64,000 nucleotides of DNA from an uncultured bacterium (GCA_963726455.1 CAVSCK010000004.1:1408001-1472000), one strand, 5' to 3'. Numbered from the stretch's first letter, positions 1-64,000 are shown. Notes: generated from the sequence alone by a model not told the origin. Translations and numbers: made by a program.

Positions 1-1
1 G

Positions 2-427
2 ATCATAGGCCAGCATGCCCGGCGAAGATGCCGACTTTGGCTCCACCAAGTTCCAGTTGTCGCCGAAATCAGTGCTGATTTCGATTCCGCCGCCGGAAGG
101 CACAAGATCGGTTGAATTTGACGCCGAGGTATCATAGGATGTCGCCACCCAGAGGCGCGAACCCTGTGATGCCAGCGCTGAAATCGAACTGCGTTTAAAG
201 CCGTTGGTCGTATTGAACGACCTCCAAGTCGCGCCACCATCACGCGTCCCCGACAAGCCGTTGCCGGTCGCCAGCCAGACGTAGGTACCGTCGTAAATGA
301 TGTCGACGATGCTGTTGTCCGCCAGCGTGTCAAACGGTTGCGAGAGGTCGAAAGCCATCCAGCCGTAGGCGGGAATAGCCCCTGCCAGCACCAGGACCGG
401 AATCAGAATAAAAAGCCATCTTCTCAT
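2..427 (-). CDS. Secreted beta-propeller protein with BNR/Asp-box motifs (partial, runs off window start)
   Basis: Manual translation from ATG at 427: MRRWLFILIPVLVLAGAIPAYG signal peptide, then VWLATGNGLSGTRDGGATW and ISTDFGDNW Asp-box motifs; no stop before window edge. Confidence 0.75.
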   Translation of the reverse strand, partial: MRRWLFILIPVLVLAGAIPAYGWMAFDLSQPFDTLADNSIVDIIYDGTYVWLATGNGLSGTRDGGATWRSFNTTNGFKRSSISALASQGSRLWVATSYDTSASNSTDLVPSGGGIEISTDFGDNWNLVEPKSASSPGMLAYD

Positions 428-572
428 GATCTTCCCACTAAAACAAAACGACCGAAACCCCGCGGACTTGCGAGCATTTCGGTGTTTGCGCATTTATGGT
501 TATGGTCACTATATTCCCTGATGTAACGATTTAAGTCGTTGGCAAACGCTCGATAAGGTCTCCTCCTGCCCT

Positions 573-600
573 AAACTATGGTTCTGTATCGTCATGTCAA
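573..600 (-). promoter_or_regulatory. Putative sigma70 promoter
   Basis: TTGACA-16 nt-TAGTTT on minus strand upstream of the 427 start. Confidence 0.5.
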
Positions 601-614
601 GCAAAAACATGACG

Positions 615-1571
615 TCAAGCACCACTTCCCTGTTTAATCTCTGACAAGTCCAGTTCCTTAAAACGATCGAGCAACATCCCCCAGCGCAGGCCGCGATTCG
701 ACACTGTAAGTCCTTCGCACTGCAATAGATCGATCAGGTAGGTGAGAATCAGGCCGCCTGCCACAATGATTTCGGCGCGGTCGGGATCAAATGCCAGCAG
801 AGTTCGCCGTTCTTCGGTTGACATTGCGGATAGCTTGGCGACCGTTTCAGCCAGCCACTCGCGGTCCAGCCGGACACCATGAACCTGAACCGGATCAAAG
901 ACCTGCCTGCCGAGGAGTAATGTTGCGAAGGTGACTGCCGTGCCGCCAACGGCAATTGCGTATTGGGCGCGCGGCACCGGCTCCAGCGCCGTGGCGGAGA
1001 TGGTAGATCCCAGTTGCCTCCGGGCGACTTCAGCTTTTTGTGCATCAACTTTCCCTGTGAGATTACACAACTCCGCCAATTTGACTGCGCCCATCGGAAA
1101 GCTTCTGGCAAACTCAATCTGGCTGCCTTTTCCGAAGATGACCTCGGATGATCCGCCACCCACATCGAAGACGATTCGTTCATGTGGAATTGACGAAAGC
1201 CCGGATGCGGCGGCTTTGTAGGACAATTCCGCCTCACGGTTACCGTCGATGATTTCTACTTTCCAACCATAGCGTCGAGCGATCTCCGCCGCCAGATCGG
1301 GACCGTTGCGGGTGACGCGAAATACTTGCGTGCCACAAACAGTAACCTTCGTGGCGTGGTAATTCGTGAGCAATTCGGCGAAACGATCCAGAGCGCCGAA
1401 TTGTCGTTCGATTGCCTCACGGGTGATGAGATTTCCGGCTGTAGCGCCAGACGACAATTTGGTCGAGAGCTTGGTATCCACCTGCACTCGCACGGCGCCG
1501 AAATGTGTGCGCTCGACGATCAATAGCAACGAGGAGTTGGAACCGATATCAATTGCTGCGTAGCGGCCCAA
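615..1571 (-). CDS. ppx: Ppx/GppA family exopolyphosphatase
   Basis: AAIDIGSNS, DVGGGSSE, GGTA and GLRWG ASKHA motifs. Confidence 0.9.
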   Translation of the reverse strand: MGRYAAIDIGSNSSLLLIVERTHFGAVRVQVDTKLSTKLSSGATAGNLITREAIERQFGALDRFAELLTNYHATKVTVCGTQVFRVTRNGPDLAAEIARRYGWKVEIIDGNREAELSYKAAASGLSSIPHERIVFDVGGGSSEVIFGKGSQIEFARSFPMGAVKLAELCNLTGKVDAQKAEVARRQLGSTISATALEPVPRAQYAIAVGGTAVTFATLLLGRQVFDPVQVHGVRLDREWLAETVAKLSAMSTEERRTLLAFDPDRAEIIVAGGLILTYLIDLLQCEGLTVSNRGLRWGMLLDRFKELDLSEIKQGSGA

Positions 1572-1583
1572 GGGACTAGCGAT

Positions 1584-2576
1584 CTACTTGCCCAGTTCCT
1601 TGCGAAACTTGGCGGTCAGGGCCGGCAATATCTCGAACAGATCGCCGACGATTCCATAGGTTGCCACGTTGAAGATCGGGGCATCGGGATCGCGATTGAC
1701 GGCGACAATAGTCCCGGAGGATTGCATACCTACGAGATGCTGAATCGCCCCGGAAATACCCACGGCAAAATAGAGCTTGGGATTGACCGTGCGGCCGGTT
1801 TGGCCCACCTGATACTTGTAGGCAATCCAGCCCGCATCGACTACCGCGCGTGAAGCGCCCACGGCGCCATTCAAGGATTGCGCCAGATCCTGAATGATCT
1901 TGAAATTCGCCGGCTCTTTGAGGCCACGTCCACCGGAAACAATAATATCCGCCTCCGCCAAGCTCACTTCTCCCCCCGTCGTCACGGCGCCTGTCTCAAC
2001 GCTGTACGATGACGAACTTGCGTCGGCTGACGCGGCGAATGGTTCGACAGTTCCGGCGTGCGACGCATCCGCTGTGGCCGGGGCGTAGATTTTCGGCCGC
2101 AGAGTTGCGATTTGAGGTATCGATTTGAACTTGACCGTCAGATAGGCCTTGCCACCATAAGCGGGGCGAGTTACCTCAAGGGTTCCGTCACTTCCGACTT
2201 CGAGTTTCGTGCAGTCGGACGCGATGCTGACGCCCAACAATGCTGCGAACCTGCCGAACATCGCCTTGCCATAGAAATTGGCCGGGCCCAAGACGATCTG
2301 AGGCGACTTAGTCTTTACCAGTTCGAGCAAGATCTTCGCGTAGGCATCGTCCGCGAACTTGTCGAGCGCCGGGTTTTCTACCGTGAAACAAACATCAGCA
2401 CCAACTGCAACCGCTTCCTTTGCGCATGATTCAGTGTCGCTGCCGATTACCAGTGCTCCCAATTTTCCGGACAATTTGTCAGCCAGTTGACGGCCAATAT
2501 TGAGCAACTCCAGCGCCGTACCGGACAGCGCCGAACCTTTCTTCTGGGCAAATACGATAACCTTCTGATCACTCAC
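1584..2576 (-). CDS. etfA: Electron transfer flavoprotein alpha subunit
   Basis: ADIIVSGGRG, VGASRAVVDAGW, QVGQTG, GISGAIQHLVGM. Confidence 0.95.
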   Translation of the reverse strand: MSDQKVIVFAQKKGSALSGTALELLNIGRQLADKLSGKLGALVIGSDTESCAKEAVAVGADVCFTVENPALDKFADDAYAKILLELVKTKSPQIVLGPANFYGKAMFGRFAALLGVSIASDCTKLEVGSDGTLEVTRPAYGGKAYLTVKFKSIPQIATLRPKIYAPATADASHAGTVEPFAASADASSSSYSVETGAVTTGGEVSLAEADIIVSGGRGLKEPANFKIIQDLAQSLNGAVGASRAVVDAGWIAYKYQVGQTGRTVNPKLYFAVGISGAIQHLVGMQSSGTIVAVNRDPDAPIFNVATYGIVGDLFEILPALTAKFRKELGK

Positions 2577-2577
2577 G

Positions 2578-3750
2578 CTAATTCTCCTTTAGCCGATTGG
2601 CTGCCATAATCGCGCTGCTGTAAACTCTCATAAACGGCACTCCCGCCTTCAGCGCTGCCGCAGCCACATCATCATATTCAGGGCTGAATTTACTAATATC
2701 GCCGCCGGAAAAGTACTTAATTCGAATCGCTCCGAACTCGGTTTCGACCGGCTCTATTTCGTAGGACAACTTGCGCCGCGACTCAGATCGCATCCGGACG
2801 CCGGCGGTTGATGATTCGCGCAGAACGATTCCGGAAAGAGACTCCATTTTATCCTGATGGCAAATCACAGACAACAAATGCCCGGGACGGTTCTTCTTCA
2901 TTAGGATCGAGGTCACGAATACATCCAGAGCTCCGGATTCCAGCAAACGCTGCTGCAAGTGCCCGATCTGTTCCGGCGTGGCGTCATCAATGTTGGTCTC
3001 GATAATCACGACCTGATCGCTGTCGAGTCTTGGCTCAGTCGATCCGACAATCAGCCGCAGCAAATTGGGACGATCATCAAGGTCCATCGTCCCGGCGCCA
3101 TATCCAATCTTCTCAACCACCATTTCAAATCCGGGCGCGTATTCAGCCAGCTCGGCGATAATCGCGGCTCCCGTCGGCGTAGTCATTTCCTTGCCATTTT
3201 CGATGCGCTTGACGGGAAAATTCCTGACGATTTCAAGTGTCGCCGGCGCCGGCAACGGGATCGCTCCGTGTGCCGACTTGACCACGCCGCTTCCCAGCAA
3301 AATCGCCGATGAGTATAGTTTCTCGATTCCGAGATGCTTGAATCCAGCCACTGCGCACACGATGTCACAGATGGCATCGATCGCGCCGACTTCGTGGAAA
3401 TGAATTTTCTCGACAGGCACGTCATGCATTCGCGCCTCTGCCTCACCGATACGCCGGAAGATCGCCTTGACCGAGCGCTTGACATCGCCGTCGAGCCGCG
3501 ATTCGTCGATGATTCTTTCAATGGCTGACAAATGCCGATGGGGTGGGTCTGTCTCCGATGTTTCGAAGCGCACGGTGATGCCACTTAGTCCCTGCTTGGT
3601 TGTGGTGCCGGTGGAAAGTTTCGCGGAAGGAAGGCCCAGCAAGTCAAGCTGTGATTGCAGATAATCCGGTTCACATCCGGCGCCGATGATACTGCCGACA
3701 ATCATGTCGCCTGACGCGCCGGAAAAACAGTCGAGATAACCGATTCGCAT
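2578..3750 (-). CDS. larC: Nickel pincer cofactor nickel-insertion protein LarC
   Basis: YLDCFSGASGDM, HFHEVGAIDAICD, ETNIDD, MKKNRPG; start reassigned to ATG 3750. Confidence 0.92.
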   Translation of the reverse strand: MRIGYLDCFSGASGDMIVGSIIGAGCEPDYLQSQLDLLGLPSAKLSTGTTTKQGLSGITVRFETSETDPPHRHLSAIERIIDESRLDGDVKRSVKAIFRRIGEAEARMHDVPVEKIHFHEVGAIDAICDIVCAVAGFKHLGIEKLYSSAILLGSGVVKSAHGAIPLPAPATLEIVRNFPVKRIENGKEMTTPTGAAIIAELAEYAPGFEMVVEKIGYGAGTMDLDDRPNLLRLIVGSTEPRLDSDQVVIIETNIDDATPEQIGHLQQRLLESGALDVFVTSILMKKNRPGHLLSVICHQDKMESLSGIVLRESSTAGVRMRSESRRKLSYEIEPVETEFGAIRIKYFSGGDISKFSPEYDDVAAAALKAGVPFMRVYSSAIMAANRLKEN

Positions 3751-3751
3751 A

Positions 3752-4516
3752 TTACTTCTTTGTGCGCCCCAGCAACTGCATAATTCGCACCGCTGCCACT
3801 GCGGCACCAAAGCCGTTGTCGATATTGACGACCGTGATTCCCGACGAGCAGGAATTCAGCATCGACAGTAGCGGCGCTATGCCCGCGAATGAAGTTCCGT
3901 AACCCACCGAAGTCGGTACCGCCACGACCGGCACATCGACTAATCCGCCCACTACCGATGGCAAAGCGCCTTCCATGCCGGCGACCACGATAATCACTTT
4001 GGCATGATCCAGGTCGTGCGACTGCGACAACAAACGATGAATTCCTGCCACGCCGACATCATATAGCCGGTCCGCGTCGTATCCCAGCGTCTCGCAAGTA
4101 ACAGCCGCTTCCTCGGCGATCGGAATATCTGACGTGCCCGCCGTGATGACGAGAATACCCGGGGTTCGTTTGATTTTGGCTTTTGTGAGGTATGCCGCAC
4201 GTGCCTGTTCGTTGTATTGTAGTTTTGGTAGTTTCTTCTTGAGATATGCGAACTTGGATTTGTCCAACCTGGTTATCAAGAGCGGCTCACCTTTAGCGAC
4301 AATGCGCCTGGCTATCACGGCGATTTGGTCCGACGGTTTGCTCTCGGCGAAAATCACTTCCGGGAATCCGCAACGGCTTCGCCGTCCGTGATCGATGCGG
4401 GCAAAGCCGACGTCCTCAATCGAGTTTTGATTCAGCAACTTCATGGCCTCGCTGATAGACAGACGTCCGTCGGCCACCTGTGCCAGAACCCGTTTCAATT
4501 CGCTATCGTTCTTCAT
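3752..4516 (-). CDS. larB: Nickel pincer cofactor biosynthesis protein LarB
   Basis: RRSRCGFPEVIF, AGTSDIP, DVGVAGIHRL, AGMEGALPSV, NIDNGFGAA; start at ATG 4516. Confidence 0.92.
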   Translation of the reverse strand: MKNDSELKRVLAQVADGRLSISEAMKLLNQNSIEDVGFARIDHGRRSRCGFPEVIFAESKPSDQIAVIARRIVAKGEPLLITRLDKSKFAYLKKKLPKLQYNEQARAAYLTKAKIKRTPGILVITAGTSDIPIAEEAAVTCETLGYDADRLYDVGVAGIHRLLSQSHDLDHAKVIIVVAGMEGALPSVVGGLVDVPVVAVPTSVGYGTSFAGIAPLLSMLNSCSSGITVVNIDNGFGAAVAAVRIMQLLGRTKK

Positions 4517-5490
4517 GCCGCATTTTCCCTGGTCGATTCGACCGCTTGAGTTAGATAGTGCTCGACCTCGGCGTAGGTGTTTACCTGAAACAAGGTCGGA
4601 TCCACTCGCTTCCTTCCCGTAATGCCACGATAATACCATCCCAGAAGTTTGCGCGACCGTCTGACGCCGGCGGATTCGCCGTAGAGGTCAACGATGCCGC
4701 GAACGTGCTCCAGGCAGGTCAGGATGCGCTCTGCATTCCCTGCGCGGGGCGCCGGCGATCCTGTATCGAACAGAGTTCTGACCTCCCGGAAGATGAAGGG
4801 ATTCCCCAATGTCGCCGTGGCAACCATCACGCCATCACAGCCGGTTTCCTTAACCATTCTGACGGCATCATCAGCCGTGCGAATGCCGCCATTCCCGATC
4901 ACCGGGATGGACACTGTTTCCTTAAGCTGCTGGATATGATCCCAATGCGTTTCCGGCGCGAAATGCTCAGTTTGGGTGCGGGCATGCAGGCAAATGTATG
5001 ACGCCCCACTTCCCTCAGCTATCCTGCCTGCTTCCAGAAAATTGACACTTCGCGTGTCCCATCCCGAACGAATTTTGATGGAGAACGGAATCGATATGCC
5101 CTTGACAGCCGCAACAATTATCTTTTCCAGCAGCGACAGATCTTTGAGTAATGCCGCGCCGCCGTTCTTATCAACTACCTTATGAACCGGGCAACCGCAG
5201 TTTAAGTCTATCGAGTCGAAACCGAAGTCCTGCATCATAACCGCCGCGTCGGCAATGGCTTCCGGCCGGGTGCCGAACAACTGGCATCCCAGGTTGGTCT
5301 CGTCGGGATAACGCCGCAGCATTTCCCACGTCCGCAGGTTGTTCCTCACAAGTCCTTCGGCGGCAATCATTTCCGCGAAAGAATAATCGGCGCCTAACCG
5401 TTTGGCGATCATTCGGTACGGCCAGTCAGACACACCTGCCAGTGGCGCTGCAAAGACCCAGGGACGATTTCTCAAGTTTAGCCGTATCAT
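4513..5490 (-). CDS. dusB: tRNA-dihydrouridine synthase (DusB-like)
   Basis: APLAGVSD, IDLNCGCPV, KIRSGWD, LHART, VIGNGGI. Confidence 0.9.
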   Translation of the reverse strand: MIRLNLRNRPWVFAAPLAGVSDWPYRMIAKRLGADYSFAEMIAAEGLVRNNLRTWEMLRRYPDETNLGCQLFGTRPEAIADAAVMMQDFGFDSIDLNCGCPVHKVVDKNGGAALLKDLSLLEKIIVAAVKGISIPFSIKIRSGWDTRSVNFLEAGRIAEGSGASYICLHARTQTEHFAPETHWDHIQQLKETVSIPVIGNGGIRTADDAVRMVKETGCDGVMVATATLGNPFIFREVRTLFDTGSPAPRAGNAERILTCLEHVRGIVDLYGESAGVRRSRKLLGWYYRGITGRKRVDPTLFQVNTYAEVEHYLTQAVESTRENAA

Positions 5491-5496
5491 GACGAA

Positions 5497-5525
5497 AATA
5501 TATATGAATACGAATGTTCCGGCAA
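5497..5525 (-). promoter_or_regulatory. Sigma70 promoter, probably leaderless dusB transcript
   Basis: TTGCCG-17-TATATT ending 6 nt before the ATG at 5490. Confidence 0.55.
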
Positions 5526-5618
5526 GCTGTTTAGGTCAGACATGCTGGAAGCGTTAACTCGTTAAGTAGCAAGAAATGTTTTTGAAAAATATAATCCGGT
5601 AAGAAAGGAGCGCCGCCG

Positions 5619-6308
5619 ATGCCCGAAATTATCGTAAAATTCGCAGACAAAATCATCGAGCGGGTTGTCACCGAAAAGGAGCACATTTCTATCGGCCGGA
5701 CGACCGAGAACGACATAGTGTTGGACAACCGCGGCGTTTCCCGCAAACACGCCCAGATAGAATTCGCCGACGGCTCAGCCGTAGTAATCGACAACGACAG
5801 TCTGAACGGCACTTTTGTCAACCAGCGCAAGGTGACGGAACAGCCGCTGCATGACAACGACGTCATTACCATTGGCAAGTACGATCTTCTTTTCTATACT
5901 GAAGCACAACCCAGCCGTAGAATGTCCGATATGGACGGTACCATGGTTCTGGCGACCAAGAAGCAAAGAGAGCTCGTCGAGAAGGACCGCGAGGATAAGG
6001 AAATGGCCCAGGAACTGGGCGGCTCTATTCTTCTCGCCGTCAATGACCGGAACAAGACCAAGTACGGCCTCAATGAAGAGACGATCACACTGGGCAAGTC
6101 GGGCTTCGTGAATATTCCGGTGCGGGGATTCTTCGTGTCCAAGCTGCAGGCCAAAATCATGCGTGAAGGCGACACCTTCACCCTTATTAATGTCGGCCGC
6201 GCCAACAAAACCTGCGTCAACGGAGAACCGGTTGGTACCGCTACACTCAAGAATGGGGACATAATCGAAGTAGGTAAGTCAATCTTTCGGTTTATTGAAG
6301 GAAAGTAA
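5619..6308 (+). CDS. Double FHA-domain protein
   Basis: IGR...VSRKHA...SLNGTFVN canonical FHA followed by a second, degenerate FHA (LGK...VSKLQA...NKTCVNG). Confidence 0.9.
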   Translation: MPEIIVKFADKIIERVVTEKEHISIGRTTENDIVLDNRGVSRKHAQIEFADGSAVVIDNDSLNGTFVNQRKVTEQPLHDNDVITIGKYDLLFYTEAQPSRRMSDMDGTMVLATKKQRELVEKDREDKEMAQELGGSILLAVNDRNKTKYGLNEETITLGKSGFVNIPVRGFFVSKLQAKIMREGDTFTLINVGRANKTCVNGEPVGTATLKNGDIIEVGKSIFRFIEGK

Positions 6309-7039
6309 TGATCTTTGCCCTGATATCGGATGTCCATGGCAACCTGGAGGCACTCACTGCAGTCATGGATGACATCAAAAGCAACGGCAAGGTCGAAGAG
6401 ATACTGTTTCTCGGCGACGCCGTAGGTTATGGCGCCAATCCCAATGAAGTGCTGCAAATCATTGATCGCAATTGCAGGATCAAACTGATGGGAAATCACG
6501 ACTACAGCGCCCTGGGGTTACTTGATCCCGCGGAGTTCAATGCCTTTGCTCGCAGCGGTATCAATTTCAGCGTGTCGGTATTGTCTGCCGAGTCCAAGCA
6601 TCTGCTTTCGACTTTTCGCATGTCAGAACAATTTGGCGAATTGCTTCTCGTTCACGCCACCCCTGATGCGCCGGAGAAATGGAATTACTGTCTCTCGTCT
6701 GCGGAAGCCGGACGACAATTTGCCGCCTTTACGGATCCGATCTGCTTTATCGCTCATTCGCATCAGCCGATTGTGTACCAACAGGACACACTCGGCGAAG
6801 TCGATGTCCGCGTTGAGAGTGATTTCATCCTCCGCAACGACTGCCGGTACATAGTCAACATTGGGTCGGTCGGGCAGCCGCGTGACGGTGATCCACGTTC
6901 CTGTTATGTTATCTTTGATACAATCGCGCAGCGACTGCAATATCGCCGCGTTGAGTACGACATCGAATCAGCGCAGGCAAAAATGAAGTCTGCCGAATTG
7001 CCGACTTTTCTAATTGAACGTTTGGCTGTCGGGAAATAA
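6308..7039 (+). CDS. Calcineurin-like metallophosphoesterase
   Basis: SDVHGN, LGDAVGYG, GNHD, HSH, NIGSVGQPRDGD. Confidence 0.9.
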   Translation: MIFALISDVHGNLEALTAVMDDIKSNGKVEEILFLGDAVGYGANPNEVLQIIDRNCRIKLMGNHDYSALGLLDPAEFNAFARSGINFSVSVLSAESKHLLSTFRMSEQFGELLLVHATPDAPEKWNYCLSSAEAGRQFAAFTDPICFIAHSHQPIVYQQDTLGEVDVRVESDFILRNDCRYIVNIGSVGQPRDGDPRSCYVIFDTIAQRLQYRRVEYDIESAQAKMKSAELPTFLIERLAVGK

Positions 7040-7047
7040 GGGGAGCC

Positions 7048-9624
7048 ATGCCAAAGCAATCATTTCTGGATATCGCGCGTCAGAAACTCAAAGACGGAAT
7101 ACTCTTCTGGCTCATCATTCTGTTGGTCCTGGTGATCCACGCACAGAACCTGACGCCACTGCAGAAACTGGAAATCGCAATCGAGGACAAGGCCCGCTCG
7201 ACGAAGCCACTCGTCCCCGACAAGAATAGCATCGCCATCGTCACCATCGACTCGCGCTCCATTGAACAGGTCGGCAGATGGCCCTGGGACCACGGTCGGC
7301 TCAGCGATCTGTTGATCACAATCTGCGACTACAAGCCAAAAGCAGTCATGTTGGACATCGCTTTGTCAGAGCGAGTCCAGGAATACGTGCGCGGCCGCAC
7401 CGGTCAACTGGCACAGGCAATCGCGGAATGCGGAAATGTAATTGAGCCGTTCGATGTCGTGGTCGGAGCGCAGGGCAGTCTGTCCCGCCAGGCGCCGGAA
7501 TACATGGAGCCCTTTGCGTCCTTGCCGACACCAGACATGTCGCTCGACAAGATGCCTAGAGCTGTGGCGGCATTTATGCCTCCCGGAGTCTTCGCGAGCA
7601 AGGCCCATGCGATTGGCTTCCGGTATTATAAGCCGGATATCGACGACAAGTTTCGCTATGCGAATTTGACCGTCAATTACGATGACAAGATATACTTCTC
7701 CACTCCCCTGCAGTTGGCAAATGCCTACCTTGGGCAGAGCCCGGCGGATCTCAAATTGTCCTCCGACGGAACGCCGATTCTGGCGGGGAGAAGACTTCCG
7801 GTTGACGACCAGGGACGGCTGATGATCAATCTGCCGACGGACCCGCAACCTTATCCGTTGTTCTCGGCAATCGATATCCTGACCGGTGACGCTGATCGCA
7901 GTTCGGTATCCGGCAAAGCGGTAGTTGTTGCGGTCACCACACCCGAAGTTCTCGAAACATTCGAAACCGGCACTGTCGGCACGATTCCGGCTTACAACTA
8001 TTATGCCGCCACGGTCCAGAATCTCGTCACTTTCACGGCGCCGTCACATTTGAGCTTCCCGATTCCGTTTGACATACTAATGATCTTATTGCTGGGCGCA
8101 TTTGGTGGGCTCGTTCTGCCGCGCATTAGTCTCATGTATCGGCTGGTGGCGCTATTTATTCTCGGCTTCATCATTGCCAACATGAATTTTGTGCTCTTCA
8201 GCGCCCTCAATACCGTCACCAACGTGGTGTATCCATTGCTGACGGTCTTGTTCTTTGCCGGCGCATCGTTTGTAGTCAAGTCGGTTGAAGTCAAGCGCGT
8301 CATGGCGAAGACCAGCAAGGCCATTGATCTGAAAAAGCTCCTGGGCAGCGAACCCATCGCGATTCAACATGATGGTGACCGTGAAATCAATTATGACGAG
8401 ATACCGACCCGAATCCTCCGTGAAGAAGCGCCGTCACCGGAAGTGTTTGAGGAAACCATTCGGCTCGACTTCGAGGCGATGCGCAATGGCGAAAGTCTGA
8501 TCCCGCAATCGGAATACGACAAGCACGACAGGGCACAGCAGAAGAGCCAGCCGATCGAAACGCCGGACAGGTCTATCTCGCAGGAGATCTTGCAGGAACC
8601 CTCAGCCGTCGCTTTCATTCCCGATATGCTTGACCTCGACGTGACCAAAATTCCGCAACCGCCGGCTGCCGGTGAAGAAAGCCAGACAGTGGCGCCCCGC
8701 AAAGAACATGTGGAACAAGAGTTGATACTGACTCCCGAAGAGAAGAAAATCTATGGCGTCCGATTCTCACAGGAAGGCCAGCCGGTGTCATTCGGCCGTT
8801 ATCTGGTCATCGAGCCGCTGGGCATGGGCGCGATGGGCACTGTCTACAAGGGCAAGGATCCTGCCATTGATCGACTGGTCGCGCTCAAGACCATCCGCCT
8901 TGATTCCATCGCCGACCCGTCCGAGATCAACGAACTCAAGGAGCGGCTGCTGCGCGAGGCCAAGGCCGCCGGCAATCTGTCACATCCTAATATCGTGACG
9001 ATTTACGACTTCGGAATCCAGGGCAACCTGCAGTATATCGCAATGGAGTACATCGAGGGCTACACGCTGGAGTCAGTCCTCAAGCGCAACTTGCACTTGA
9101 ATTATCGTATTGTCGCTTCGATCATAATACAAGTCTGTTCGGCGCTGGAGTATGCGCATAAGATCGGTATTATCCACCGCGACATCAAGCCGGCGAACAT
9201 CATGGTTACCGAGAACTTCGCCGTCAAGGTCATGGACTTTGGTATAGCCCACTTTAAGTCATCATCCATGACGCAGACGGGCGTCGCCATGGGAACACCG
9301 AACTATATTTCTCCGGAACAGCTCAAGGGCAAGGAAGTGACGCCAAGTTCGGATATCTTCAGTTTGGGCGTGGTGCTGTACGAATTACTCACGCACACCA
9401 AACCATTCACTGCGGAGAATATTTCGACTCTGGTTTACAAGATTATCAATGAGGAACCGCCACCGCCTTCGAAACTCGATCCCAAGGTCCCGCCGCTGTT
9501 CGATATGGTTTTGCGGAAATCACTGTCCAAGGACCCCGCCAATCGCTACCACTCTGCCAAAGAGTTGGCGGCGTCGCTCGAAGACTTCACCGTCACCCTT
9601 GGCAAGAAGCCGGCGATGGTTTGA
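7048..9624 (+). CDS. CHASE2-domain transmembrane Ser/Thr protein kinase
   Basis: IVTID..SI..VGRWPW CHASE2, 3 TM helices, then GMGAMGTVY, VALK, HRDIKPAN, DFG, YISPEQ. Confidence 0.92.
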   Translation: MPKQSFLDIARQKLKDGILFWLIILLVLVIHAQNLTPLQKLEIAIEDKARSTKPLVPDKNSIAIVTIDSRSIEQVGRWPWDHGRLSDLLITICDYKPKAVMLDIALSERVQEYVRGRTGQLAQAIAECGNVIEPFDVVVGAQGSLSRQAPEYMEPFASLPTPDMSLDKMPRAVAAFMPPGVFASKAHAIGFRYYKPDIDDKFRYANLTVNYDDKIYFSTPLQLANAYLGQSPADLKLSSDGTPILAGRRLPVDDQGRLMINLPTDPQPYPLFSAIDILTGDADRSSVSGKAVVVAVTTPEVLETFETGTVGTIPAYNYYAATVQNLVTFTAPSHLSFPIPFDILMILLLGAFGGLVLPRISLMYRLVALFILGFIIANMNFVLFSALNTVTNVVYPLLTVLFFAGASFVVKSVEVKRVMAKTSKAIDLKKLLGSEPIAIQHDGDREINYDEIPTRILREEAPSPEVFEETIRLDFEAMRNGESLIPQSEYDKHDRAQQKSQPIETPDRSISQEILQEPSAVAFIPDMLDLDVTKIPQPPAAGEESQTVAPRKEHVEQELILTPEEKKIYGVRFSQEGQPVSFGRYLVIEPLGMGAMGTVYKGKDPAIDRLVALKTIRLDSIADPSEINELKERLLREAKAAGNLSHPNIVTIYDFGIQGNLQYIAMEYIEGYTLESVLKRNLHLNYRIVASIIIQVCSALEYAHKIGIIHRDIKPANIMVTENFAVKVMDFGIAHFKSSSMTQTGVAMGTPNYISPEQLKGKEVTPSSDIFSLGVVLYELLTHTKPFTAENISTLVYKIINEEPPPPSKLDPKVPPLFDMVLRKSLSKDPANRYHSAKELAASLEDFTVTLGKKPAMV

Positions 9625-9655
9625 CCCGATCGAAATAATTTTCTGAATACGTCGA

Positions 9656-10216
9656 CTACGCTTTTCGAAGTATCGAGGTATAACTACCTCTGACGGCAGG
9701 CGACTCGAATTCGGACATGCCGTTGCTCACTGCCAACGCGACCGTATTGTGGAACCCTTCCAGCGAACAATGCCCCTTCGGCTCGGCGATGCAGAATACG
9801 CCTCCACTCTTGAGTGTTCGCACAATATCACGAATGGCCGACTGGGCATCGGGCATTTCATGTATCACGGCAAAAGCGAGCGCGACATCAACCTTCCCGG
9901 CGAGATCGTCGATTCCGAGTGACGTGTTGGAACAGACGCGCGTCTCTACCCGATCGGCCAAACCGGCTCTGGCGGCTCTGCGTTTGAGTGATCCGATCAT
10001 CTTTTCCTGTAAATCCACGGCGATGGCCCGGCCAGATTTGCCAACCAGTTTAGCCGCCGGAAGCGTGAAGAATCCCATTCCGGGGCCAACGTCTAGGACG
10101 GTCATGCCTTCCTTGACATACGGCGCCAATAGAGTGTCGGGGTTTTGGTATAGACGTCTGAGAGGACTGGCCAGCAAATATCCCAGCCACCAGGGACAGA
10201 CACGCTCTTCACTCAT
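9656..10216 (-). CDS. Class I SAM-dependent methyltransferase
   Basis: VLDVGPGMG, AVDLQ, LKSGG motifs. Confidence 0.85.
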   Translation of the reverse strand: MSEERVCPWWLGYLLASPLRRLYQNPDTLLAPYVKEGMTVLDVGPGMGFFTLPAAKLVGKSGRAIAVDLQEKMIGSLKRRAARAGLADRVETRVCSNTSLGIDDLAGKVDVALAFAVIHEMPDAQSAIRDIVRTLKSGGVFCIAEPKGHCSLEGFHNTVALAVSNGMSEFESPAVRGSYTSILRKA

Positions 10217-10250
10217 GGAGAACCCCTCTCTGCCCGCCTGCTAGTATTGA

Positions 10251-10688
10251 TTACGATTTGTTATTGTTAAACAGATCTTCTGCCAGTGACAAAGCCACGC
10301 CGGAGAGCATTACTTCAACACCAAATTTGGAAAAGTCCGACGAAATCAGGTCGCTGTTTACTTCCGCGTATAGCGAGCTGGCGGCCTCGCGCTCGACAAC
10401 CAATCCGGAAAGACGGCCGGCACATTCCGCCACGAACGTCACCTCGCCGAGTTCTTCACTTACCACGTACCCTGAACAATTGTGAAGCTGCAAATGAGCG
10501 CCGCCGGTGTAGACTACCACCAGTGAGCCGCGCTTGTTGCCAAGTGCTGTGTCAGGGTAGATTTCGAGGACAAGACTGCGTTTTTCTTCGGTCTGCACGA
10601 CCTTGATACGATAGTGGTCAACTTCCCAGATCGCTTCATTCGCGCCGAGAATCCCTTTGATCTTTTCAATATTGTCTTTGGTGAACAT
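10251..10688 (-). CDS. Hypothetical protein
   Basis: 145 aa ORF abutting the tatA stop, protein-like composition; no family recognised. Confidence 0.65.
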   Translation of the reverse strand: MFTKDNIEKIKGILGANEAIWEVDHYRIKVVQTEEKRSLVLEIYPDTALGNKRGSLVVVYTGGAHLQLHNCSGYVVSEELGEVTFVAECAGRLSGLVVEREAASSLYAEVNSDLISSDFSKFGVEVMLSGVALSLAEDLFNNNKS

Positions 10689-10907
10689 CTATTCCTTTTT
10701 ATCGGTACCGGTGTCACTCTTAACAACATTGCCTTTTACTTCTTCGGGCTTCGATACTTCATCCGCCGTATCCTTCATCGCCTTCTTGAAATCGCGAATG
10801 CCACGGCCAAGTCCTTGTGCAATCTCCGGAATTCTCTTGGCGCCGAAGAGAAGCAACACGATCAGGAATATAACAAGTAGTTCCTGTACTCCGAGTCCAC
10901 CAAACAT
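10689..10907 (-). CDS. tatA: Twin-arginine translocase TatA/TatE
   Basis: [39 protein letters not shown]. Confidence 0.95.
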
Positions 10908-10922
10908 CTTATCCTCCAGCGG

Positions 10923-11189
10923 TTAAATATACCACCAACGGAAGTAAATAACAACCATAACCAGGAATAATACGCTCATAAAGTTTATCTTGAACATGAA
11001 TCCGAGCGTAAAGTTGATCGCAAAGAAATCCACCGTAAACGGTTTCAGGCCGATCTGCAAGCTCTCCTGAAACAGCGTCTTGGCGGCGCCGTCCGGAAGG
11101 AACTTCCCGATGATATCGCCTACCAGCCCGCCGGCCACGGCTGCCAGAATCAGGGAAACCACCAGAAAGACGATTTCGGACCGCTTCAA
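10923..11189 (-). CDS. DUF4321-like small membrane protein
   Basis: Two hydrophobic segments, [24 protein letters not shown] pattern. Confidence 0.7.
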
Positions 11190-11890
11190 ACAGATACTCC
11201 CGCAGTCGCATAGGCCACTAGTGATTGAAAGATTCGAATCCCGTCGGACGACCCGAGCAAGCTTTCACTGGCGCGTTCCGGGTGCGGCATCATACCAAAG
11301 ACGTTCCGCTGACGATTGCAGATGCCGGCGATGTTGTTAATGCTTCCGTTGGGATTGGCAGCATCCGTGACCTCGCCGTTGGGGCTGCAATAACGGAAGA
11401 TCACTTGCCGGTTGCGCTCCAGTTCAGCGACGTCATCCGGGTACCAGTAGTAGTTGCCATCCGTGTGAGCGATTGGAATCTTAAGGACATCGCCGATACT
11501 CAGACGTCCGGAAAACGGCGTCTCATTATTCTCACAGCGCAAGTAGACATGCTTGCAGATGAATCGCAGTTCCCGGTTGCGCAGCATGGCACCCGGAAGC
11601 AATCCCGATTCCAGCAAAATCTGGAATCCGTTGCAGATGCCAATGACCAGGCCGCCGCCGCGCGCATATTCGACCACCGATCGCATGACCGGCGAGTACC
11701 GCGCGATAGCGCCGGTACGCAAATAGTCACCGTAGGAAAATCCGCCGGGCAGGATTATGCAGTCGAATCCACTCACATCACTGTCTTTGTGCCAGATGAA
11801 TTCGACATCTTTCCCTAACTCGTCCTTGACGACCATAAAGCTATCGTAGTCGCAATTGCTGCCGGGGAATGTCACGACGCCGAATTTCAT
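11186..11890 (-). CDS. purQ: Phosphoribosylformylglycinamidine synthase subunit PurQ
   Basis: [34 protein letters not shown]. Confidence 0.97.
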
Positions 11891-12145
11891 CTACGCTTCC
11901 TCTATCTCGAAGGTCTCAATCACTGGATTGGCCAGAACTTTGCGGCAAATCTCTTCCGACTTGGCTCGAATGTCATTGTTCGCTTCCGCCTTGAATGTCA
12001 GCTCAAATACCTTTCCGGAACGCACGTCAGCGACGTCATTAAATCCGAGTTGAGCCAGCGCATTGCGAATGGTAACACCCTGCGGATCAAGCACGCCGTC
12101 TTTCAGGCGAATTCGGCAAACGACTTTCTTACCCTTCGGGGTCAT
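11891..12145 (-). CDS. purS: Phosphoribosylformylglycinamidine synthase subunit PurS
   Basis: LKDGVLDPQG...VRSGK...LANPVIE; start at ATG 12145. Confidence 0.93.
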   Translation of the reverse strand: MTPKGKKVVCRIRLKDGVLDPQGVTIRNALAQLGFNDVADVRSGKVFELTFKAEANNDIRAKSEEICRKVLANPVIETFEIEEA

Positions 12146-12902
12146 GCGTTCTTTCCTTTCTAATCCGGCGAGTGTTTCCCGCCATGATCCGCCATCCTTC
12201 CTTGGCGACTCCAATAACAATATACAGCGCTACGCCGGGAAAGATCATCATTCTCGGCTTAAATACCACCGCGATCAAAAATACAAAAAGCGCGACCGCC
12301 TTCAAACGATTTTCTGTCGTGTCAAAACGCTCCGGCAGAGTGTCGTAGGCCACCGTCGAAACCATCAATCCCGACAGCACAATCACCATGGTGACGAAAT
12401 ACTCGGGATATTGTATATCCTGGAAATACTTCATGCAGAGAATGATATAGGAGGCGATGGTTACCGCTGCCGTGGGAATTGGCAAGCCCAAATAACGGGC
12501 CTTGCGGTGCGGGTCGGAAATGACGTTGTAGCGCGCCAGGCGAAATGCCCCGGTCATCATAAAGACTACCGCGACGATCCAGCCCATGTAATTATCGAAA
12601 TCATTTAGCACCGAGATCGAGGTCAAAAATGCCGGTGCCACTCCAAAGCTGACGATGTCGGCCAGCGAATCAAGTTCCTGCCCGAATTTGCTGGTTGATT
12701 TCGACAACCGAGCCACCCGGCCATCAAGCGCATCCAGAAAGGCCGCCAGAATGATCAGCCAGGCGGCGCGCGCCAGATTGCCATTGTGTGACGCCATGAT
12801 CGACAGGAATCCGCACAACAGATTTCCCATCGTAAAGGCGCCGGGGAAAATCCCCCGAAAGCTAGCGATTCGGCTTGAACGATCCAATGATACTCTCCCC
12901 AC
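12129..12902 (-). CDS. pssA: CDP-diacylglycerol--serine O-phosphatidyltransferase
   Basis: DALDGRVAR...FGQELDSLADIVSFGVAP, RLARYN; start uncertain. Confidence 0.9.
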   Translation of the reverse strand: MGRVSLDRSSRIASFRGIFPGAFTMGNLLCGFLSIMASHNGNLARAAWLIILAAFLDALDGRVARLSKSTSKFGQELDSLADIVSFGVAPAFLTSISVLNDFDNYMGWIVAVVFMMTGAFRLARYNVISDPHRKARYLGLPIPTAAVTIASYIILCMKYFQDIQYPEYFVTMVIVLSGLMVSTVAYDTLPERFDTTENRLKAVALFVFLIAVVFKPRMMIFPGVALYIVIGVAKEGWRIMAGNTRRIRKERTHDPEG

Positions 12903-13509
12903 CCTTGACGTGGTCGCCTATCTTAACGTTGATGGAAACATTCGTTCCCAGAAACAGGTCGATTCGTGAACCGAAGCGAATCAGCCCGAAGCGTTCACCG
13001 CGGGATACGGTCTCGCCGCCGCGCAAGCGACATACGATTCGTCGCGCGATAATCCCCGCAACTTGTGCAAATCTGACTACCCCTCCGGAGGACTCGATCG
13101 TAATCTCAGTTCGCTCGTTTTCCGTTACCGCCGCACGTTCGAATGCCTTGAGGAATTTGCCGGGTCGATAATCGACACCAGTAACCTTCCCCGAAACCGG
13201 AATCCGATTCACATGAACATTGAACACTGAGAGAAAGATCGAAACCAGCTTAACCTTGTTACCCTGTCCGTCATCGATGTCTTCAATTACAATCACCCGG
13301 CCGTCTCCCGGCGAGAGAATAAACTCGTCTCCCGAGGGAGGTTCGCGGTTAGGATCGCGAAAGAAGTATGTCACGAATGCGGCAATAATGAATAGCAAGA
13401 TAGCTGCCACCAGCATGGCCACTGGATGAAACAGCACAAAAATAATCACTGCCAGCGCGGTCGCAAACCACGCTGGAAGAATAAACGGCAAACCTTCGCG
13501 GGCGACCAT
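12862..13509 (-). CDS. psd: Phosphatidylserine decarboxylase proenzyme
   Basis: FFRDP, IFLSVFNVHVNR, RFGSRIDL (GS self-cleavage site); ATG overlaps purB stop. Confidence 0.93.
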   Translation of the reverse strand: MVAREGLPFILPAWFATALAVIIFVLFHPVAMLVAAILLFIIAAFVTYFFRDPNREPPSGDEFILSPGDGRVIVIEDIDDGQGNKVKLVSIFLSVFNVHVNRIPVSGKVTGVDYRPGKFLKAFERAAVTENERTEITIESSGGVVRFAQVAGIIARRIVCRLRGGETVSRGERFGLIRFGSRIDLFLGTNVSINVKIGDHVKGGESIIGSFKPNR

Positions 13510-14798
13510 CACAGACACCTCTGGTAAATCTTGTCAATGTGCCGGAAGTAATATTTGATATCAAAGCACTCGGCGATTTCCGCCCGTGACATGTACTTCG
13601 TGATTTCCGGGTCAGCTACCACCAACTCCGTGAACTTGCCCTTGCCTGCCCAGCCGGCCATGGCGTTGCGCTGAACCAGGCGATACGCTGTTTCACGCGA
13701 TCCGCACTTCTCGGCCAACTTCAACAGTAACCTGCCACTGAATATCAGGCCGCCCGTCAAATTCAGATTCCGTCTGGCATTTTGGGGATAAACCAGCAGC
13801 GTATCCATTACGCCGCCGAATTGTTGAAGCAAATATACTATCAGGATTGTCGAATCCGGCAGGATGATTCGCTCTACTGATGAATGGGAAATATCACGTT
13901 CGTGCCACAGTGTGATGTCTTCGATCGCCGCCACCAGATTTCCGCGCAGCACGCGCGCTAACCCACTGATCTTCTCGCATGTCACGGGATTGCGTTTGTG
14001 CGGCATGGCCGACGAACCCTTCTGCCCCTTGGAAAAACCCTCTTCCATCTCCAGAACTTCGGTACGCTGCAGCGCGCGAATCTCGGTCGCGAATTTTTCC
14101 AGGGAGGCGCCCAACAGTGCTATTGCCGACAGAAACTCGGCATGCCGGTCGCGCTGGACAATCTGTGTTGATACCGGCGCCGCCAAAATCTTCAATTTGC
14201 GGCAAACAGCGGCTTCGACCTTGGGATCAAGGTTCGCAAAATTGCCGACGGCTCCGGAAATCTTTCCCACCGCCACCTGCTGAGCCGCGTGCGTCAGCCG
14301 TTCCTTGTGCCTCAGTAATTCCTGGTGCCACATCAGGAACTTCAGTCCCATCGTGGTCGGCTCGGCATGTACTCCATGCGTGCGCCCAATCACCGGCGTC
14401 TTCTTGTATCTGACCGCCTTCTGGCGTACTTTCTTAATGACTTCACTCAATTCACGGAGAATGATCTCCCCCGCCTGCTTGAGAATCACACCTTGTGCAG
14501 TATCTACAAGGTCCGAGGACGTCATTCCGAAGTGAAGATATTTCGCTTGCGCGCCGGTCTGTTCCGACACCGAAGTCAGGAACGCAATGACATCGTGTTT
14601 GACTTCCCGCTCGATCGTATCGATACGCTTGATCGAATACGACGCCTTCGACTTAAGTTGCCGGTACGCGGAAGCGGGAATCATTTTCATCTCGGCCTGC
14701 ACCTGCGCGACCGTCAATTCCACTTGCAGCCAAGTGTCGTATTTGTGCTTGTCGGTCCAAAGTCCGCCGATTTCCGGCGTCGTGTAACGGGCGATCAT
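13509..14798 (-). CDS. purB: Adenylosuccinate lyase
   Basis: [33 protein letters not shown]. Confidence 0.97.
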
Positions 14799-15442
14799 CT
14801 ATTCTTCACCTTTTCCCAATCGGCCAGGAATTTGGCCAGACCGGTATCAGTCAACGGATGCTGAATCAGCTTATCGATTACGTTGAACGGAATCGTGCAA
14901 ATATCCGCGCCAATCAACGCCGCCTGCACCACGTGCATGGGATGCCGCACGGACGCCACCAGCACTTCGGTCTCGAAACTGTAGTTGCCGTAGATACCGA
15001 CTATCTGTTCGATCAGGTTCATGCCTTCTTCGGAAATGTCGTCCAGCCGTCCGATAAACGGCGAGACAAACTTCGCGCCGACTTTCGCCGCCATGATGGC
15101 CTGCGTCGGAGAGAATACCAGCGTCATATTCACGCCGATTCCTTCCTCGGCAAAAGTCTTTGTGGCCTGCAGTCCGGTTCGGATGCACGGCACTTTCACG
15201 ACGATATTCTTGTGTACTTTGGCAAGCGCTTTGCCCTCTCGCAAGATTCCTTCATAATCAGTCGCCGCTACTTCCGCGGAAATAGGTCCATCGACGATCT
15301 CGCAGATCTGTCTTAGAATGTCCTCAAACTTGCCGCTTTCTTTGGCTACCAACGATGGGTTGGTGGTCACTCCGTCCAGCACACCGAGTGCCGCTGCTTG
15401 TTTGATTTCCCCGATGTTTGCGGTATCGATGAAGAATTTCAT
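14795..15442 (-). CDS. tal: Transaldolase / fructose-6-phosphate aldolase family
   Basis: [34 protein letters not shown]. Confidence 0.92.
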
Positions 15443-15450
15443 GCACTCCT

Positions 15451-16197
15451 CTATTTCTCGCGCACGCGCGCAAACTTTACTTTCGCCAGATAGAGTCCTT
15501 CAGCCGGCGCCGGATACAAAGCCCGCTTCTTTGTTGGATGCTTAATTATCGTTTCGAAATCACTCCGGGTCATTCGTCCCGTTGCCACCTCAATCTGTGC
15601 TCCCACCAGAAACCGCACCATGTGATGCAGAAACCGGTCGCCGATAATCTTAAAATATAACTTCTTGCCCGCCTTGCGCCAAGCGGCATCTTTGATTCGG
15701 CAATTATTATCTTTCTTGAGGGATTTTTGCACGCAAAAGCCCGTAAAATCGTGTTCCCCCTGCAATAACCTGGCCAGATCCTGCAGCACCTCCAAATCAA
15801 CAACACGATCGAGTTGCCACCATCTGTCCAAGCAAAACGGCGAATTGTCCAGATAGATCTGATACCGGTATGTTTTTTCCACGCTGTGCCGTCTGGCATT
15901 GAATAACGGCGCGACTTCTTCAGACTTGAGCACCTGAATATCCGCAGGCAACTTGGATTGAATCGCCGGTTTGAATTTATCCGTCGGGATTCTTGAACCC
16001 GTCTGGAAATTGGCGACGTAATGCTCGGCATGAACGCCCGCATCGGTGCGGCTGCAACCGATCAACGCCACTTCTTCATGCGTGACTGCGGAGATTGCTT
16101 TCTGGATTACTTCCTGAATGGATTTGCCATTCCTCTGATGCTGCCAGCCGCAGTATTCGGTTCCGACAAAAGCCAATTGAAGCAGAATATTTCTCAC
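15451..16197 (-). CDS. truA: tRNA pseudouridine(38-40) synthase
   Basis: [31 protein letters not shown]; GTG start overlapping ecfT stop. Confidence 0.93.
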
Positions 16198-16994
16198 AGC
16201 CCTACTCTCAGAATTACCGCACCCCACGCCAGTGTCATCACTAGAAAGGCGTAGTCAAGCCAGCGTAAAGGTCGATTGTTGTAGAAACTGCGACGCTTGC
16301 AGACGCCCCAGCCACGCACGGTCAGCGCATCACCCAGCACGTCGCTTTTCCTGATTGCCGACGCGGTCACCGGTATCAACAGCGGCACAACGCTCCTGAC
16401 ACGGGAAACCAGTCCGCCTCCGAATGTAGCTCCCCGCGCCTTCTGCGCGAATTCGATCTGATGATACTGCGCGAAAATCTCCGGAATGAATCTTATCGCC
16501 ACCCACAGCGCCATACCGATTCCATTTATGGCGCTGTTCACAAATTGCAGCGGCGACAGCAATCGCCAAATCCCCAGCGCAAAATCATTAGCCGAGATCA
16601 TCAGCGTCGCCACCTGCGCCGCTCCCAAAAACAGCGCCAACCGCCAACAGAACATGAGGCCGGAGTCCAGGGCCTCTCTGGATATTGACAATCCAAGTAT
16701 GCTTCCTATTGGCGTGTGTCCCGACCTGTTGAACAGCAGGTGAAGGGCCAGCGTGATAGCCGCCATCGGGAGGAGAAAGAGAAATAGCCGTCGCAGGTCT
16801 TTCTGCGTCACCTTCAAAGCTATCAGCAGCACAACCAGTGTCGTACTCAGCACAAGGTAAGGCGTCGGCTTGAGCAGTATTGAAATCAACACTACCGCAA
16901 CCAACCCTGCGAAGATCCTGATCCGCGCGTCGATCGAGCCGACCCATTTCGGTCTTGCTACAGAATCATGTATGAACGGATAGGTGCTTCCCAT
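16194..16994 (-). CDS. ecfT: ECF transporter transmembrane component T (CbiQ family)
   Basis: DARIR N-terminus, RFIP, AQKARG and LTVRGW conserved X-R-G motifs. Confidence 0.85.
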   Translation of the reverse strand: MGSTYPFIHDSVARPKWVGSIDARIRIFAGLVAVVLISILLKPTPYLVLSTTLVVLLIALKVTQKDLRRLFLFLLPMAAITLALHLLFNRSGHTPIGSILGLSISREALDSGLMFCWRLALFLGAAQVATLMISANDFALGIWRLLSPLQFVNSAINGIGMALWVAIRFIPEIFAQYHQIEFAQKARGATFGGGLVSRVRSVVPLLIPVTASAIRKSDVLGDALTVRGWGVCKRRSFYNNRPLRWLDYAFLVMTLAWGAVILRVGL

Positions 16995-17020
16995 GTCCCT
17001 CGCTTCTATTTCGAGCGCGC

Positions 17021-17049
17021 AAAATAGTGATCGCTGGTCGCGATGTCAA
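17021..17049 (-). promoter_or_regulatory. Sigma70 promoter for the ecfT-truA-tal-pur operon
   Basis: TTGACA-17-TATTTT. Confidence 0.55.
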
Positions 17050-17087
17050 TTATTGCGAATTTGGGCGGGGATGACCGTGTTGGGGTC

Positions 17088-17118
17088 AAAAAAGACGGGC
17101 CGTTGGAAACGACCCGTT
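17088..17118 (-). terminator. Rho-independent terminator after M6 protease gene
   Basis: Stem-loop ACGGGCCGT..ACGACCCGT with T-tract on the minus strand. Confidence 0.7.
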
Positions 17119-17135
17119 GAGAATCTTGCAGGAGT

Positions 17136-19835
17136 CTACTTGGTCAGAACCATCTTCCTGGTTGTTGACGTTGTGCCGACGGTCAGGCGATATAGATAGA
17201 CACCGCTGGGTTTGTCGGCCGCGTCGAATTCCGCGACGTACCTGCCCGGCCTGGCGATACCGCTCGCCAGCGTCGAGACTTTCTCACCGAGTACATTGAA
17301 GACGTCCAGCGAGAACGGCTCCCCAACTCCACGGGAATTGATTTCGTAACTAATGATCGTCGACGGGTTGAACGGATTCGGGAAATTCTGGTTCAACTCG
17401 AATGCGGACGGCAACGGCAGGCCGGCGAAATCATCACTGACGTCAGTCGTCGTATTGGCAGCCAGGAAATCAAGCACACGCTGCATTACAACCTGGCGGC
17501 TAGCGAAGCCGGCTTTGTTGTTGTCGATGGACTCAAATCCGAATCCGAAAAACGCAACTCGATAACCTGAAACACTCGCAAACAGACTTGCCGCTGAACC
17601 GGCCGGCGAGATGTACCTGAAGGCCTCATTTGCGCCGGGAAGAACATCCAATATGTCCGCCGATCCTTGATTTGCCGCTCCATCACCGAAATAAACAGAA
17701 AGTGACAGGCCGCTACCGACAGGATCACCGGCAGTACCGCTCAAATATCGTCCGGCACAGTTGTTCGCAAAGCGCACGTGGAGGTAATCGCGCAGGAAAG
17801 TAGAGTCGGCGTTGTCTTTCAACTGCTCGGCGATGCTCTGCCCCGTCAGGAACAGGCGACCGCCCTGATTGAGATAACCGCGCAGGAAATTCACGCGCGC
17901 CGCGTCAATCACCGGCATCCGCTCATCGCCGGTATACCAGACCATATAAAAGTGCGAGTAGGCGCTGGTCGGCGGTATGCCGCTCGCGGTGACATCCCAG
18001 TAATCATACGGCACACCCAGACTGTCGAGCGTCGACGTGAACCAGAGACTGCGATCCATCGGCGGCGGATAGTCAGTGGAACCGTCGTCATCCACAAGCA
18101 GCAACTGTACTCCGCCCACGAACTTGTACAAAGTCGTGGTGAAGGTATCGGCCGGTGTTGTTGTCGTAACGGTTATGTCAAATCGCGCGTTCGTCGGCTG
18201 AATTGACGGGCTTAAAGTAAAATCAATCGGCGTCGTGCTATTGTTCTTCGACTGCCCCGTTGTCATATCACCCAGATTGTTCTGGCCGGTATTGAACGTG
18301 ATTCCCGGTGTCGGTGAAGTGACATTGACATTCACGCCGGCAACACCAACCCAATAGTTCTTAAGCGTGTAGAGCAACTGCGCGCGTTCACCCGGTAACA
18401 GGATGCCGTCGCCGTTGCCATATGCTGCGTCGCTGAAGCTCGTCGAGGTAAATTGCAGATTAGTCCGGCTGAAATTGATTTCCAAATTGCAGGTGACCGT
18501 GTTGTTCATCGGGTTCTGCACGATATTCCAAACTGAAACCTGATTGGCGATACCGGTCCACCCGGTTGTGCTCGGCGTGGTCAGATTCGTAAATTCGGTG
18601 TGCACATTCATGGGACCGGGATAGGGATCGTTGTTGTCGCCATCGTTCGTACCATGTTCGAGATCGAATTGCCCGTCGGCTTGCTCTACCGATACATGCC
18701 AACGCCCAAATCTGGCGACATCATTCGAGCCGGACAGGTTGTCATCGCAATGAAAGATCAGCAAACCTGACCCGGGCAGCGCCTGGTCAAAACCGACCTG
18801 TTGGCGGTTCTCTACCAGGTAGTATTCGTTGGAACCGGTAGACGGCAAGAATATCTTGTATCGCAAAGTGTCCGTTACTGATGGGCCCAGAGTCACGTTG
18901 GCCATATTGGAATTCACATTTACTTTCCGGCCGAAGTTTAGCTTGGTCTTGCACCAGGCGTCCAGGTGTGCCGGCCATTTTCCCAAACCATTCCAACTGC
19001 CTGATGCCATCAGCGACCATTTGCCCAAACCCGGCAGACCGGATGGACCGACATCGTACAAGTCGGGCAACGAGATTGCGTGTCCGAATTCATGGCAGTA
19101 TACGCCGATGTTGGTCGGACCGTTGAACTCCGCCTCCGGCCCGATGACATATGTCCTCACTACAATTCCCTCAGCCGTGATATATGAAGGCGACAGATAG
19201 TTCATGTGAGACCAGATCAATCCGGGAGCGCCGCCCTCCTCAGCTCCCTTACCGGCATGAACAATAAATACAGCATCTACGGCGCCATTGGTGTTGGCAT
19301 AGTTGGAGAAATTTATGACTGGATCAGCTATTTGTACCGCGTCCCGTACAAGGATTCCGCTCTCGCTTAATCCGTTGTCCGAGCCGACATAAGTCGCATA
19401 GGTTTTCGGCATTCGAAACCAGCCGTACACGTCACCGTCGACATCGGCTTTGCCATAGGAATTTTCGTCGTAGAAGTCCTTCATGCTCTGCGGGTGTTGG
19501 AGATTCTGACTGAAGAGTAACGAATCGAAATAAGGAGCTTCTTTGCCTGTGGTGCGAGCATTGTCAGAGAAATCAACCAGCAGCACAACGATCTTGTAAA
19601 AGACGGTCGCGTCGGCGCCGAGTGTTGTTCCAATCTTCATATTCGGCTTGGCCTGTGCCGCTTCCCGATCGGCCTCTAATTGGTCGCGCCAGGCCTTGAA
19701 TTTCACCGAAAATGCCTCCCAGGCGCCTTCGCGCTTCAACTTTTCCACCAATTGCGGCGAGATCGTCAAAGCACTAAGACTACCGGAGCCCAGAATCAGA
19801 AATGCGAGTAACAATAAGCAAATTAGCCGTTTCAT
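17136..19835 (-). CDS. Secreted M6-family (immune inhibitor A-like) metalloprotease with T9SS-type C-terminal sorting domain
   Basis: Signal peptide; LLVDFSD, HEFGHAISLPDLYD, WSLMASGSW, EYYLVENRQ; C-terminal QNFPNPFNPST...RKMVLTK. Confidence 0.9.
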   Translation of the reverse strand: MKRLICLLLLAFLILGSGSLSALTISPQLVEKLKREGAWEAFSVKFKAWRDQLEADREAAQAKPNMKIGTTLGADATVFYKIVVLLVDFSDNARTTGKEAPYFDSLLFSQNLQHPQSMKDFYDENSYGKADVDGDVYGWFRMPKTYATYVGSDNGLSESGILVRDAVQIADPVINFSNYANTNGAVDAVFIVHAGKGAEEGGAPGLIWSHMNYLSPSYITAEGIVVRTYVIGPEAEFNGPTNIGVYCHEFGHAISLPDLYDVGPSGLPGLGKWSLMASGSWNGLGKWPAHLDAWCKTKLNFGRKVNVNSNMANVTLGPSVTDTLRYKIFLPSTGSNEYYLVENRQQVGFDQALPGSGLLIFHCDDNLSGSNDVARFGRWHVSVEQADGQFDLEHGTNDGDNNDPYPGPMNVHTEFTNLTTPSTTGWTGIANQVSVWNIVQNPMNNTVTCNLEINFSRTNLQFTSTSFSDAAYGNGDGILLPGERAQLLYTLKNYWVGVAGVNVNVTSPTPGITFNTGQNNLGDMTTGQSKNNSTTPIDFTLSPSIQPTNARFDITVTTTTPADTFTTTLYKFVGGVQLLLVDDDGSTDYPPPMDRSLWFTSTLDSLGVPYDYWDVTASGIPPTSAYSHFYMVWYTGDERMPVIDAARVNFLRGYLNQGGRLFLTGQSIAEQLKDNADSTFLRDYLHVRFANNCAGRYLSGTAGDPVGSGLSLSVYFGDGAANQGSADILDVLPGANEAFRYISPAGSAASLFASVSGYRVAFFGFGFESIDNNKAGFASRQVVMQRVLDFLAANTTTDVSDDFAGLPLPSAFELNQNFPNPFNPSTIISYEINSRGVGEPFSLDVFNVLGEKVSTLASGIARPGRYVAEFDAADKPSGVYLYRLTVGTTSTTRKMVLTK

Positions 19836-19929
19836 ATATCCCCTAAATCCTTCCCGGAAGTATCATTCTTACCACTTTTCGGAAACCCATCAAAGGTAAT
19901 ATACGCCCAAAAGGCCGGTTTATCCATTG

Positions 19930-22791
19930 CTATTTCAGCAGTACCATCTTGCGAACCTGCGAACTGCCGCCAAAATTGACTCTATAGAAGTAGATTCCGC
20001 TCGCGACTTCGTTACCAAAGTTATCCTTCGCGTCCCAGGTTACCGTTCGGTGTCCCGCCGGAAGTGCCGGCAAGTCGATACTTCTGACCGTCCGGCCCAG
20101 GATGTCGACGATTTCGAAGCGGCAGTTGCCGGCGGTCGGCAACGAGAAACTGATCGCTGTTTCGGCATTGAAGGGATTCGGGTAATTTTGGTCGAGAGTG
20201 AATGCCGTGGGCAGGTTGCCGCCCTCACCGCCATCAACACTGGTCGCCGTGTTGTAGCGATTCTCTCCCCGCTGCAAAGACAGCCGGATCTCGTCCAGAC
20301 TGTTGCCGGAGGCGATGATGGCGGCCATCTCGATCACACCGCTGGAAGGAATGTCCATAGGCCCTACGCCGACGACCAATGCATTGTCGCCGATGCCGGC
20401 GGATAGTCTAGTCGAGCCTGCCGAGATCAAGCCATACTTTTGCGGATCATTCAGACTGCCATTCTTATAGGTGCTGCCTGCAATTTCCTGGCCATATGAA
20501 ATACCATGCGGAAGCAGGCGAACGCCGACATAACGGTTGTACGAGCCACTCCGAAACACAAAGTCAGAGCCGTCGGTAATGACGGTCTCACCATCGGCAA
20601 AGTCCACGTCCAAACCCAGCGCCAGATAGCAGCGGGTAAAGGAAGTGGCCAGTCCCTCGCCAACTTTGAAATCAAGCAGGACGTAGCCGGCATCTGCCGG
20701 GCCCTGATAGACTGTGGCCTTCTGGCTGATAGTGAAGGCCGCGTCTCTCGTTCGGAACTGTGCGCTAAGTGAGGTCGCATCGCCGTAGACTTCGGATGTC
20801 ATGGTGTCAGCCGCGAAATAATCGATATTTCCCGGCAAGGCATCGTAGACGACGCCCAGCGAATCGGCAATCATGAAGCTCAGTTGCGAAAGCAGATTTG
20901 ATCCTGCTGAGGCATCATACATACGCCGGCTCACGCCAAAATTGGTTACTTCGAAATTCAATCGATCAGTATGCAAGTTTGCGGCGCGCGCTGTCACCGG
21001 CTGGTCAACAGTCAAGCTGAAGTCGGCGCTGTTAAGGTAGCCCATTACGCGGCTGTAAAAATCGACCGAGAAACTTATGGAAGTGCCCGGCGCCACAAAG
21101 TGATCCAGCTTGATCATGAACGGCCTGCCGAGATTATCGGTCAATCCGCCTACGGAAGCCGCGCCGAATGAAGCCGTGTCCGTGAGAATGAAGACATGGC
21201 TATCGGAACAATGCAAATCAGCCCGGAAGTCACCGGACGCGACGATGGAATCAACGAGCGTCAATTCCAGCGGCGTGGTTGCGCCTTCAGAGAAAATGCC
21301 GTCGTTCGACTGCGCCAGTTGTATGCCGGCAATCGAAATGCGTGGCTTGCGCGGTTGCGGCAGCAGATCGACCGCACGCGCAACATTTATGAAGCCCCAA
21401 CCATAATCGTTATCCTTGCCCGGAGCACCCAGATCGCTGGCAGAGTTTATCAAAGCCATCTTGATCTGTTCAACGGTCGCTTCGGGGTTATATTCTCTCA
21501 TCAACGCAACGCAACCCGCGACGAAAGGCGCTGCCATTGACGTTCCCGACATCAAGCGATAGTCACCCTTGTAGCTGGAGCGTATGGATACGCCCGGCGC
21601 CATTATCTCCGGTTTGATCTTGGTAGTGTCGCAGGTCGCAGGTCCGCGGCTGGAGAACGGCGCCACCGGCAGATCAATTTGATTCTGATCAACAGCGCCG
21701 ACCGAGAAGGAATTGGTCGGGCTGGACGTGCGATCGGCCGGATTGCGAATCGTACCGGCGTTCGGCCCCTCGTTCCCGCAAGCAAAAACCACGACCACTC
21801 CCAACGCCTCCAGGTTGTCAATTGCCTGATAAAAGGTCTGGTCGCAGGGTGCAAACAATCCGCGTGGAATGCCCCACGAGTTGGAAACAACGTCAGGCAG
21901 ATCGTCAACCGTCTCCGGGTTGCCGTCAGGATCAGCCGCCCATTGAAATGCCGCGATAATATCAGACACTGTCTTCGAAAGACTCTGTCCCCGATCCACG
22001 ACTCCCGCCGCAATCCAGTTGGCGTTAAACGCGACGCCGATGGTGTCCGCCCCGTCACGCCCTGCGATAATACCCATCGTGTGGGTTCCATGGCCGTTCA
22101 AATCAGTCGGTGAAGTTGTACCGTAGGGGTCAAACCAGCTCTGGGTTTCCGTTCCACCTCTGGCGCCAAGCCAATTGGCCACCAGGGCCGGATGTGTGCC
22201 ATCCACACCGGTGTCGAAATTGCTGACCAACCGACCATGACCGGTATAACCCCTGTTCCAAAGCTCGCGAACTCCTGTGATCGCCATGTAATTCGGGCTG
22301 CCTGCAAGTCCCGAGGTTGACGTTTCAGTTGATACCGGAGCCACCAACTCCAGTGGAAGATCCTCCACCAGATAGTTTAATTCCGGTCTCTCAGATATCG
22401 AGTCGAGCAAGCCGCGATCGACTGTGAATGAGACCGCGTCCGTTATCCAGTATGATTTGATGTCGCTTACTTGTCCGGATTCCGACAGCTTCTGTAGATA
22501 GTCTTTGAACGATAGAGATTCGCCGCTTACGTGCTGCAGTTCCTTGATAAGCTGAGCGTGGTTTTCTTTGGCGCGAACATCGCCCACCATGGTCAGCGTC
22601 TTATGAAACGCCTGATTTGGTGACGGATTCAAGAATGCCACCACTCTGACCTTGCCCATAAGTGGCTGACCGCTCTGCAGCGACGGTGACAGCTTTTCGC
22701 TTGCTGCCTGAACGCTTGAGTAAATTGCAGCTAAGAGTAACGTGGTCAGAATCAGCACAGTCTTCGCAGATATGTCGTTGCGGTAAGTCAT
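19930..22791 (-). CDS. Secreted S8 subtilisin-like serine protease with FlgD/T9SS-type C-terminal domain
   Basis: Triad FDTGVD / HGTHTMG / SGTSMAAP; QNYPNPFN...WDAKD...SGIYFYR...RKMVLLK; start likely ATG 22791. Confidence 0.92.
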   Translation of the reverse strand: MTYRNDISAKTVLILTTLLLAAIYSSVQAASEKLSPSLQSGQPLMGKVRVVAFLNPSPNQAFHKTLTMVGDVRAKENHAQLIKELQHVSGESLSFKDYLQKLSESGQVSDIKSYWITDAVSFTVDRGLLDSISERPELNYLVEDLPLELVAPVSTETSTSGLAGSPNYMAITGVRELWNRGYTGHGRLVSNFDTGVDGTHPALVANWLGARGGTETQSWFDPYGTTSPTDLNGHGTHTMGIIAGRDGADTIGVAFNANWIAAGVVDRGQSLSKTVSDIIAAFQWAADPDGNPETVDDLPDVVSNSWGIPRGLFAPCDQTFYQAIDNLEALGVVVVFACGNEGPNAGTIRNPADRTSSPTNSFSVGAVDQNQIDLPVAPFSSRGPATCDTTKIKPEIMAPGVSIRSSYKGDYRLMSGTSMAAPFVAGCVALMREYNPEATVEQIKMALINSASDLGAPGKDNDYGWGFINVARAVDLLPQPRKPRISIAGIQLAQSNDGIFSEGATTPLELTLVDSIVASGDFRADLHCSDSHVFILTDTASFGAASVGGLTDNLGRPFMIKLDHFVAPGTSISFSVDFYSRVMGYLNSADFSLTVDQPVTARAANLHTDRLNFEVTNFGVSRRMYDASAGSNLLSQLSFMIADSLGVVYDALPGNIDYFAADTMTSEVYGDATSLSAQFRTRDAAFTISQKATVYQGPADAGYVLLDFKVGEGLATSFTRCYLALGLDVDFADGETVITDGSDFVFRSGSYNRYVGVRLLPHGISYGQEIAGSTYKNGSLNDPQKYGLISAGSTRLSAGIGDNALVVGVGPMDIPSSGVIEMAAIIASGNSLDEIRLSLQRGENRYNTATSVDGGEGGNLPTAFTLDQNYPNPFNAETAISFSLPTAGNCRFEIVDILGRTVRSIDLPALPAGHRTVTWDAKDNFGNEVASGIYFYRVNFGGSSQVRKMVLLK

Positions 22792-22804
22792 CGCAGCATA
22801 TCCA

Positions 22805-22821
22805 AGCAACTGCTGTGCCGC
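22805..22821 (-). promoter_or_regulatory. Putative sigma54 (-24/-12) promoter of S8 protease
   Basis: CGGCACAGCAGTTGCT: exact GG-N10-GC with GGCAC and TTGCT. Confidence 0.5.
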
Positions 22822-23030
22822 TACCTGATAACGCAATCCATTGCACAGCTATCGCTCCACCGCTTTGCACTCTCAAGCGGGCATGGAGCAACAGTCTGTC
22901 ATTCAATAGGTTAGATGCGGACAAATCCCCTGAAGTGTAGTCGACCACGGAGTGAACGACGACAGTCCATCTTTATGTGCACCAGCATGCACGTAACCTT
23001 GCGCAGACACCTGCAGGAAAACCTCGCATG

Positions 23031-23059
23031 TTGCGACGCCTCTTCAAACAGCGTATCTT
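23031..23059 (+). promoter_or_regulatory. Sigma70 promoter, probably leaderless glycosyltransferase transcript
   Basis: TTGCGA-17-TATCTT ending 7 nt before ATG 23067. Confidence 0.5.
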
Positions 23060-23066
23060 CATCTTG

Positions 23067-25337
23067 ATGGAGATAAAATCCGACAAGACATATATCATTG
23101 CGCTCTTTTGCGCCGGCCTGATTGCCAGGATCGCCTATTTCTTTGAATTCAAGAACTTGCTTGAATTCCTGCACCCTACTGTTGATGCTCTCTTCCACCA
23201 TCTGATGGCGATGTCGATTGCGTCCGGAGCCATTACATCCGGCGAACCGTTTTTCCGGGCGCCGTTCTACAGCTATTTTTTGGGGCTCATCTATTTCGTC
23301 ACGGGTGACAGCATTGGCTTCGCCCGGTTTATTCAGTTGGTCATTGGCGCGTTCACTCCGGTACTCACGTTTCTGGTGGCGCGGCGAATCTTCAATCGAA
23401 CGATTGCCATTGTCGCATCCCTGCTGGTGCTCTTGTGCGGCGATCTGGTGTACTTTGAGGCCGAGTTACTGCTGGAATTCCTGGTAGTCACTCTGCTCCT
23501 GCTAACCTGGTATTTCTATCTGCGGTTTCGCGATAGTCTCAGATGGAATTGGTTGTTGCTGTCCGGGCTGGCCACAGGTCTTGCGATAATCACGCGCCCG
23601 AACTCTGCGGTGGTGCTTCCCGTAATGATCTACCTGCTCTGGACCGACCGCAGCGAGTTCCCCGAAAGCAAAACGCGCAAGGAGATAACCTCTTACCTGT
23701 TGCTCGCCCTGCTTCCGATCGTAGTTGTCCTGGCTCACAATATTACCCGCCCGCAACCGGCGTTCACCATTGCCACCCAGGGCGGTGTCAACTTCTACAT
23801 CGGCAATAACAAAGATGCGGATGGTGTCAGTGCGATCATGCCCGGCAAATTGGGCTACGACTGGCAGTACAACGACATCAAGTATCAGGCAGAATACGCG
23901 GAGCAACGTGCGCTTTCTCCCGTACAGGTCAGCGACTACTATTACCAACAAGCGCTACACGATATCGCCGCCAATCCCGGACACTGGCTTGGTCTTGAAA
24001 TCAAGAAGCTGTATCTGATCTTCTCGGGCAGCGACATTTCCAACAACCGCAACTTGATTGCGTTTCGTTCGCAGTTCGTAACTCTCAAGTTCCTTCCCGT
24101 CGGAATGGCCATCCTGGCGCCGCTCGGATTGATCGGAATGGTCATTGTCTTTCGCCGGTCGCGTTTCAGCAGAGGCCTGATCTTCTGCGTGCTGCTTTAT
24201 GTCGCGTCGTTCGTTGTGTATTTCGTAAATTCGCGCTTTCGCCTGCCGGCTCTGCCACTGCTCGCAATGTTGTCTGCCGCAACGTTGTTCGAAATCTATC
24301 AACTCGCGCGCCGGCATTCTTACCGGCGGGTGGCTCTCGTTACGGCGCCGGTCATCATTCTGCTGATCTTCTTGAATAGTAATGTATACCGCCTCAATTT
24401 CGATAACCGACAGCAGGCCTTGTTTAGCAAAGGCAACCTGTACTTGGCTATGGGCGACTATGCTAACGCCGCCGGTGACTTTCACGCAGCCCTGAACGCC
24501 GGTCCGCCAATGCAACAGATAAATCTGAACATCGGCGTTACGTTCTTGCAGCAAGGTATTCCTGATTCGGCCGAATTCTATTTCCTGCGCGAAGATTCGC
24601 TCTTTGACGGCAGTGCCGAAGCGCTGAATAATCTTGCCTACCTGGCCAGAAGAAAGAAGGATTTCCCACGCGCGATCGACTGTGCTCAGAAGGCGCTGGC
24701 TGTGAAACCGTATTTTGAGGAAGCAATTCTGAATCTTTGTTATGCTTTCCGTGAGTCAGGATTCGCGGACAGCGCCTATCAGCAACTGGCCCGATTCGCC
24801 GTATCGAACCAGTTCACTATTCGCGAGCAATTCCTGCTGGGGATACTCGCCAGCGACTTGGGTCATTTCGACGAAGCCACCACAACCTTGCGAGGCGTTC
24901 TGGAGCGCATCTCCCGGCGCGCGCAACCGCTCTATGCAGAGGCCAGCGGCATCCCTTCCCTGCACCTTGATCTTAATCCGCAGGTACGTCCGGGCCGGGT
25001 CGAATATAATCTGGGCTATGTGTTGGGCGCGTCCGGTCAGCTTGACTCCGCCATCGTCCATCTTAACAAAGCGGTGGATGAGGATCCCAATATTTCCGAG
25101 GCATGGGTTAATCTCGGCTCCGCCTATTTTGCCAAACACGATCTCACTAACGCCAAGAAGTCCCTATTGCAGGCCGCGCGGCTCAATTCCCAGAGTGACA
25201 TCCTGATGTACAACCTCGCACTAGTGTCTCTCGCCTCAAATGACACGACCGAGGCCCGGGCATATCTCCAACGTTGCCTCTCATTGAATCCACAGCTTTC
25301 GCCGGCAAAGCTTCTATCGCAGCAACTTGGCCAATAG
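23067..25337 (+). CDS. GT-C fold (ArnT/PMT-like) membrane glycosyltransferase with C-terminal TPR repeats
   Basis: Many TM helices, PFFRAPFYSYFLG, TRPN, NFYIGNN, RFRLP; TPR motifs (EALNNLA, EAWVNLG); start reassigned to MEIKSDK. Confidence 0.85.
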   Translation: MEIKSDKTYIIALFCAGLIARIAYFFEFKNLLEFLHPTVDALFHHLMAMSIASGAITSGEPFFRAPFYSYFLGLIYFVTGDSIGFARFIQLVIGAFTPVLTFLVARRIFNRTIAIVASLLVLLCGDLVYFEAELLLEFLVVTLLLLTWYFYLRFRDSLRWNWLLLSGLATGLAIITRPNSAVVLPVMIYLLWTDRSEFPESKTRKEITSYLLLALLPIVVVLAHNITRPQPAFTIATQGGVNFYIGNNKDADGVSAIMPGKLGYDWQYNDIKYQAEYAEQRALSPVQVSDYYYQQALHDIAANPGHWLGLEIKKLYLIFSGSDISNNRNLIAFRSQFVTLKFLPVGMAILAPLGLIGMVIVFRRSRFSRGLIFCVLLYVASFVVYFVNSRFRLPALPLLAMLSAATLFEIYQLARRHSYRRVALVTAPVIILLIFLNSNVYRLNFDNRQQALFSKGNLYLAMGDYANAAGDFHAALNAGPPMQQINLNIGVTFLQQGIPDSAEFYFLREDSLFDGSAEALNNLAYLARRKKDFPRAIDCAQKALAVKPYFEEAILNLCYAFRESGFADSAYQQLARFAVSNQFTIREQFLLGILASDLGHFDEATTTLRGVLERISRRAQPLYAEASGIPSLHLDLNPQVRPGRVEYNLGYVLGASGQLDSAIVHLNKAVDEDPNISEAWVNLGSAYFAKHDLTNAKKSLLQAARLNSQSDILMYNLALVSLASNDTTEARAYLQRCLSLNPQLSPAKLLSQQLGQ

Positions 25338-25341
25338 ATAA

Positions 25342-25375
25342 CAAAAAGAAAGGCCGGAGGTTATCACCTCCGGCC
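25342..25375 (-). terminator. Rho-independent terminator of the TonB/PorV operon, between convergent genes
   Basis: GGCCGGAGG-TTATCA-CCTCCGGCC followed by TTTCTTTTT on the minus strand. Confidence 0.8.
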
Positions 25376-25397
25376 ATTATCATCAAGGAATTACGAG

Positions 25398-27407
25398 TTA
25401 GCGATTCAAGAACCAGTTCATGGTCTTGCGAGATATGTCGATGGCAACGCTACGGTCGATAATCCACATCGAGAATCCGTACACCGCCGTCTTGAAAAAT
25501 CCCGAGTTATATCGCAGGCCGATGACCTTGCCCTGCAGCCCTGCTACGTAGGCCTGCATCGAATCCGGAACGAAATCGCCGAAGTACGAATTGTAAAGCC
25601 ACAAAGGCTCACTATAGATACCTCGGACGAAGTAGTTCGCATTCGGTGCGGCACGCCATTGAATTGAGTTATACAGTCTATAAGGAATCGTGTCCATCAG
25701 CACTGGGTCATACTCGATACAATTGCCAAGAGTATCAAATCGAATACAATGCTTGGAAATTTTCAACGTGTCACTGGAAATGATGTAAGTGCGCTTGACC
25801 TTGTTCATGTCAACATTGAAATCCATCATCCCCCCGCCGGCCAGAGCCAGACCACCCATGAACTCTTCATTGGTCGGCAGGAAAGGTCCCGACCGCCCTG
25901 GACGAGTGCCATCCTGGTATCGCTTCAGATAGCTGGAAGCCCAACCGCCACGAAACTCTTGCTCAACGTCGAAGTACCTGTAATATGCAGGCATCTTGTC
26001 ACTGAACGTTTTCAGGCCCGCTTCGATTCCCGAATACCAAGCGCCAAAGGGAGCTGTTGCCCAAAGCCAGACATTGCCGCCAAAATCAAGGTATGGCACC
26101 AATGCCTTGAAATGTTCCTCCGAGAAGTTGGCCTTATCGCCATCGTCAATCATTAGCACAACTTTGTATTTCGCCAACATCAGCTTTGACGGAATCTGTT
26201 CACCTTCATCAAGCGATGCCACGATCGTCGTCGGATTCGGATATCCGGCAGAGTCCAGAACCTCTTTGTAGAAGTTGAGGAGCTTCCGAAGATCGATCAG
26301 GTTCGTGTCCTGGAAGTCAATGCCATTGTAACGACGAATTTCACCGGGGCCTTGCACCTTGGTTGCAAACGACGCAACGTACACTAACAAATCATTCTCC
26401 AACTGGGGATCGATTGCATAGAAGGGCAGATATGCCGGGGATGGATCGGGCACGAACGCATCATCGCGCGATGTCACTTTGAGGACAAACCATGCCGAGC
26501 GAGTGGTATCACTACGCGGCTCATTTCTCCACAGGTTATATGCTTGCGTGGTCGTAGTCTTGATCCACACTCCGCCGGTCAGCGTGTCAAAAGACTGGGT
26601 AATCAGCTTGCCCGGCTGCAAAGTATCGAAAGTCGCAGGATTCAGTTCGTAAAGATTCTTGACCGTATCCGTTGGAGTCATGTCAAGGTCTGTCTTCTGA
26701 TAGGGTCCGAATAGCTGATAGTAATAATCAAAGGTCGGTTCCGGATTATCACTCGGATAGTCAATCTTGTCGCTGCCTTTCCATTCAAGCGGAATGCCGC
26801 GATATGTCAACGTGGTCTCGGGCCGGTCGTAGGTTCCCGTACCGTCCGGAACTGTGCGAATCTCCGTATCAGGGGGGTGATTGGCCCGCGAGTATAACCG
26901 AAAGTCAATACCGGAACGAGCTGAATCATTGTCAACCGAACGCACATAGAAGTACTGCGCAACATATTTCTGGGGGTCGGCGTCGGCAAATAAATGTATC
27001 GTCTGCCGGTTAGGCGTCGTGTTTGGGTCGACATTTATTCTCTGCCAGCACGACTCGGGAACACAATCTACTCCCTCGCGCGCCGTCTTCAGCACAGTCG
27101 CCGCATAGTTGATTATCATTGAATCTTTGCTGGTATCTACGCCCGCCGCTGCGACCAGCGCTGCCGGAACCACGGCATATTCGTATGCGACTATGAAACC
27201 GTCAACGTCAGTCCCGAACCAGTACAGAGTGGGGTTCGCGGTGAAGTGCGAATTGTTCGGCGGTATGTTGACGATTTCAACTTTCGGGATTTTGTTTACC
27301 GGCGGGTCCTGGTCGTACTTCGTGCCCTTTGTGCAAGATAGCATCAGTAGAACCGCCGCTGCCGTCAGCAGGATTAACAGGGTTTTTATGGCCTTTCCAG
27401 AGATCAT
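25398..27407 (-). CDS. Large hypothetical lipoprotein
   Basis: Lipobox LLMLSC; two W.G.D.D...Y.Y Ig-like repeats; C-terminal YLDFGGNVWLW alpha/beta domain. Confidence 0.8.
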   Translation of the reverse strand: MISGKAIKTLLILLTAAAVLLMLSCTKGTKYDQDPPVNKIPKVEIVNIPPNNSHFTANPTLYWFGTDVDGFIVAYEYAVVPAALVAAAGVDTSKDSMIINYAATVLKTAREGVDCVPESCWQRINVDPNTTPNRQTIHLFADADPQKYVAQYFYVRSVDNDSARSGIDFRLYSRANHPPDTEIRTVPDGTGTYDRPETTLTYRGIPLEWKGSDKIDYPSDNPEPTFDYYYQLFGPYQKTDLDMTPTDTVKNLYELNPATFDTLQPGKLITQSFDTLTGGVWIKTTTTQAYNLWRNEPRSDTTRSAWFVLKVTSRDDAFVPDPSPAYLPFYAIDPQLENDLLVYVASFATKVQGPGEIRRYNGIDFQDTNLIDLRKLLNFYKEVLDSAGYPNPTTIVASLDEGEQIPSKLMLAKYKVVLMIDDGDKANFSEEHFKALVPYLDFGGNVWLWATAPFGAWYSGIEAGLKTFSDKMPAYYRYFDVEQEFRGGWASSYLKRYQDGTRPGRSGPFLPTNEEFMGGLALAGGGMMDFNVDMNKVKRTYIISSDTLKISKHCIRFDTLGNCIEYDPVLMDTIPYRLYNSIQWRAAPNANYFVRGIYSEPLWLYNSYFGDFVPDSMQAYVAGLQGKVIGLRYNSGFFKTAVYGFSMWIIDRSVAIDISRKTMNWFLNR

Positions 27408-27439
27408 CTATTCCTCCTCAAACACATTTATATTCAAAC

Positions 27440-28363
27440 TCAAAACTTGAATCCGAGTGTAAAGCGATGGGCCTGGTTCAGCTTGCCCAGATCCTGATAG
27501 GCATAGTCCAAGCGCAGTTCCCGCTTGTTCAACGGCAACCGGACGCCACCGCCGAAACTGATCGTCCCTTCGTCATAATTGAACTTGTCGCCGATCCGCA
27601 AAAAATACTTCCCGTCATACCCATACTCAAACCCCGCATTGTACTTCTCCAAATTGTCCGAGGGATGCGTCGCCTCCAGCGCAAACACCCCCTTGTGACG
27701 CTCGCCGTCCAAAACATTGATCGCGCCGCCAAACTTGAAATTGATCGGCAACGGATAGCTCTCCCGCACAAAGGTCATGTCCGGACCAAAGTTCGTGATC
27801 ACCATCGAAATCTTGAAGTTCCGGAAGCCCGTGTCGTAGTTCGTTCCCACATCCGCCGCCCAACCGCTCGAGCGTTCTTCCTCATACAACTCATCGATAA
27901 ACTTCAACGTCATCCCCACGCTGAACCGATCCGTCAGGTTACGGCCGTAGCTCAAACCCACCGCATATTCCCGCGCCCCAAACGTCCGTCCCGTGCCCAA
28001 CGGATACTCGTACGTCGTCTCGTCAAAACTGCCGCCGTTCAGCATGTAAAACCCCACGCCCAACACGCCCCCGAATCGCGTCAACGGATACGCCATGCCC
28101 GCATACTCGTACGCGATCCCCGCCGGATACTCCAAATGCGTAAACACCACTTCCCGATCGTACAACTGCGTCAAACCCGCCGGATTGTAATACATCGCCG
28201 TCGCGTCGTTCGACACCGCCACAAACGCATCTCCCATCCCGTTCGCACGAGCGCCCACGCCTAACTCCAAAAACTGTGCTCCCGCCGTGCCAACCTTCGC
28301 CTGACCCAGCAACACCGCCGGCAACAACAGCATCACCAGCGCCAATATTACCAACTGCCTCAT
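27440..28363 (-). CDS. PorV/PorQ-like (UPF0164) outer-membrane beta-barrel, copy A
   Basis: KVGTAGAQFLELGVGARANGMG, YYNPAGL, terminal RFTLGFKF. Confidence 0.88.
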   Translation of the reverse strand: MRQLVILALVMLLLPAVLLGQAKVGTAGAQFLELGVGARANGMGDAFVAVSNDATAMYYNPAGLTQLYDREVVFTHLEYPAGIAYEYAGMAYPLTRFGGVLGVGFYMLNGGSFDETTYEYPLGTGRTFGAREYAVGLSYGRNLTDRFSVGMTLKFIDELYEEERSSGWAADVGTNYDTGFRNFKISMVITNFGPDMTFVRESYPLPINFKFGGAINVLDGERHKGVFALEATHPSDNLEKYNAGFEYGYDGKYFLRIGDKFNYDEGTISFGGGVRLPLNKRELRLDYAYQDLGKLNQAHRFTLGFKF

Positions 28364-28823
28364 GCCGTCTCCTCTATCTCCAGCAAATAGAATTCTCCAT
28401 CACTCACTTGATGATCACAAACTTCCCGACCTGCGTCCCTAACTCCGATTCCACCGTGTACAAATAGATCCCGGATACCGCCGCCTGCGTGTTCCGGCTG
28501 ATCAGATCCCACGCCGTCATGCTCTCGCCGGCATACAACACCGAGCCCACCGGCTGCGGATGTTCCAGTTCACGCACCAAATCCCCATCCAGCGTGTAAA
28601 TCCGGATCGTCGCCTTCGACGGCAAATTCGCAAAATAGATGCGACGCGCACGGTCAGGTGACAACGACGCGCCCACATCCTCGTAACCCGCTTCCGCATA
28701 ACCACCGTTGATCTTGTATGGGTTCGGGAACACCGTCACCTTCAGGTTCTGCTGCGTCACCACGTCCGGCGAATTCACCGGATAAATCTGCACCGCATTC
28801 GCCAGCGGCGAACTCTCCAGCGG
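27444..28823. repeat. 1.38 kb direct repeat, copy A (CTD-coding 3' end + intergenic + PorV-like gene)
   Basis: Aligns ungapped to 31020-32399 at offset 3576; about 25-30 substitutions by hand count. Confidence 0.95.
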
Positions 28824-30953
28824 TCCCAGATTTGTGGCCGGATCACCAAAATCAAACGCTGATACTGAGATAAAGACGGGGCGTGAAGGTAACATACCAT
28901 CGATCGAATACTCATATTCATAATAAGCCGGTACCGAGTCCTGTTCCATCTCATCCCAGACCGTATCAGCGGGCGTCGCATCGGGATATACCTTACGCAT
29001 TTCGCCAAATCCACCCAGAGTCGAGCGGTTATAGTCCTGTTGAGTAAAATAGTAATAGTTGGTGTCAGTGCCGTCGATCCAGGTCAGAGAATCCGACTGA
29101 TTGGGGTAATCAAGAGGATTGAACCCTTCGCCATAAATCTTAGCGAGTGAGTCCAGCGTAAACGGAACTTCCGTCAACTCCCATTTGGGGGGAGCATATG
29201 CCAAATTCAATTTGTGGCGATCAAAATCCAGATGATCATAGGAAGTCAGCAACGCGAAATCCTTAACCGACAGCCTTTGACCCATGTAAACACGATATCC
29301 CTCAAAGTCAACATTGCTCGAAAACGGATCTTTGCTGGTTTCCGTCGCGTATCCGTTCCAGCGCACAGTTATCTGTCCCGGTGAAGAAGAATATTTCAAG
29401 ACCGGTGGTGGTGGCGGTGGAGGGCCATCAAAATCAGGTAGCCCGTCGCCAGACCAAATAGTGTCACCCGGACTGCAGGGGTTTGGAGTAGGATTGCCTC
29501 GGAAGCCGCTACCGTTGGTGCTGACTCCCGGATTATCGTACACCCATCCTGCCCAGAGCGCATTTGTTGCCAGATCCGAAAACGAAAGTTTGTTGAAGAA
29601 CACGTCAGGATTATTGGAATCAAAGTACTTCTGAAAATCGTCCGGCTTGACGTGGAACTTGTCGCCCGCGATATAACCTATCGTCAGGGGTAACGAATCT
29701 CCAACTTGGATATCAAACGGTCCGAATGATAACAGGTAACGCGTATCGTAGCCGTCCGCAAGGTCGGACGCAATGTTAGACGCCGGCGGCAGCCAGCCCT
29801 GGCTCCCCATGTCTATTGCCGAGTAGATTTGATCGTAGTCAAACTCGCCGTTCTTCAGGAAGAAGTACTTGTTTTTGTCACCTGCCGGCGTACCCAGACC
29901 GCCCGTACCAAGATTGCGATTGTTTTCTTTGCGTACCGGTCCCCAGTCCAGCGTCGCATCGCCCTGGGATACCCACCAATTGAAACTAGTCTTCAAATCC
30001 GGGTTTGGAGTCCGCACCACACGCGTCCCCGTTACTGCCACAGTACTTCTGTAGTCGAAGACACCGTCTTCATTAGGATCGCCATCCTGATCGGCAATCC
30101 ACGCCACATTGATGACGTCCTGTAAATCCTTGCAGGCAGTTGAAGGCACGGTCTGTTTGAATCCGCAGATGTCGTCCTGGAATCCGTTGGCGTAAGAAGG
30201 ATGGTAAACGTCGGCGTCAACATACAGGCCGATATATGACTTCCTGATTTCCTTCGTTCCGATGTTCTTAATCAAGAAATCGATGAGAATGAAGTCCTCA
30301 GCATAGGAATAAGACCATGAGTAGCTTTTTTGTGTAATCTCTACGCCGATGGGAATGTGAGAGCGGTTGTCATCAGGGTTGATCGCCACAAACTGTTGAT
30401 CCGTCAAAGTGTCCGTGTAGACAGCCATATAATCCGCTTCACTAACGGCGTCCGGACTATAAGCGGGATCGGTCAGTCGCGTAGACCGCTTTATGATTGA
30501 TCCTTTGGGCGCCTGATCGGCATACATCTCAAAGATATGTTGCCAACCGTCGTGGCCGGTCGATACCAGCGTGTCTTCACCTACAATAGCTCCGATCCAG
30601 AGTGCACCCTGGAACAAGTACTCAACCCCCGATGGGCCCGGGTACTGGCAGGAAGGAGCCGGTTGATTCGTTTCCGGATCTTTAATGCTGGGGTCCGCCT
30701 GGTTGCCGAAAATTCCATAGTTGGTTACGGTAAGCCAGATATTCCCAACCTTGTGCACGCGCACTTCCATGACCGGCTTGCCGGCCGCCGGTTTATTCAT
30801 CCGGGACATCAAGTCTGTTTGAGAAGTCCCTTTTCCGGTAACCGCCAAGGCGCCGTATACGTAGCCGGATTCCATTATGCCGAACAACAGAAATCCAATT
30901 ACTATCGCCGCTGCGAATATCGCCCTCGGTCTACCAGTGTATTCGACCGCCAT
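28404..30953 (-). CDS. Secreted 849 aa protein with polyproline hinge, FnIII-like region and C-terminal sorting domain (paralogue 2)
   Basis: Signal peptide; GPPPPPPP; VFPNPY...IRIYTLDGDLVR...SGIYLY...GKFVIIK. Confidence 0.85.
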   Translation of the reverse strand: MAVEYTGRPRAIFAAAIVIGFLLFGIMESGYVYGALAVTGKGTSQTDLMSRMNKPAAGKPVMEVRVHKVGNIWLTVTNYGIFGNQADPSIKDPETNQPAPSCQYPGPSGVEYLFQGALWIGAIVGEDTLVSTGHDGWQHIFEMYADQAPKGSIIKRSTRLTDPAYSPDAVSEADYMAVYTDTLTDQQFVAINPDDNRSHIPIGVEITQKSYSWSYSYAEDFILIDFLIKNIGTKEIRKSYIGLYVDADVYHPSYANGFQDDICGFKQTVPSTACKDLQDVINVAWIADQDGDPNEDGVFDYRSTVAVTGTRVVRTPNPDLKTSFNWWVSQGDATLDWGPVRKENNRNLGTGGLGTPAGDKNKYFFLKNGEFDYDQIYSAIDMGSQGWLPPASNIASDLADGYDTRYLLSFGPFDIQVGDSLPLTIGYIAGDKFHVKPDDFQKYFDSNNPDVFFNKLSFSDLATNALWAGWVYDNPGVSTNGSGFRGNPTPNPCSPGDTIWSGDGLPDFDGPPPPPPPVLKYSSSPGQITVRWNGYATETSKDPFSSNVDFEGYRVYMGQRLSVKDFALLTSYDHLDFDRHKLNLAYAPPKWELTEVPFTLDSLAKIYGEGFNPLDYPNQSDSLTWIDGTDTNYYYFTQQDYNRSTLGGFGEMRKVYPDATPADTVWDEMEQDSVPAYYEYEYSIDGMLPSRPVFISVSAFDFGDPATNLGPLESSPLANAVQIYPVNSPDVVTQQNLKVTVFPNPYKINGGYAEAGYEDVGASLSPDRARRIYFANLPSKATIRIYTLDGDLVRELEHPQPVGSVLYAGESMTAWDLISRNTQAAVSGIYLYTVESELGTQVGKFVIIK

Positions 30954-31015
30954 TAAATTCCTCCGAGTCTTTCAACTGTCACGACCATATCCGTAGACAC
31001 AAAATAGCTTTCGAT

Positions 31016-31939
31016 CTAGAACTTGAATCCGAGTGTAAAGCGATGGGCCTGGTTCAGCTTGCCCAGATCCTGATAGGCGTAGTCCAAGCGCAGTTCCCGC
31101 TTGTTCAACGGCAACCGGACGCCACCGCCGAAACTGATCGTCCCTTCGTCATAATTGAACTTGTCGCCGATCCGCAAAAAATACTTCCCGTCATACCCAT
31201 ACTCAAACCCCGCGTTGTACTTCTCCAAATTGTCCGAGGGATGCGTCGCCTCCAGCGCAAACACCCCCTTGTGATGCTCGCCGTCCAAAACATTGATCGC
31301 GCCGCCAAACTTGAAATTGATCGGCAACGGATAGCTCTCCCGCACAAAGGTCATGTCCGGACCAAAGTTCGTTATCACCATCGAAATCTTGAAGTTCCGG
31401 AAGCCCGTGTCGTAGTTCGTCCCCACATCCGCCGCCCAACCGCTCGAACGTTCTTCCTCATACAACTCATCGATAAACTTCAACGTCATCCCCACGCTAA
31501 ACCGATCCGTCAGGTTACGGCCGTAGCTCAAACCCACCGCATATTCCCGCGCCCCGAACGTCCGTCCCGTGCCCAACGGATACTCGTACGTCGTCTCGTC
31601 AAAACTGCCGCCGTTCAGCATGTAAAACCCCACGCCCAACACGCCCCCGAATCGCGTCAACGGATACGCCATGCCCGCATACTCGTACGCGATCTCCGCC
31701 GGATACTCCACATGCGTAAACACTACTTCCCGATCGTACAACTGCGTCAAACCCGCCGGATTGTAATACATCGCCGTCGCGTCGTTCGACACCGCCACAA
31801 ACGCATCTCCCATCCCGTTCGCACGAGCGCCGACGCCTAACTCCAAAAACTGTGCCCCCGCCGTGCCAACCTTCGCCTGACCCAGCAACACCCCCGGCAA
31901 CAACAGCATCACCAGCGCCAATATTACCAATTGCCTCAT
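31016..31939 (-). CDS. PorV/PorQ-like (UPF0164) outer-membrane beta-barrel, copy B
   Basis: Identical to copy A except 4 aa. Confidence 0.88.
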   Translation of the reverse strand: MRQLVILALVMLLLPGVLLGQAKVGTAGAQFLELGVGARANGMGDAFVAVSNDATAMYYNPAGLTQLYDREVVFTHVEYPAEIAYEYAGMAYPLTRFGGVLGVGFYMLNGGSFDETTYEYPLGTGRTFGAREYAVGLSYGRNLTDRFSVGMTLKFIDELYEEERSSGWAADVGTNYDTGFRNFKISMVITNFGPDMTFVRESYPLPINFKFGGAINVLDGEHHKGVFALEATHPSDNLEKYNAGFEYGYDGKYFLRIGDKFNYDEGTISFGGGVRLPLNKRELRLDYAYQDLGKLNQAHRFTLGFKF

Positions 31940-32399
31940 GCCGTCTCCTCTATCTCCAGCAAATAGAATTCTCCATCACTCACTTGATGATCACAAACTT
32001 GCCGACCTGCGTCCCTAACTCCGATTCCACCGTGTACAAATAGATCCCGGATACCACCGCCTGCGTGTTCCGGCTGATCAGATCCCACGCCGTCATGCTC
32101 TCGCCGGCATACAACACCGAGCCCACCGGCTGCGGATGTTCCAGTTCACGCACCAAATCCCCATCCAGCGTGTAGATCCGGATCGTCGCCTTCGACGGCA
32201 GATTCGCAAAATAGATGCGACGCGCACGGTCAGGTGACAACGACGCGCCCACATCCTCGTAACCCGCTTCCGCGTAGCCGCCGTTGATCTTATATGGATT
32301 CGGGAACACCGTCACCTTCAGGTTCTGCTGCGTCACCACGTCCGGCGAATTCACCGGATAAATCTGCACCGCATTCGCCAACGGCGAACTCTCCAGCGG
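31020..32399. repeat. 1.38 kb direct repeat, copy B
   Basis: See 27444-28823. Confidence 0.95.
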
Positions 32400-34514
32400 C
32401 GCCAAATTCGTGGCCGGATTTCCAAAATCGAACGTCGTCACGGCCATGTAGACGGGGCGTGATGCCAATAGACCGTCGATCGAATACTCATATTCGTAAT
32501 AAGCCGGTACTTTCGCCTGCTCCATCTCGTCCCAGATAGAGTCAGTGGGCGTCGCGTCAGGGTAAATCCTGCGAATCTCGCCCGAACCGCCCAATGTCGA
32601 ACGGTTGTAATCTTGAGCAGTGAAATAATAATAGTTAGTGTCAGTGCCTTCAATCCAAACCAGGGAGTCAGACCCGTTGGGGTACATCAGAGGATCGAAG
32701 GTCTGTCCATACATCGCTTTGAGGGAGTCTAAGGTAAATGGCGTTTCGGTGACTTCCCAACGTGCCGGCGAATAACCCAGGTTCAATTGGTGCTGGCTGA
32801 AATCGTAGTGATCAAACGAAGTCAGGAGAGCAAAATCCGCGAGCGTCAGCTTCTGGCCCATGTAGACACGATAACCCTCGAAGTCTATCTTCTTGGAGAA
32901 ATTGTCCTGGGTATTTTCCGACGCGTGGCCGTTCCAGCGTATGGTGACCTTTCCGGGAGAAGAACTGTATTTCAGAACCGGTGGTGGTGGTGGTGGTGGA
33001 CCCTGAAAATCGGGCTTTCCGTCACCGCTCCAGATCGTGTCCGCTGGGTTGCAGATGTTCATGGTTGGATTGCCGCGGAAACCGTCGCCGTCCGTATCCA
33101 CACCGGGATTATCGTATACCCATGCCGCCCATTGCGCGTTCGTGGCAAAATCCGAAAAATCGAGTCTGTCGTAAAACGCCTGCGGATTGTTGGCGTCGAA
33201 GTATTTCTGGAAATCGTCCGGTTTGACATGGAACTTGTCGCCTCCGATCTGCGCGATCGTGATAGCCAACGTGTCCCCTGGCATGATATCGAACGGGCCG
33301 AAACACAGCAAGTAACGAGTGTCGTAGCCATCCGCCAGGTCAGAAGCGATATTGGCGTTGGGCGGCAGCCAACCGTCCGCGCTGTGATCCACCGCAGAAT
33401 AGATCTGATCATAATCGAACTCGCGAATCGACATTATATAGTACTTGTTTCTGTCGCCTTCGGGAGTGCCCAGTCCGCCGGTTCCGAAATTACGATTATT
33501 CTCGCGGCGGCGTGGTCCCCAATCCAGACTGGCATCGCCGTTTGACACCCACCAATTATAGGAGTAATTAAGGTCGGGGTTGGGAGATCTCACTACACGT
33601 GAACCGGATACACCAACCGGCGAATACCTGTCGAAGACGCCCTCGGCGTTCGGATCGCCGTCGTTGTCGGCAATCCATGCCAGGTTGACCTCATCCTGCA
33701 TCTCTTTGCAGCCGGGATCTGGCACCGTCGCCTTGAAGCCGGTAATGTCGTCAGCAAATCCGTTGGGAGTGATGGCATGCCAAACGTCACCATCTATATA
33801 AAGTCCCATGTAGGCCTTTCTGATCTCCTTCGAAGTTATGTTAACGACCTTATAATCGATGAGGATGAAGTCCTCGGCGTAGCTGTAGGACCAGGAATAG
33901 CTGTTCTGAATGAGCTTAATCCCGATCGGTATGTGGCTGCGATTATCCATCTGGTCGCGACCCGTATAATTGTCGTCAACCAGCGTATCCGTGTACTCAG
34001 CAATGAAGTCCTGCTCGCTGATCGCGTCCTTGGAATAGTAATCGGAAGTGCTTCGATTCGACCTCTGAACAATACCGCCGTTCGGAGGCGCCTCGGGATA
34101 CATTTCGTTTACCCATTGCCAACCGTCGGCGCCCACAGAAACCAGCGTATCCTCACCCACAATGGCGCCAAACCACAAAGCTCCCTGGAACAGATAGTTG
34201 ACTCCGGAACCTGAGGGAAACTCGAATGACGGCGCCAAGGATCTGGGAACCACTCCCGGTCCGAGGCAGTAGAGCTCCGTCAACTGGTTCTGATTGAATT
34301 CGCTGCCGAAGAACCCCCAGTTGGTGATCGTCATCCAGGCATTGCCCATTCGGTGTGAGCAATTCTGAGAATTTGGCGCAGCCGCTATCTTTGCGGCTGA
34401 CCGGTTCTGGTTGACGCCCGAAGTCTCCTTGTTCATAGCTACCGCTGCCGATGCCAGAAGCATCAGAAACAGCAACACCGCGACCGACTTCTTCATATCC
34501 CGAGTAATATTCAC
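31980..34514 (-). CDS. Secreted 844 aa protein with polyproline hinge and C-terminal sorting domain (paralogue 1)
   Basis: Collinear with 28404-30953 (YLFQGALW, SYSWSYSYAEDFILID, DLADGYDTRYLL); near-identical CTD. Confidence 0.85.
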   Translation of the reverse strand: MNITRDMKKSVAVLLFLMLLASAAVAMNKETSGVNQNRSAAKIAAAPNSQNCSHRMGNAWMTITNWGFFGSEFNQNQLTELYCLGPGVVPRSLAPSFEFPSGSGVNYLFQGALWFGAIVGEDTLVSVGADGWQWVNEMYPEAPPNGGIVQRSNRSTSDYYSKDAISEQDFIAEYTDTLVDDNYTGRDQMDNRSHIPIGIKLIQNSYSWSYSYAEDFILIDYKVVNITSKEIRKAYMGLYIDGDVWHAITPNGFADDITGFKATVPDPGCKEMQDEVNLAWIADNDGDPNAEGVFDRYSPVGVSGSRVVRSPNPDLNYSYNWWVSNGDASLDWGPRRRENNRNFGTGGLGTPEGDRNKYYIMSIREFDYDQIYSAVDHSADGWLPPNANIASDLADGYDTRYLLCFGPFDIMPGDTLAITIAQIGGDKFHVKPDDFQKYFDANNPQAFYDRLDFSDFATNAQWAAWVYDNPGVDTDGDGFRGNPTMNICNPADTIWSGDGKPDFQGPPPPPPPVLKYSSSPGKVTIRWNGHASENTQDNFSKKIDFEGYRVYMGQKLTLADFALLTSFDHYDFSQHQLNLGYSPARWEVTETPFTLDSLKAMYGQTFDPLMYPNGSDSLVWIEGTDTNYYYFTAQDYNRSTLGGSGEIRRIYPDATPTDSIWDEMEQAKVPAYYEYEYSIDGLLASRPVYMAVTTFDFGNPATNLAPLESSPLANAVQIYPVNSPDVVTQQNLKVTVFPNPYKINGGYAEAGYEDVGASLSPDRARRIYFANLPSKATIRIYTLDGDLVRELEHPQPVGSVLYAGESMTAWDLISRNTQAVVSGIYLYTVESELGTQVGKFVIIK

Positions 34515-34534
34515 TTTATGGCCCTTCTTCCGGC

Positions 34535-37500
34535 TTAGAACTCGACCGTAACCCCGACGCGGATATTGCGACCCGAGCCAAGATTAAGTGGACTATTGGC
34601 AGCATCGCTTCCCGCGAAAACGTAGTTTGAGCCGCCCGCGCCGCTGCTCGTATTGTAGCGGCCCGTAGTGCCGAAGATGTTTTCGATATTCTTCTTATTG
34701 AAGAGATTATTTATCCACAACTCAGCCGTGTAGTCGAGGCCGAGGAATGGGAATCTCTTGTACATCCTGATATCGACATTCGAAGTTGACGGGTATCTCA
34801 TCGAGTTCGTCTGCGGTGTCTCACCCGTCAAGAGTCTCAGCCCGGGGAAGCTCTTGTCCGGAGTGAACGGGAATCCCGAACCGAATTGCCAGATAACGTT
34901 AGTACCCCAATTATCCGGCAGCTTGAGGCCGAACAATTTCGGATGATCGTTCCGCGGCACGCGCAGGTCCAGGTTAAGGGTCAACTGATGGCGAATATCC
35001 CAGGTCAACGGGAATTCCTGAATCGGAATTGACCTGGAATAATATTCGTCGAAGTAGTTCGAGCTCTCGCTCGAACTCTTGCCGTACGCAAACGCGTATT
35101 GATAGCTGGCATATCCGGAAACATAGTTGCCGTATTTCTTATCCAACTGGAATTCCAGACCTCTGGCGCGGGCGTAGTCGGAATTCTGGTAAATGCTGAT
35201 CGCATTGGGTCCACTGCCTTGACGAACAGAGTTGATCTTGCCGAAGATATCCTTGTAGAAGCCAGACATGTCCAGAACGTAGTCCTTCGACAGCGAGTAG
35301 GTCAATCCGAACGCGTAGGAAATCGTGCGGTAGAAATCGAGATTCTCGTTGCCGATAATTCCGAAGGCGTTTGATGCCTGCGTCGCACGCAAATACATGT
35401 AGTTCAGTTCCGGCAACTGATTGAAATGGCCGTAATTGAAGTAGACCTTCGCTTTGTCGGATATCGGATAGCTGAACCCGATACGGGGGCTGAAACGATT
35501 TTGCGAACCCAGGATCGTCTTGGCCGATGACTGATCCGCACTGAGCTTCTTCTTGAGGTCAGCCGACTGAATGAAGAAGTCGAATCGCAAACCGAGGTTA
35601 GCGATCATGCCGCCGTATTCCATCTTGTCCTGCAAGAAGAAAGCTCCCTGGGTTGGACGACGGGTGTAGAAATCACGGAAGACACCGATGTTCGACCAGG
35701 GTCCACCGTCGGGAACGCCGTCATACGGGTAATAAGGATATTCCAAGCTGGCCATGCGCAAGGTGTGCAAGTCAAGCACCAGACCGGACTTGACTTCATG
35801 CTCTTTGCTGAACTGCTTGGTTATCTTGAAGTCGCCCGTGTAACGCATGGACGAACGATCCTCGTACAACGCCCACTGGTCGTAGCCGCGGTCAAGGAAT
35901 CCGTCTCTTGGATCCCATTTGCCATTGCCGTTAAGATCGGTAAACGGCTCGCCTATATCATATACTCCGTTGGGCGGATCATACAGGCCGTTGCCATTCA
36001 GATCCAGGAACGGCATGCCCGGTGACCAAGTATCGCCCGGTCCGTCATACTTGGAATTGTGGTTCAAGTCCATGTTGATCTTCGGATCCGGTGACGCAAT
36101 GAAGATGTCAATGCCCGGATCGTACACGCCGTTCATGTTGACGTCGATGAACGGCTCCCCTAAATTTTTGTCCCCGTCTCTGAAGGGTTCCGGCTGGTCT
36201 ACATTAATAACGGTAGCCCGCTCGGGGTCATACTTTCCATTATTGTTGGTATCGAAAAGCAGATAATCGCCAACATTCCAGTGCCCATCTCCGTTGCGGT
36301 CGACAAATGGCTCCGACTCGTAGAAGTCGACCATGCCGTTGCCGTTCCAATCGGTCAGGATGGTGTCAACCAGCGCTGAGGAATTACGCTGTCCGCGGAA
36401 CTGAGCGTCCACTCCCCGATACTCAGGGTCCAACAATGAATTAACGTTCGGCCAAAGGCTGTTAGCTCCAGAATTGGAGAGAAACACGTCGCCGAAAGTA
36501 TAGAACGGCGTACCCGCGAGATACCACGGATACCAATTCGTATCGCCGGCGACATTAATGAACGACTCCGAAGGATCAAACCTGTTGTTGCCGTTGCGAT
36601 CGTAGTAAACTTCCCACTGATTGTACTGCAAGAATTTGTCGGGAGTCAATCCCTGTCCCGGATTATTGGGATCACCCTGCGCCTGCCTGTAATCGACGTT
36701 AAACCGCGAAAGCGTCAGTTCATAGAACGTTGACTTGTCGATCTGATGGGTCAAGTTAAGTGAGTAGGTAGCTGATTGTTCGTGAACAACCGGCGCCGTT
36801 TGCGGCGTGTAACGGAAATTCCAGGCAAAGTTCGTCTGATCCGTCCAGGAACCACGATAAGTGGCTGTCAGTTTGATCTTTGGTGTTGCCTGCCACCTCA
36901 GCTTCAACTGGCCCTCGTAATTGTTCTGCATCCGGTCTTCAAGATTGAACAATCCCAAAATCGAACGACTGCGGAAGTTACGATTTGTTGTCTGGGTGAA
37001 ATATTGCTTGTAGTTGGCATAACCGTCCGTCTTGTCGGCGGCTCCGGACAACGCGTAATACAGCTTGTCCTGGAACCAATTGATGCCCAGCTTCGGCAGA
37101 AGCTTGTCGGCAAAGAGTGGTTCGCGACCGGACAGGTTGAATTCCAACCGGTCATAGTTGAATGAATTCTTGTTCAAAATCGGAGTGCCCAGATCATCCG
37201 TGTGATATTGCAGCGAGCCAGTTGTGACATCGGAGCCGGCCTTGGTAGCGATCGTCACAATACCGGAGTTGGCGTTACCGTACTCGGCGTCGTAACCGCC
37301 CTTGATGATCTGCATATCTTCGATTACGCTACCGGAGATATTCATGGCCTGATCGGCTGCGCCACGACCACCCAACGGGTCCTTGATCGATACACCGTCG
37401 ACCATGTAGGTGATTTCATTGCTGCGGCCGCCGCGCACGTGAATCTGGCCGGCACGTTCGACCACACCGACCTGAATTTGCAGAAGTTCCTGCACGGTAG

Positions 37501-37948
37501 TGACCGGCATATTCTTGATGGTCTCGGCGGTCAACTGTCTCATGTTCTGAGTTTCACTCAGTTTGAGCAGATCGCGCTCGGCGGTCACCACTACCGCTTT
37601 GTCCAGTTGGATGGTGCTTTCGTCCAGCACGAAGTCGATGATTGTGGTATGGTCGACCGTGACTTCCACCTGCTCGACTTTCATCGGCGTATAACCGACC
37701 GGTCTCGATATCAGCGAGTAACTCTTGGGGGGAACGTTGATGATAATGTACTCACCGTCGGGGCCCGACAGTGCGCCCATCGTGGTGCCCTCGATCTGGA
37801 TTGGCGCGCTGGGAATCGCTTCCTTTGTCTTCTTGTTTGTGATCTTGCCCCTGATCTTGCCGGTGGTACCGGCAAAAACACTAGAGGCGGCAAACAGCGC
37901 CAATACCGCAATGATCAATACCTTTATCATTACCTTGTCCGTCCTCAT
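34535..37948 (-). CDS. TonB-dependent receptor with N-terminal carboxypeptidase-regulatory-like domain and Ca-binding repeat insert
   Basis: GTTGKIRG, IHVRGGRSNE plug, GGYDAEYG, SPRIGFSYPIS, terminal VTVEF; RBS GAAGGAGG before ATG 37948 (alternative start 37996). Confidence 0.92.
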   Translation of the reverse strand: MRTDKVMIKVLIIAVLALFAASSVFAGTTGKIRGKITNKKTKEAIPSAPIQIEGTTMGALSGPDGEYIIINVPPKSYSLISRPVGYTPMKVEQVEVTVDHTTIIDFVLDESTIQLDKAVVVTAERDLLKLSETQNMRQLTAETIKNMPVTTVQELLQIQVGVVERAGQIHVRGGRSNEITYMVDGVSIKDPLGGRGAADQAMNISGSVIEDMQIIKGGYDAEYGNANSGIVTIATKAGSDVTTGSLQYHTDDLGTPILNKNSFNYDRLEFNLSGREPLFADKLLPKLGINWFQDKLYYALSGAADKTDGYANYKQYFTQTTNRNFRSRSILGLFNLEDRMQNNYEGQLKLRWQATPKIKLTATYRGSWTDQTNFAWNFRYTPQTAPVVHEQSATYSLNLTHQIDKSTFYELTLSRFNVDYRQAQGDPNNPGQGLTPDKFLQYNQWEVYYDRNGNNRFDPSESFINVAGDTNWYPWYLAGTPFYTFGDVFLSNSGANSLWPNVNSLLDPEYRGVDAQFRGQRNSSALVDTILTDWNGNGMVDFYESEPFVDRNGDGHWNVGDYLLFDTNNNGKYDPERATVINVDQPEPFRDGDKNLGEPFIDVNMNGVYDPGIDIFIASPDPKINMDLNHNSKYDGPGDTWSPGMPFLDLNGNGLYDPPNGVYDIGEPFTDLNGNGKWDPRDGFLDRGYDQWALYEDRSSMRYTGDFKITKQFSKEHEVKSGLVLDLHTLRMASLEYPYYPYDGVPDGGPWSNIGVFRDFYTRRPTQGAFFLQDKMEYGGMIANLGLRFDFFIQSADLKKKLSADQSSAKTILGSQNRFSPRIGFSYPISDKAKVYFNYGHFNQLPELNYMYLRATQASNAFGIIGNENLDFYRTISYAFGLTYSLSKDYVLDMSGFYKDIFGKINSVRQGSGPNAISIYQNSDYARARGLEFQLDKKYGNYVSGYASYQYAFAYGKSSSESSNYFDEYYSRSIPIQEFPLTWDIRHQLTLNLDLRVPRNDHPKLFGLKLPDNWGTNVIWQFGSGFPFTPDKSFPGLRLLTGETPQTNSMRYPSTSNVDIRMYKRFPFLGLDYTAELWINNLFNKKNIENIFGTTGRYNTSSGAGGSNYVFAGSDAANSPLNLGSGRNIRVGVTVEF

Positions 37949-38156
37949 GGACAAACCTCCTTCTCGAACCGAGATCGAGCGTGTATGTATTCTCATATTT
38001 TTCTCCAGGCCAGTTGACCCTGCAACTTCCTACAGCAACATTCGTATTAGTTATGTTGATCGTTGTGAGGCATTAGCAGTGATCTCTATCCGTACTCCCT
38101 CACGCCGGCTCCAAGTTTGACAAACAAACTCGCATGCCCAAGCATGACAAAAAGTT

Positions 38157-38185
38157 AATTAGCACTTGAGCAGCGTCTGTGTCAA
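38157..38185 (-). promoter_or_regulatory. Possible sigma70 promoter of the TonB receptor operon
   Basis: Perfect TTGACA, weak -10 (CTAATT at 17 nt). Confidence 0.35.
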
Positions 38186-38359
38186 GGGAAAATTTGCCGC
38201 CTAATCTTCGCTCCTCAACTCCATAACTATAGACAGCTAAGCCCAACTTTTGTTTAATCTTAAAGGCCTGATTTTGCGATCAACATTGGCTCAAAGGGGA
38301 ATCGGAGTCGGAATCGACCATGTTCGTTGATGGGGCAAAAAGCAGCAGTTCGCCACCGG

Positions 38360-39178
38360 CTAGCGGCAACTTTTCTTCGTCGGTGGCGGAATTACTTTGA
38401 TCTCGAACTGCCTCTCTAGCGAAATCAGAAACTTCTCCTCTATCTCTCTGATATCCATCACTCTTCCCAGCTCCTTGTCAACCGAAGTAATCTGGTCAGC
38501 ATCGACTTGATAACCGCTTGGCCATACCTTAGTTAGGTCGTCCAGATTCCAGATGTCTCGGATGCGCAGCGATCCGTGCTGGAGAAAATACCCGCCCGAT
38601 CGGAATTGTGCGCTTCCACAAATCTTCTTACCCCGGACTGCGACCTCAAAGGGACTGAGCATCGCAAAGCATGGGTTCAGACTGTGTCGCGTCTCCGTTG
38701 CCTCCGACGGCACGTCGGTCTGGCTGATTCCCAGTAGTTGAAGAGTCCCCGCCAACGCCGCTCCAATAGCTCGATAGGTCGAGGTCAGCGAACGAAAGGC
38801 CGGATGATGACTCTTGTGTGCCACGATAGCGTAACAGAGGTCTCCTTTGTGCAACAGTGCCCGCCCACCGGTCGGCCGGGTAACTACGTTGTAGCCAAGT
38901 CGGCTAATCTGCTGGAGATCTACCACTTCCGGTCCAACTTGATTCGTCCCCAGACTGATAGTGGGTTTGTCCCAAAGGTATAGTCTGACGATTGGTCTGT
39001 CTTGATCGCCTGCCCGCATCTCGTCGAGCAGCTTTCGGTCAAGCACCATGTTGGCTTCGCCGGAGTCGATACCGACTCCCAGGTACTGCCACGATGTCGG
39101 AGAGACGGCCAAATGCTCTGTCACAACCCCAATGTACGGTTCTAGCCGCCGGAAAGCAATCGAACCTCCAGGAGACAA
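38360..39178 (-). CDS. Lipoate-protein ligase A / octanoyltransferase (LipM-like)
   Basis: NMVLD, RPTGGRALLH, KKICGSAQ, LQHGS; true start probably slightly downstream. Confidence 0.88.
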   Translation of the reverse strand: MSPGGSIAFRRLEPYIGVVTEHLAVSPTSWQYLGVGIDSGEANMVLDRKLLDEMRAGDQDRPIVRLYLWDKPTISLGTNQVGPEVVDLQQISRLGYNVVTRPTGGRALLHKGDLCYAIVAHKSHHPAFRSLTSTYRAIGAALAGTLQLLGISQTDVPSEATETRHSLNPCFAMLSPFEVAVRGKKICGSAQFRSGGYFLQHGSLRIRDIWNLDDLTKVWPSGYQVDADQITSVDKELGRVMDIREIEEKFLISLERQFEIKVIPPPTKKSCR

Positions 39179-39219
39179 AAGCTCAAATGAGATTGGAGCG
39201 ATCTTATATGCGGAGGATA

Positions 39220-42141
39220 CTAATCGTGGCTTATGTGGTACTGCTTCATCTTCAGCCGCAACGTCGACTCAGGTATCGCTAACGACTCGGCAGCATATTT
39301 CTTGACCCAGTTGGTCTTCCGGAGTGCACCGAGGATGTAGTCGCGTTCGAGTCTGGCCAGATGATCATAGAGCGAGAATTTGCCCCGTTTGGCAACCGCC
39401 GGTCGCCCGCTGCCATTATCAGCACTTTCACTGATGCGCCGCGAGATTTGGAACCCGGTAATGATCTTGCGCTCGCCTGAGAGCAAAACCATCTTTTTGA
39501 TCTCGTTTTCCAACTCCCGAATGTTACCCGGCCAGTCGTAGTCTGCCAAAAGGTTAAACGCCTCGGGCTCGATTTTCACCTGTGGATCCGTCTTGTCGAT
39601 GAAATGCTTGATCAGAAGCGGGATGTCTTCGCGCCGTTCACGCAACGGAGGCAGTCGAAACGCGAAAGTCGACAACCGGTAGTAAAGGTCCTGCCGGAAT
39701 TGTCCCTGCTCCATACAGGTCTTGAGATCGCGATTCGTGGCCGAAATCACTCGAACATCAACCTTGCGAGGCACCGTATCACCCAACCGAACCACTTCCT
39801 TCTCCTCGATCACTCGCAACAGCTTCACCTGTACCGACAACGGCATGTCGCCGATTTCGTCAAGGAAGAACGTGCCGCCGTCGGCTTCTTCAAACAGCCC
39901 GGTTTTCTCCCCGTCCGCGCCCGTAAATGCGCCGCGCCGGTAGCCGAACAATTCTGATTCCAGAAGCGTTTCCGGTAACGCCGCACAGTTGACCGAGATG
40001 AAGCGCTTATCTTTCCGATTCGAATTGTAGTGAATTGCCTTGGCGAGATAATCTTTCCCGGTACCGGTTTCACCTTCGATCAGGATCGATATCGACGAGT
40101 CCTTGACCTGAGACACTCGTTCGAGGATGTCGAGCGTTCCCGGATTAGCGGTGACCAAATTTGGGAAGGCATGCTGCCGCTGCAGTTGATTCTTGAGACG
40201 CTGATTGTCAAGAGTCAGGCGTTTCTTCTGCTCCTCGGATGATTTGAACGCAATAATATCCGAGAATGCGATCGCGAAATCGAGGTCGGCTTTCGAGAAG
40301 GCCCTGGCCTCCGCGCCGATGCGATCCACATATAGAATGCCGATCGTCTCCTCGGACAATCTGATCGGGATCGCGACGAAACTCCGAATCTGTCCGGCGG
40401 TCGCAAACAAGTATTCAAACATGCGGCTGCGTTCACCCGTGAGGGAACTGACCAGCAATGGCCGATCCAAAGGCAATGTTCCAGCTTTGCCGTTGGCCAA
40501 CGTGCGCGAAATCTTGCCGATGACAGTCGGATCGAATGCCAGGTAAGCCAGCGGTTCATAAGTCTTCTGCTGCGGATCGAGAGACAACACAAAAGCGCGG
40601 TCGCCAGCGATCTTCCGTCGCAGTACTTCCAGCGACTCCTTCAGAGTACCGCTCTTGAGATGTCCGTATTCGGATGCCGACAAAAACGAGCTGAACACAA
40701 AGAACTGATTGTCGTGGGAAAGTCCCTTGTCAACCATCTGGTCTTCGATACTGAGGCGCAGAATTCGGCACTCTTCCATTGAACGGTCATCATTGAGCGC
40801 GGTCGCCAGTTCTTCGCATTTTTCGACGTACTGCAGCGCTTCGTCATAATTTGTCATTTCAACATTGAGCGCGCTTAGCTGGTAAAAGGTCTGTATGAGC
40901 AGATGCCTCGATCCGAGCCGCTGCGCCAGTTGTATCGCATTGTTCAGATAGCGCGTGGCCAAATCACGATAGGCCGCAACCTTCACCAGCGACTTGCCGG
41001 CGAGATAACACGCATCGGCCTGCTCTCCGATTTCACCGGCTGTTTCCAGACAGTCAAGAGCTTCGGCGAACATGGTCACAGCTTCAGCGCTATTTCCCTT
41101 GATCGCCGCCAGCGATCCCAGTATCGACTTTGCCGCAGCCGACTCGACCGTCTCGCCCAACGCATCCGCAACCTCCAGCGCACGCTCCGCATGTTCGGAG
41201 GCCAGCGCATAGTTGCCGCAGTCGTATTCCAGTGCCGCCAGCCGTCTGCGAGTCTGGCTGATGATGGCACTCTGGGGAGCGATGCGATAACCGATCTCAA
41301 GAGCGTAGCCGTAATGCTGCCGCGCCATCTTGTGATCGCCCAGCGCCCGGAGCAAATCCCCCATATACTCATGGTAGATGGACCGATCGCGAACGAGATC
41401 CTGAGCTTTGATCAACACCAGTGCCTGTTCATACAGGTCCCTGGCCGCGACATATTCTTCCTTGAGATAGTGGACGTACCCGAGTGACAGAAGATTTTTC
41501 GCTTCCGACGAAGCGTTATCGGCGCGCCGACAATAAGCCACGCACTCTTCCAGCATTCTTTGCGCGGTATCCCACTCGCCAAGCAAGGTCTTGACGCGTG
41601 CTTGATTACCGCGCGCCCGGAACAAATGATATTCCGGCGCCGTATCGTCTTTGGCCAGATATTCTATCGACTGGGTTAGAAACTTGTCGGCCTGACGATA
41701 ATCGCCGCGAACGAAATAGACCTGCGCGAGTTTGTTGTAACAGCCAACCAACTCGGCCTCACAATTGATGCGGCGGAATGAACTGATGGCGTCCCGAATG
41801 TAATCCTCTCCAGCGCCTAACTCACCCAGCGCGACATGAATCTTGCCGACTAATGACTGAATCCGGCCGATCAACAGATTCTCAGCCGTGGTGCCGACGA
41901 TGGCATACGCCTTATTCGCGAGATCGAGGACGTCTTGGTGGGGTTTGGAATTGAACTCAACGACGGCCAGGAGATAATAGTATTCTCCTGCTGCTAGCGA
42001 ACTCGAGTCTTGCTCAACTGTCTGAGCGAGCTTCTCTAGTTCTGCTTTGGCTTCGACAAACTTGTTTTCTGCTACGAGATGTTCAATAAAACTAAGTTTG
42101 TCCGCCGTTTCCGAAAGTGCACTACCGATTGATGTACTCAT
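39220..42141 (-). CDS. Sigma54-dependent enhancer-binding protein, TPR-GAF-AAA+-HTH
   Basis: ~480 aa helical TPR-like region, GAF-like GILYVD segment, GETGTGK, GAFTGA, FLDEIG, FRQDLYYRL, WPGNIREL, Fis-type HTH. Confidence 0.92.
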   Translation of the reverse strand: MSTSIGSALSETADKLSFIEHLVAENKFVEAKAELEKLAQTVEQDSSSLAAGEYYYLLAVVEFNSKPHQDVLDLANKAYAIVGTTAENLLIGRIQSLVGKIHVALGELGAGEDYIRDAISSFRRINCEAELVGCYNKLAQVYFVRGDYRQADKFLTQSIEYLAKDDTAPEYHLFRARGNQARVKTLLGEWDTAQRMLEECVAYCRRADNASSEAKNLLSLGYVHYLKEEYVAARDLYEQALVLIKAQDLVRDRSIYHEYMGDLLRALGDHKMARQHYGYALEIGYRIAPQSAIISQTRRRLAALEYDCGNYALASEHAERALEVADALGETVESAAAKSILGSLAAIKGNSAEAVTMFAEALDCLETAGEIGEQADACYLAGKSLVKVAAYRDLATRYLNNAIQLAQRLGSRHLLIQTFYQLSALNVEMTNYDEALQYVEKCEELATALNDDRSMEECRILRLSIEDQMVDKGLSHDNQFFVFSSFLSASEYGHLKSGTLKESLEVLRRKIAGDRAFVLSLDPQQKTYEPLAYLAFDPTVIGKISRTLANGKAGTLPLDRPLLVSSLTGERSRMFEYLFATAGQIRSFVAIPIRLSEETIGILYVDRIGAEARAFSKADLDFAIAFSDIIAFKSSEEQKKRLTLDNQRLKNQLQRQHAFPNLVTANPGTLDILERVSQVKDSSISILIEGETGTGKDYLAKAIHYNSNRKDKRFISVNCAALPETLLESELFGYRRGAFTGADGEKTGLFEEADGGTFFLDEIGDMPLSVQVKLLRVIEEKEVVRLGDTVPRKVDVRVISATNRDLKTCMEQGQFRQDLYYRLSTFAFRLPPLRERREDIPLLIKHFIDKTDPQVKIEPEAFNLLADYDWPGNIRELENEIKKMVLLSGERKIITGFQISRRISESADNGSGRPAVAKRGKFSLYDHLARLERDYILGALRKTNWVKKYAAESLAIPESTLRLKMKQYHISHD

Positions 42142-42153
42142 CAGGAATTACTG

Positions 42154-42492
42154 TTACTTTGGTTTCCTGTTAACAACCGTCTTTGTCGGTTGTTGTGAGT
42201 TGCTATTGTCTACAATTCTTTCCCTGGGTTCTTCTTTTGCCCTGTTCGTGAAAAGTTCACGAACTTCTCTGAGCCACTGGCGCGTCCATGTGAAGAACTT
42301 CTGAATAATCGGTTCATCAACATAGGGCCGGGGCGGTTCCACACTGTTGCCGTTGTTCACTTCTCCCGTGACATGAGACGAATCTAACGATCGGTCATCC
42401 CACGGATGATCCACGGCTTTGACTGTGGTGGGTAAAAGAATGGCTAGGGAGACTGTGCAGACAACCAGCGTTAGCACTTTGAGCAGGCTCAT
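42154..42492 (-). CDS. Small secreted protein, candidate signalling propeptide
   Basis: RBS GGAGG; Sec signal ending VKA; mature N-terminus VDHPWDD; stop 12 nt before the activator ATG. Confidence 0.75.
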   Translation of the reverse strand: MSLLKVLTLVVCTVSLAILLPTTVKAVDHPWDDRSLDSSHVTGEVNNGNSVEPPRPYVDEPIIQKFFTWTRQWLREVRELFTNRAKEEPRERIVDNSNSQQPTKTVVNRKPK

Positions 42493-42542
42493 ATCCCACT
42501 GCCTCCAATAAACTAAGAATGAACGTTCTAGTTCAACAGCGA

Positions 42543-42607
42543 TGCAAATTTCCGTGCTGTATCTATTTATCCTGCATTATTATGCAAATTCCTGCAACCC
42601 TTGTCAA
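42543..42607 (-). promoter_or_regulatory. Sigma70 promoter overlapped by phased TGCA boxes
   Basis: TTGACA(42602-07)-17-CATAAT(42579-84); TGCA at 42543, 42573, 42583, 42593. Confidence 0.7.
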
Positions 42608-42723
42608 GTACTTTTTGCAGATGGCAGATAATAACCATTAACCTACCAGCGCAAGTCACTAGTAATCACGCACTTGCGCAGACGGCGCATTTCTTGCGCC
42701 AGAGTGTTTCGGCGCAGAATTTG

Positions 42724-43509
42724 TTATAGAATTTGTCCGTCGCGCAGCTTCGTGAACAATTTGTCCGCGATTTCATCCGGTGTGGCGCCGGATATCATTT
42801 CGCCCTTCGGCCTAGCCGGAGGAGTTGCCACATGGGTCACCTGACTTCCGGAACTCAATTCGGCCGAACCCGGAACAAGATTCAAAGCGGCAGCATTGTG
42901 GACTGTAATTTCTTTTTTCTTGGCTGTCATTTTGCCTTTGAGCGAAGGCAGCCGCGGCTCGTTGATTTCCTTTACGACCGAAAGCACGGCCGGGGTCGAC
43001 ACGGTCACTTTATCGAATCCATCATCGGTCATTCGCTCGACCGTCACCTTGCCGTCACCGATTGATTCGATCTTGCGCACGAACATCACGGCCGGCAGTC
43101 CGAGAAACCCGCCGATGGCCGGGGGAATCGTTGAAGCATCTGAATCGACCGCTTGCTTGCCCAGCAAAATCAAATCGAAATCGCCGCATTTGCGAATTCC
43201 GGCCGCCAGTAGCCGCGCCGTAGTAATTTCGTCCGCGCCGGCGAACGCGCCATCCATCAGATGCACGGCTTCATCGACGCCCAGGGCCAGCGCCTCGCGC
43301 AGCGCATATTCGGCTTCTTTGCCTCCGAGTGACAGCGCCGTGATACTGCCGCCGTTCTTTTCTTTCCATCGCAACGCTTCTTCGATACCATAACTATCGA
43401 ACGGATTGATCATCCCCGGTCCCTGCGGCAAACTGATTTCGCCTTTCTGCGCGTCCACCGACACCAGCGGAATTTCCGGAACCTGTTTGACACATACGAT
43501 CAGCTTCAT
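42724..43509 (-). CDS. etfB: Electron transfer flavoprotein beta subunit
   Basis: IVCVKQVP, INPFD, GKQAVD, INEPRLPSLKG. Confidence 0.95.
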   Translation of the reverse strand: MKLIVCVKQVPEIPLVSVDAQKGEISLPQGPGMINPFDSYGIEEALRWKEKNGGSITALSLGGKEAEYALREALALGVDEAVHLMDGAFAGADEITTARLLAAGIRKCGDFDLILLGKQAVDSDASTIPPAIGGFLGLPAVMFVRKIESIGDGKVTVERMTDDGFDKVTVSTPAVLSVVKEINEPRLPSLKGKMTAKKKEITVHNAAALNLVPGSAELSSGSQVTHVATPPARPKGEMISGATPDEIADKLFTKLRDGQIL

Positions 43510-43526
43510 GGTATCTCCTCTGCGAT

Positions 43527-44285
43527 TCAGGATTCTGAGTTGAGAGTTGTCAGCGCTTCAGCGGCTGCTTTCTGTTCGGCGTTCTTCTTGGAGTCACCGA
43601 CTCCCGTTCCCATTCTCTTCCCCCCGACAAACACATCTACGGTAAAGATCTTCTTGTGCTCCGGTCCTTCTTCGCCGGTTACCGTATAATGAGGCATCCC
43701 GGCGCCCCGCGCCTGCAAGCGCTCGAGCAATTCACCTTTGTAATTTCTAAGCGATAGTGCCTTGCTGGTCTGGCCGAAATCAAACGATATGGCCTGTTTG
43801 ATCACTTCACGCGTCGCCGCCATGCCGCCGTCGAGATACACCGCGCCGATCACCGCCTCCAGACAATCGGCGACAATCGACTGGCGGCGCCTGCCGCCTG
43901 CACGCTCTTCGTCGCTGGATAGAAAGACATAATCGCCGAGTCCCATCTTATTCCCGACATGTGCCAGCACTTTCTTGTTTACGAGAAGTGACTTGCTCTT
44001 GGTGAGATCACCTTCCGTCATGTCCGGATGCTTTTGATAGAGTTCTTCGGCGACCACCAGACCCAGCACCGAATCGCCGAGAAATTCGAGGCGTTCGTAA
44101 GACTGAGTGATGCTGGATTCATTGGCGCGCAGATGCGAACGATGCGTCAAAGCTAATTCGAGGTAAACAGTATTGCGGAAATTGTAGCCCAGCTTGCGTT
44201 CTAGTTCGTCCCGTCCCTTAAGAGAAACGCCCCCGTCACTCCTGATGGGTTTCTTGCCAAAGATTTTCGACAAGATGCGAAGCAT
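43527..44285 (-). CDS. rnc: Ribonuclease III
   Basis: ALTHRS, ERLEFLGDSVL, EAVIGAVYLD, C-terminal dsRBD. Confidence 0.96.
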   Translation of the reverse strand: MLRILSKIFGKKPIRSDGGVSLKGRDELERKLGYNFRNTVYLELALTHRSHLRANESSITQSYERLEFLGDSVLGLVVAEELYQKHPDMTEGDLTKSKSLLVNKKVLAHVGNKMGLGDYVFLSSDEERAGGRRRQSIVADCLEAVIGAVYLDGGMAATREVIKQAISFDFGQTSKALSLRNYKGELLERLQARGAGMPHYTVTGEEGPEHKKIFTVDVFVGGKRMGTGVGDSKKNAEQKAAAEALTTLNSES

Positions 44286-44287
44286 GG

Positions 44288-45538
44288 TTATCCGGCAGAA
44301 TTGGCATGTTTTCCCAGGGCAAGCGTGACGTTATGTCCGCCAAAACCAAAGGAATTGCTCAATGCGTATTTGATGTCGACGGCTCTGCCGGTTCCCTTCG
44401 TGTAATCCAGATCGCACTGCGGATCCTGGCTGTCGATGTTTATCGTCGGATGCACATAACCGTCCCGCAATGATAATGCGCAGATCACGGCTTCCGCCGC
44501 CCCGGCCGCGCCCAGCATATGGCCGATCATCGACTTGCTCGAATTGATCGCCAGTGATTTGGCTTGTTCGCCGAACACGGTCTTGATCGCCAACGTCTCG
44601 GCGATATCGCCCAGCGGCGTCGAAGTGCCGTGGGTGTTGACATAGCCGATCTTGTCAATCGACAAACCCGCATCCTTCATCGCCGCTCGCATGGCGCGCG
44701 CAGCACCATCGCCATCCGGCGACGGCGCCGTGATGTGATAGGCATCCGCCGACATGCCGAACCCGACAAGATCAGCATATACTTTGGCGCCACGACGTTT
44801 CGCATATTCCTCTTCTTCGAGAACTATAATCGCCGCGCCTTCTCCCATGACAAAGCCGTCGCGATCAATATCAAACGGCCTCGATGCCCTTTGCGGCTCG
44901 TCATTGCGCGTCGAAAGCGCCCGCGAGGAACAGAAACCCGCGAACGACATCTCGGTAATCGATGCTTCCGCGCCTCCGGTGATAACCACCTCGGCTTCGC
45001 CGTGCTGAATTATTCGCATCGCGTCGCCAATGGCATGCGCGGAAGAAGCGCAGGCGCTGACCGTCCCATAATTGGGTCCTTTGAACCCGAAGCGCAGGGA
45101 AATCAGCCCCGATAGCATATCAATGATCATCATCGGGATAAAGAAGGGCGATACCCGCGATGGTCCCTTCTCGACAAACGCGGTATGCTGCTCCTCAAAG
45201 GAGAGAATACCGCCGATTCCCGAACCGGTTACCACCGCAACTCGATCTTTGTCGACCTGATCGAGATTTAATCCCGAATCGTCGATTGCCATCTGCGCCG
45301 CGCCAATTGCAAACTGCTGAACCAGATCGGTGCGCCGCAGTTCTTTCTTGTCAAGATACTTAGCCGCGTCGAAACCTTTGACCTGCGCCGCGATTCGGCA
45401 GTCAAATCGGGATGTGTCGAATCGTTCTACCTGGGAAACGCCTGAAAGTCCGGCCCTGAGATTCTGCCAGAGCTCCTCGACATTGTTCCCGAGTGGCGTC
45501 AGCACACCAATTCCGGTGATCACCGCTTTCTTCATCAA
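44288..45538 (-). CDS. fabF: Beta-ketoacyl-ACP synthase II
   Basis: SACAS, HGTSTPLGD, SNSFGFGGHN. Confidence 0.96.
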   Translation of the reverse strand: MMKKAVITGIGVLTPLGNNVEELWQNLRAGLSGVSQVERFDTSRFDCRIAAQVKGFDAAKYLDKKELRRTDLVQQFAIGAAQMAIDDSGLNLDQVDKDRVAVVTGSGIGGILSFEEQHTAFVEKGPSRVSPFFIPMMIIDMLSGLISLRFGFKGPNYGTVSACASSAHAIGDAMRIIQHGEAEVVITGGAEASITEMSFAGFCSSRALSTRNDEPQRASRPFDIDRDGFVMGEGAAIIVLEEEEYAKRRGAKVYADLVGFGMSADAYHITAPSPDGDGAARAMRAAMKDAGLSIDKIGYVNTHGTSTPLGDIAETLAIKTVFGEQAKSLAINSSKSMIGHMLGAAGAAEAVICALSLRDGYVHPTINIDSQDPQCDLDYTKGTGRAVDIKYALSNSFGFGGHNVTLALGKHANSAG

Positions 45539-45580
45539 ACCAACTTCCTGTCTGTTATGGCGGAAAGTTTAACGACCCCT

Positions 45581-45817
45581 TTACTGCTTGGCGTGCGCCT
45601 TGATATAATTGATGGCGTCTCCGACAGTTCCAATTTTCTCCGCCTCTTCGTCGGGGATTTCGAGACTGAATGCCTCTTCCAGCGCCATCACCAGCTCCAC
45701 GGTGTCCAGCGAGTCAGCGCCGAGATCGTCCACGAATTTTGCTGCCGGTACTACGGCATCCTTGTCAACGTTGAGTTGCTCAACGATAATATCCTTGACC
45801 TTTGCTTCGACGTCCAT
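45581..45817 (-). CDS. acpP: Acyl carrier protein
   Basis: [14 protein letters not shown]; start at ATG 8 nt after GGAGG. Confidence 0.96.
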
Positions 45818-45860
45818 TTCCATCTCCTCCAAATTGTATCAAACTAATATGACTTAATTT

Positions 45861-46598
45861 TCACATTAACAAGCCACCACAGACGGGCAGTACCTGCCCC
45901 GTGATGTATGCCGATTCATCCGCCGCCAGGAACAGCACCGCGTTGGCCACATCCTCCGGCAGTCCGGCACGCTTGAGCGGTATGTTTGTAAGAAACGCCT
46001 GCTTGGCTGCATCGGGAAGATGCTCGGTCATTTCCGTCTGGATGTATCCCGGCGCAACCGCGTTGACGGTCACGTTCCTCCCCGCCAGTTCCTTGGCCGC
46101 GCTCTTGGTCAGGCCAACCAGTCCGGCCTTTGACGCCGAGTAATTCGCTTGTCCAAAATTGCCCATCAGGCCGACTACCGACGAAATGTTGACAATCCTT
46201 CCAGTGCGCGCCTTGATCATGACTTTGGCTGCCGCCTGAGTCATCAGGAACGCTCCCTTGAGGTTGATATTCAATACGCGATCCCAGTCTGCCTCGGCCA
46301 TCTTAATCAACAACGTATCTTTGGTGATTCCGGCGTTGTTCACCAATATGTCCAGCGACCCGAAGCTGGCGACCGTCTTCTCGATGGCGGCCTGGGCTTC
46401 GGTCGAGGAAGTCACATCACAGTGAACGAATGCCACCCCACCACGACCGGTCAACTCACTTACTGTCTGCGCCCCGGCATCGTCAAGAACATCCGCGATC
46501 ATTACCTTGCAGCCATGATCCATCAACTTTTCGACAATCGCTCTGCCTATGCCGCGCGCTCCACCCGTGACCAAAGCCGCTTTACCCGAAAGATTCAA
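45861..46598 (-). CDS. fabG: 3-oxoacyl-ACP reductase
   Basis: TGGARGIG, NNAGIT, YSASK. Confidence 0.95.
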   Translation of the reverse strand: MNLSGKAALVTGGARGIGRAIVEKLMDHGCKVMIADVLDDAGAQTVSELTGRGGVAFVHCDVTSSTEAQAAIEKTVASFGSLDILVNNAGITKDTLLIKMAEADWDRVLNINLKGAFLMTQAAAKVMIKARTGRIVNISSVVGLMGNFGQANYSASKAGLVGLTKSAAKELAGRNVTVNAVAPGYIQTEMTEHLPDAAKQAFLTNIPLKRAGLPEDVANAVLFLAADESAYITGQVLPVCGGLLM

Positions 46599-47536
46599 AC
46601 CGCCTCCAGCAATTTCTCGCCAACCAAATCAAAGTCCGAGAGTTTGTCAAGACTCATAATTTCAACATCTTGCAGCGTTCGCTTGACTAAACCGGACAGT
46701 ACTTTGCCCGGCCCGACTTCCACAAATCGGCGTACTCCCTGGCGATAGAGCTCTTCGAGCGTAGCAACCCACAAGACCGGCGCCGTGATCTGCTGTACCA
46801 GCAAATCCTTGACCCGGTCAGGATCAGTCTCCGGTTTGGCAGTCACGTTGGCGACCACCGGAAATGCCGGCGCATGAAACGCGATTTGATCCAAAGTCAC
46901 TCTCAATTTCGCCGCAGCGGATTCCATCAATGGTGAATGAAACGCTCCGCCGACCGGCAGCAGAATGGCTCTCTTGGCACCAAGTTCCTTGGCAATCGGC
47001 AACGCCTTTTCCACTGTTTCGTAATCACCCGAGATAGCGACCTGTTCGGGTGAATTGAAGTTAGCCGGTACGCAGATTCCCAACGGCTTCGTCCTCTCAA
47101 CCAACTTGGCGATCATATCCGGACTCAGTCCGATGATTGCCGCCATGGTTCCACGACTTTGCTCGCAAGCTTCCTGCATCGCCTTACAGCGCGTATTGAC
47201 GGCCGTGATTGCGTCAACCGCCGACAGAAATCCCGCCGACACCAGCGCCGAATACTCACCCAATGAATGTCCAGCGGCAAAGTCCGGCTTAAGACCCGAT
47301 CGCTCCAGAACCAGCAGCCATGCCAACGAGTGAACCAGTATCGCCGGCTGCGTCACAACCGTCTCTTTCAATTTTTCTTCAGGCCCGTTGAAGCTCATGC
47401 CGGCAAGATCATAGCCCAGTATCAGCGACGCTTTGTCATAAAGCGCTCTGACCTCTTCATGCTTGTCGCATAGATCTTGCCCCATGCCGACATACTGAGA
47501 CCCCTGTCCGGGAAACAAAAAAGCAGTTTTGCTCAT
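46595..47536 (-). CDS. fabD: Malonyl-CoA:ACP transacylase
   Basis: FPGQGSQ, GHSLGEY, AFHSPLM; start MSKTAF. Confidence 0.95.
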   Translation of the reverse strand: MSKTAFLFPGQGSQYVGMGQDLCDKHEEVRALYDKASLILGYDLAGMSFNGPEEKLKETVVTQPAILVHSLAWLLVLERSGLKPDFAAGHSLGEYSALVSAGFLSAVDAITAVNTRCKAMQEACEQSRGTMAAIIGLSPDMIAKLVERTKPLGICVPANFNSPEQVAISGDYETVEKALPIAKELGAKRAILLPVGGAFHSPLMESAAAKLRVTLDQIAFHAPAFPVVANVTAKPETDPDRVKDLLVQQITAPVLWVATLEELYRQGVRRFVEVGPGKVLSGLVKRTLQDVEIMSLDKLSDFDLVGEKLLEAV

Positions 47537-47537
47537 A

Positions 47538-48536
47538 CTAACACCTGACCAGTGCGGCGCCCCAGACCAACCCGCCTCCAAAAGAAACCAACAGCGCCAG
47601 ATCACCCGGCTTCAATCTTCCCTGCTGCTTGGCTTCCACCATTGCTATCCCGATCGAGGCGGCGGAGGTATTGCCATATTTCTGAATATTGATAAACAGT
47701 TTTTCTTCCGGAATTTGGAGCCGCTTGGCCAGTGAATGAATAATGCGGATGTTTGCCTGGTGGGGAATGAAAAGTGACACGTCCTCGGGCTTGTAACCGG
47801 CTTCGGCAATCACTTTTTCCGCCGCATCCTGCATCAGACGTACCGCATGCTTGAATATCTCGGAGCCATTCATGTAAAGATACTTGCCTTCATCAAGAAT
47901 GTTCTCCGCCGTCAGCGGGTTACGTGAACCACCGCTCTTGACGAATAGCAGATCAGTGTGGTTGCCGTTGGCGGCGATATGGGTGGCTAGTATACCCACG
48001 CCCGGTTCATCAACGCGCTTGACAATTGCCGCTCCGGCGCCGTCGCCAAACAAAACGCAGGTGCCGCGATCCTTATAATTGGTGATCGACGTCAAAGTCT
48101 CGCAGCCGACCACTAAAACCGTGCGCGCCATTCCTGCCAAGACATAAGCGCGCGCCGTCGTAAGCGCATAGATGTAGCCGACGCAAGCGGCATTGACATC
48201 CATCGCCGCTGCATTTGATGCGCCCAGTGCTTTCTGAACCAGGGTCGCCGTTGAAGGCGTCTTCATATCCGGAGTTACCGTCCCGACGATAATCAAATCG
48301 AGTTCTTCCGCAGTCATGCCGGCGTCTGCCAGCGCGCGTTTGGCGGCCTTGATGGACATGTCCGAAGTCGCCTCGCCGGACTTGCCAACCACGTGGCGCG
48401 TCTTGATACCGGTGCGGGTGGTGATCCACTCGTCGGAGGTGTCGACTATTTTTTCAAAATCGGCGTTGGTCAGAATCGTTTCCGGAACGTAACACCCGAT
48501 CCCCGCCATTTTGGCCGAAATATGTCTATTATTCAT
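47538..48536 (-). CDS. fabH: Beta-ketoacyl-ACP synthase III
   Basis: AACVG, LFGDGAGA, PHQANIR, GNTSAAS. Confidence 0.95.
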   Translation of the reverse strand: MNNRHISAKMAGIGCYVPETILTNADFEKIVDTSDEWITTRTGIKTRHVVGKSGEATSDMSIKAAKRALADAGMTAEELDLIIVGTVTPDMKTPSTATLVQKALGASNAAAMDVNAACVGYIYALTTARAYVLAGMARTVLVVGCETLTSITNYKDRGTCVLFGDGAGAAIVKRVDEPGVGILATHIAANGNHTDLLFVKSGGSRNPLTAENILDEGKYLYMNGSEIFKHAVRLMQDAAEKVIAEAGYKPEDVSLFIPHQANIRIIHSLAKRLQIPEEKLFINIQKYGNTSAASIGIAMVEAKQQGRLKPGDLALLVSFGGGLVWGAALVRC

Positions 48537-49564
48537 CTTCCTATGATTTCTTGCTGATTACTCGAAATCCGCTTCTCGATATGCCCGTTGGCATCGGTGC
48601 GAACCATATCGACGGCTATCCTGATTGCGTTAGCTATCGCCTTGGACGATGACTTGCCGTGACTGATAACGCAATTTCCGTTGATGCCCAACAATGGTGC
48701 TCCGCCATACTCGGAATAATCGAATACCTTCCGCATCCTCCGCAGGAACGGCCCCATCAAGATTGCTCCCGCTTTCGAGAACGGATTCGAACTAATCTGT
48801 TTCTGCACCCGAGACTCAAGGAACCCTTTGAGCGACTCGGCAAACTTAAGCACGATATTCCCGATAAATCCGTCGCAGACGACCACGTCGCAACTGCCTT
48901 CGAGAATGTCGCGCCCCTCTACATTACCCACGAACTTCAACTCGCTGACCCGCGTCAACAGATCATGACTGGACGCTGTCAATTCGTTCCCCTTCACTGA
49001 CTCTTCTCCGATCGACAGCAGTCCGACTCGCGGCGATTGAATCTTGAGAATGTCTTCGGCATAGGTCACGCCCATCTGGGCAAACTGCAGAATGTTCTCC
49101 GGCTTCACATCGACATTGGCGCCGACGTCCAACAACAACGTCGTCCGTTCCAACCGGTTTGGCAGCCCGGCAGCTATCGCCGGACGTGACACCCCGCGCA
49201 AGCGACCCAGGGTTAACACGGCGTTGGCCATTACCGCGCCGGTATTACCGGCGGACACGACGGCATCAACCAATCCTTCTTTGTGCATTCTGACGGCAAC
49301 GGCCATCGAGGAATCCTTCTTGCGGAGTCCTTCGGTGGCGGCAACGTGCATATCGACGACTTCAGAGGCGTTTTCCACTCGCAACGGTAAATTGCCGTTC
49401 ACGCCCATCTGTGCCAGGTGCTCCCGAATGAGAGTCTCGTCACCAACCAGAACGATAGCCGTCCCCTTTTGCAGCGGATCGCGCAAAAACTCCACTGCCC
49501 CGCTAATCAGCGGCAGGGGGCCGTGATCGGCGCCCATACAGTCGACGGCGATTGTTTGTCCCAA
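48533..49564 (-). CDS. plsX: Phosphate acyltransferase PlsX
   Basis: IAVDCMGAD, SAGNTGA, DVGAN, GGAPLLG; TTG start at 49564 assumed. Confidence 0.93.
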   Translation of the reverse strand: MGQTIAVDCMGADHGPLPLISGAVEFLRDPLQKGTAIVLVGDETLIREHLAQMGVNGNLPLRVENASEVVDMHVAATEGLRKKDSSMAVAVRMHKEGLVDAVVSAGNTGAVMANAVLTLGRLRGVSRPAIAAGLPNRLERTTLLLDVGANVDVKPENILQFAQMGVTYAEDILKIQSPRVGLLSIGEESVKGNELTASSHDLLTRVSELKFVGNVEGRDILEGSCDVVVCDGFIGNIVLKFAESLKGFLESRVQKQISSNPFSKAGAILMGPFLRRMRKVFDYSEYGGAPLLGINGNCVISHGKSSSKAIANAIRIAVDMVRTDANGHIEKRISSNQQEIIGR

Positions 49565-49571
49565 TTGAGTG

Positions 49572-49754
49572 TTACTTTTCCTTTCCGGCAGTGATCTGTT
49601 GACCACGATAATAGCCGCACTCCGGACAAATATGGTGGAACAGCTTCATCTCACTGCAGTGTGAACACTTCACCAAAGCCGGAATTGTGGCTACATAGTG
49701 CGTCCGCCGTTTGCGGCCGCGTTGCTTCGAATGTCTTCGTTTTGGAAGTGGCAT
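49572..49754 (-). CDS. rpmF: 50S ribosomal protein L32
   Basis: PKRRHSKQR, CSHC/CPECGYY zinc ribbon. Confidence 0.95.
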   Translation of the reverse strand: MPLPKRRHSKQRGRKRRTHYVATIPALVKCSHCSEMKLFHHICPECGYYRGQQITAGKEK

Positions 49755-49783
49755 AACGCTCCAATAAATATATTGTTCTATTC

Positions 49784-50302
49784 TCAGTTCTTATACAGTT
49801 TTCGTATCGCTTCCCAGCGGGGATCTTCGGTGTCTGCCTTGCAGTTGCAGGGAGACTCGTTCAAATTTGCGCCACACTGGGGGCAAAGGCCGCGACATTC
49901 CGGCTTGCACAACGGTTTCATCGGCTGTTCCAGTACAATCGCATCGCGAATATGCTGATCCAGACTGAACACCGTCTTTGACTCCGGGTACAGCACAAAC
50001 CGGTCATCGTCCGCATCTTCTTCGAGGGACGCGTCCTGGTCGGACACCAACTGAATAACAATATTCATTGGCACCCGATACGGCACTTCATATTCCTCCA
50101 CACAACGCGCGCACGTGTACCTGACCGTGAAAGTCATCACGCCGTCAAGAAACACCTCATCTTCTATGCGTCGGGTTGTCAGTTTGTAAACAACGTCCGA
50201 ACCGAGAGCCGCTAACTCAAGCTTAAGATCAAGCTCCGACGGAGTCGCCTTAAGCTCCAATTCCGTCGTGGCAGCCGTTATGGCATCCAATTGGATTTCC
50301 AT
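49784..50302 (-). CDS. yceD: DUF177/YceD 23S rRNA accumulation protein
   Basis: CARC, LCKPECRGLCPQCG, DPRW; canonical position before rpmF. Confidence 0.9.
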   Translation of the reverse strand: MEIQLDAITAATTELELKATPSELDLKLELAALGSDVVYKLTTRRIEDEVFLDGVMTFTVRYTCARCVEEYEVPYRVPMNIVIQLVSDQDASLEEDADDDRFVLYPESKTVFSLDQHIRDAIVLEQPMKPLCKPECRGLCPQCGANLNESPCNCKADTEDPRWEAIRKLYKN

Positions 50303-50310
50303 AGCTGGTT

Positions 50311-50339
50311 ATTGTACTTGGATTCCGTTACTTTGTCAA
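50311..50339 (-). promoter_or_regulatory. Sigma70 promoter, near-leaderless yceD-rpmF-plsX-fab operon
   Basis: TTGACA-17-TACAAT ending 8 nt before ATG 50302. Confidence 0.75.
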
Positions 50340-50452
50340 GCGCAAAAGGGTCATGCGCGGTTAACCTCACCTCTCCAGTTATACGCACGCAACGACTTAG
50401 ATCAGAAAGACATCAGCATGAAGACGGTTGGTGGGATCGTGGTTTTTTGGGG

Positions 50453-50483
50453 AAAAACCCCTCGCCGGACACCGGCGAGGGGT
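50453..50483 (-). terminator. Rho-independent terminator after ackA
   Basis: ACCCCTCGCCGG-ACA-CCGGCGAGGGGT with T-tract on minus strand. Confidence 0.85.
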
Positions 50484-50496
50484 CTATCAGAAAGCT

Positions 50497-51711
50497 TCAA
50501 TCATCAGGATGCATATTCTCCAGAATCTCCAAAGTATCTGCCGCAATAACCAGTTCCTCATTCGCCGGAATGGCCAGCACCTTCACCTTGGAACTGTCGG
50601 TGGAGATTATCGCCTCTTTGCCGATGGCGGCCTTGTTCTTGTCCGGGTCAATTTCGATACCAAAGAAATCCAGCCCCTTGGTGATCGCTTCCCGCACCTG
50701 CCACGAATTTTCACCGATTCCCGCCGAGAAAACAACCGCATCCAATCCGCCCATGGCGGCGGCATATCCGCCGATGTATTTCTTGACGCGATAAGTATAC
50801 ATGTCAAACGCCAACCGCGCCGACTTCACACCGTTGGCCATCTCCTCGAGAATTTCGCGCATATCGGATGAAATGCCGCTGACGCCGGCGAGTCCGGAAT
50901 GCTTGTTCAGCATTGTGTTCGCCTCGTGCAATGACAATTCCTCGCGGCCCATCATGTGCAAAATAATCGCCGGATCAATGTCACCGCAACGGGTGCCCAT
51001 CATCAATCCTTCCAGAGGCGTAAAGCCCATCGACGTATCCACCGACGTGCCGTGGTCAATCGCCGTAATCGACGCGCCGTTACCGAGGTGCGCCGTAATC
51101 ATTTTCAATTTCGCCCGCGTTGTACCCAGCAACTCGGCGGCGCGCTTCGACACGAAATGATGGTTCATGCCGTGGAAGCCGTAACGTCTGATCCGGTACT
51201 TCTTATATAATAGGTAAGGCAGCGGATAAATATAGGCGTAGTCCGGCATCTGATAATGAAACGCGGTGTCAAATACCGCGACGTTCGGCACCCCCGGCAG
51301 GCCGGTCATGGCCGCGTTGATTCCCCGGATGTTATGCGGATTGTGTAACGGCGCCAGCTCGATCAGCTTTCGCAACTCCAGCATCACTTCCGGTGTCACC
51401 AAGCACGATGCAGTAAAGCGCTCGCCGCCATGAACCACTCGATGGCCGACCGCCGCGATTTCACTTCTGTCCTTGATTACGCCGTGATTCGGAGACAGCA
51501 ATATCGCCACCACATGTTCGATCGCGATGGTATGGTCAAGGATTTCCGCCGACATCGTCACTTCCGGACGGTCGAACGGCTTATGCGCAATCACTGCCCC
51601 GGACATGCCGATGCGTGACACCATTCCCTTCGCCAGACAAACATGGGTTTCCATTTCGAACAATTGGTACTTGACCGACGAGGAACCACAGTTCAACACG
51701 AGTATCTTCAT
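50497..51711 (-). CDS. ackA: Acetate kinase
   Basis: LNCGSSSVK, GHRVVHGG, LAPLHNP, DTSMGFTPLEG, GIGEN. Confidence 0.93.
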   Translation of the reverse strand: MKILVLNCGSSSVKYQLFEMETHVCLAKGMVSRIGMSGAVIAHKPFDRPEVTMSAEILDHTIAIEHVVAILLSPNHGVIKDRSEIAAVGHRVVHGGERFTASCLVTPEVMLELRKLIELAPLHNPHNIRGINAAMTGLPGVPNVAVFDTAFHYQMPDYAYIYPLPYLLYKKYRIRRYGFHGMNHHFVSKRAAELLGTTRAKLKMITAHLGNGASITAIDHGTSVDTSMGFTPLEGLMMGTRCGDIDPAIILHMMGREELSLHEANTMLNKHSGLAGVSGISSDMREILEEMANGVKSARLAFDMYTYRVKKYIGGYAAAMGGLDAVVFSAGIGENSWQVREAITKGLDFFGIEIDPDKNKAAIGKEAIISTDSSKVKVLAIPANEELVIAADTLEILENMHPDD

Positions 51712-51723
51712 TGTCAGTTCCTC

Positions 51724-52605
51724 CTAAATCCGGTTGCCTTCGGAGTCATACTTGAAAAATCCCTTGCCGGTCTTGACGCCGAGCTGTCCCGCGCGCACCA
51801 TCTTGCGCAACAGCGGACAGGGATTGTATTTGACCTCCCCCAATTCATCGAACAGATTTTCCATCCAGCTCATTACTTCATCCAGTCCCATCATATCCGC
51901 CAACGCCAGCGGCCCCATATTAAAACCAAATCCCAGCTTCATCGCCGTGTCAATGTCGTCCGGAGTGGCCGTGCCTTCCATCAACACATGCATGGCCTCG
52001 TTCAGGAACGGCACCATGATACGCGTCGTCACGAAACCCGGGTACTCATTAACTTGTACCGGCGTCTTGTTCAACTTGGTCGCAAATTCATAGATCAATT
52101 TATAGGTCTCATCCGACGTCTGCAACCCGCGCACGATTTCAACCAGCGGCACCTTGTGCACCGGATTGAGAAAGTGCATGCCGATCACTTTCTCCGGTCT
52201 CTTGGTGGGTGCTGCCAGCTCGGAGATCGACAGGGTCGACGTATTAGTCACGAAGACGGTCCCCGGCGGGCACACCTGGTCAAGCTTCTTGAACAATTCC
52301 CGCTTGGCCTCACGGCTTTCCGGAATCGCTTCGATAACCATTTTGGCGCGCTTGACACATTCGCAACTGTTGGGGTCGGTCTTGATGCGCGCAAGGATCG
52401 CTTTCTTTTCCGACGCCGTGATGCCCCACTTTTCGATTTCGCGATCCAACGCATCCGACAGGAAGTGAAGCGACTTTTCCAGGATTTCAGCATTGAGATC
52501 ACAGAGAATGACTTCGGTACCGGTCTCGGCGATGGTACGGGAAATTCCCTGCCCCATCGTACCGGCGCCGATGACGACTATTTTATCTAGTTTGTCTGGC
52601 GACAT
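51724..52605 (-). CDS. hbd: 3-hydroxybutyryl-CoA dehydrogenase
   Basis: GAGTMGQG, EAIPE, NTSTLS, GMHFLNP, MGPLALAD; start MSPDK with AGAGG RBS. Confidence 0.9.
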   Translation of the reverse strand: MSPDKLDKIVVIGAGTMGQGISRTIAETGTEVILCDLNAEILEKSLHFLSDALDREIEKWGITASEKKAILARIKTDPNSCECVKRAKMVIEAIPESREAKRELFKKLDQVCPPGTVFVTNTSTLSISELAAPTKRPEKVIGMHFLNPVHKVPLVEIVRGLQTSDETYKLIYEFATKLNKTPVQVNEYPGFVTTRIMVPFLNEAMHVLMEGTATPDDIDTAMKLGFGFNMGPLALADMMGLDEVMSWMENLFDELGEVKYNPCPLLRKMVRAGQLGVKTGKGFFKYDSEGNRI

Positions 52606-52781
52606 GTTAAACCTCTCTAATGAAAAAGCAGGCGCACCCATCCTCGGGTACTCCTCTATCATCTGTCGTCAATATACCCCTTTGTATCGACCGTGCAAAT
52701 CTATTTGTGAAATTTTTCTCTAACTATGTGGCTTCAAGTATAACAGCCGTAGGTGCCAAGGCGCTGTAATTCAAAGAGATA

Positions 52782-52811
52782 GGCGACCGGCATCAGACCC
52801 GCGCAGTCGCC
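52782..52811 (-). terminator. Possible hairpin terminator ending the accessory operon
   Basis: GGCGAC...GTCGCC inverted repeat just after the 52838 stop; long loop and weak T-tract. Confidence 0.35.
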
Positions 52812-52837
52812 ATCTATCAGTGATTAATGATTTCCTG

Positions 52838-54517
52838 TCATTTCGTGTAATCGCTGCAAGTGCAATCCGGAGGTGGGATGCCATCTGGATTACCTGGCTC
52901 CGGCCCGCCGGCAAATGCGTAATTGATAATGAAGACAGGATCCGAAATGTCGACGGACCTCGAGCAGTCTGCATCCCCAGCGCCGGGCATGGGAGTTGCA
53001 CCACCGGCAAAGATGTACTGAATCAGATATACCGCATCCGATATATCTATATACCCGTCACCGTTAGCATCGCCGATAATCCAATTACAGGACCCTTCGC
53101 ATAAAGTGAAGCCCGTGCTTTTCATAACAGTGTTGGTGGGCTGGCCCGAGGCATTTGTGTATAGACATTCTGCAATAATCTCCACCCGGTAGGAATCCCA
53201 CGGCATTAACACTCCGGAATCGTTCTTGCCATCCCAGATTTTGAGATGTACACCGGAGCTATAACTGGCACTGTCCAAATGCCTGATGATTGTGCCACCC
53301 GCGTTCTTGATCGCAATGGTGACTTGACTGTACTCGGCCAGCAGAAATGTTATCTTGCTGTAGCAAACGCTGCCGCTGTCCTGCGTGTTAACAAATATAT
53401 TCGTCACGTCAGTACCGATCACGTAATGCTGCAAACCCGATTGGGTCGTCCAGTTTTCACAAATGACCATGTCACCACCGCCGAGATGACCTCCCGTGTT
53501 AGCGATGCTCACGGGATTATCAAATTGATTTGGCCCAGTGCCGGACCTACCAAACACACCGAGCGGCTGGAGATCAGAGGTAAATTTGCAGATAACATTT
53601 TCACTTGATGTGGCCCATATATGGCCGCAAGCGTCCACCTCAAGATCCGTGAAAGCGGCACACTTCGGGTTACTATATTCCATATCCCAGGCGATGCTAG
53701 AAGGCGGCGTGAATTGCAGTCTTACGATCCGCTGATTGCCAGCATCGAGAACATAGACAAAGTTGTTGTTTGCGAACCAAGTACCGTATGCATTTTGGCG
53801 AGTCTTGCCGCAGACAATCGCCCTAATATCACTGAATTGCCCGGTTCCGCTCCCGGTTGAGCCGTAATTGACTACTTGCGCGCCATTCCAGTCCCAAAAC
53901 GCATATATCTTGTCGCTCTTGCATGCCACCCACGTGTAGTAGCCGTATATGTTGGTGAACGAGCCGTTGTTGCTCACGTCCAAGTCCGTGGGCCTCCACA
54001 TGTCCGAGGTATAGTACTCCATATGGATCAGGCCTGAATCGGGAGTGGTCCATCTATACCGAAGTTTCTCGACTCTGTGGTTTCCGCGATCGGCGACGTA
54101 AACATGGTAATATGGCAAATACCAACTCGCGTCGCTCGTTTGAGAAACGACCTTCATGGCCATCGGTTCGTACAGACCTCCGACGGCGTCCCCAAACTCT
54201 CCGTACTCCCGAATTCGTGCCTGTTGGCCGATCGTCTGATCGGTGTAAATCAAGCGGTTCCAACAGGCATCCGTTTCAATATCCATCATGTGCGACAGGT
54301 TCCTGTTTGCATCTGCCACGTAAGCCAACCCAGAGGAAGTCGGCTGACAGTAGAGATCCTTATTCCACTGCGAGTTGGCAAAGCCCTTGTTCAAGACCCA
54401 GGTTTCGGGGTTGCTGAAAATCTTGTCACGAATAAGCAACTGGCCAAGAGCGGTGCAGGACGACCCCGCCAAAAGATGCGCCGCCGAGACGCAAACGACT
54501 AGCCATAGTCTGTTCAT
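52838..54517 (-). CDS. Secreted NHL-repeat beta-propeller protein with FlgD-Ig and dockerin domains
   Basis: VYVADRGNHRV, GSGTGQF, YVLDAGNQRI; WDGKNDSG; GDANGDGYIDISDAVYLIQYIF. Confidence 0.85.
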   Translation of the reverse strand: MNRLWLVVCVSAAHLLAGSSCTALGQLLIRDKIFSNPETWVLNKGFANSQWNKDLYCQPTSSGLAYVADANRNLSHMMDIETDACWNRLIYTDQTIGQQARIREYGEFGDAVGGLYEPMAMKVVSQTSDASWYLPYYHVYVADRGNHRVEKLRYRWTTPDSGLIHMEYYTSDMWRPTDLDVSNNGSFTNIYGYYTWVACKSDKIYAFWDWNGAQVVNYGSTGSGTGQFSDIRAIVCGKTRQNAYGTWFANNNFVYVLDAGNQRIVRLQFTPPSSIAWDMEYSNPKCAAFTDLEVDACGHIWATSSENVICKFTSDLQPLGVFGRSGTGPNQFDNPVSIANTGGHLGGGDMVICENWTTQSGLQHYVIGTDVTNIFVNTQDSGSVCYSKITFLLAEYSQVTIAIKNAGGTIIRHLDSASYSSGVHLKIWDGKNDSGVLMPWDSYRVEIIAECLYTNASGQPTNTVMKSTGFTLCEGSCNWIIGDANGDGYIDISDAVYLIQYIFAGGATPMPGAGDADCSRSVDISDPVFIINYAFAGGPEPGNPDGIPPPDCTCSDYTK

Positions 54518-55065
54518 CGCCCGTTCTCCGCGTTCCTCGATGTGCTTCTTCTCAGCGTCGCGAGTTCGGTATCAAGCAGAGACAGTAACCCGTTGAATTC
54601 AGCGATGCGATAACCCCGCCCATTAGCGATTAGCAGGATATGTCCCGTCGATTGTCTTGCGCCGTTTGCGAACAAGAGAAATGTGCAGGTTACTAGGCAT
54701 GTGTCGGCGTTAAACTCAAATACCGGTTCACTGATTTGAAAGTCCCAAAACGGACCGAGCTGGTCTGGAAGCGGATTATTAGCCACTATGTCACGTGATC
54801 CGATCGTTGAAACGACACCAGCCACGTGCGCATTAAATTCCACGGCGGTAGTTTGCATCCCATCAGCCACAAACGCTGAATCCACCGGAAGACTTATCCT
54901 TCCCACCTTGAGTTGTTGCATACTCTGCTCGAATTCGCTCAGCATTAGACTGGCGGATTGTTCACTGGTAACATTAAAGACACACTGGGCCACTGAGACA
55001 TTTCCCCCGCAGAATGTGACCATTGCGACGGATACATAGACTAAGAGTAACTGCTTCATCGTCAT
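54514..55065 (-). CDS. Hypothetical secreted protein
   Basis: Signal peptide; ATGA overlaps with both neighbours. Confidence 0.7.
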   Translation of the reverse strand: MTMKQLLLVYVSVAMVTFCGGNVSVAQCVFNVTSEQSASLMLSEFEQSMQQLKVGRISLPVDSAFVADGMQTTAVEFNAHVAGVVSTIGSRDIVANNPLPDQLGPFWDFQISEPVFEFNADTCLVTCTFLLFANGARQSTGHILLIANGRGYRIAEFNGLLSLLDTELATLRRSTSRNAENGR

Positions 55066-55958
55066 TTCTCCTTGTTCATCCCCGTGCTCTGCCTGATTCT
55101 AGACAATAGCGAATGCGCCATGTCGCCCGCTTTTGTCCCCTCCTTAGTAGAGTCAATTTGCTCAAGAAACGCCCTGCAGGAATCCGCCCCCAACAAGTCC
55201 CAAATGCTGACAACAGCGCCCTTTGCCTCCTCGGAATTTGGATAGCGTCTTATCAGTTCTTTCTTGTATTCAATCGCCTTATCCATTTGACGTACGAGTC
55301 CGTTGCCGAATGATCTGCTGAGATACATCAGTATGTTAGGGCCATATACTGATCCCGGATACGCTTCAAGCAGTCCCTCGAGCCGGGGAGCCGCCTGACT
55401 CATATGCTGTATGTCGTATTGACTGCAAATGTCCCTTAACTCATCGAAGGCCTGCTTTTCCGAAGCCGTCGGGTCGATGACAGTAAACTTGAGCTCGTCA
55501 GACTTCGTATCCCTCGGATAATAAACAACTAGAGAGTATGTACCTGCCTGAAGGCCCCTAAATGCTGTTCGCATCGCCAGCCTGGACCCGAATGTGGAAT
55601 TGATGAGCCCCGTGGCCATCATGCTATCATGCGGCAGCAAAGGCCGCGTGGGCAATGGATCAGGAACGGTAGTGGTCACACTCACTTTTTCCTCAAGCTT
55701 CTCCCCTGTCGGGCCAAAGCAGGCGCAGTGCAAGAAAGTGTGCCACAGGCCGTCCTGAACGATTGCCAAAGACCTGTCTGTTCTGTTGACTACACAAAAT
55801 CGAAATGGAATTGTCTCGCCAACTAGGAAGGCCGGCTTGTCCATTTCCAAGTGCACTCTCAAAGTATCGGATTCGGACAGTGCGATGCCTGCAACCACTG
55901 TGTTATGCAAAATCGCGACCAGCAACGATACCCCCAATACTATGGTCCGTGCTCTCAT
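55062..55958 (-). CDS. Secreted Ig-like + TPR-like protein
   Basis: Signal peptide; DKPAFLVGETI..N Ig start; LLEAYPGSVY / LIRRYPNS helical repeats; homologous to both halves of 57085-58875. Confidence 0.75.
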   Translation of the reverse strand: MRARTIVLGVSLLVAILHNTVVAGIALSESDTLRVHLEMDKPAFLVGETIPFRFCVVNRTDRSLAIVQDGLWHTFLHCACFGPTGEKLEEKVSVTTTVPDPLPTRPLLPHDSMMATGLINSTFGSRLAMRTAFRGLQAGTYSLVVYYPRDTKSDELKFTVIDPTASEKQAFDELRDICSQYDIQHMSQAAPRLEGLLEAYPGSVYGPNILMYLSRSFGNGLVRQMDKAIEYKKELIRRYPNSEEAKGAVVSIWDLLGADSCRAFLEQIDSTKEGTKAGDMAHSLLSRIRQSTGMNKEK

Positions 55959-55973
55959 ATTAATTCCCTCACC

Positions 55974-56750
55974 TTAGGGTTGAGCTATCTTCTTTACACG
56001 TTCCTTTAGAGAGTCCGTGCAAGCGACGCAAAAGAGATTGGAGTATTCATAATCCTGATGCCAACAACTAAGTGATAATCTGTTAAAACTCTGCTTTAGG
56101 TCCATCATCACGCACTTTTCTACATGTCCAGGCACAGTACAGCCCCTGAGGGCGTTATCGGTGGCGTTATGCCCGAGTTCGTGAACTGTGGTACCAGATA
56201 CAGCTTGGGCAATGTACGAGAATGAAAGATTGGCAAAAAGCGAGTCGATGAGGTAAACGCAAACAAATGAGGTTACTTCACCCGGAAGATCGGAGTCTAT
56301 ATGAGTAATCCCAAGTTCCCAATCGTAATCTACTGCGGGCGTGTCTGGTGAGCAGAATGACCTTATTGCCATCAAGTGCCGAGGATCGATCGCCTTTCCG
56401 TCAGAGCGAAAAGTATTGTCTTCAATATATGCAAGAAGCTCCTCATAATAGTCATATGTGCGATAGCGAATTCTCTGAACGGGAGGATTATGCACTGTAT
56501 CGACATAGACGGCCAATTGTATTCCTGGTTGACTAAACGAAGAGCGGACATGATCAAGTCCGAGCGGAATTGCATCAAGATTACCTTGACGGACATAATC
56601 GAACTTCAAAGAAGGGCTGTTGTTGGCAGGCGTACTAGGGGGAATCCACGGTGTCCAACAACTCGGCGCAGTCAACAGAAAGTAAGCTGCGGCCAAGAGC
56701 ATCGCCACATGTACAGAATTGACTGCAACCTGCCTGCGCCTAATTGTCAT
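55974..56750 (-). CDS. Exported zinc metallopeptidase-like protein
   Basis: TVHELGHN, downstream H, CVM Met-turn, FCVAC; RBS GAGAGG before ATG 56750. Confidence 0.7.
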   Translation of the reverse strand: MTIRRRQVAVNSVHVAMLLAAAYFLLTAPSCWTPWIPPSTPANNSPSLKFDYVRQGNLDAIPLGLDHVRSSFSQPGIQLAVYVDTVHNPPVQRIRYRTYDYYEELLAYIEDNTFRSDGKAIDPRHLMAIRSFCSPDTPAVDYDWELGITHIDSDLPGEVTSFVCVYLIDSLFANLSFSYIAQAVSGTTVHELGHNATDNALRGCTVPGHVEKCVMMDLKQSFNRLSLSCWHQDYEYSNLFCVACTDSLKERVKKIAQP

Positions 56751-56981
56751 ACCTCTCTTTTCCCCCGCGAACTGATTCAGAACTAGCCAACGACTGAACA
56801 ACTCCATCCATCCTGACATATATAAACACCCATTTGCGAGCCCGGCAAGGTGCACAAAGACCTCTGGGACATGCCGCTTGTACAATCAGCCGTAAGGAAT
56901 ATACAACCCCTCACTGTCAGATCCTGTCAGTGACTGTTCACCTTTTTTGAATTATTTTGCAGAAAGAATTCAGCGCCTGCC

Positions 56982-57055
56982 TTACGATGCCTTTTCCTCT
57001 TTCGCCTTCCCATCCTTCGTCGCATCATACGGATCAACATGGATCACCACACGCG
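56982..57055 (-). pseudogene. Displaced 3' fragment of CDF transporter gene
   Basis: Reads VVIHVDPYDATKDGKAKEEKAS-stop; 57005-57051 equals 59047-59093 with 1 mismatch. Confidence 0.8.
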
Positions 57056-57084
57056 GCGAAAAGCTAGCAGGTTCTCGTATCCAC

Positions 57085-58875
57085 TCAGTGCTTTATTCCC
57101 AGCGAGTCCAAACGGGCCTCGATTCCATCTTTACTTGATCCTGCCAGCTCGGGTCTGGTCAGCAAGTTCCTCGCGACTCTTGCCGCCCATCTTCCCGGTT
57201 TGTGCTGAATTACCGTCCGATAATAGGCACGATTTTCGATCTCAGTCTGATAATTGACGACTCCGCCAAAAGCGGACTGACACCACGAACTGTTTGGATA
57301 ATTGTCGATCAGTCGTTTCCAGTGTGCGATGAGTTTCTGTTCGTCATGTCGGTTTCCGTACAGGAATGTGCTCGACAACCGTGCCTGGGTTTGCGGCGCA
57401 TAGGCAGATTTCGGGAAAAGTTCGAGCAGGGTTTGCATTTTCGACAGCATGTCGTCAATCTTGTACGCGCGCTCACTTTCCAATATGGAGCGATACAATC
57501 GAAACACGTTTGCTTCCGATCCCTCCGGCTCGAGGACAGAAAAACTTACAGTGTTGGAGACGAGTCGGTCAAGGTACACAGCGTCAACTGTATAGACTCC
57601 GGGCAACTGGCCTTCAACCAGAATGTCTCTGCCATAGTCGCGTTGGTCGAAAGCGCCGCTCAGGTTTAGTATTCCCAGAAGCGTGTCGTGCGGTAGCAGC
57701 AGTTCTTGCTGACAAATCCGCCGTGTTGCGGACGTTCTCCGTAAAACCGGAATCTCGGTGCCGGAACTGTCTACAAGATGCACTTCCACGGTGTTATATA
57801 TACCAAGATCAGGTATTACCGTGTGTAACGTGTCGTCCGTGAGATTGAAGATGAACAGGTGCAGCCGGACTACTTCGCCCCTCAAATATTCGCTCTTGTC
57901 GAGACGGATTTGAAAAGCGAGCGAATCGGGCTTGCCGGCTTGTGCTTCCTTCTCCAAGACCGAACGTCTCTCGGCCGCCACGCGACCGAGGAAAGTCCCG
58001 GGATTGGCATCGGCGACTTCGAAGGTATATGCCTTGCCTTCTTCATACGACATGTTGTCAAGCGCCAGCCCAAAACAAAATGAGCTCTCCCGGTCGAACT
58101 TGTACAACTCTGCCAGTCTCCGTGCATAATCAGCGACTTTCGCTTTATCAGCCCGCAAACCCGTCTGGTAACAGGGAAAGAGCAACTGCAAGATCTTCGC
58201 AGCATAGGCGGCTGACGGATAGTTCTGCAGAAGACCTTCCATCTGGGGCGCCAAATCCCGCAAATAGCGGACTTGCTTCTTATGTGCTTCGAGCCAGGCG
58301 AAAATGGCCCTATCGTCGTCGCCCGGCTCTGTCACGCGATATTCCAAAACATTCGAGCGGGTCCTCTTATCAAGCTCAACCTGAACCGTGAATTGACCGA
58401 CCGGGTGCATGGCGAATCCGGCTAATGCCCACGCATGCGAACCGTACTTCTCCGCCAAATTGAATCCGACCATGGTGCTGTCATCTGGCAGCAGACTATC
58501 GCAGCGTGTAGCTAACTCACCTGACGACTCGATCGCGGGAAGCATCACATTTCCGTACGAGTCTCGGCAAATCGTGATCAAACGGTTGTCGCCGATGACC
58601 GGCTGCTGCACAAAGATTCTTCGGTTAGCGCGGTTCACGAGATAGATGACGAGAGAGATATCTTCGCCGGAAGTGTAAGTGCTCTTTGGCAAGAATGCAT
58701 GCATTGTCAAAGAGTCACCCGCAGCCAGGTCGCTTTCCGCGTTCGGAGTCCATGGCCGGCGAGGTTCCGCCAATGTACCATAGACCCACATTACGGCCAG
58801 AAGCATTACGACTGACGCGATGATCGCGAGAGGCTCGACACCTCTCATGCGAGTATGCTTGATCTCTTCGGACAT
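57085..58875 (-). CDS. Membrane-anchored/secreted protein with two tandem Ig-like + TPR-like modules
   Basis: Internal duplication (KSTYTSGEDI / KSEYLRGEVV; LLPDDS / LLPHDT; YPSAAYA / FPKSAYA). Confidence 0.78.
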   Translation of the reverse strand: MSEEIKHTRMRGVEPLAIIASVVMLLAVMWVYGTLAEPRRPWTPNAESDLAAGDSLTMHAFLPKSTYTSGEDISLVIYLVNRANRRIFVQQPVIGDNRLITICRDSYGNVMLPAIESSGELATRCDSLLPDDSTMVGFNLAEKYGSHAWALAGFAMHPVGQFTVQVELDKRTRSNVLEYRVTEPGDDDRAIFAWLEAHKKQVRYLRDLAPQMEGLLQNYPSAAYAAKILQLLFPCYQTGLRADKAKVADYARRLAELYKFDRESSFCFGLALDNMSYEEGKAYTFEVADANPGTFLGRVAAERRSVLEKEAQAGKPDSLAFQIRLDKSEYLRGEVVRLHLFIFNLTDDTLHTVIPDLGIYNTVEVHLVDSSGTEIPVLRRTSATRRICQQELLLPHDTLLGILNLSGAFDQRDYGRDILVEGQLPGVYTVDAVYLDRLVSNTVSFSVLEPEGSEANVFRLYRSILESERAYKIDDMLSKMQTLLELFPKSAYAPQTQARLSSTFLYGNRHDEQKLIAHWKRLIDNYPNSSWCQSAFGGVVNYQTEIENRAYYRTVIQHKPGRWAARVARNLLTRPELAGSSKDGIEARLDSLGIKH

Positions 58876-59005
58876 AAGATGCCACCCATCAATTTTCAGA
58901 CGTTACACTGTTGCTACAACCTAAGTTTTCGCAGCAATCGCTGAATTCCTCTTCCCATCCTTGACAGAAAGAAGAGGGATCAAGGCCACAAACGTCGTAG
59001 CAATG

Positions 59006-59923
59006 CTAACTACCGTTCGACTTGCTGACCGAATTGCTTCTGGACTCCTTCCCATCCTTCGTCGGATCATACGGATCAACATGGATCACCACATGCGCCG
59101 GCGGGAATCGATCCATGATCTGTTTCTCCAGTTGATCCGCCACCTGGTGCGCTTCCACCAACAATGCCTCGGCGCGGAAGACGATATGAAAATCGATGTG
59201 CCGGTGGCTGCCCGATTTGCGCGTCCGCAGTTTGTGCCAGGAATATATCCGCGTTTCGCTGTCGATCATCGTCTTTATTTCCGCGATTTCCTCAGGCGGC
59301 AGACTGGTGTCCATCATTTGCCTGCCGGCCGTAACCGTCAGTTTCCAGCCGATACTGAATATCAGCATCGCCACCAAGATCGCCACGATCGGATCGATAA
59401 TATGCCAGCCGGTGATCCAGACCAGCGCCAGGCCGATCGACACGCCGAGCGACGTGTAAACATCGGTCGACAGATGATGCGCGTCCGCCTCCAGCGCCAC
59501 CGAGTCCTCTTTCTTGGCAACCCTGAATAGAAACCGCGCTACGAATGTATTCAGTACGACCGACGTCAGCATCACTGCCGTGCCCCAACCCAGATGCTGC
59601 ACCTCTCCGCCGTGAATGATTTTGCGTATCGCTTCTTCGATAATCCAGATCGCCGCGATGATGATCAATCCCGCTTCGACAACACCGGAAATACTCTCGG
59701 CCTTGCCGTGGCCGAATGGATGTTCCTCATCCGCCGGACGGTCCGAAATCCGTACTGAGAAGTAGGCAATGATCGCCGCCAGCAAGTCATTGCCAGAATG
59801 AATTGCCTCCGATATAATACTGACTGACCCGGAGAATAATCCCACCACGAGTTTCAGTATCACCAGAGTTGCGTTCGACGCCACCGAAACCAGCGCCGCC
59901 CTCATTTTGGGGGTGCTACGCAT
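59006..59923 (-). CDS. Cation diffusion facilitator family transporter (FieF-like)
   Basis: SEAIHSGND, PADEEHPFGHGKAE, ADAHHLSTD, LRTRKSG, IHVDP. Confidence 0.93.
   Translation of the reverse strand: MRSTPKMRAALVSVASNATLVILKLVVGLFSGSVSIISEAIHSGNDLLAAIIAYFSVRISDRPADEEHPFGHGKAESISGVVEAGLIIIAAIWIIEEAIRKIIHGGEVQHLGWGTAVMLTSVVLNTFVARFLFRVAKKEDSVALEADAHHLSTDVYTSLGVSIGLALVWITGWHIIDPIVAILVAMLIFSIGWKLTVTAGRQMMDTSLPPEEIAEIKTMIDSETRIYSWHKLRTRKSGSHRHIDFHIVFRAEALLVEAHQVADQLEKQIMDRFPPAHVVIHVDPYDPTKDGKESRSNSVSKSNGS
59047..59093. repeat. 47 bp direct repeat (CDF 3' end), partner at 57005-57051
   Basis: Direct sequence comparison, offset 2042. Confidence 0.9.
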
Positions 59924-60104
59924 CAAACCTCGCTGCCTGTCCTCTGATACGATGGTGCATAAACGTCGAGGATGATAATTGATTCCGACGATGCGGCCAA
60001 CGGTTTTTTGCATTCACGACCGCGGCGTCGAACAGCGACACTATGATCGTCGACATATCCGAGGATGCGAAGGTCTATATCCGTCCCACAGACCGATTTC
60101 TTAC

Positions 60105-60133
60105 TTGACTTTTAATATTCAAATAGGTACATT
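60105..60133 (+). promoter_or_regulatory. Sigma70 promoter of LVIVD gene
   Basis: TTGACT-17-TACATT. Confidence 0.55.
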
Positions 60134-60275
60134 TTGTCAGTCAAATAGCAATCATGTCTCCTGTTCGCCACCCTGTGTGTGGTATTGTTTTTGGATGGTA
60201 TCAGGAACGACGCTGTCGTCAGCATCGTAGTTTGCGTACCCGGTTGGCCGACGATGCATGCGATTATGGGCGATC

Positions 60276-60291
60276 AGGCACGGTTACTGCG
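60276..60291 (+). promoter_or_regulatory. Putative sigma54 promoter of LVIVD gene
   Basis: AGGCACGGTTACTGCG: GG-N10-GC with GGCACG. Confidence 0.4.
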
Positions 60292-60358
60292 GAAGCAGCT
60301 CTTCTGCAGCAATCACTTGTAAAGGAACTTGGCTAACAACTGAATTTTGGAGGTCATC

Positions 60359-62509
60359 ATGGCAAGATTTCTAATGCTCACTTTCCTGGCTCTCCTGACG
60401 TCGATCGCCACCTACACACAGATCATTGCCGCCGATTACAGTCCGGCAAATCTGGAACGTCTGGCAGAGCAGGGAATCTTCCCATCGCAGAACGATCCGG
60501 AAATTGATGCTGCCGAGAAGACCACCTTCTGGCCGTCGCAGATTTCTCTCACCCAGGTGGCCAGCACGGCCTGGGATTTTGTGAATCGGGCTATCATCGT
60601 CGGCAACTACTGCTACTGCTACTATCAGGAAGGCCTTCAGATTCTCGACATCACAGATCCTGCAGCGCCGGTAATTATGTCACAAGCCCGTTGTCCATCC
60701 ATGGATACCCACGGCATGGTATATTCTCAGGGTTACATATACGCGGTTGTGGGTGAGGCAAAGTCGCTAGTTGTGTTCAATGTCTCGGATCCTCTGAACT
60801 GCACACTTGCCGGAACCTACTCGACTCCCTCAATTGCCACCGACATTGTAATTTCGGGAAACTACTTGTACCTGGTCTATGGAACCAAGATAGGCGTTTA
60901 CGATATCACCGTGCCCGGATCACCGCAGTACGTAAACCAGGTCACCACGGCGTCCATTCTTTCAGGCATCTCTCTTTCCGGTGGCAATCTCCTGGCGGTC
61001 GGAACGACTACGCAGATGTTCAATCTCAATAACCCTACCAATCCGACACTGCTCGGCAGCTATCCGTACAAGGGCGGAAACAGCCGAACGACGATTGCCG
61101 GCAATTACGGATACTCGGTGGGAAATGTCTTTGGCCTGAACATTTACAGTCTCGTGAATCCGGCAATCCCGGCGCCGATCTCATTTTATCCGGCGGACAC
61201 GCCACACACCTATAGACAAGTAGCAGTTTACTCGAATCACGCGTATGCTCTGGCCTATTCAAAGTTAGATGTCGTCAGCGTCGCCAATCCCGCTTCGCCC
61301 TACTTGACCGTCTCAGTCCCCCTGAGCACCTACTCAAGGAGCGCAAACGTCGGCAACGGAAAGCTTGTGGTCGGCGATTTCTATGACGACTTGCGTTTCT
61401 TCGACGTCAGTTCGCCCGGTACGCCCAATTTGATTGGAGATTACCGTCCCTACGGTCAGGGTTGGGATGTAGCAGTAGTTGGCCATTATGCATTTGAATC
61501 AACTTTCGATGGCAAGCTGCAGGTGATCGACGTTGCCGATCCTCGATCACCGGTAGTTGTCACAGTCATGGATCTCACAGGGAGAGCCTATGAGCTCGCC
61601 GCCAAAGATGGGTACATTTACATTGCCAGCGGCCCGGACGGTGTCAGGATTGTTGATATCAGCAACCCTCTGTCGCCGCAAATCGTCGGTAATATCGCTA
61701 CACCGGCATCCGCCCAGACTATCATCATTCGGGAAAATCGCGCCTACGTAATGGGCGGCGGCTCGACGCTGCAAATCCTTGACATATCCAATCCATTGTC
61801 AGCTTCGCTGCTCGGTTCGATTGCGGCGGGTGGCAACGCGCTGAATTTCGGCATCAGTGGTAACCTTGCCTTTCTCACTCAGACAACCTTCGGCGGAGTA
61901 ATGATTGTCGATATAAGTGATCCCGCGGCCCCGACTCACGTCGGCACGTTTATGTCTTCCGGCTATTTCGAGGCAGTCGCAGCCGAAGGTAATCTCGTCT
62001 ATGCTTTCGACGATGTGGGACATTTTATCCGCGTAATTGATGTCAGCGACCCCGCTAACCCGGTTCAGGTAGGACAGGGTTCTAACTACGGTTGGCGCCA
62101 TCCTCGCAAGGCAACGAAAATTGGAAACCTCTTGTACGCTATGGATCCCACCGCGCACATTTCCGTGTTCGATGCCACCAATCCGATCAATCCGTCTTAC
62201 GCGGCAGAATGCGGATTTCAGGAGGTCTGGGTGTACGGTTTCGCGGTTACTGACAGTTTCTTATATGTCGCCGGCGACAATTCCTTCATCGTTCTCAAAC
62301 AGGAAATAGCGGCCGGTCCCGACGGCGTAGCGCCTATCGACATATCTGACGTTGTCTTCCTGATCAATTACATCTTTGGTGGCGGTCCCGCTCCCGTCCC
62401 CTTAAGCGTCGGCGATGTGGACTGCGTCAGTGGAGTGGATATCTCGGACGCTGTCTATCTGATAAACTTTATTTTTTCCGGCGGTCCCGCTCCCTGCGTC
62501 CTGAATTAA
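60359..62509 (+). CDS. Secreted LVIVD-repeat protein with C-terminal dockerin-like domain
   Basis: Many GLQILDITDPAAP / GVRIVDISNPLSP repeats; DISDAVYLINFIFSGGPAPC; GGAGG RBS. Confidence 0.9.
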   Translation: MARFLMLTFLALLTSIATYTQIIAADYSPANLERLAEQGIFPSQNDPEIDAAEKTTFWPSQISLTQVASTAWDFVNRAIIVGNYCYCYYQEGLQILDITDPAAPVIMSQARCPSMDTHGMVYSQGYIYAVVGEAKSLVVFNVSDPLNCTLAGTYSTPSIATDIVISGNYLYLVYGTKIGVYDITVPGSPQYVNQVTTASILSGISLSGGNLLAVGTTTQMFNLNNPTNPTLLGSYPYKGGNSRTTIAGNYGYSVGNVFGLNIYSLVNPAIPAPISFYPADTPHTYRQVAVYSNHAYALAYSKLDVVSVANPASPYLTVSVPLSTYSRSANVGNGKLVVGDFYDDLRFFDVSSPGTPNLIGDYRPYGQGWDVAVVGHYAFESTFDGKLQVIDVADPRSPVVVTVMDLTGRAYELAAKDGYIYIASGPDGVRIVDISNPLSPQIVGNIATPASAQTIIIRENRAYVMGGGSTLQILDISNPLSASLLGSIAAGGNALNFGISGNLAFLTQTTFGGVMIVDISDPAAPTHVGTFMSSGYFEAVAAEGNLVYAFDDVGHFIRVIDVSDPANPVQVGQGSNYGWRHPRKATKIGNLLYAMDPTAHISVFDATNPINPSYAAECGFQEVWVYGFAVTDSFLYVAGDNSFIVLKQEIAAGPDGVAPIDISDVVFLINYIFGGGPAPVPLSVGDVDCVSGVDISDAVYLINFIFSGGPAPCVLN

Positions 62510-62547
62510 CAAGTGGACTCTGTTTGTCGTATTGAATTGCCGTTCGC

Positions 62548-62578
62548 GAGGCGCCCATAGGGCGCCTCTTTGTTTTCT
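62548..62578 (+). terminator. Rho-independent terminator
   Basis: GAGGCGCCC-ATA-GGGCGCCTC then TTTGTTTT. Confidence 0.85.
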
Positions 62579-62619
62579 GGACTTGCGCCTCGATGTAATT
62601 CACGTATCATATTATCGCT

Positions 62620-62841
62620 ATGTCCGAATTCGGCTCGCTCGGGAGGGTGCTGGTCATCGTCGGCGCCGTCGTAGTAGTCGTCGGCCTGCTGCTGCTCTTC
62701 TTCGATCACATTCCACTGCTGGGCAAACTGCCCGGTGATTTCATCATCAAAAGGAAGAACTTCACTCTCTATTTCCCGCTGGCAACCTCTATCGTGCTGA
62801 GCTTGATCTTGAGCTTAATTCTCTACTTGCTGAAGAGGTGA
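62620..62841 (+). CDS. DUF2905 family small membrane protein
   Basis: LGKLPGDF...FTLYFPLATSIVLS. Confidence 0.88.
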   Translation: MSEFGSLGRVLVIVGAVVVVVGLLLLFFDHIPLLGKLPGDFIIKRKNFTLYFPLATSIVLSLILSLILYLLKR

Positions 62842-62847
62842 GATATA

Positions 62848-63327
62848 ATGAAGAACATCGATCGCCTGTGGGTCCTGGGTCAGTGGATAATCGTAGCTGC
62901 CTTCGCATTGACCTTGATCCTGGTCGAGCCAAAGTCGGCGCGTATACTGCCGTTTTGGGTGGGCATAATTCTGTGCATCGCAGGTCCCATAATTGTTGGC
63001 ATCGCCGTCAACGCTCATAACAAAGTCAACAAGACGCCCAAAATCAAAGTCGGTCCGGTTCCCAATCCCGCAAGGCGTCTGGTCGATTGCGGCATCTATG
63101 CTTACATCCGCCATCCCATGTATCTTGCCGCAATCCTGATCATACTCGGCGCCGCCATCTGGCGAGGCGGGTACGTGGCTTTGGCGTTTGTACTGGTCGC
63201 AATCATCTTCCTCAGTTTCAAGTCGCGGTTCGAGGAACGCCTGCTATGCGAGACCTATCCGGACTATGCGGCTTATATGACCCGCACGGGAAGAATACTG
63301 CCGCGCGTATTCAAGAGCGGCGCGTAG
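62848..63327 (+). CDS. Isoprenylcysteine carboxyl methyltransferase (ICMT/PEMT) family membrane protein
   Basis: LV..GIYAYIRHPMY, EERLL...YAAY...TGRILP. Confidence 0.88.
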   Translation: MKNIDRLWVLGQWIIVAAFALTLILVEPKSARILPFWVGIILCIAGPIIVGIAVNAHNKVNKTPKIKVGPVPNPARRLVDCGIYAYIRHPMYLAAILIILGAAIWRGGYVALAFVLVAIIFLSFKSRFEERLLCETYPDYAAYMTRTGRILPRVFKSGA

Positions 63328-63565
63328 GTAGTTCCGCCGTAGTACGATCCAGGGCCGCCCGCGATTTTTCAAAAAATATCAATCCGCAAATCTGCCATCG
63401 TGTATAACTTCGCAGACATTGAAAGGGCGGCACGTTAGAATTCTCCAACGTATTCGATCTTTCATGGCGAAATCAAAAGGGCTTGGTCTTTAGTTGAAGA
63501 CCATTTTATCATTAGCAGCAACAAAGCAGTTGACCTGTTGACAAGGTCAGTCCCGGGGAGGAACT

Positions 63566-64000
63566 ATGCGCCAATCGGAACACGGTGACGGCGGCGAGGA
63601 ATATCGCCCAGAACCAAACGAACATCCGCCGGCAAAATTGATGACACAAGGCGGCAGCGCTTTGCCCTACGTCATCATTGCCATTCTCGCAATAATCATC
63701 ATCGCCGGCGGTATCTATCTGCTGACTTCCGAACGAGGGCGCGAGACTGTCAAGGTCGAACTGTTCACTCCGACAGATGAAGTTCCGCAGACGACCAACT
63801 TCACGATAACTTTCACCAAAGATCTGGTGAGCGATTCCGCCGTCAACAAACGGCTCGACAGTGCGCCGGTTGAATTTGATCCAAGTCTGCCCGGTAAATT
63901 CGAATGGATCGCGCGCAACAAACTGAGATTCTATCCTGACGTCACACTGGCGCCGTCGACTCACTACACTGCCGAGATTCTCCCGCGCGTCGCGGCGGAT
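63566..64000 (+). CDS. Membrane-anchored Ig-like protein, possibly bacterial alpha-2-macroglobulin N-terminus (partial)
   Basis: GGAGG RBS; TM PYVIIAILAIIIIAGGIYLL; ITFTKDL...PSLPGKFEW...LRFYP...LAPSTHY Big-type domain; open to window end. Confidence 0.65.
   Translation, partial: MRQSEHGDGGEEYRPEPNEHPPAKLMTQGGSALPYVIIAILAIIIIAGGIYLLTSERGRETVKVELFTPTDEVPQTTNFTITFTKDLVSDSAVNKRLDSAPVEFDPSLPGKFEWIARNKLRFYPDVTLAPSTHYTAEILPRVAAD

Follow-up and report, generated by a model that had tools for sequence, protein, structure and literature searches.

The closest described parallels to the locus reported here are the RRNPP systems of Firmicutes and their phages (Rap-Phr, NprR-NprX, PlcR-PapR, PrgX, AimR-AimP and Rgg-SHP), in which, in the account given in PMC10075063, a cytoplasmic TPR receptor responds to a peptide from an adjacent small gene with a Sec signal. 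For the propeptides, the same source uses a default length of 10-100 aa and gives 21-50 aa for validated cases. A second parallel comes from kinesin light chains (KLC), whose TPRs bind W-acidic motifs, for example SKIP TNLEWDDSAI, in a concave groove, as set out in PMC6214655. Here we describe a small exported protein and a sigma-54 activator, encoded side by side in a 64,000-nucleotide stretch of DNA from an uncultured bacterium (the window). Judging by their sequences, they look like a ligand-receptor pair kept across Zixibacteria and resemble peptide signalling so far described only in Gram-positive bacteria.

Both genes lie on the minus strand. The ORF listing gives a small ORF of 112 aa (42154-42492), kept in the window's own family (f1), which stands upstream of an ORF of 973 aa (39220-42141) identified through Pfam as a sigma-54-dependent activator (bEBP); only 12 nt (42142-42153) separate the two. 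The ORFs and Pfam matches thus confirmed the observation made in the earlier note, namely a 112-aa gene with a Sec-type signal 12 nt upstream of a TPR-GAF-AAA+(GAFTGA)-HTH regulator. A GGAGG ribosome-binding site (42502-42506, minus strand, 9 nt before the ATG) precedes the small ORF, as it does in all 20 f1 loci, and the regulator ATG has no Shine-Dalgarno sequence of its own. The intergenic gap is 1-26 nt in most loci of the module, and in family f6 the two ORFs share an ATGA stop/start overlap. From this layout, the putative ligand gene comes first and is predicted to be translationally coupled to the receptor gene, the two being made, as far as the sequence tells, from one mRNA.

The regulator combines an unusual sensor with a standard output. 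Its N-terminal TPR sensor domain (aa 1-495; 40657-42141, minus strand), of which the TPR part alone spans ~480 aa, has about 10-12 helical repeats, modelled by AlphaFold2 (AF2) as a TPR superhelix of 25 helices (mean pLDDT 90.8); Pfam matches TPR_12 (3.1e-29) and TPR_MalT (6.7e-18) cover about aa 130-450. On the same strand follow a GAF domain (aa 499-631; 40249-40647; Pfam GAF 8.4e-08), which is missing from shorter paralogues of about 735-800 aa, the sigma-54 interaction AAA+ domain with its lid (aa 664-909; 39415-40152), and a C-terminal Fis-type HTH_8 DNA-binding domain (aa 928-968; 39238-39360; Pfam HTH_8 2.4e-08). Within the AAA+ part, Sigma54_activat (PF00158) matches aa 664-827 at 1.9e-69 (233 bits against a cut-off of 20.2), AAA_lid_14 matches aa 834-909 at 5.2e-20, and the GAFTGA loop is intact in the translation. 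The genome also carries rpoN (Sigma54_DBD at C5:497391-497867, 2.8e-58), and the regulator therefore has the GAFTGA-bearing AAA+ domain, C-terminal Fis-type HTH and genomic sigma-54 that define a bEBP. Neither a signal peptide nor a membrane segment was seen in its sequence, and no NCBIfam equivalog matched at cut-off, including the models of the named bEBPs (NifA, FhlA, NorR, XylR, DmpR and PspF). With bEBPs that carry N-terminal sensors (NifA and FhlA with GAF; NorR; XylR and DmpR; PspF with PspA) it shares the Sigma54_activat AAA+ domain with GAFTGA, the lid and HTH_8, and here too the N-terminal sensory region presumably gates the ATPase. To our knowledge, none of the known bEBP architectures pairs a TPR sensor of ~480 aa with an exported, genetically encoded peptide ligand; our literature search returned no paper joining a bEBP with a TPR domain and none joining Zixibacteria with sigma-54.

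The TPR domain itself appears to be of the peptide-binding kind. A PDB profile search returned Pins/LGN (4e-18), kinesin light chains (1e-9 to 1e-6), Rap (1.4e-8) and MalT (1.6e-5), and Foldseek returned complexes of LGN with peptide, TSK with the H3 tail, APPBP2 with a degron and phage Rap with its pheromone.

We then considered how widely the arrangement is kept. From sequence comparison, the small ORF and the regulator form a module found across the uncultured phylum Zixibacteria, with regulator orthologues of about 975-990 aa throughout. In f1, the small ORF is present in 20/20 other genomes and lies directly upstream of the regulator at 20/20 loci. Outside f1, similarity of the regulator TPR part was our only criterion for choosing 49 loci, which come from at least 11 other families. 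At 48 of them, an ORF of 87-125 aa encoding a hydrophobic signal and the motif described below stands upstream on the same strand; all 48 of these small ORFs have an RBS word and an ATG start. The largest family, f7, has one regulator orthologue in 107/108 genomes, and the small ORF is there at 88/88 loci with upstream sequence to assess. The window's genome even holds a second TPR-bEBP that is paired in the same way (motif RDHPWQDD, gap 1 nt). On these counts the pairing is far beyond chance, and the expectation in the earlier note that homologous activators would have upstream small signal-peptide ORFs was borne out, at 48/49 loci outside f1 and at all 88 assessable f7 loci. By comparison, the genes around the module are conserved only within f1.

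The small protein matched no Pfam or NCBIfam family in profile searches. It starts with a Sec-type signal peptide (aa 1-26; 42415-42492, minus strand), MSLLKVLTLVVCTVSLAILLPTTVKA, with cleavage predicted at VKA/VD, followed by VDHPWDD; AF2 places a helix at aa 3-19. Among 145 small-protein relatives (median length 112 aa, range 79-128), the n-region has a net charge of at least +1 in 145/145 and the hydrophobic run is 13-26 residues long (median 22), ending mostly in G, A or S. In f1, A26 is invariant and A-x-A precedes the motif. On such sequence features, the protein has the Sec (SPI) secretion signal of an RRNPP propeptide. The tryptophan-acidic motif VDHPWDD (aa 27-33; 42394-42414, minus strand) is the proposed ligand on the basis of its conservation and its covariation with the TPR domain. 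D28, H29, P30, W31, D32 and D33 are the same in all 20 f1 proteins, and in alignment A3, with 54 sequences that average 18% identity, H, P and W do not vary, although these rows were selected for carrying HPW. With the same reservation for A3, this conservation of the HPW core agrees with what the earlier note had proposed as a test. The residue at motif position +1 is Asp in 131/145 proteins, and the motif core is nearly constant over the phylum and between both modules of the window's genome. Across families, the small proteins appear by alignment to share only the Sec-type signal peptide and a motif [D/E]-x-P-W-[D/E] near the mature N-terminus. As in W-acidic ligands, the Trp is flanked by acidic residues and lies in a stretch (aa 20-61) that AF2 predicts to be disordered. 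Further on, AF2 predicts an amphipathic Trp-containing helix (aa 62-84; 42241-42309, minus strand; pLDDT 74-79) and a disordered basic tail. The part described earlier as a low-complexity tail is thus not featureless, given the helix and the near-invariance in f1 of W69 within it. Other families have Trp-rich hydrophobic segments at a similar place.

These features bear on whether the small ORF might be mainly a cis-acting secretion monitor that sets translation of the regulator. The upstream ORFs SecM, for secA, and MifM, for yidC2, monitor secretion in this way and act by translation arrest. An ORF that is always upstream on the same strand, carries a signal peptide and stands at tiny gaps from, or overlaps with, a regulator without its own Shine-Dalgarno sequence fits that role. 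However, the conserved element is found at aa 27-33 and not close to the C-terminus, and there it would not be an arrest motif because the signal peptide would still be inside the ribosome; the C-terminal regions lack conservation from one family to the next; any of the models can accommodate translational coupling; and cis control leaves unexplained the covariation with the TPR groove. We therefore consider a leader of this kind very improbable.

That covariation, which had been set as a test beforehand, is present and chemically sensible. We scored TPR columns 1-290 in 145 unique small protein/regulator pairs. Where the motif has His, TPR residue 186 is Leu in 79/92 pairs; where Asp replaces the His, it is Arg in 20/21, and for Gly and Leu at this site it is His in 12/13 and Cys in 2/2, respectively. 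Likewise, His goes with Phe143 in 87/92 pairs, while residue 143 is Tyr or His in the Asp, Gly and Asn variants. With an acidic residue at +2, residue 137 is Lys or Arg in 41/55 pairs, and with Ala or Ser at +2 it is Glu in 47/48; Asp at +1 is found with Asn216 in 120/131. Exceptions are locus L202, which has Asp with Phe186, and two Asn variants that carry Arg186. Of all 290 TPR columns, none shares as much mutual information with the His site as column 186 (1.14 of 1.73 bits). In the AF2 model, the co-varying positions lie on successive TPR A-helices (128-145, 170-187 and 210-226), beside invariant N136, N179 and R182. They include K137, Q140 and F143 in the groove helix segment N136-F143 (41713-41736, minus strand), and R182 and L186 in the segment N179-L186 (41584-41607, minus strand), where N179 is invariant.

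Linked genes share a phylogeny, and this common history inflates raw associations. It could be, then, that the two proteins make no direct contact, the small protein being an ordinary periplasmic or envelope protein of the same operon (a co-regulated effector, for example, or a periplasmic sensor acting via a putative membrane protein) and the covariation a by-product of shared ancestry. The two proteins are, after all, predicted in different compartments, and the tree-aware sign tests did not reach significance: for Asp versus Arg186, 5 independent pairs gave 3 changes the same way, 0 opposite and 2 unchanged (p 0.25, underpowered), and for Asp at +3 versus Arg171 there was no support (1.0 versus 1.1). 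However, column 186 is top of the 290, and columns 143, 186 and 222 also come out as the top three in independent pairs. When 13 edge-disjoint pairs differing at the His site were compared with 66 not differing, these columns had the greatest excess of change, at 7/13 versus 4/66 for 143, 7/13 versus 6/66 for 186 and 7/13 versus 7/66 for 222 (Fisher p 1.4e-4, 6e-4 and 1.2e-3, which survive Bonferroni correction over 290 columns only marginally, at about 0.04-0.3). Moreover, the co-varying columns have low entropy and adjoin invariant groove residues, and the pairings are chemically complementary (Asp with Arg, acidic residues with Lys or Arg). Asp with Arg186 arose in three different families (f5, f11 and f7), and the otherwise conserved R182 is also replaced alongside two of the three Asp variants and two further deviant motifs. 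In all, the tree shows 17 changes at the His site, accompanied by corresponding changes in the receptor, which resembles a diversification of signalling specificities. Mere co-residence in an operon is thus, in our judgement, an unlikely account. Since motif residues co-vary with groove-facing TPR residues, we hold it highly probable that the motif binds directly in the TPR groove, in the way that KLC TPRs bind W-acidic peptides. Of the proposal in the earlier note, a TPR receptor recognising a motif of the adjacent small secreted protein therefore stands, and quorum sensing and re-import stay conjectural.

How the ligand would reach a cytoplasmic receptor can be pictured in two ways. In the first, the two genes would make up a ligand-receptor module that is autonomous and autoregulated. 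Made with its Sec signal peptide, the small protein would be exported, and proteolysis outside the cytoplasm may release the N-terminal motif peptide, which would re-enter the cytoplasm and report cell density or envelope state. There the W-acidic motif, from the disordered stretch just past the cleavage site, would be the cognate ligand of the concave TPR groove, contacting the A-helices around N136-F143, N179-L186 and L218-Y222, and groove occupancy would switch the GAF-AAA+ part of the sigma-54 activator. Re-entry by the Opp route of RRNPP peptides finds little in these genomes: the window's genome, at a marker completeness of 100%, yielded no OppA-type binding proteins (SBP_bac_5 profile), and these occur in only 69/285 phylum genomes (not found in 216), with 1/20 in f1 and 8/108 in f7. 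PTR2 was not found in the window's genome either. OPT-family oligopeptide transporters, present in this genome and in 270/285 phylum genomes, could carry the peptide in, but their presence says nothing specific because they also occur in families without the module. Against this course it also weighs that binding, export, processing and uptake are all inferred, that it leaves the conserved helix and basic tail without a role, that the motif core is near-constant, in contrast to fast-diverging pheromones, and that in a diderm the peptide would also need to get past the outer membrane. We therefore put forward the full course, from export and extracytoplasmic release to return of the peptide and RRNPP-like signalling to the sigma-54 activator, tentatively, at somewhat short of an even chance.

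In the second, the TPR groove would bind the motif on the unexported cytoplasmic precursor and Sec export would remove the ligand, so that the regulator would read envelope stress or the cell's capacity for export. The covariation that speaks for direct binding fits this equally. The single mRNA, the tiny gaps, the regulator start without its own Shine-Dalgarno sequence and the f6 ATGA overlap also suit it, because ligand and receptor made from one mRNA would meet at birth. The motif lies right beside the signal peptide (it starts 1 residue past the hydrophobic run in 66/145 proteins), no importer is needed, in keeping with the lack of OppA, and a near-constant motif core is unproblematic. On the other hand, no sequence sign of a precursor lingering in the cytoplasm was seen, 17 compensated His-site changes have no obvious driver in an intracellular single-copy pair, and the conserved C-terminal helix of the small protein is unexplained here too. 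A regulator's partner can be disposed of by secretion, as in FlgM/sigma-28 and ExsE-ExsC-ExsD-ExsA. As in these and in SecM and MifM, the partner of the regulator carries an export signal, through which export could set the state of the regulator, and its gene lies upstream of, and coupled to, the regulated gene. However, FlgM and ExsE use the flagellar or type III route and SecM and MifM act by arrest in cis, whereas the Zixibacteria pair implies general Sec and a trans-acting TPR receptor; we know of no Sec-coupled regulator of this type. Capture before export is, to our mind, possible but rather unlikely.

Autoregulation is suggested by a conserved palindrome that adjoins the operon's sigma-70-type promoter. 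This promoter, predicted by consensus match (42579-42607, minus strand), has a -35 TTGACA (42602-42607), a 17-nt spacer and a -10 CATAAT (42579-42584). The TTGACA promoter is aligned in all f1 loci, and TTGAC[AT] occurs upstream in 20/20 f1, 42/43 other-family and 23/23 extra f7 loci versus 4/49 in the control. The palindrome CGCA-N5-TGCG, here GGCGCAAGAAATGCGCC (42686-42698, no strand assigned), is a candidate site of the regulator's HTH. In the 300 nt that precede the small ORF, it occurs in 19/20 f1, 25/43 other-family and 23/23 extra f7 loci versus 0/49 in a control stretch inside the regulator gene, and in f7 two copies bracket the operon promoter. Palindrome and TTGACA promoter are kept upstream of the module whatever its neighbour genes, and the palindrome is likely bound by the regulator's own HTH. 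By binding palindromes that flank the promoter, the regulator would then probably control its own synthesis. As to sigma-54 targets, the whole genome gave 16 strong intergenic candidate promoters, all of them outside the window and all lacking the palindrome within 400 nt, and the operon upstream region has a sigma-54 site no more often than the control (1/66 versus 1/66). The idea in the earlier note that the regulator activates sigma-54 promoters thus found no backing in the window or upstream of the operon, and neither did control of nearby secreted proteases, to which no link was found among neighbours conserved only within f1; nor was a link of the pair to TonB found among these neighbours.

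To conclude, the locus can be set beside its closest known relatives. Similarity to KLC, which have TPR_12-type repeats as well, falls on query aa 128-244, the region that co-varies with the motif. The Zixibacteria motif also resembles the W-acidic cargo described in PMC6214655, in which Asp/Glu residues flank a Trp, the segment is disordered and, according to that source, binding takes place in the concave groove with an electrostatic component. However, KLC serve eukaryotic motor-cargo recognition whereas the regulator would control transcription, the Zixibacteria motif has an obligatory Pro, usually after His, before the Trp, and its groove binding is deduced from covariation. The TPR domain of LGN/Pins, which receives Inscuteable, NuMA, Afadin and Frmpd peptides, ranks first by sequence (4e-18) and near the top by fold. 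In this eukaryotic polarity protein, the repeated asparagines of the 'LGN' motifs hold the peptide backbone. Regulator Q140, R182 and Y222 align with these asparagines, so that the ladder is partly Gln, Arg and Tyr in the regulator and varies there with the ligand.

With the RRNPP systems, the pair has in common a predicted cytoplasmic TPR receptor of the peptide-binding kind (TPR_12 at 3.1e-29, AF2 superhelix, motif covariation) with a directly adjacent propeptide gene carrying a Sec signal (12 nt here; 20/20, 48/49 and 88/88 loci), residues of receptor and ligand that co-diversify between lineages, a probably autoregulated operon, and Rap among the sequence and fold matches of the TPR part. 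On the other hand, the pair belongs to a diderm candidate phylum, its ligand gene precedes the receptor gene and is coupled to it in translation, and OppA-type importers are mostly absent. The receptor has 973 aa and a GAF-AAA+ sigma-54 activator with a C-terminal HTH as its output, whereas RRNPP receptors have 250-500 aa and an N-terminal HTH or phosphatase. The precursor of about 110 aa (112 aa here, beyond the RRNPP propeptide range) has its motif at the mature N-terminus, whereas the RRNPP peptide lies near the C-terminus. Rap chains match the regulator TPR at 1.4e-8 and 4.4e-6, with phage Rap at Foldseek rank 42, but these matches are equalled or surpassed by those to Pins/LGN (4e-18) and kinesin light chains; the TPR part is closer to LGN and KLC repeats than to Rap, and its likeness to RRNPP receptors appears generic to TPR domains. 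The RRNPP-like label of the earlier note thus survives for adjacency, Sec signal and TPR, not for the lengths, and a specific homology to RRNPP receptors is not apparent. The pair would work like an RRNPP system but is not a member of the RRNPP family; if the full course is true, it would be an independent invention of RRNPP-style signalling, wired to sigma-54.

The two genes lie on the minus strand, where the ORF listing of the window places a reading frame of 112 aa (42154-42492), preceded by a GGAGG ribosome-binding site, 12 nt ahead of one of 973 aa (39220-42141). The short product begins with MSLLK, continues with a hydrophobic run and reaches VKA directly before VDHPWDD (residues 27-33), features typical of a Sec signal peptide; a peptide that spans the motif, with H29, P30 and W31, reads VDHPWDDRSLDSS. 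Pfam assigns TPR_12 and TPR_MalT repeats, GAF, Sigma54_activat, AAA_lid_14 and HTH_8 to the larger product, GAFTGA is present in its translation, and its central and C-terminal domains are those of an ordinary member of the sigma-54 activator family. None of the named NCBIfam regulator models reaches its cut-off on this protein, and an ESM Atlas search with residues 1-640 returned generic TPR or GAF clusters only. The small protein has no family match in Pfam or NCBIfam and no usable match in the ESM Atlas. The arrangement described in the earlier note, a Sec-signal ORF just ahead of a TPR-GAF-AAA+-HTH activator, is thus confirmed by the reading frames, the Pfam domains and the ribosome-binding site. 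Its description of a low-complexity tail held only in part: AlphaFold2 predicts a signal helix, a disordered stretch bearing the motif, a helix at residues 62-84 and a disordered basic tail, so that the C-terminal part has the disorder but is not featureless.

Three other descriptions of the small protein were considered and rejected. Many hydrophobic regions contain a Cys, as a lipoprotein would, but by inspection the preceding residue varies (A, V, T, G or L) and the Cys is unconserved between families. A second membrane helix can be dismissed for the window's own family, as the helix at residues 62-84 carries about seven charged residues and is amphipathic rather than membrane-spanning; this rejection covers that family, and some small proteins of the largest family have an uncharged, Trp-rich C-terminal segment. 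An ATCUN-type Cu/Ni site (X-D-H at the mature N-terminus) was ruled out because the motif lies 8-25 residues past the predicted cleavage in three families (f15, f6 and f9) and because its His is replaceable.

To assess conservation, we searched 61 related genomes and found the small protein in 22, namely the window's own, all 20 others of its family and one of 40 outside it. A contig scan with the family-specific pattern A[VN]DHPWDD returned 22 stretches, 14 of which were relatives, all belonging to the window's family, within which A26, D28, H29, P30, W31, D32, D33 and D37 are invariant. The TPR part of the regulator has relatives in 265 of 285 Zixibacteria genomes; these are either orthologues of some 975-990 aa or paralogues that lack GAF and are shorter, at about 735-800 aa. 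Regulator match alone served to pick 49 loci, drawn from at least 11 other families. In 48 of them an ORF of 87-125 aa lies upstream on the same strand and has an ATG, a ribosome-binding-site word, a hydrophobic signal and the motif, which takes the general form [D/E]-x-P-W-[D/E]; the sole exception (L103) is a short paralogue. In the largest family, 107 of 108 genomes carry one regulator orthologue, and of the 90 loci examined there the small ORF was found in 81 by script and in seven by inspection, the remaining two being cut by contig ends. The earlier note had expected homologous activators to have such a neighbour with a conserved HPW core. Indeed, the neighbour is there in 20/20 loci of the window's family, directly upstream of the regulator orthologue, in 48/49 of other families and in 88/88 assessable loci of the largest; the core is invariant in the window's family and its His position (the His site, H29 here) is His in 44 of the 48 ORFs of other families, with Asp in three and Gln in one, while Pro is replaced by Thr in two of the 48.

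Across families the small proteins have nothing in common but signal and motif. Mean identity is 18% in an alignment of 54 of the 68 small proteins then available, and since Asp, Gln, HTW and HPWG/HPWV variants were left out of it together with near-duplicates, its 'invariant HPW' is partly a product of selection. What we observe is a real and strongly conserved two-gene signalling module, kept in nearly every Zixibacteria genome sampled. In three places (L167 on G128:C3, G141:C225 and G142:C107) the regulator match is broken by in-frame stops (two TAG, one TAA and one TAA, respectively); these orthologues may be broken genes, assembly errors or cases of recoding.

We then asked how motif and receptor vary together by pairing each small protein with its own regulator (147 pairs, 145 unique) and comparing motif positions with TPR columns 1-290. 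This set omits the seven ORFs of the largest family found by eye (three His/Leu186, two Asn/Tyr186 and two Asn/Phe186) and the two loci cut by contig ends, and it holds one mis-parsed motif, read as DDPPFDSN in L216, where ADHTWTDD, nearer the N-terminus, is likely the true one. The receptor-motif covariation anticipated in the earlier note was found: column 186 ranks first of 290 in mutual information with the His site, and the pairings are His-Leu (79/92), Asp-Arg (20/21), Gly-His (12/13), Leu-Cys (2/2) and Tyr-Leu (3/3). At column 143 His goes with Phe in 87 of 92 pairs; where the motif has Asp, Gly or Asn, the receptor has Tyr or His. The second residue after Trp (+2, D33 here) is associated with column 140 and with column 137, acidic residues occurring with Lys or Arg in 41/55 pairs and Ala or Ser with Glu137 in 47/48, and at +1 (D32) Asp accompanies Asn216 in 120 of 131. 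The Asp-Arg186 pairing is seen in three different families, in two of which the otherwise conserved R182 is also replaced, as it is with two other deviant motifs; the exceptions are one Asp variant with Phe186 and two Asn variants with Arg186. Two further, rare variants occur in the largest family: EGPFDVD, with Phe for Trp (L157, L159, L160 and L195), has Met or Thr at 182 and His at 186, and EHAWDAD, with Ala for Pro (L171, L181 and L192), has Thr at 182 and Leu at 186.

Because linked genes share their history, the tree used to weigh these associations was built with the seven trait columns left out. It shows 17 changes at the His site and 18 in column 186. None of the sign tests on independent pairs, all of them underpowered, ran in the opposite direction for 186, 143, 137 or 216; for Asp against Arg186, three of five pairs changed in the same sense, none in the opposite sense and two were unchanged (p 0.25). 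An association of +3 with Arg171 found no support in the tree-aware test. More telling is a ranking test that set 13 edge-disjoint pairs with different His-site residues against 66 whose His site agrees: the largest excess change fell in columns 143, 186 and 222 (Fisher p of 1.4e-4, 6e-4 and 1.2e-3, uncorrected for the 290 columns).

These columns have a coherent place in the predicted structure. In the model of the TPR domain (pLDDT 90.8, 25 helices), positions 136-143, 179-186 and 216-222 lie on the successive first helices of three neighbouring repeats, and the co-varying groove positions adjoin the invariant N136, N179 and R182. In alignment with Pins/LGN, Q140, R182 and Y222 fall at the Asn of the repeated 'LGN' motif, the residue that contacts the bound peptide. 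By sequence the closest solved relatives are Pins/LGN, kinesin light chains, Rap phosphatases and MalT; by fold they are peptide-bound TPR domains (among them LGN bound to Inscuteable or NuMA, Tonsoku bound to the H3 tail and APPBP2 bound to its degron), and the complex of a phage Rap and its pheromone stands at rank 42. The TPRs of kinesin light chains bind 'W-acidic' motifs, in which Trp is flanked by Asp or Glu (as in TNLEWDDSAI), in their concave groove (PMC6214655). The Zixibacteria motif is of this W-acidic type and sits in a stretch predicted to be disordered. Taken together with the covariation and the groove positions, this makes it very probable that the motif binds the TPR groove, and the evidence from sequence for a direct peptide-in-groove contact is good. 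Prediction of the complex (TPR residues 1-495 with small-protein residues 27-112; separate alignments, no controls) gave ipSAE values of 0.03 and 0.02 and no answer.

How ligand and receptor would meet is a separate question, as export signals were recognised in 145/145 small proteins and none in the regulator. In the route that we favour, the small protein would be exported, its N-terminal motif peptide would be released, and the peptide would return to the cytoplasm; we rate this as a serious candidate that falls a little short of probable, and prefer it because the compensated specificity changes resemble those of diversifying communication channels and because peptide uptake is clearly available. 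OPT oligopeptide transporters are present in 270 of 285 Zixibacteria genomes, and CstA is present; a PTR2 transporter was looked for and not found. OppA-type binding proteins, the import route of RRNPP systems (the Firmicutes peptide quorum-sensing systems with TPR receptors, such as Rap, NprR, PlcR and AimR), were not found in the window's genome and occur in only 69/285, not preferentially in module-bearing ones. In two families, f8 and f16, good TPR-activator matches are mostly missing (4/10 and 4/14, each of them weak) and an OppA-type binding protein is present almost without exception (8/10 and 14/14), the reverse of the pattern expected for an Opp-dependent peptide system. Alternatively, the receptor could capture the precursor while it is still in the cytoplasm; export through Sec would then take the ligand away, making a secretion-coupled switch. 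The regulator's start codon is without a Shine-Dalgarno sequence and in one family (f6) the stop of the small ORF overlaps the regulator's ATG, and therefore the two are probably translationally coupled; such tight coupling fits capture before export, as does the position of the motif beside the signal peptide. The repeated compensated specificity changes look instead like the diversification of communication channels, and we consider pre-export capture rather unlikely.

As for the control of the operon, in the largest family a CGCA-N5-TGCG palindrome is followed, upstream of the small ORF, by 6-22 nt, TTGAC[AT], 16-19 nt and TAnnnT, and a second, looser copy often lies just past the -10 element; in the window's family the distance from the palindrome down to the -35 element is greater by about 80 nt. 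It occurs in 19/20 loci of the window's family, 25/43 of other families and 23/23 extra loci of the largest, against 0/49 in a control stretch, and it travels with the module despite differing neighbour genes between families. The simplest reading would be autoregulation: a sigma-70-type promoter next to an operator bound by the regulator itself, with a copy on either side of the promoter in the largest family. No sigma-54 promoter was found ahead of the operon: matches occurred in 1/66 loci, as in 1/66 controls, and the window's family showed only scattered weak ones. Within the genus g2 of the window's family, though not in the window's own genus, the leader of about 85 nt between the predicted -10 element and the ribosome-binding site (42507-42580) contains a conserved block with a short inverted repeat, AGCACAGCCAAAGATGTGCT, which may be a leader RNA structure.

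The genome (3.64 Mb in five contigs, with the window at C4:1408001-1472000) encodes sigma-54 together with some 20 AAA+ domains of sigma-54 activators, of which two follow a TPR domain. A genome-wide regulon search, for which a crude ORF map served as the gene map, gave 80 strict palindromes (about 72 expected by composition), ten of them intergenic and none of these ten with a strong sigma-54 site alongside, and 16 strong intergenic sigma-54 promoter candidates, none of which has a palindrome nearby. None of the 16 falls within the window, and these tests gave no support to the earlier note's idea that the nearby proteases and the TonB-dependent receptor (34535-37996) are connected with the regulator. 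Two strong candidates, at C5:203489 and C5:205197, are identical (TGGCACGCCGGTTGCA), lie 1.7 kb apart outside the window and share an identical 140-nt upstream sequence rich in TTCGCGAA-like repeats, which suggests that a unit under sigma-54 control was duplicated in tandem.

Upstream of the module runs a minus-strand housekeeping row of fabG, acpP, fabF, rnc (RNase III) and etfB (42724-46598), of which rnc and etfB hold their position in 14/14 loci of the family. Downstream lies an LplA/LipB-type lipoate ligase gene (38360-39178), which follows the regulator in at least eight such loci, and then the TonB-dependent receptor, whose 1153 aa begin with a CarboxypepD_reg domain, an arrangement typical of the FCB group. 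The order rnc-etfB-module-lplA is confined to this family, and the neighbours differ in others. The same genome holds a second, shorter module outside the window (C5:320046-322551), in which a small ORF with RDHPWQDD ends 1 nt before the start of a 734-aa TPR-AAA+-HTH activator without GAF (C5:320347-322551). Its groove residue 182 is Thr, not Arg, and upstream of it lies TTGACA-N17-TATCTT without the CGCA-N5-TGCG palindrome; such differences may be how two modules in one cell stay apart.

The fullest interpretation is an independently evolved, RRNPP-like form of cell-cell signalling in a diderm phylum, in which an exported W-acidic peptide would return, bind the TPR groove and drive a sigma-54 regulon, lineage-specific pairs acting as private channels. 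We put this forward tentatively and regard it as doubtful in its entirety. If true, the pairs His-Leu, Asp-Arg, Gly-His and Leu-Cys would be private channels between co-occurring relatives, and W-acidic recognition by TPR_12 repeats, as in kinesin light chains, would be an ancient bacterial signalling code. A genetically encoded peptide would be an unrecognised class of input for sigma-54 activators. Re-import that needs no Opp and a Sec-coupled switch would each be a new way for an exported ligand to reach its cytoplasmic receptor in a diderm. The covariation amounts to a falsifiable map of the interface (His site with 143 and 186, +2 with 137 and 140) that can be tested with synthetic peptides and recombinant domain, without culturing the organism.

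TPR-receptor signalling with an adjacent propeptide is regarded as a speciality of Firmicutes and their phages (PMC10075063). Our literature searches, in part among the matches listed, returned no description of such a system or architecture; the RRNPP_detector supplementary tables (PMC10075063), which may list non-Firmicutes candidates, lay outside their scope. The module shows this logic in a diderm, never-cultured candidate phylum, where it relies on other components: the receptor is a sigma-54 enhancer-binding protein and the ligand a W-acidic short linear motif. It suggests that detectors tuned to Firmicutes receptors of 250-500 aa miss such systems. Like RRNPP systems, it combines a neighbouring precursor exported by Sec with a TPR receptor in the cytoplasm, and the two co-diversify. 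Unlike them, it falls outside the receptor and propeptide lengths given in PMC10075063, it is without Opp and its output is a sigma-54 activator, and its TPR domain resembles Rap no more than it does eukaryotic LGN or kinesin light chains. The module therefore works like RRNPP systems but is not a member of the RRNPP family.
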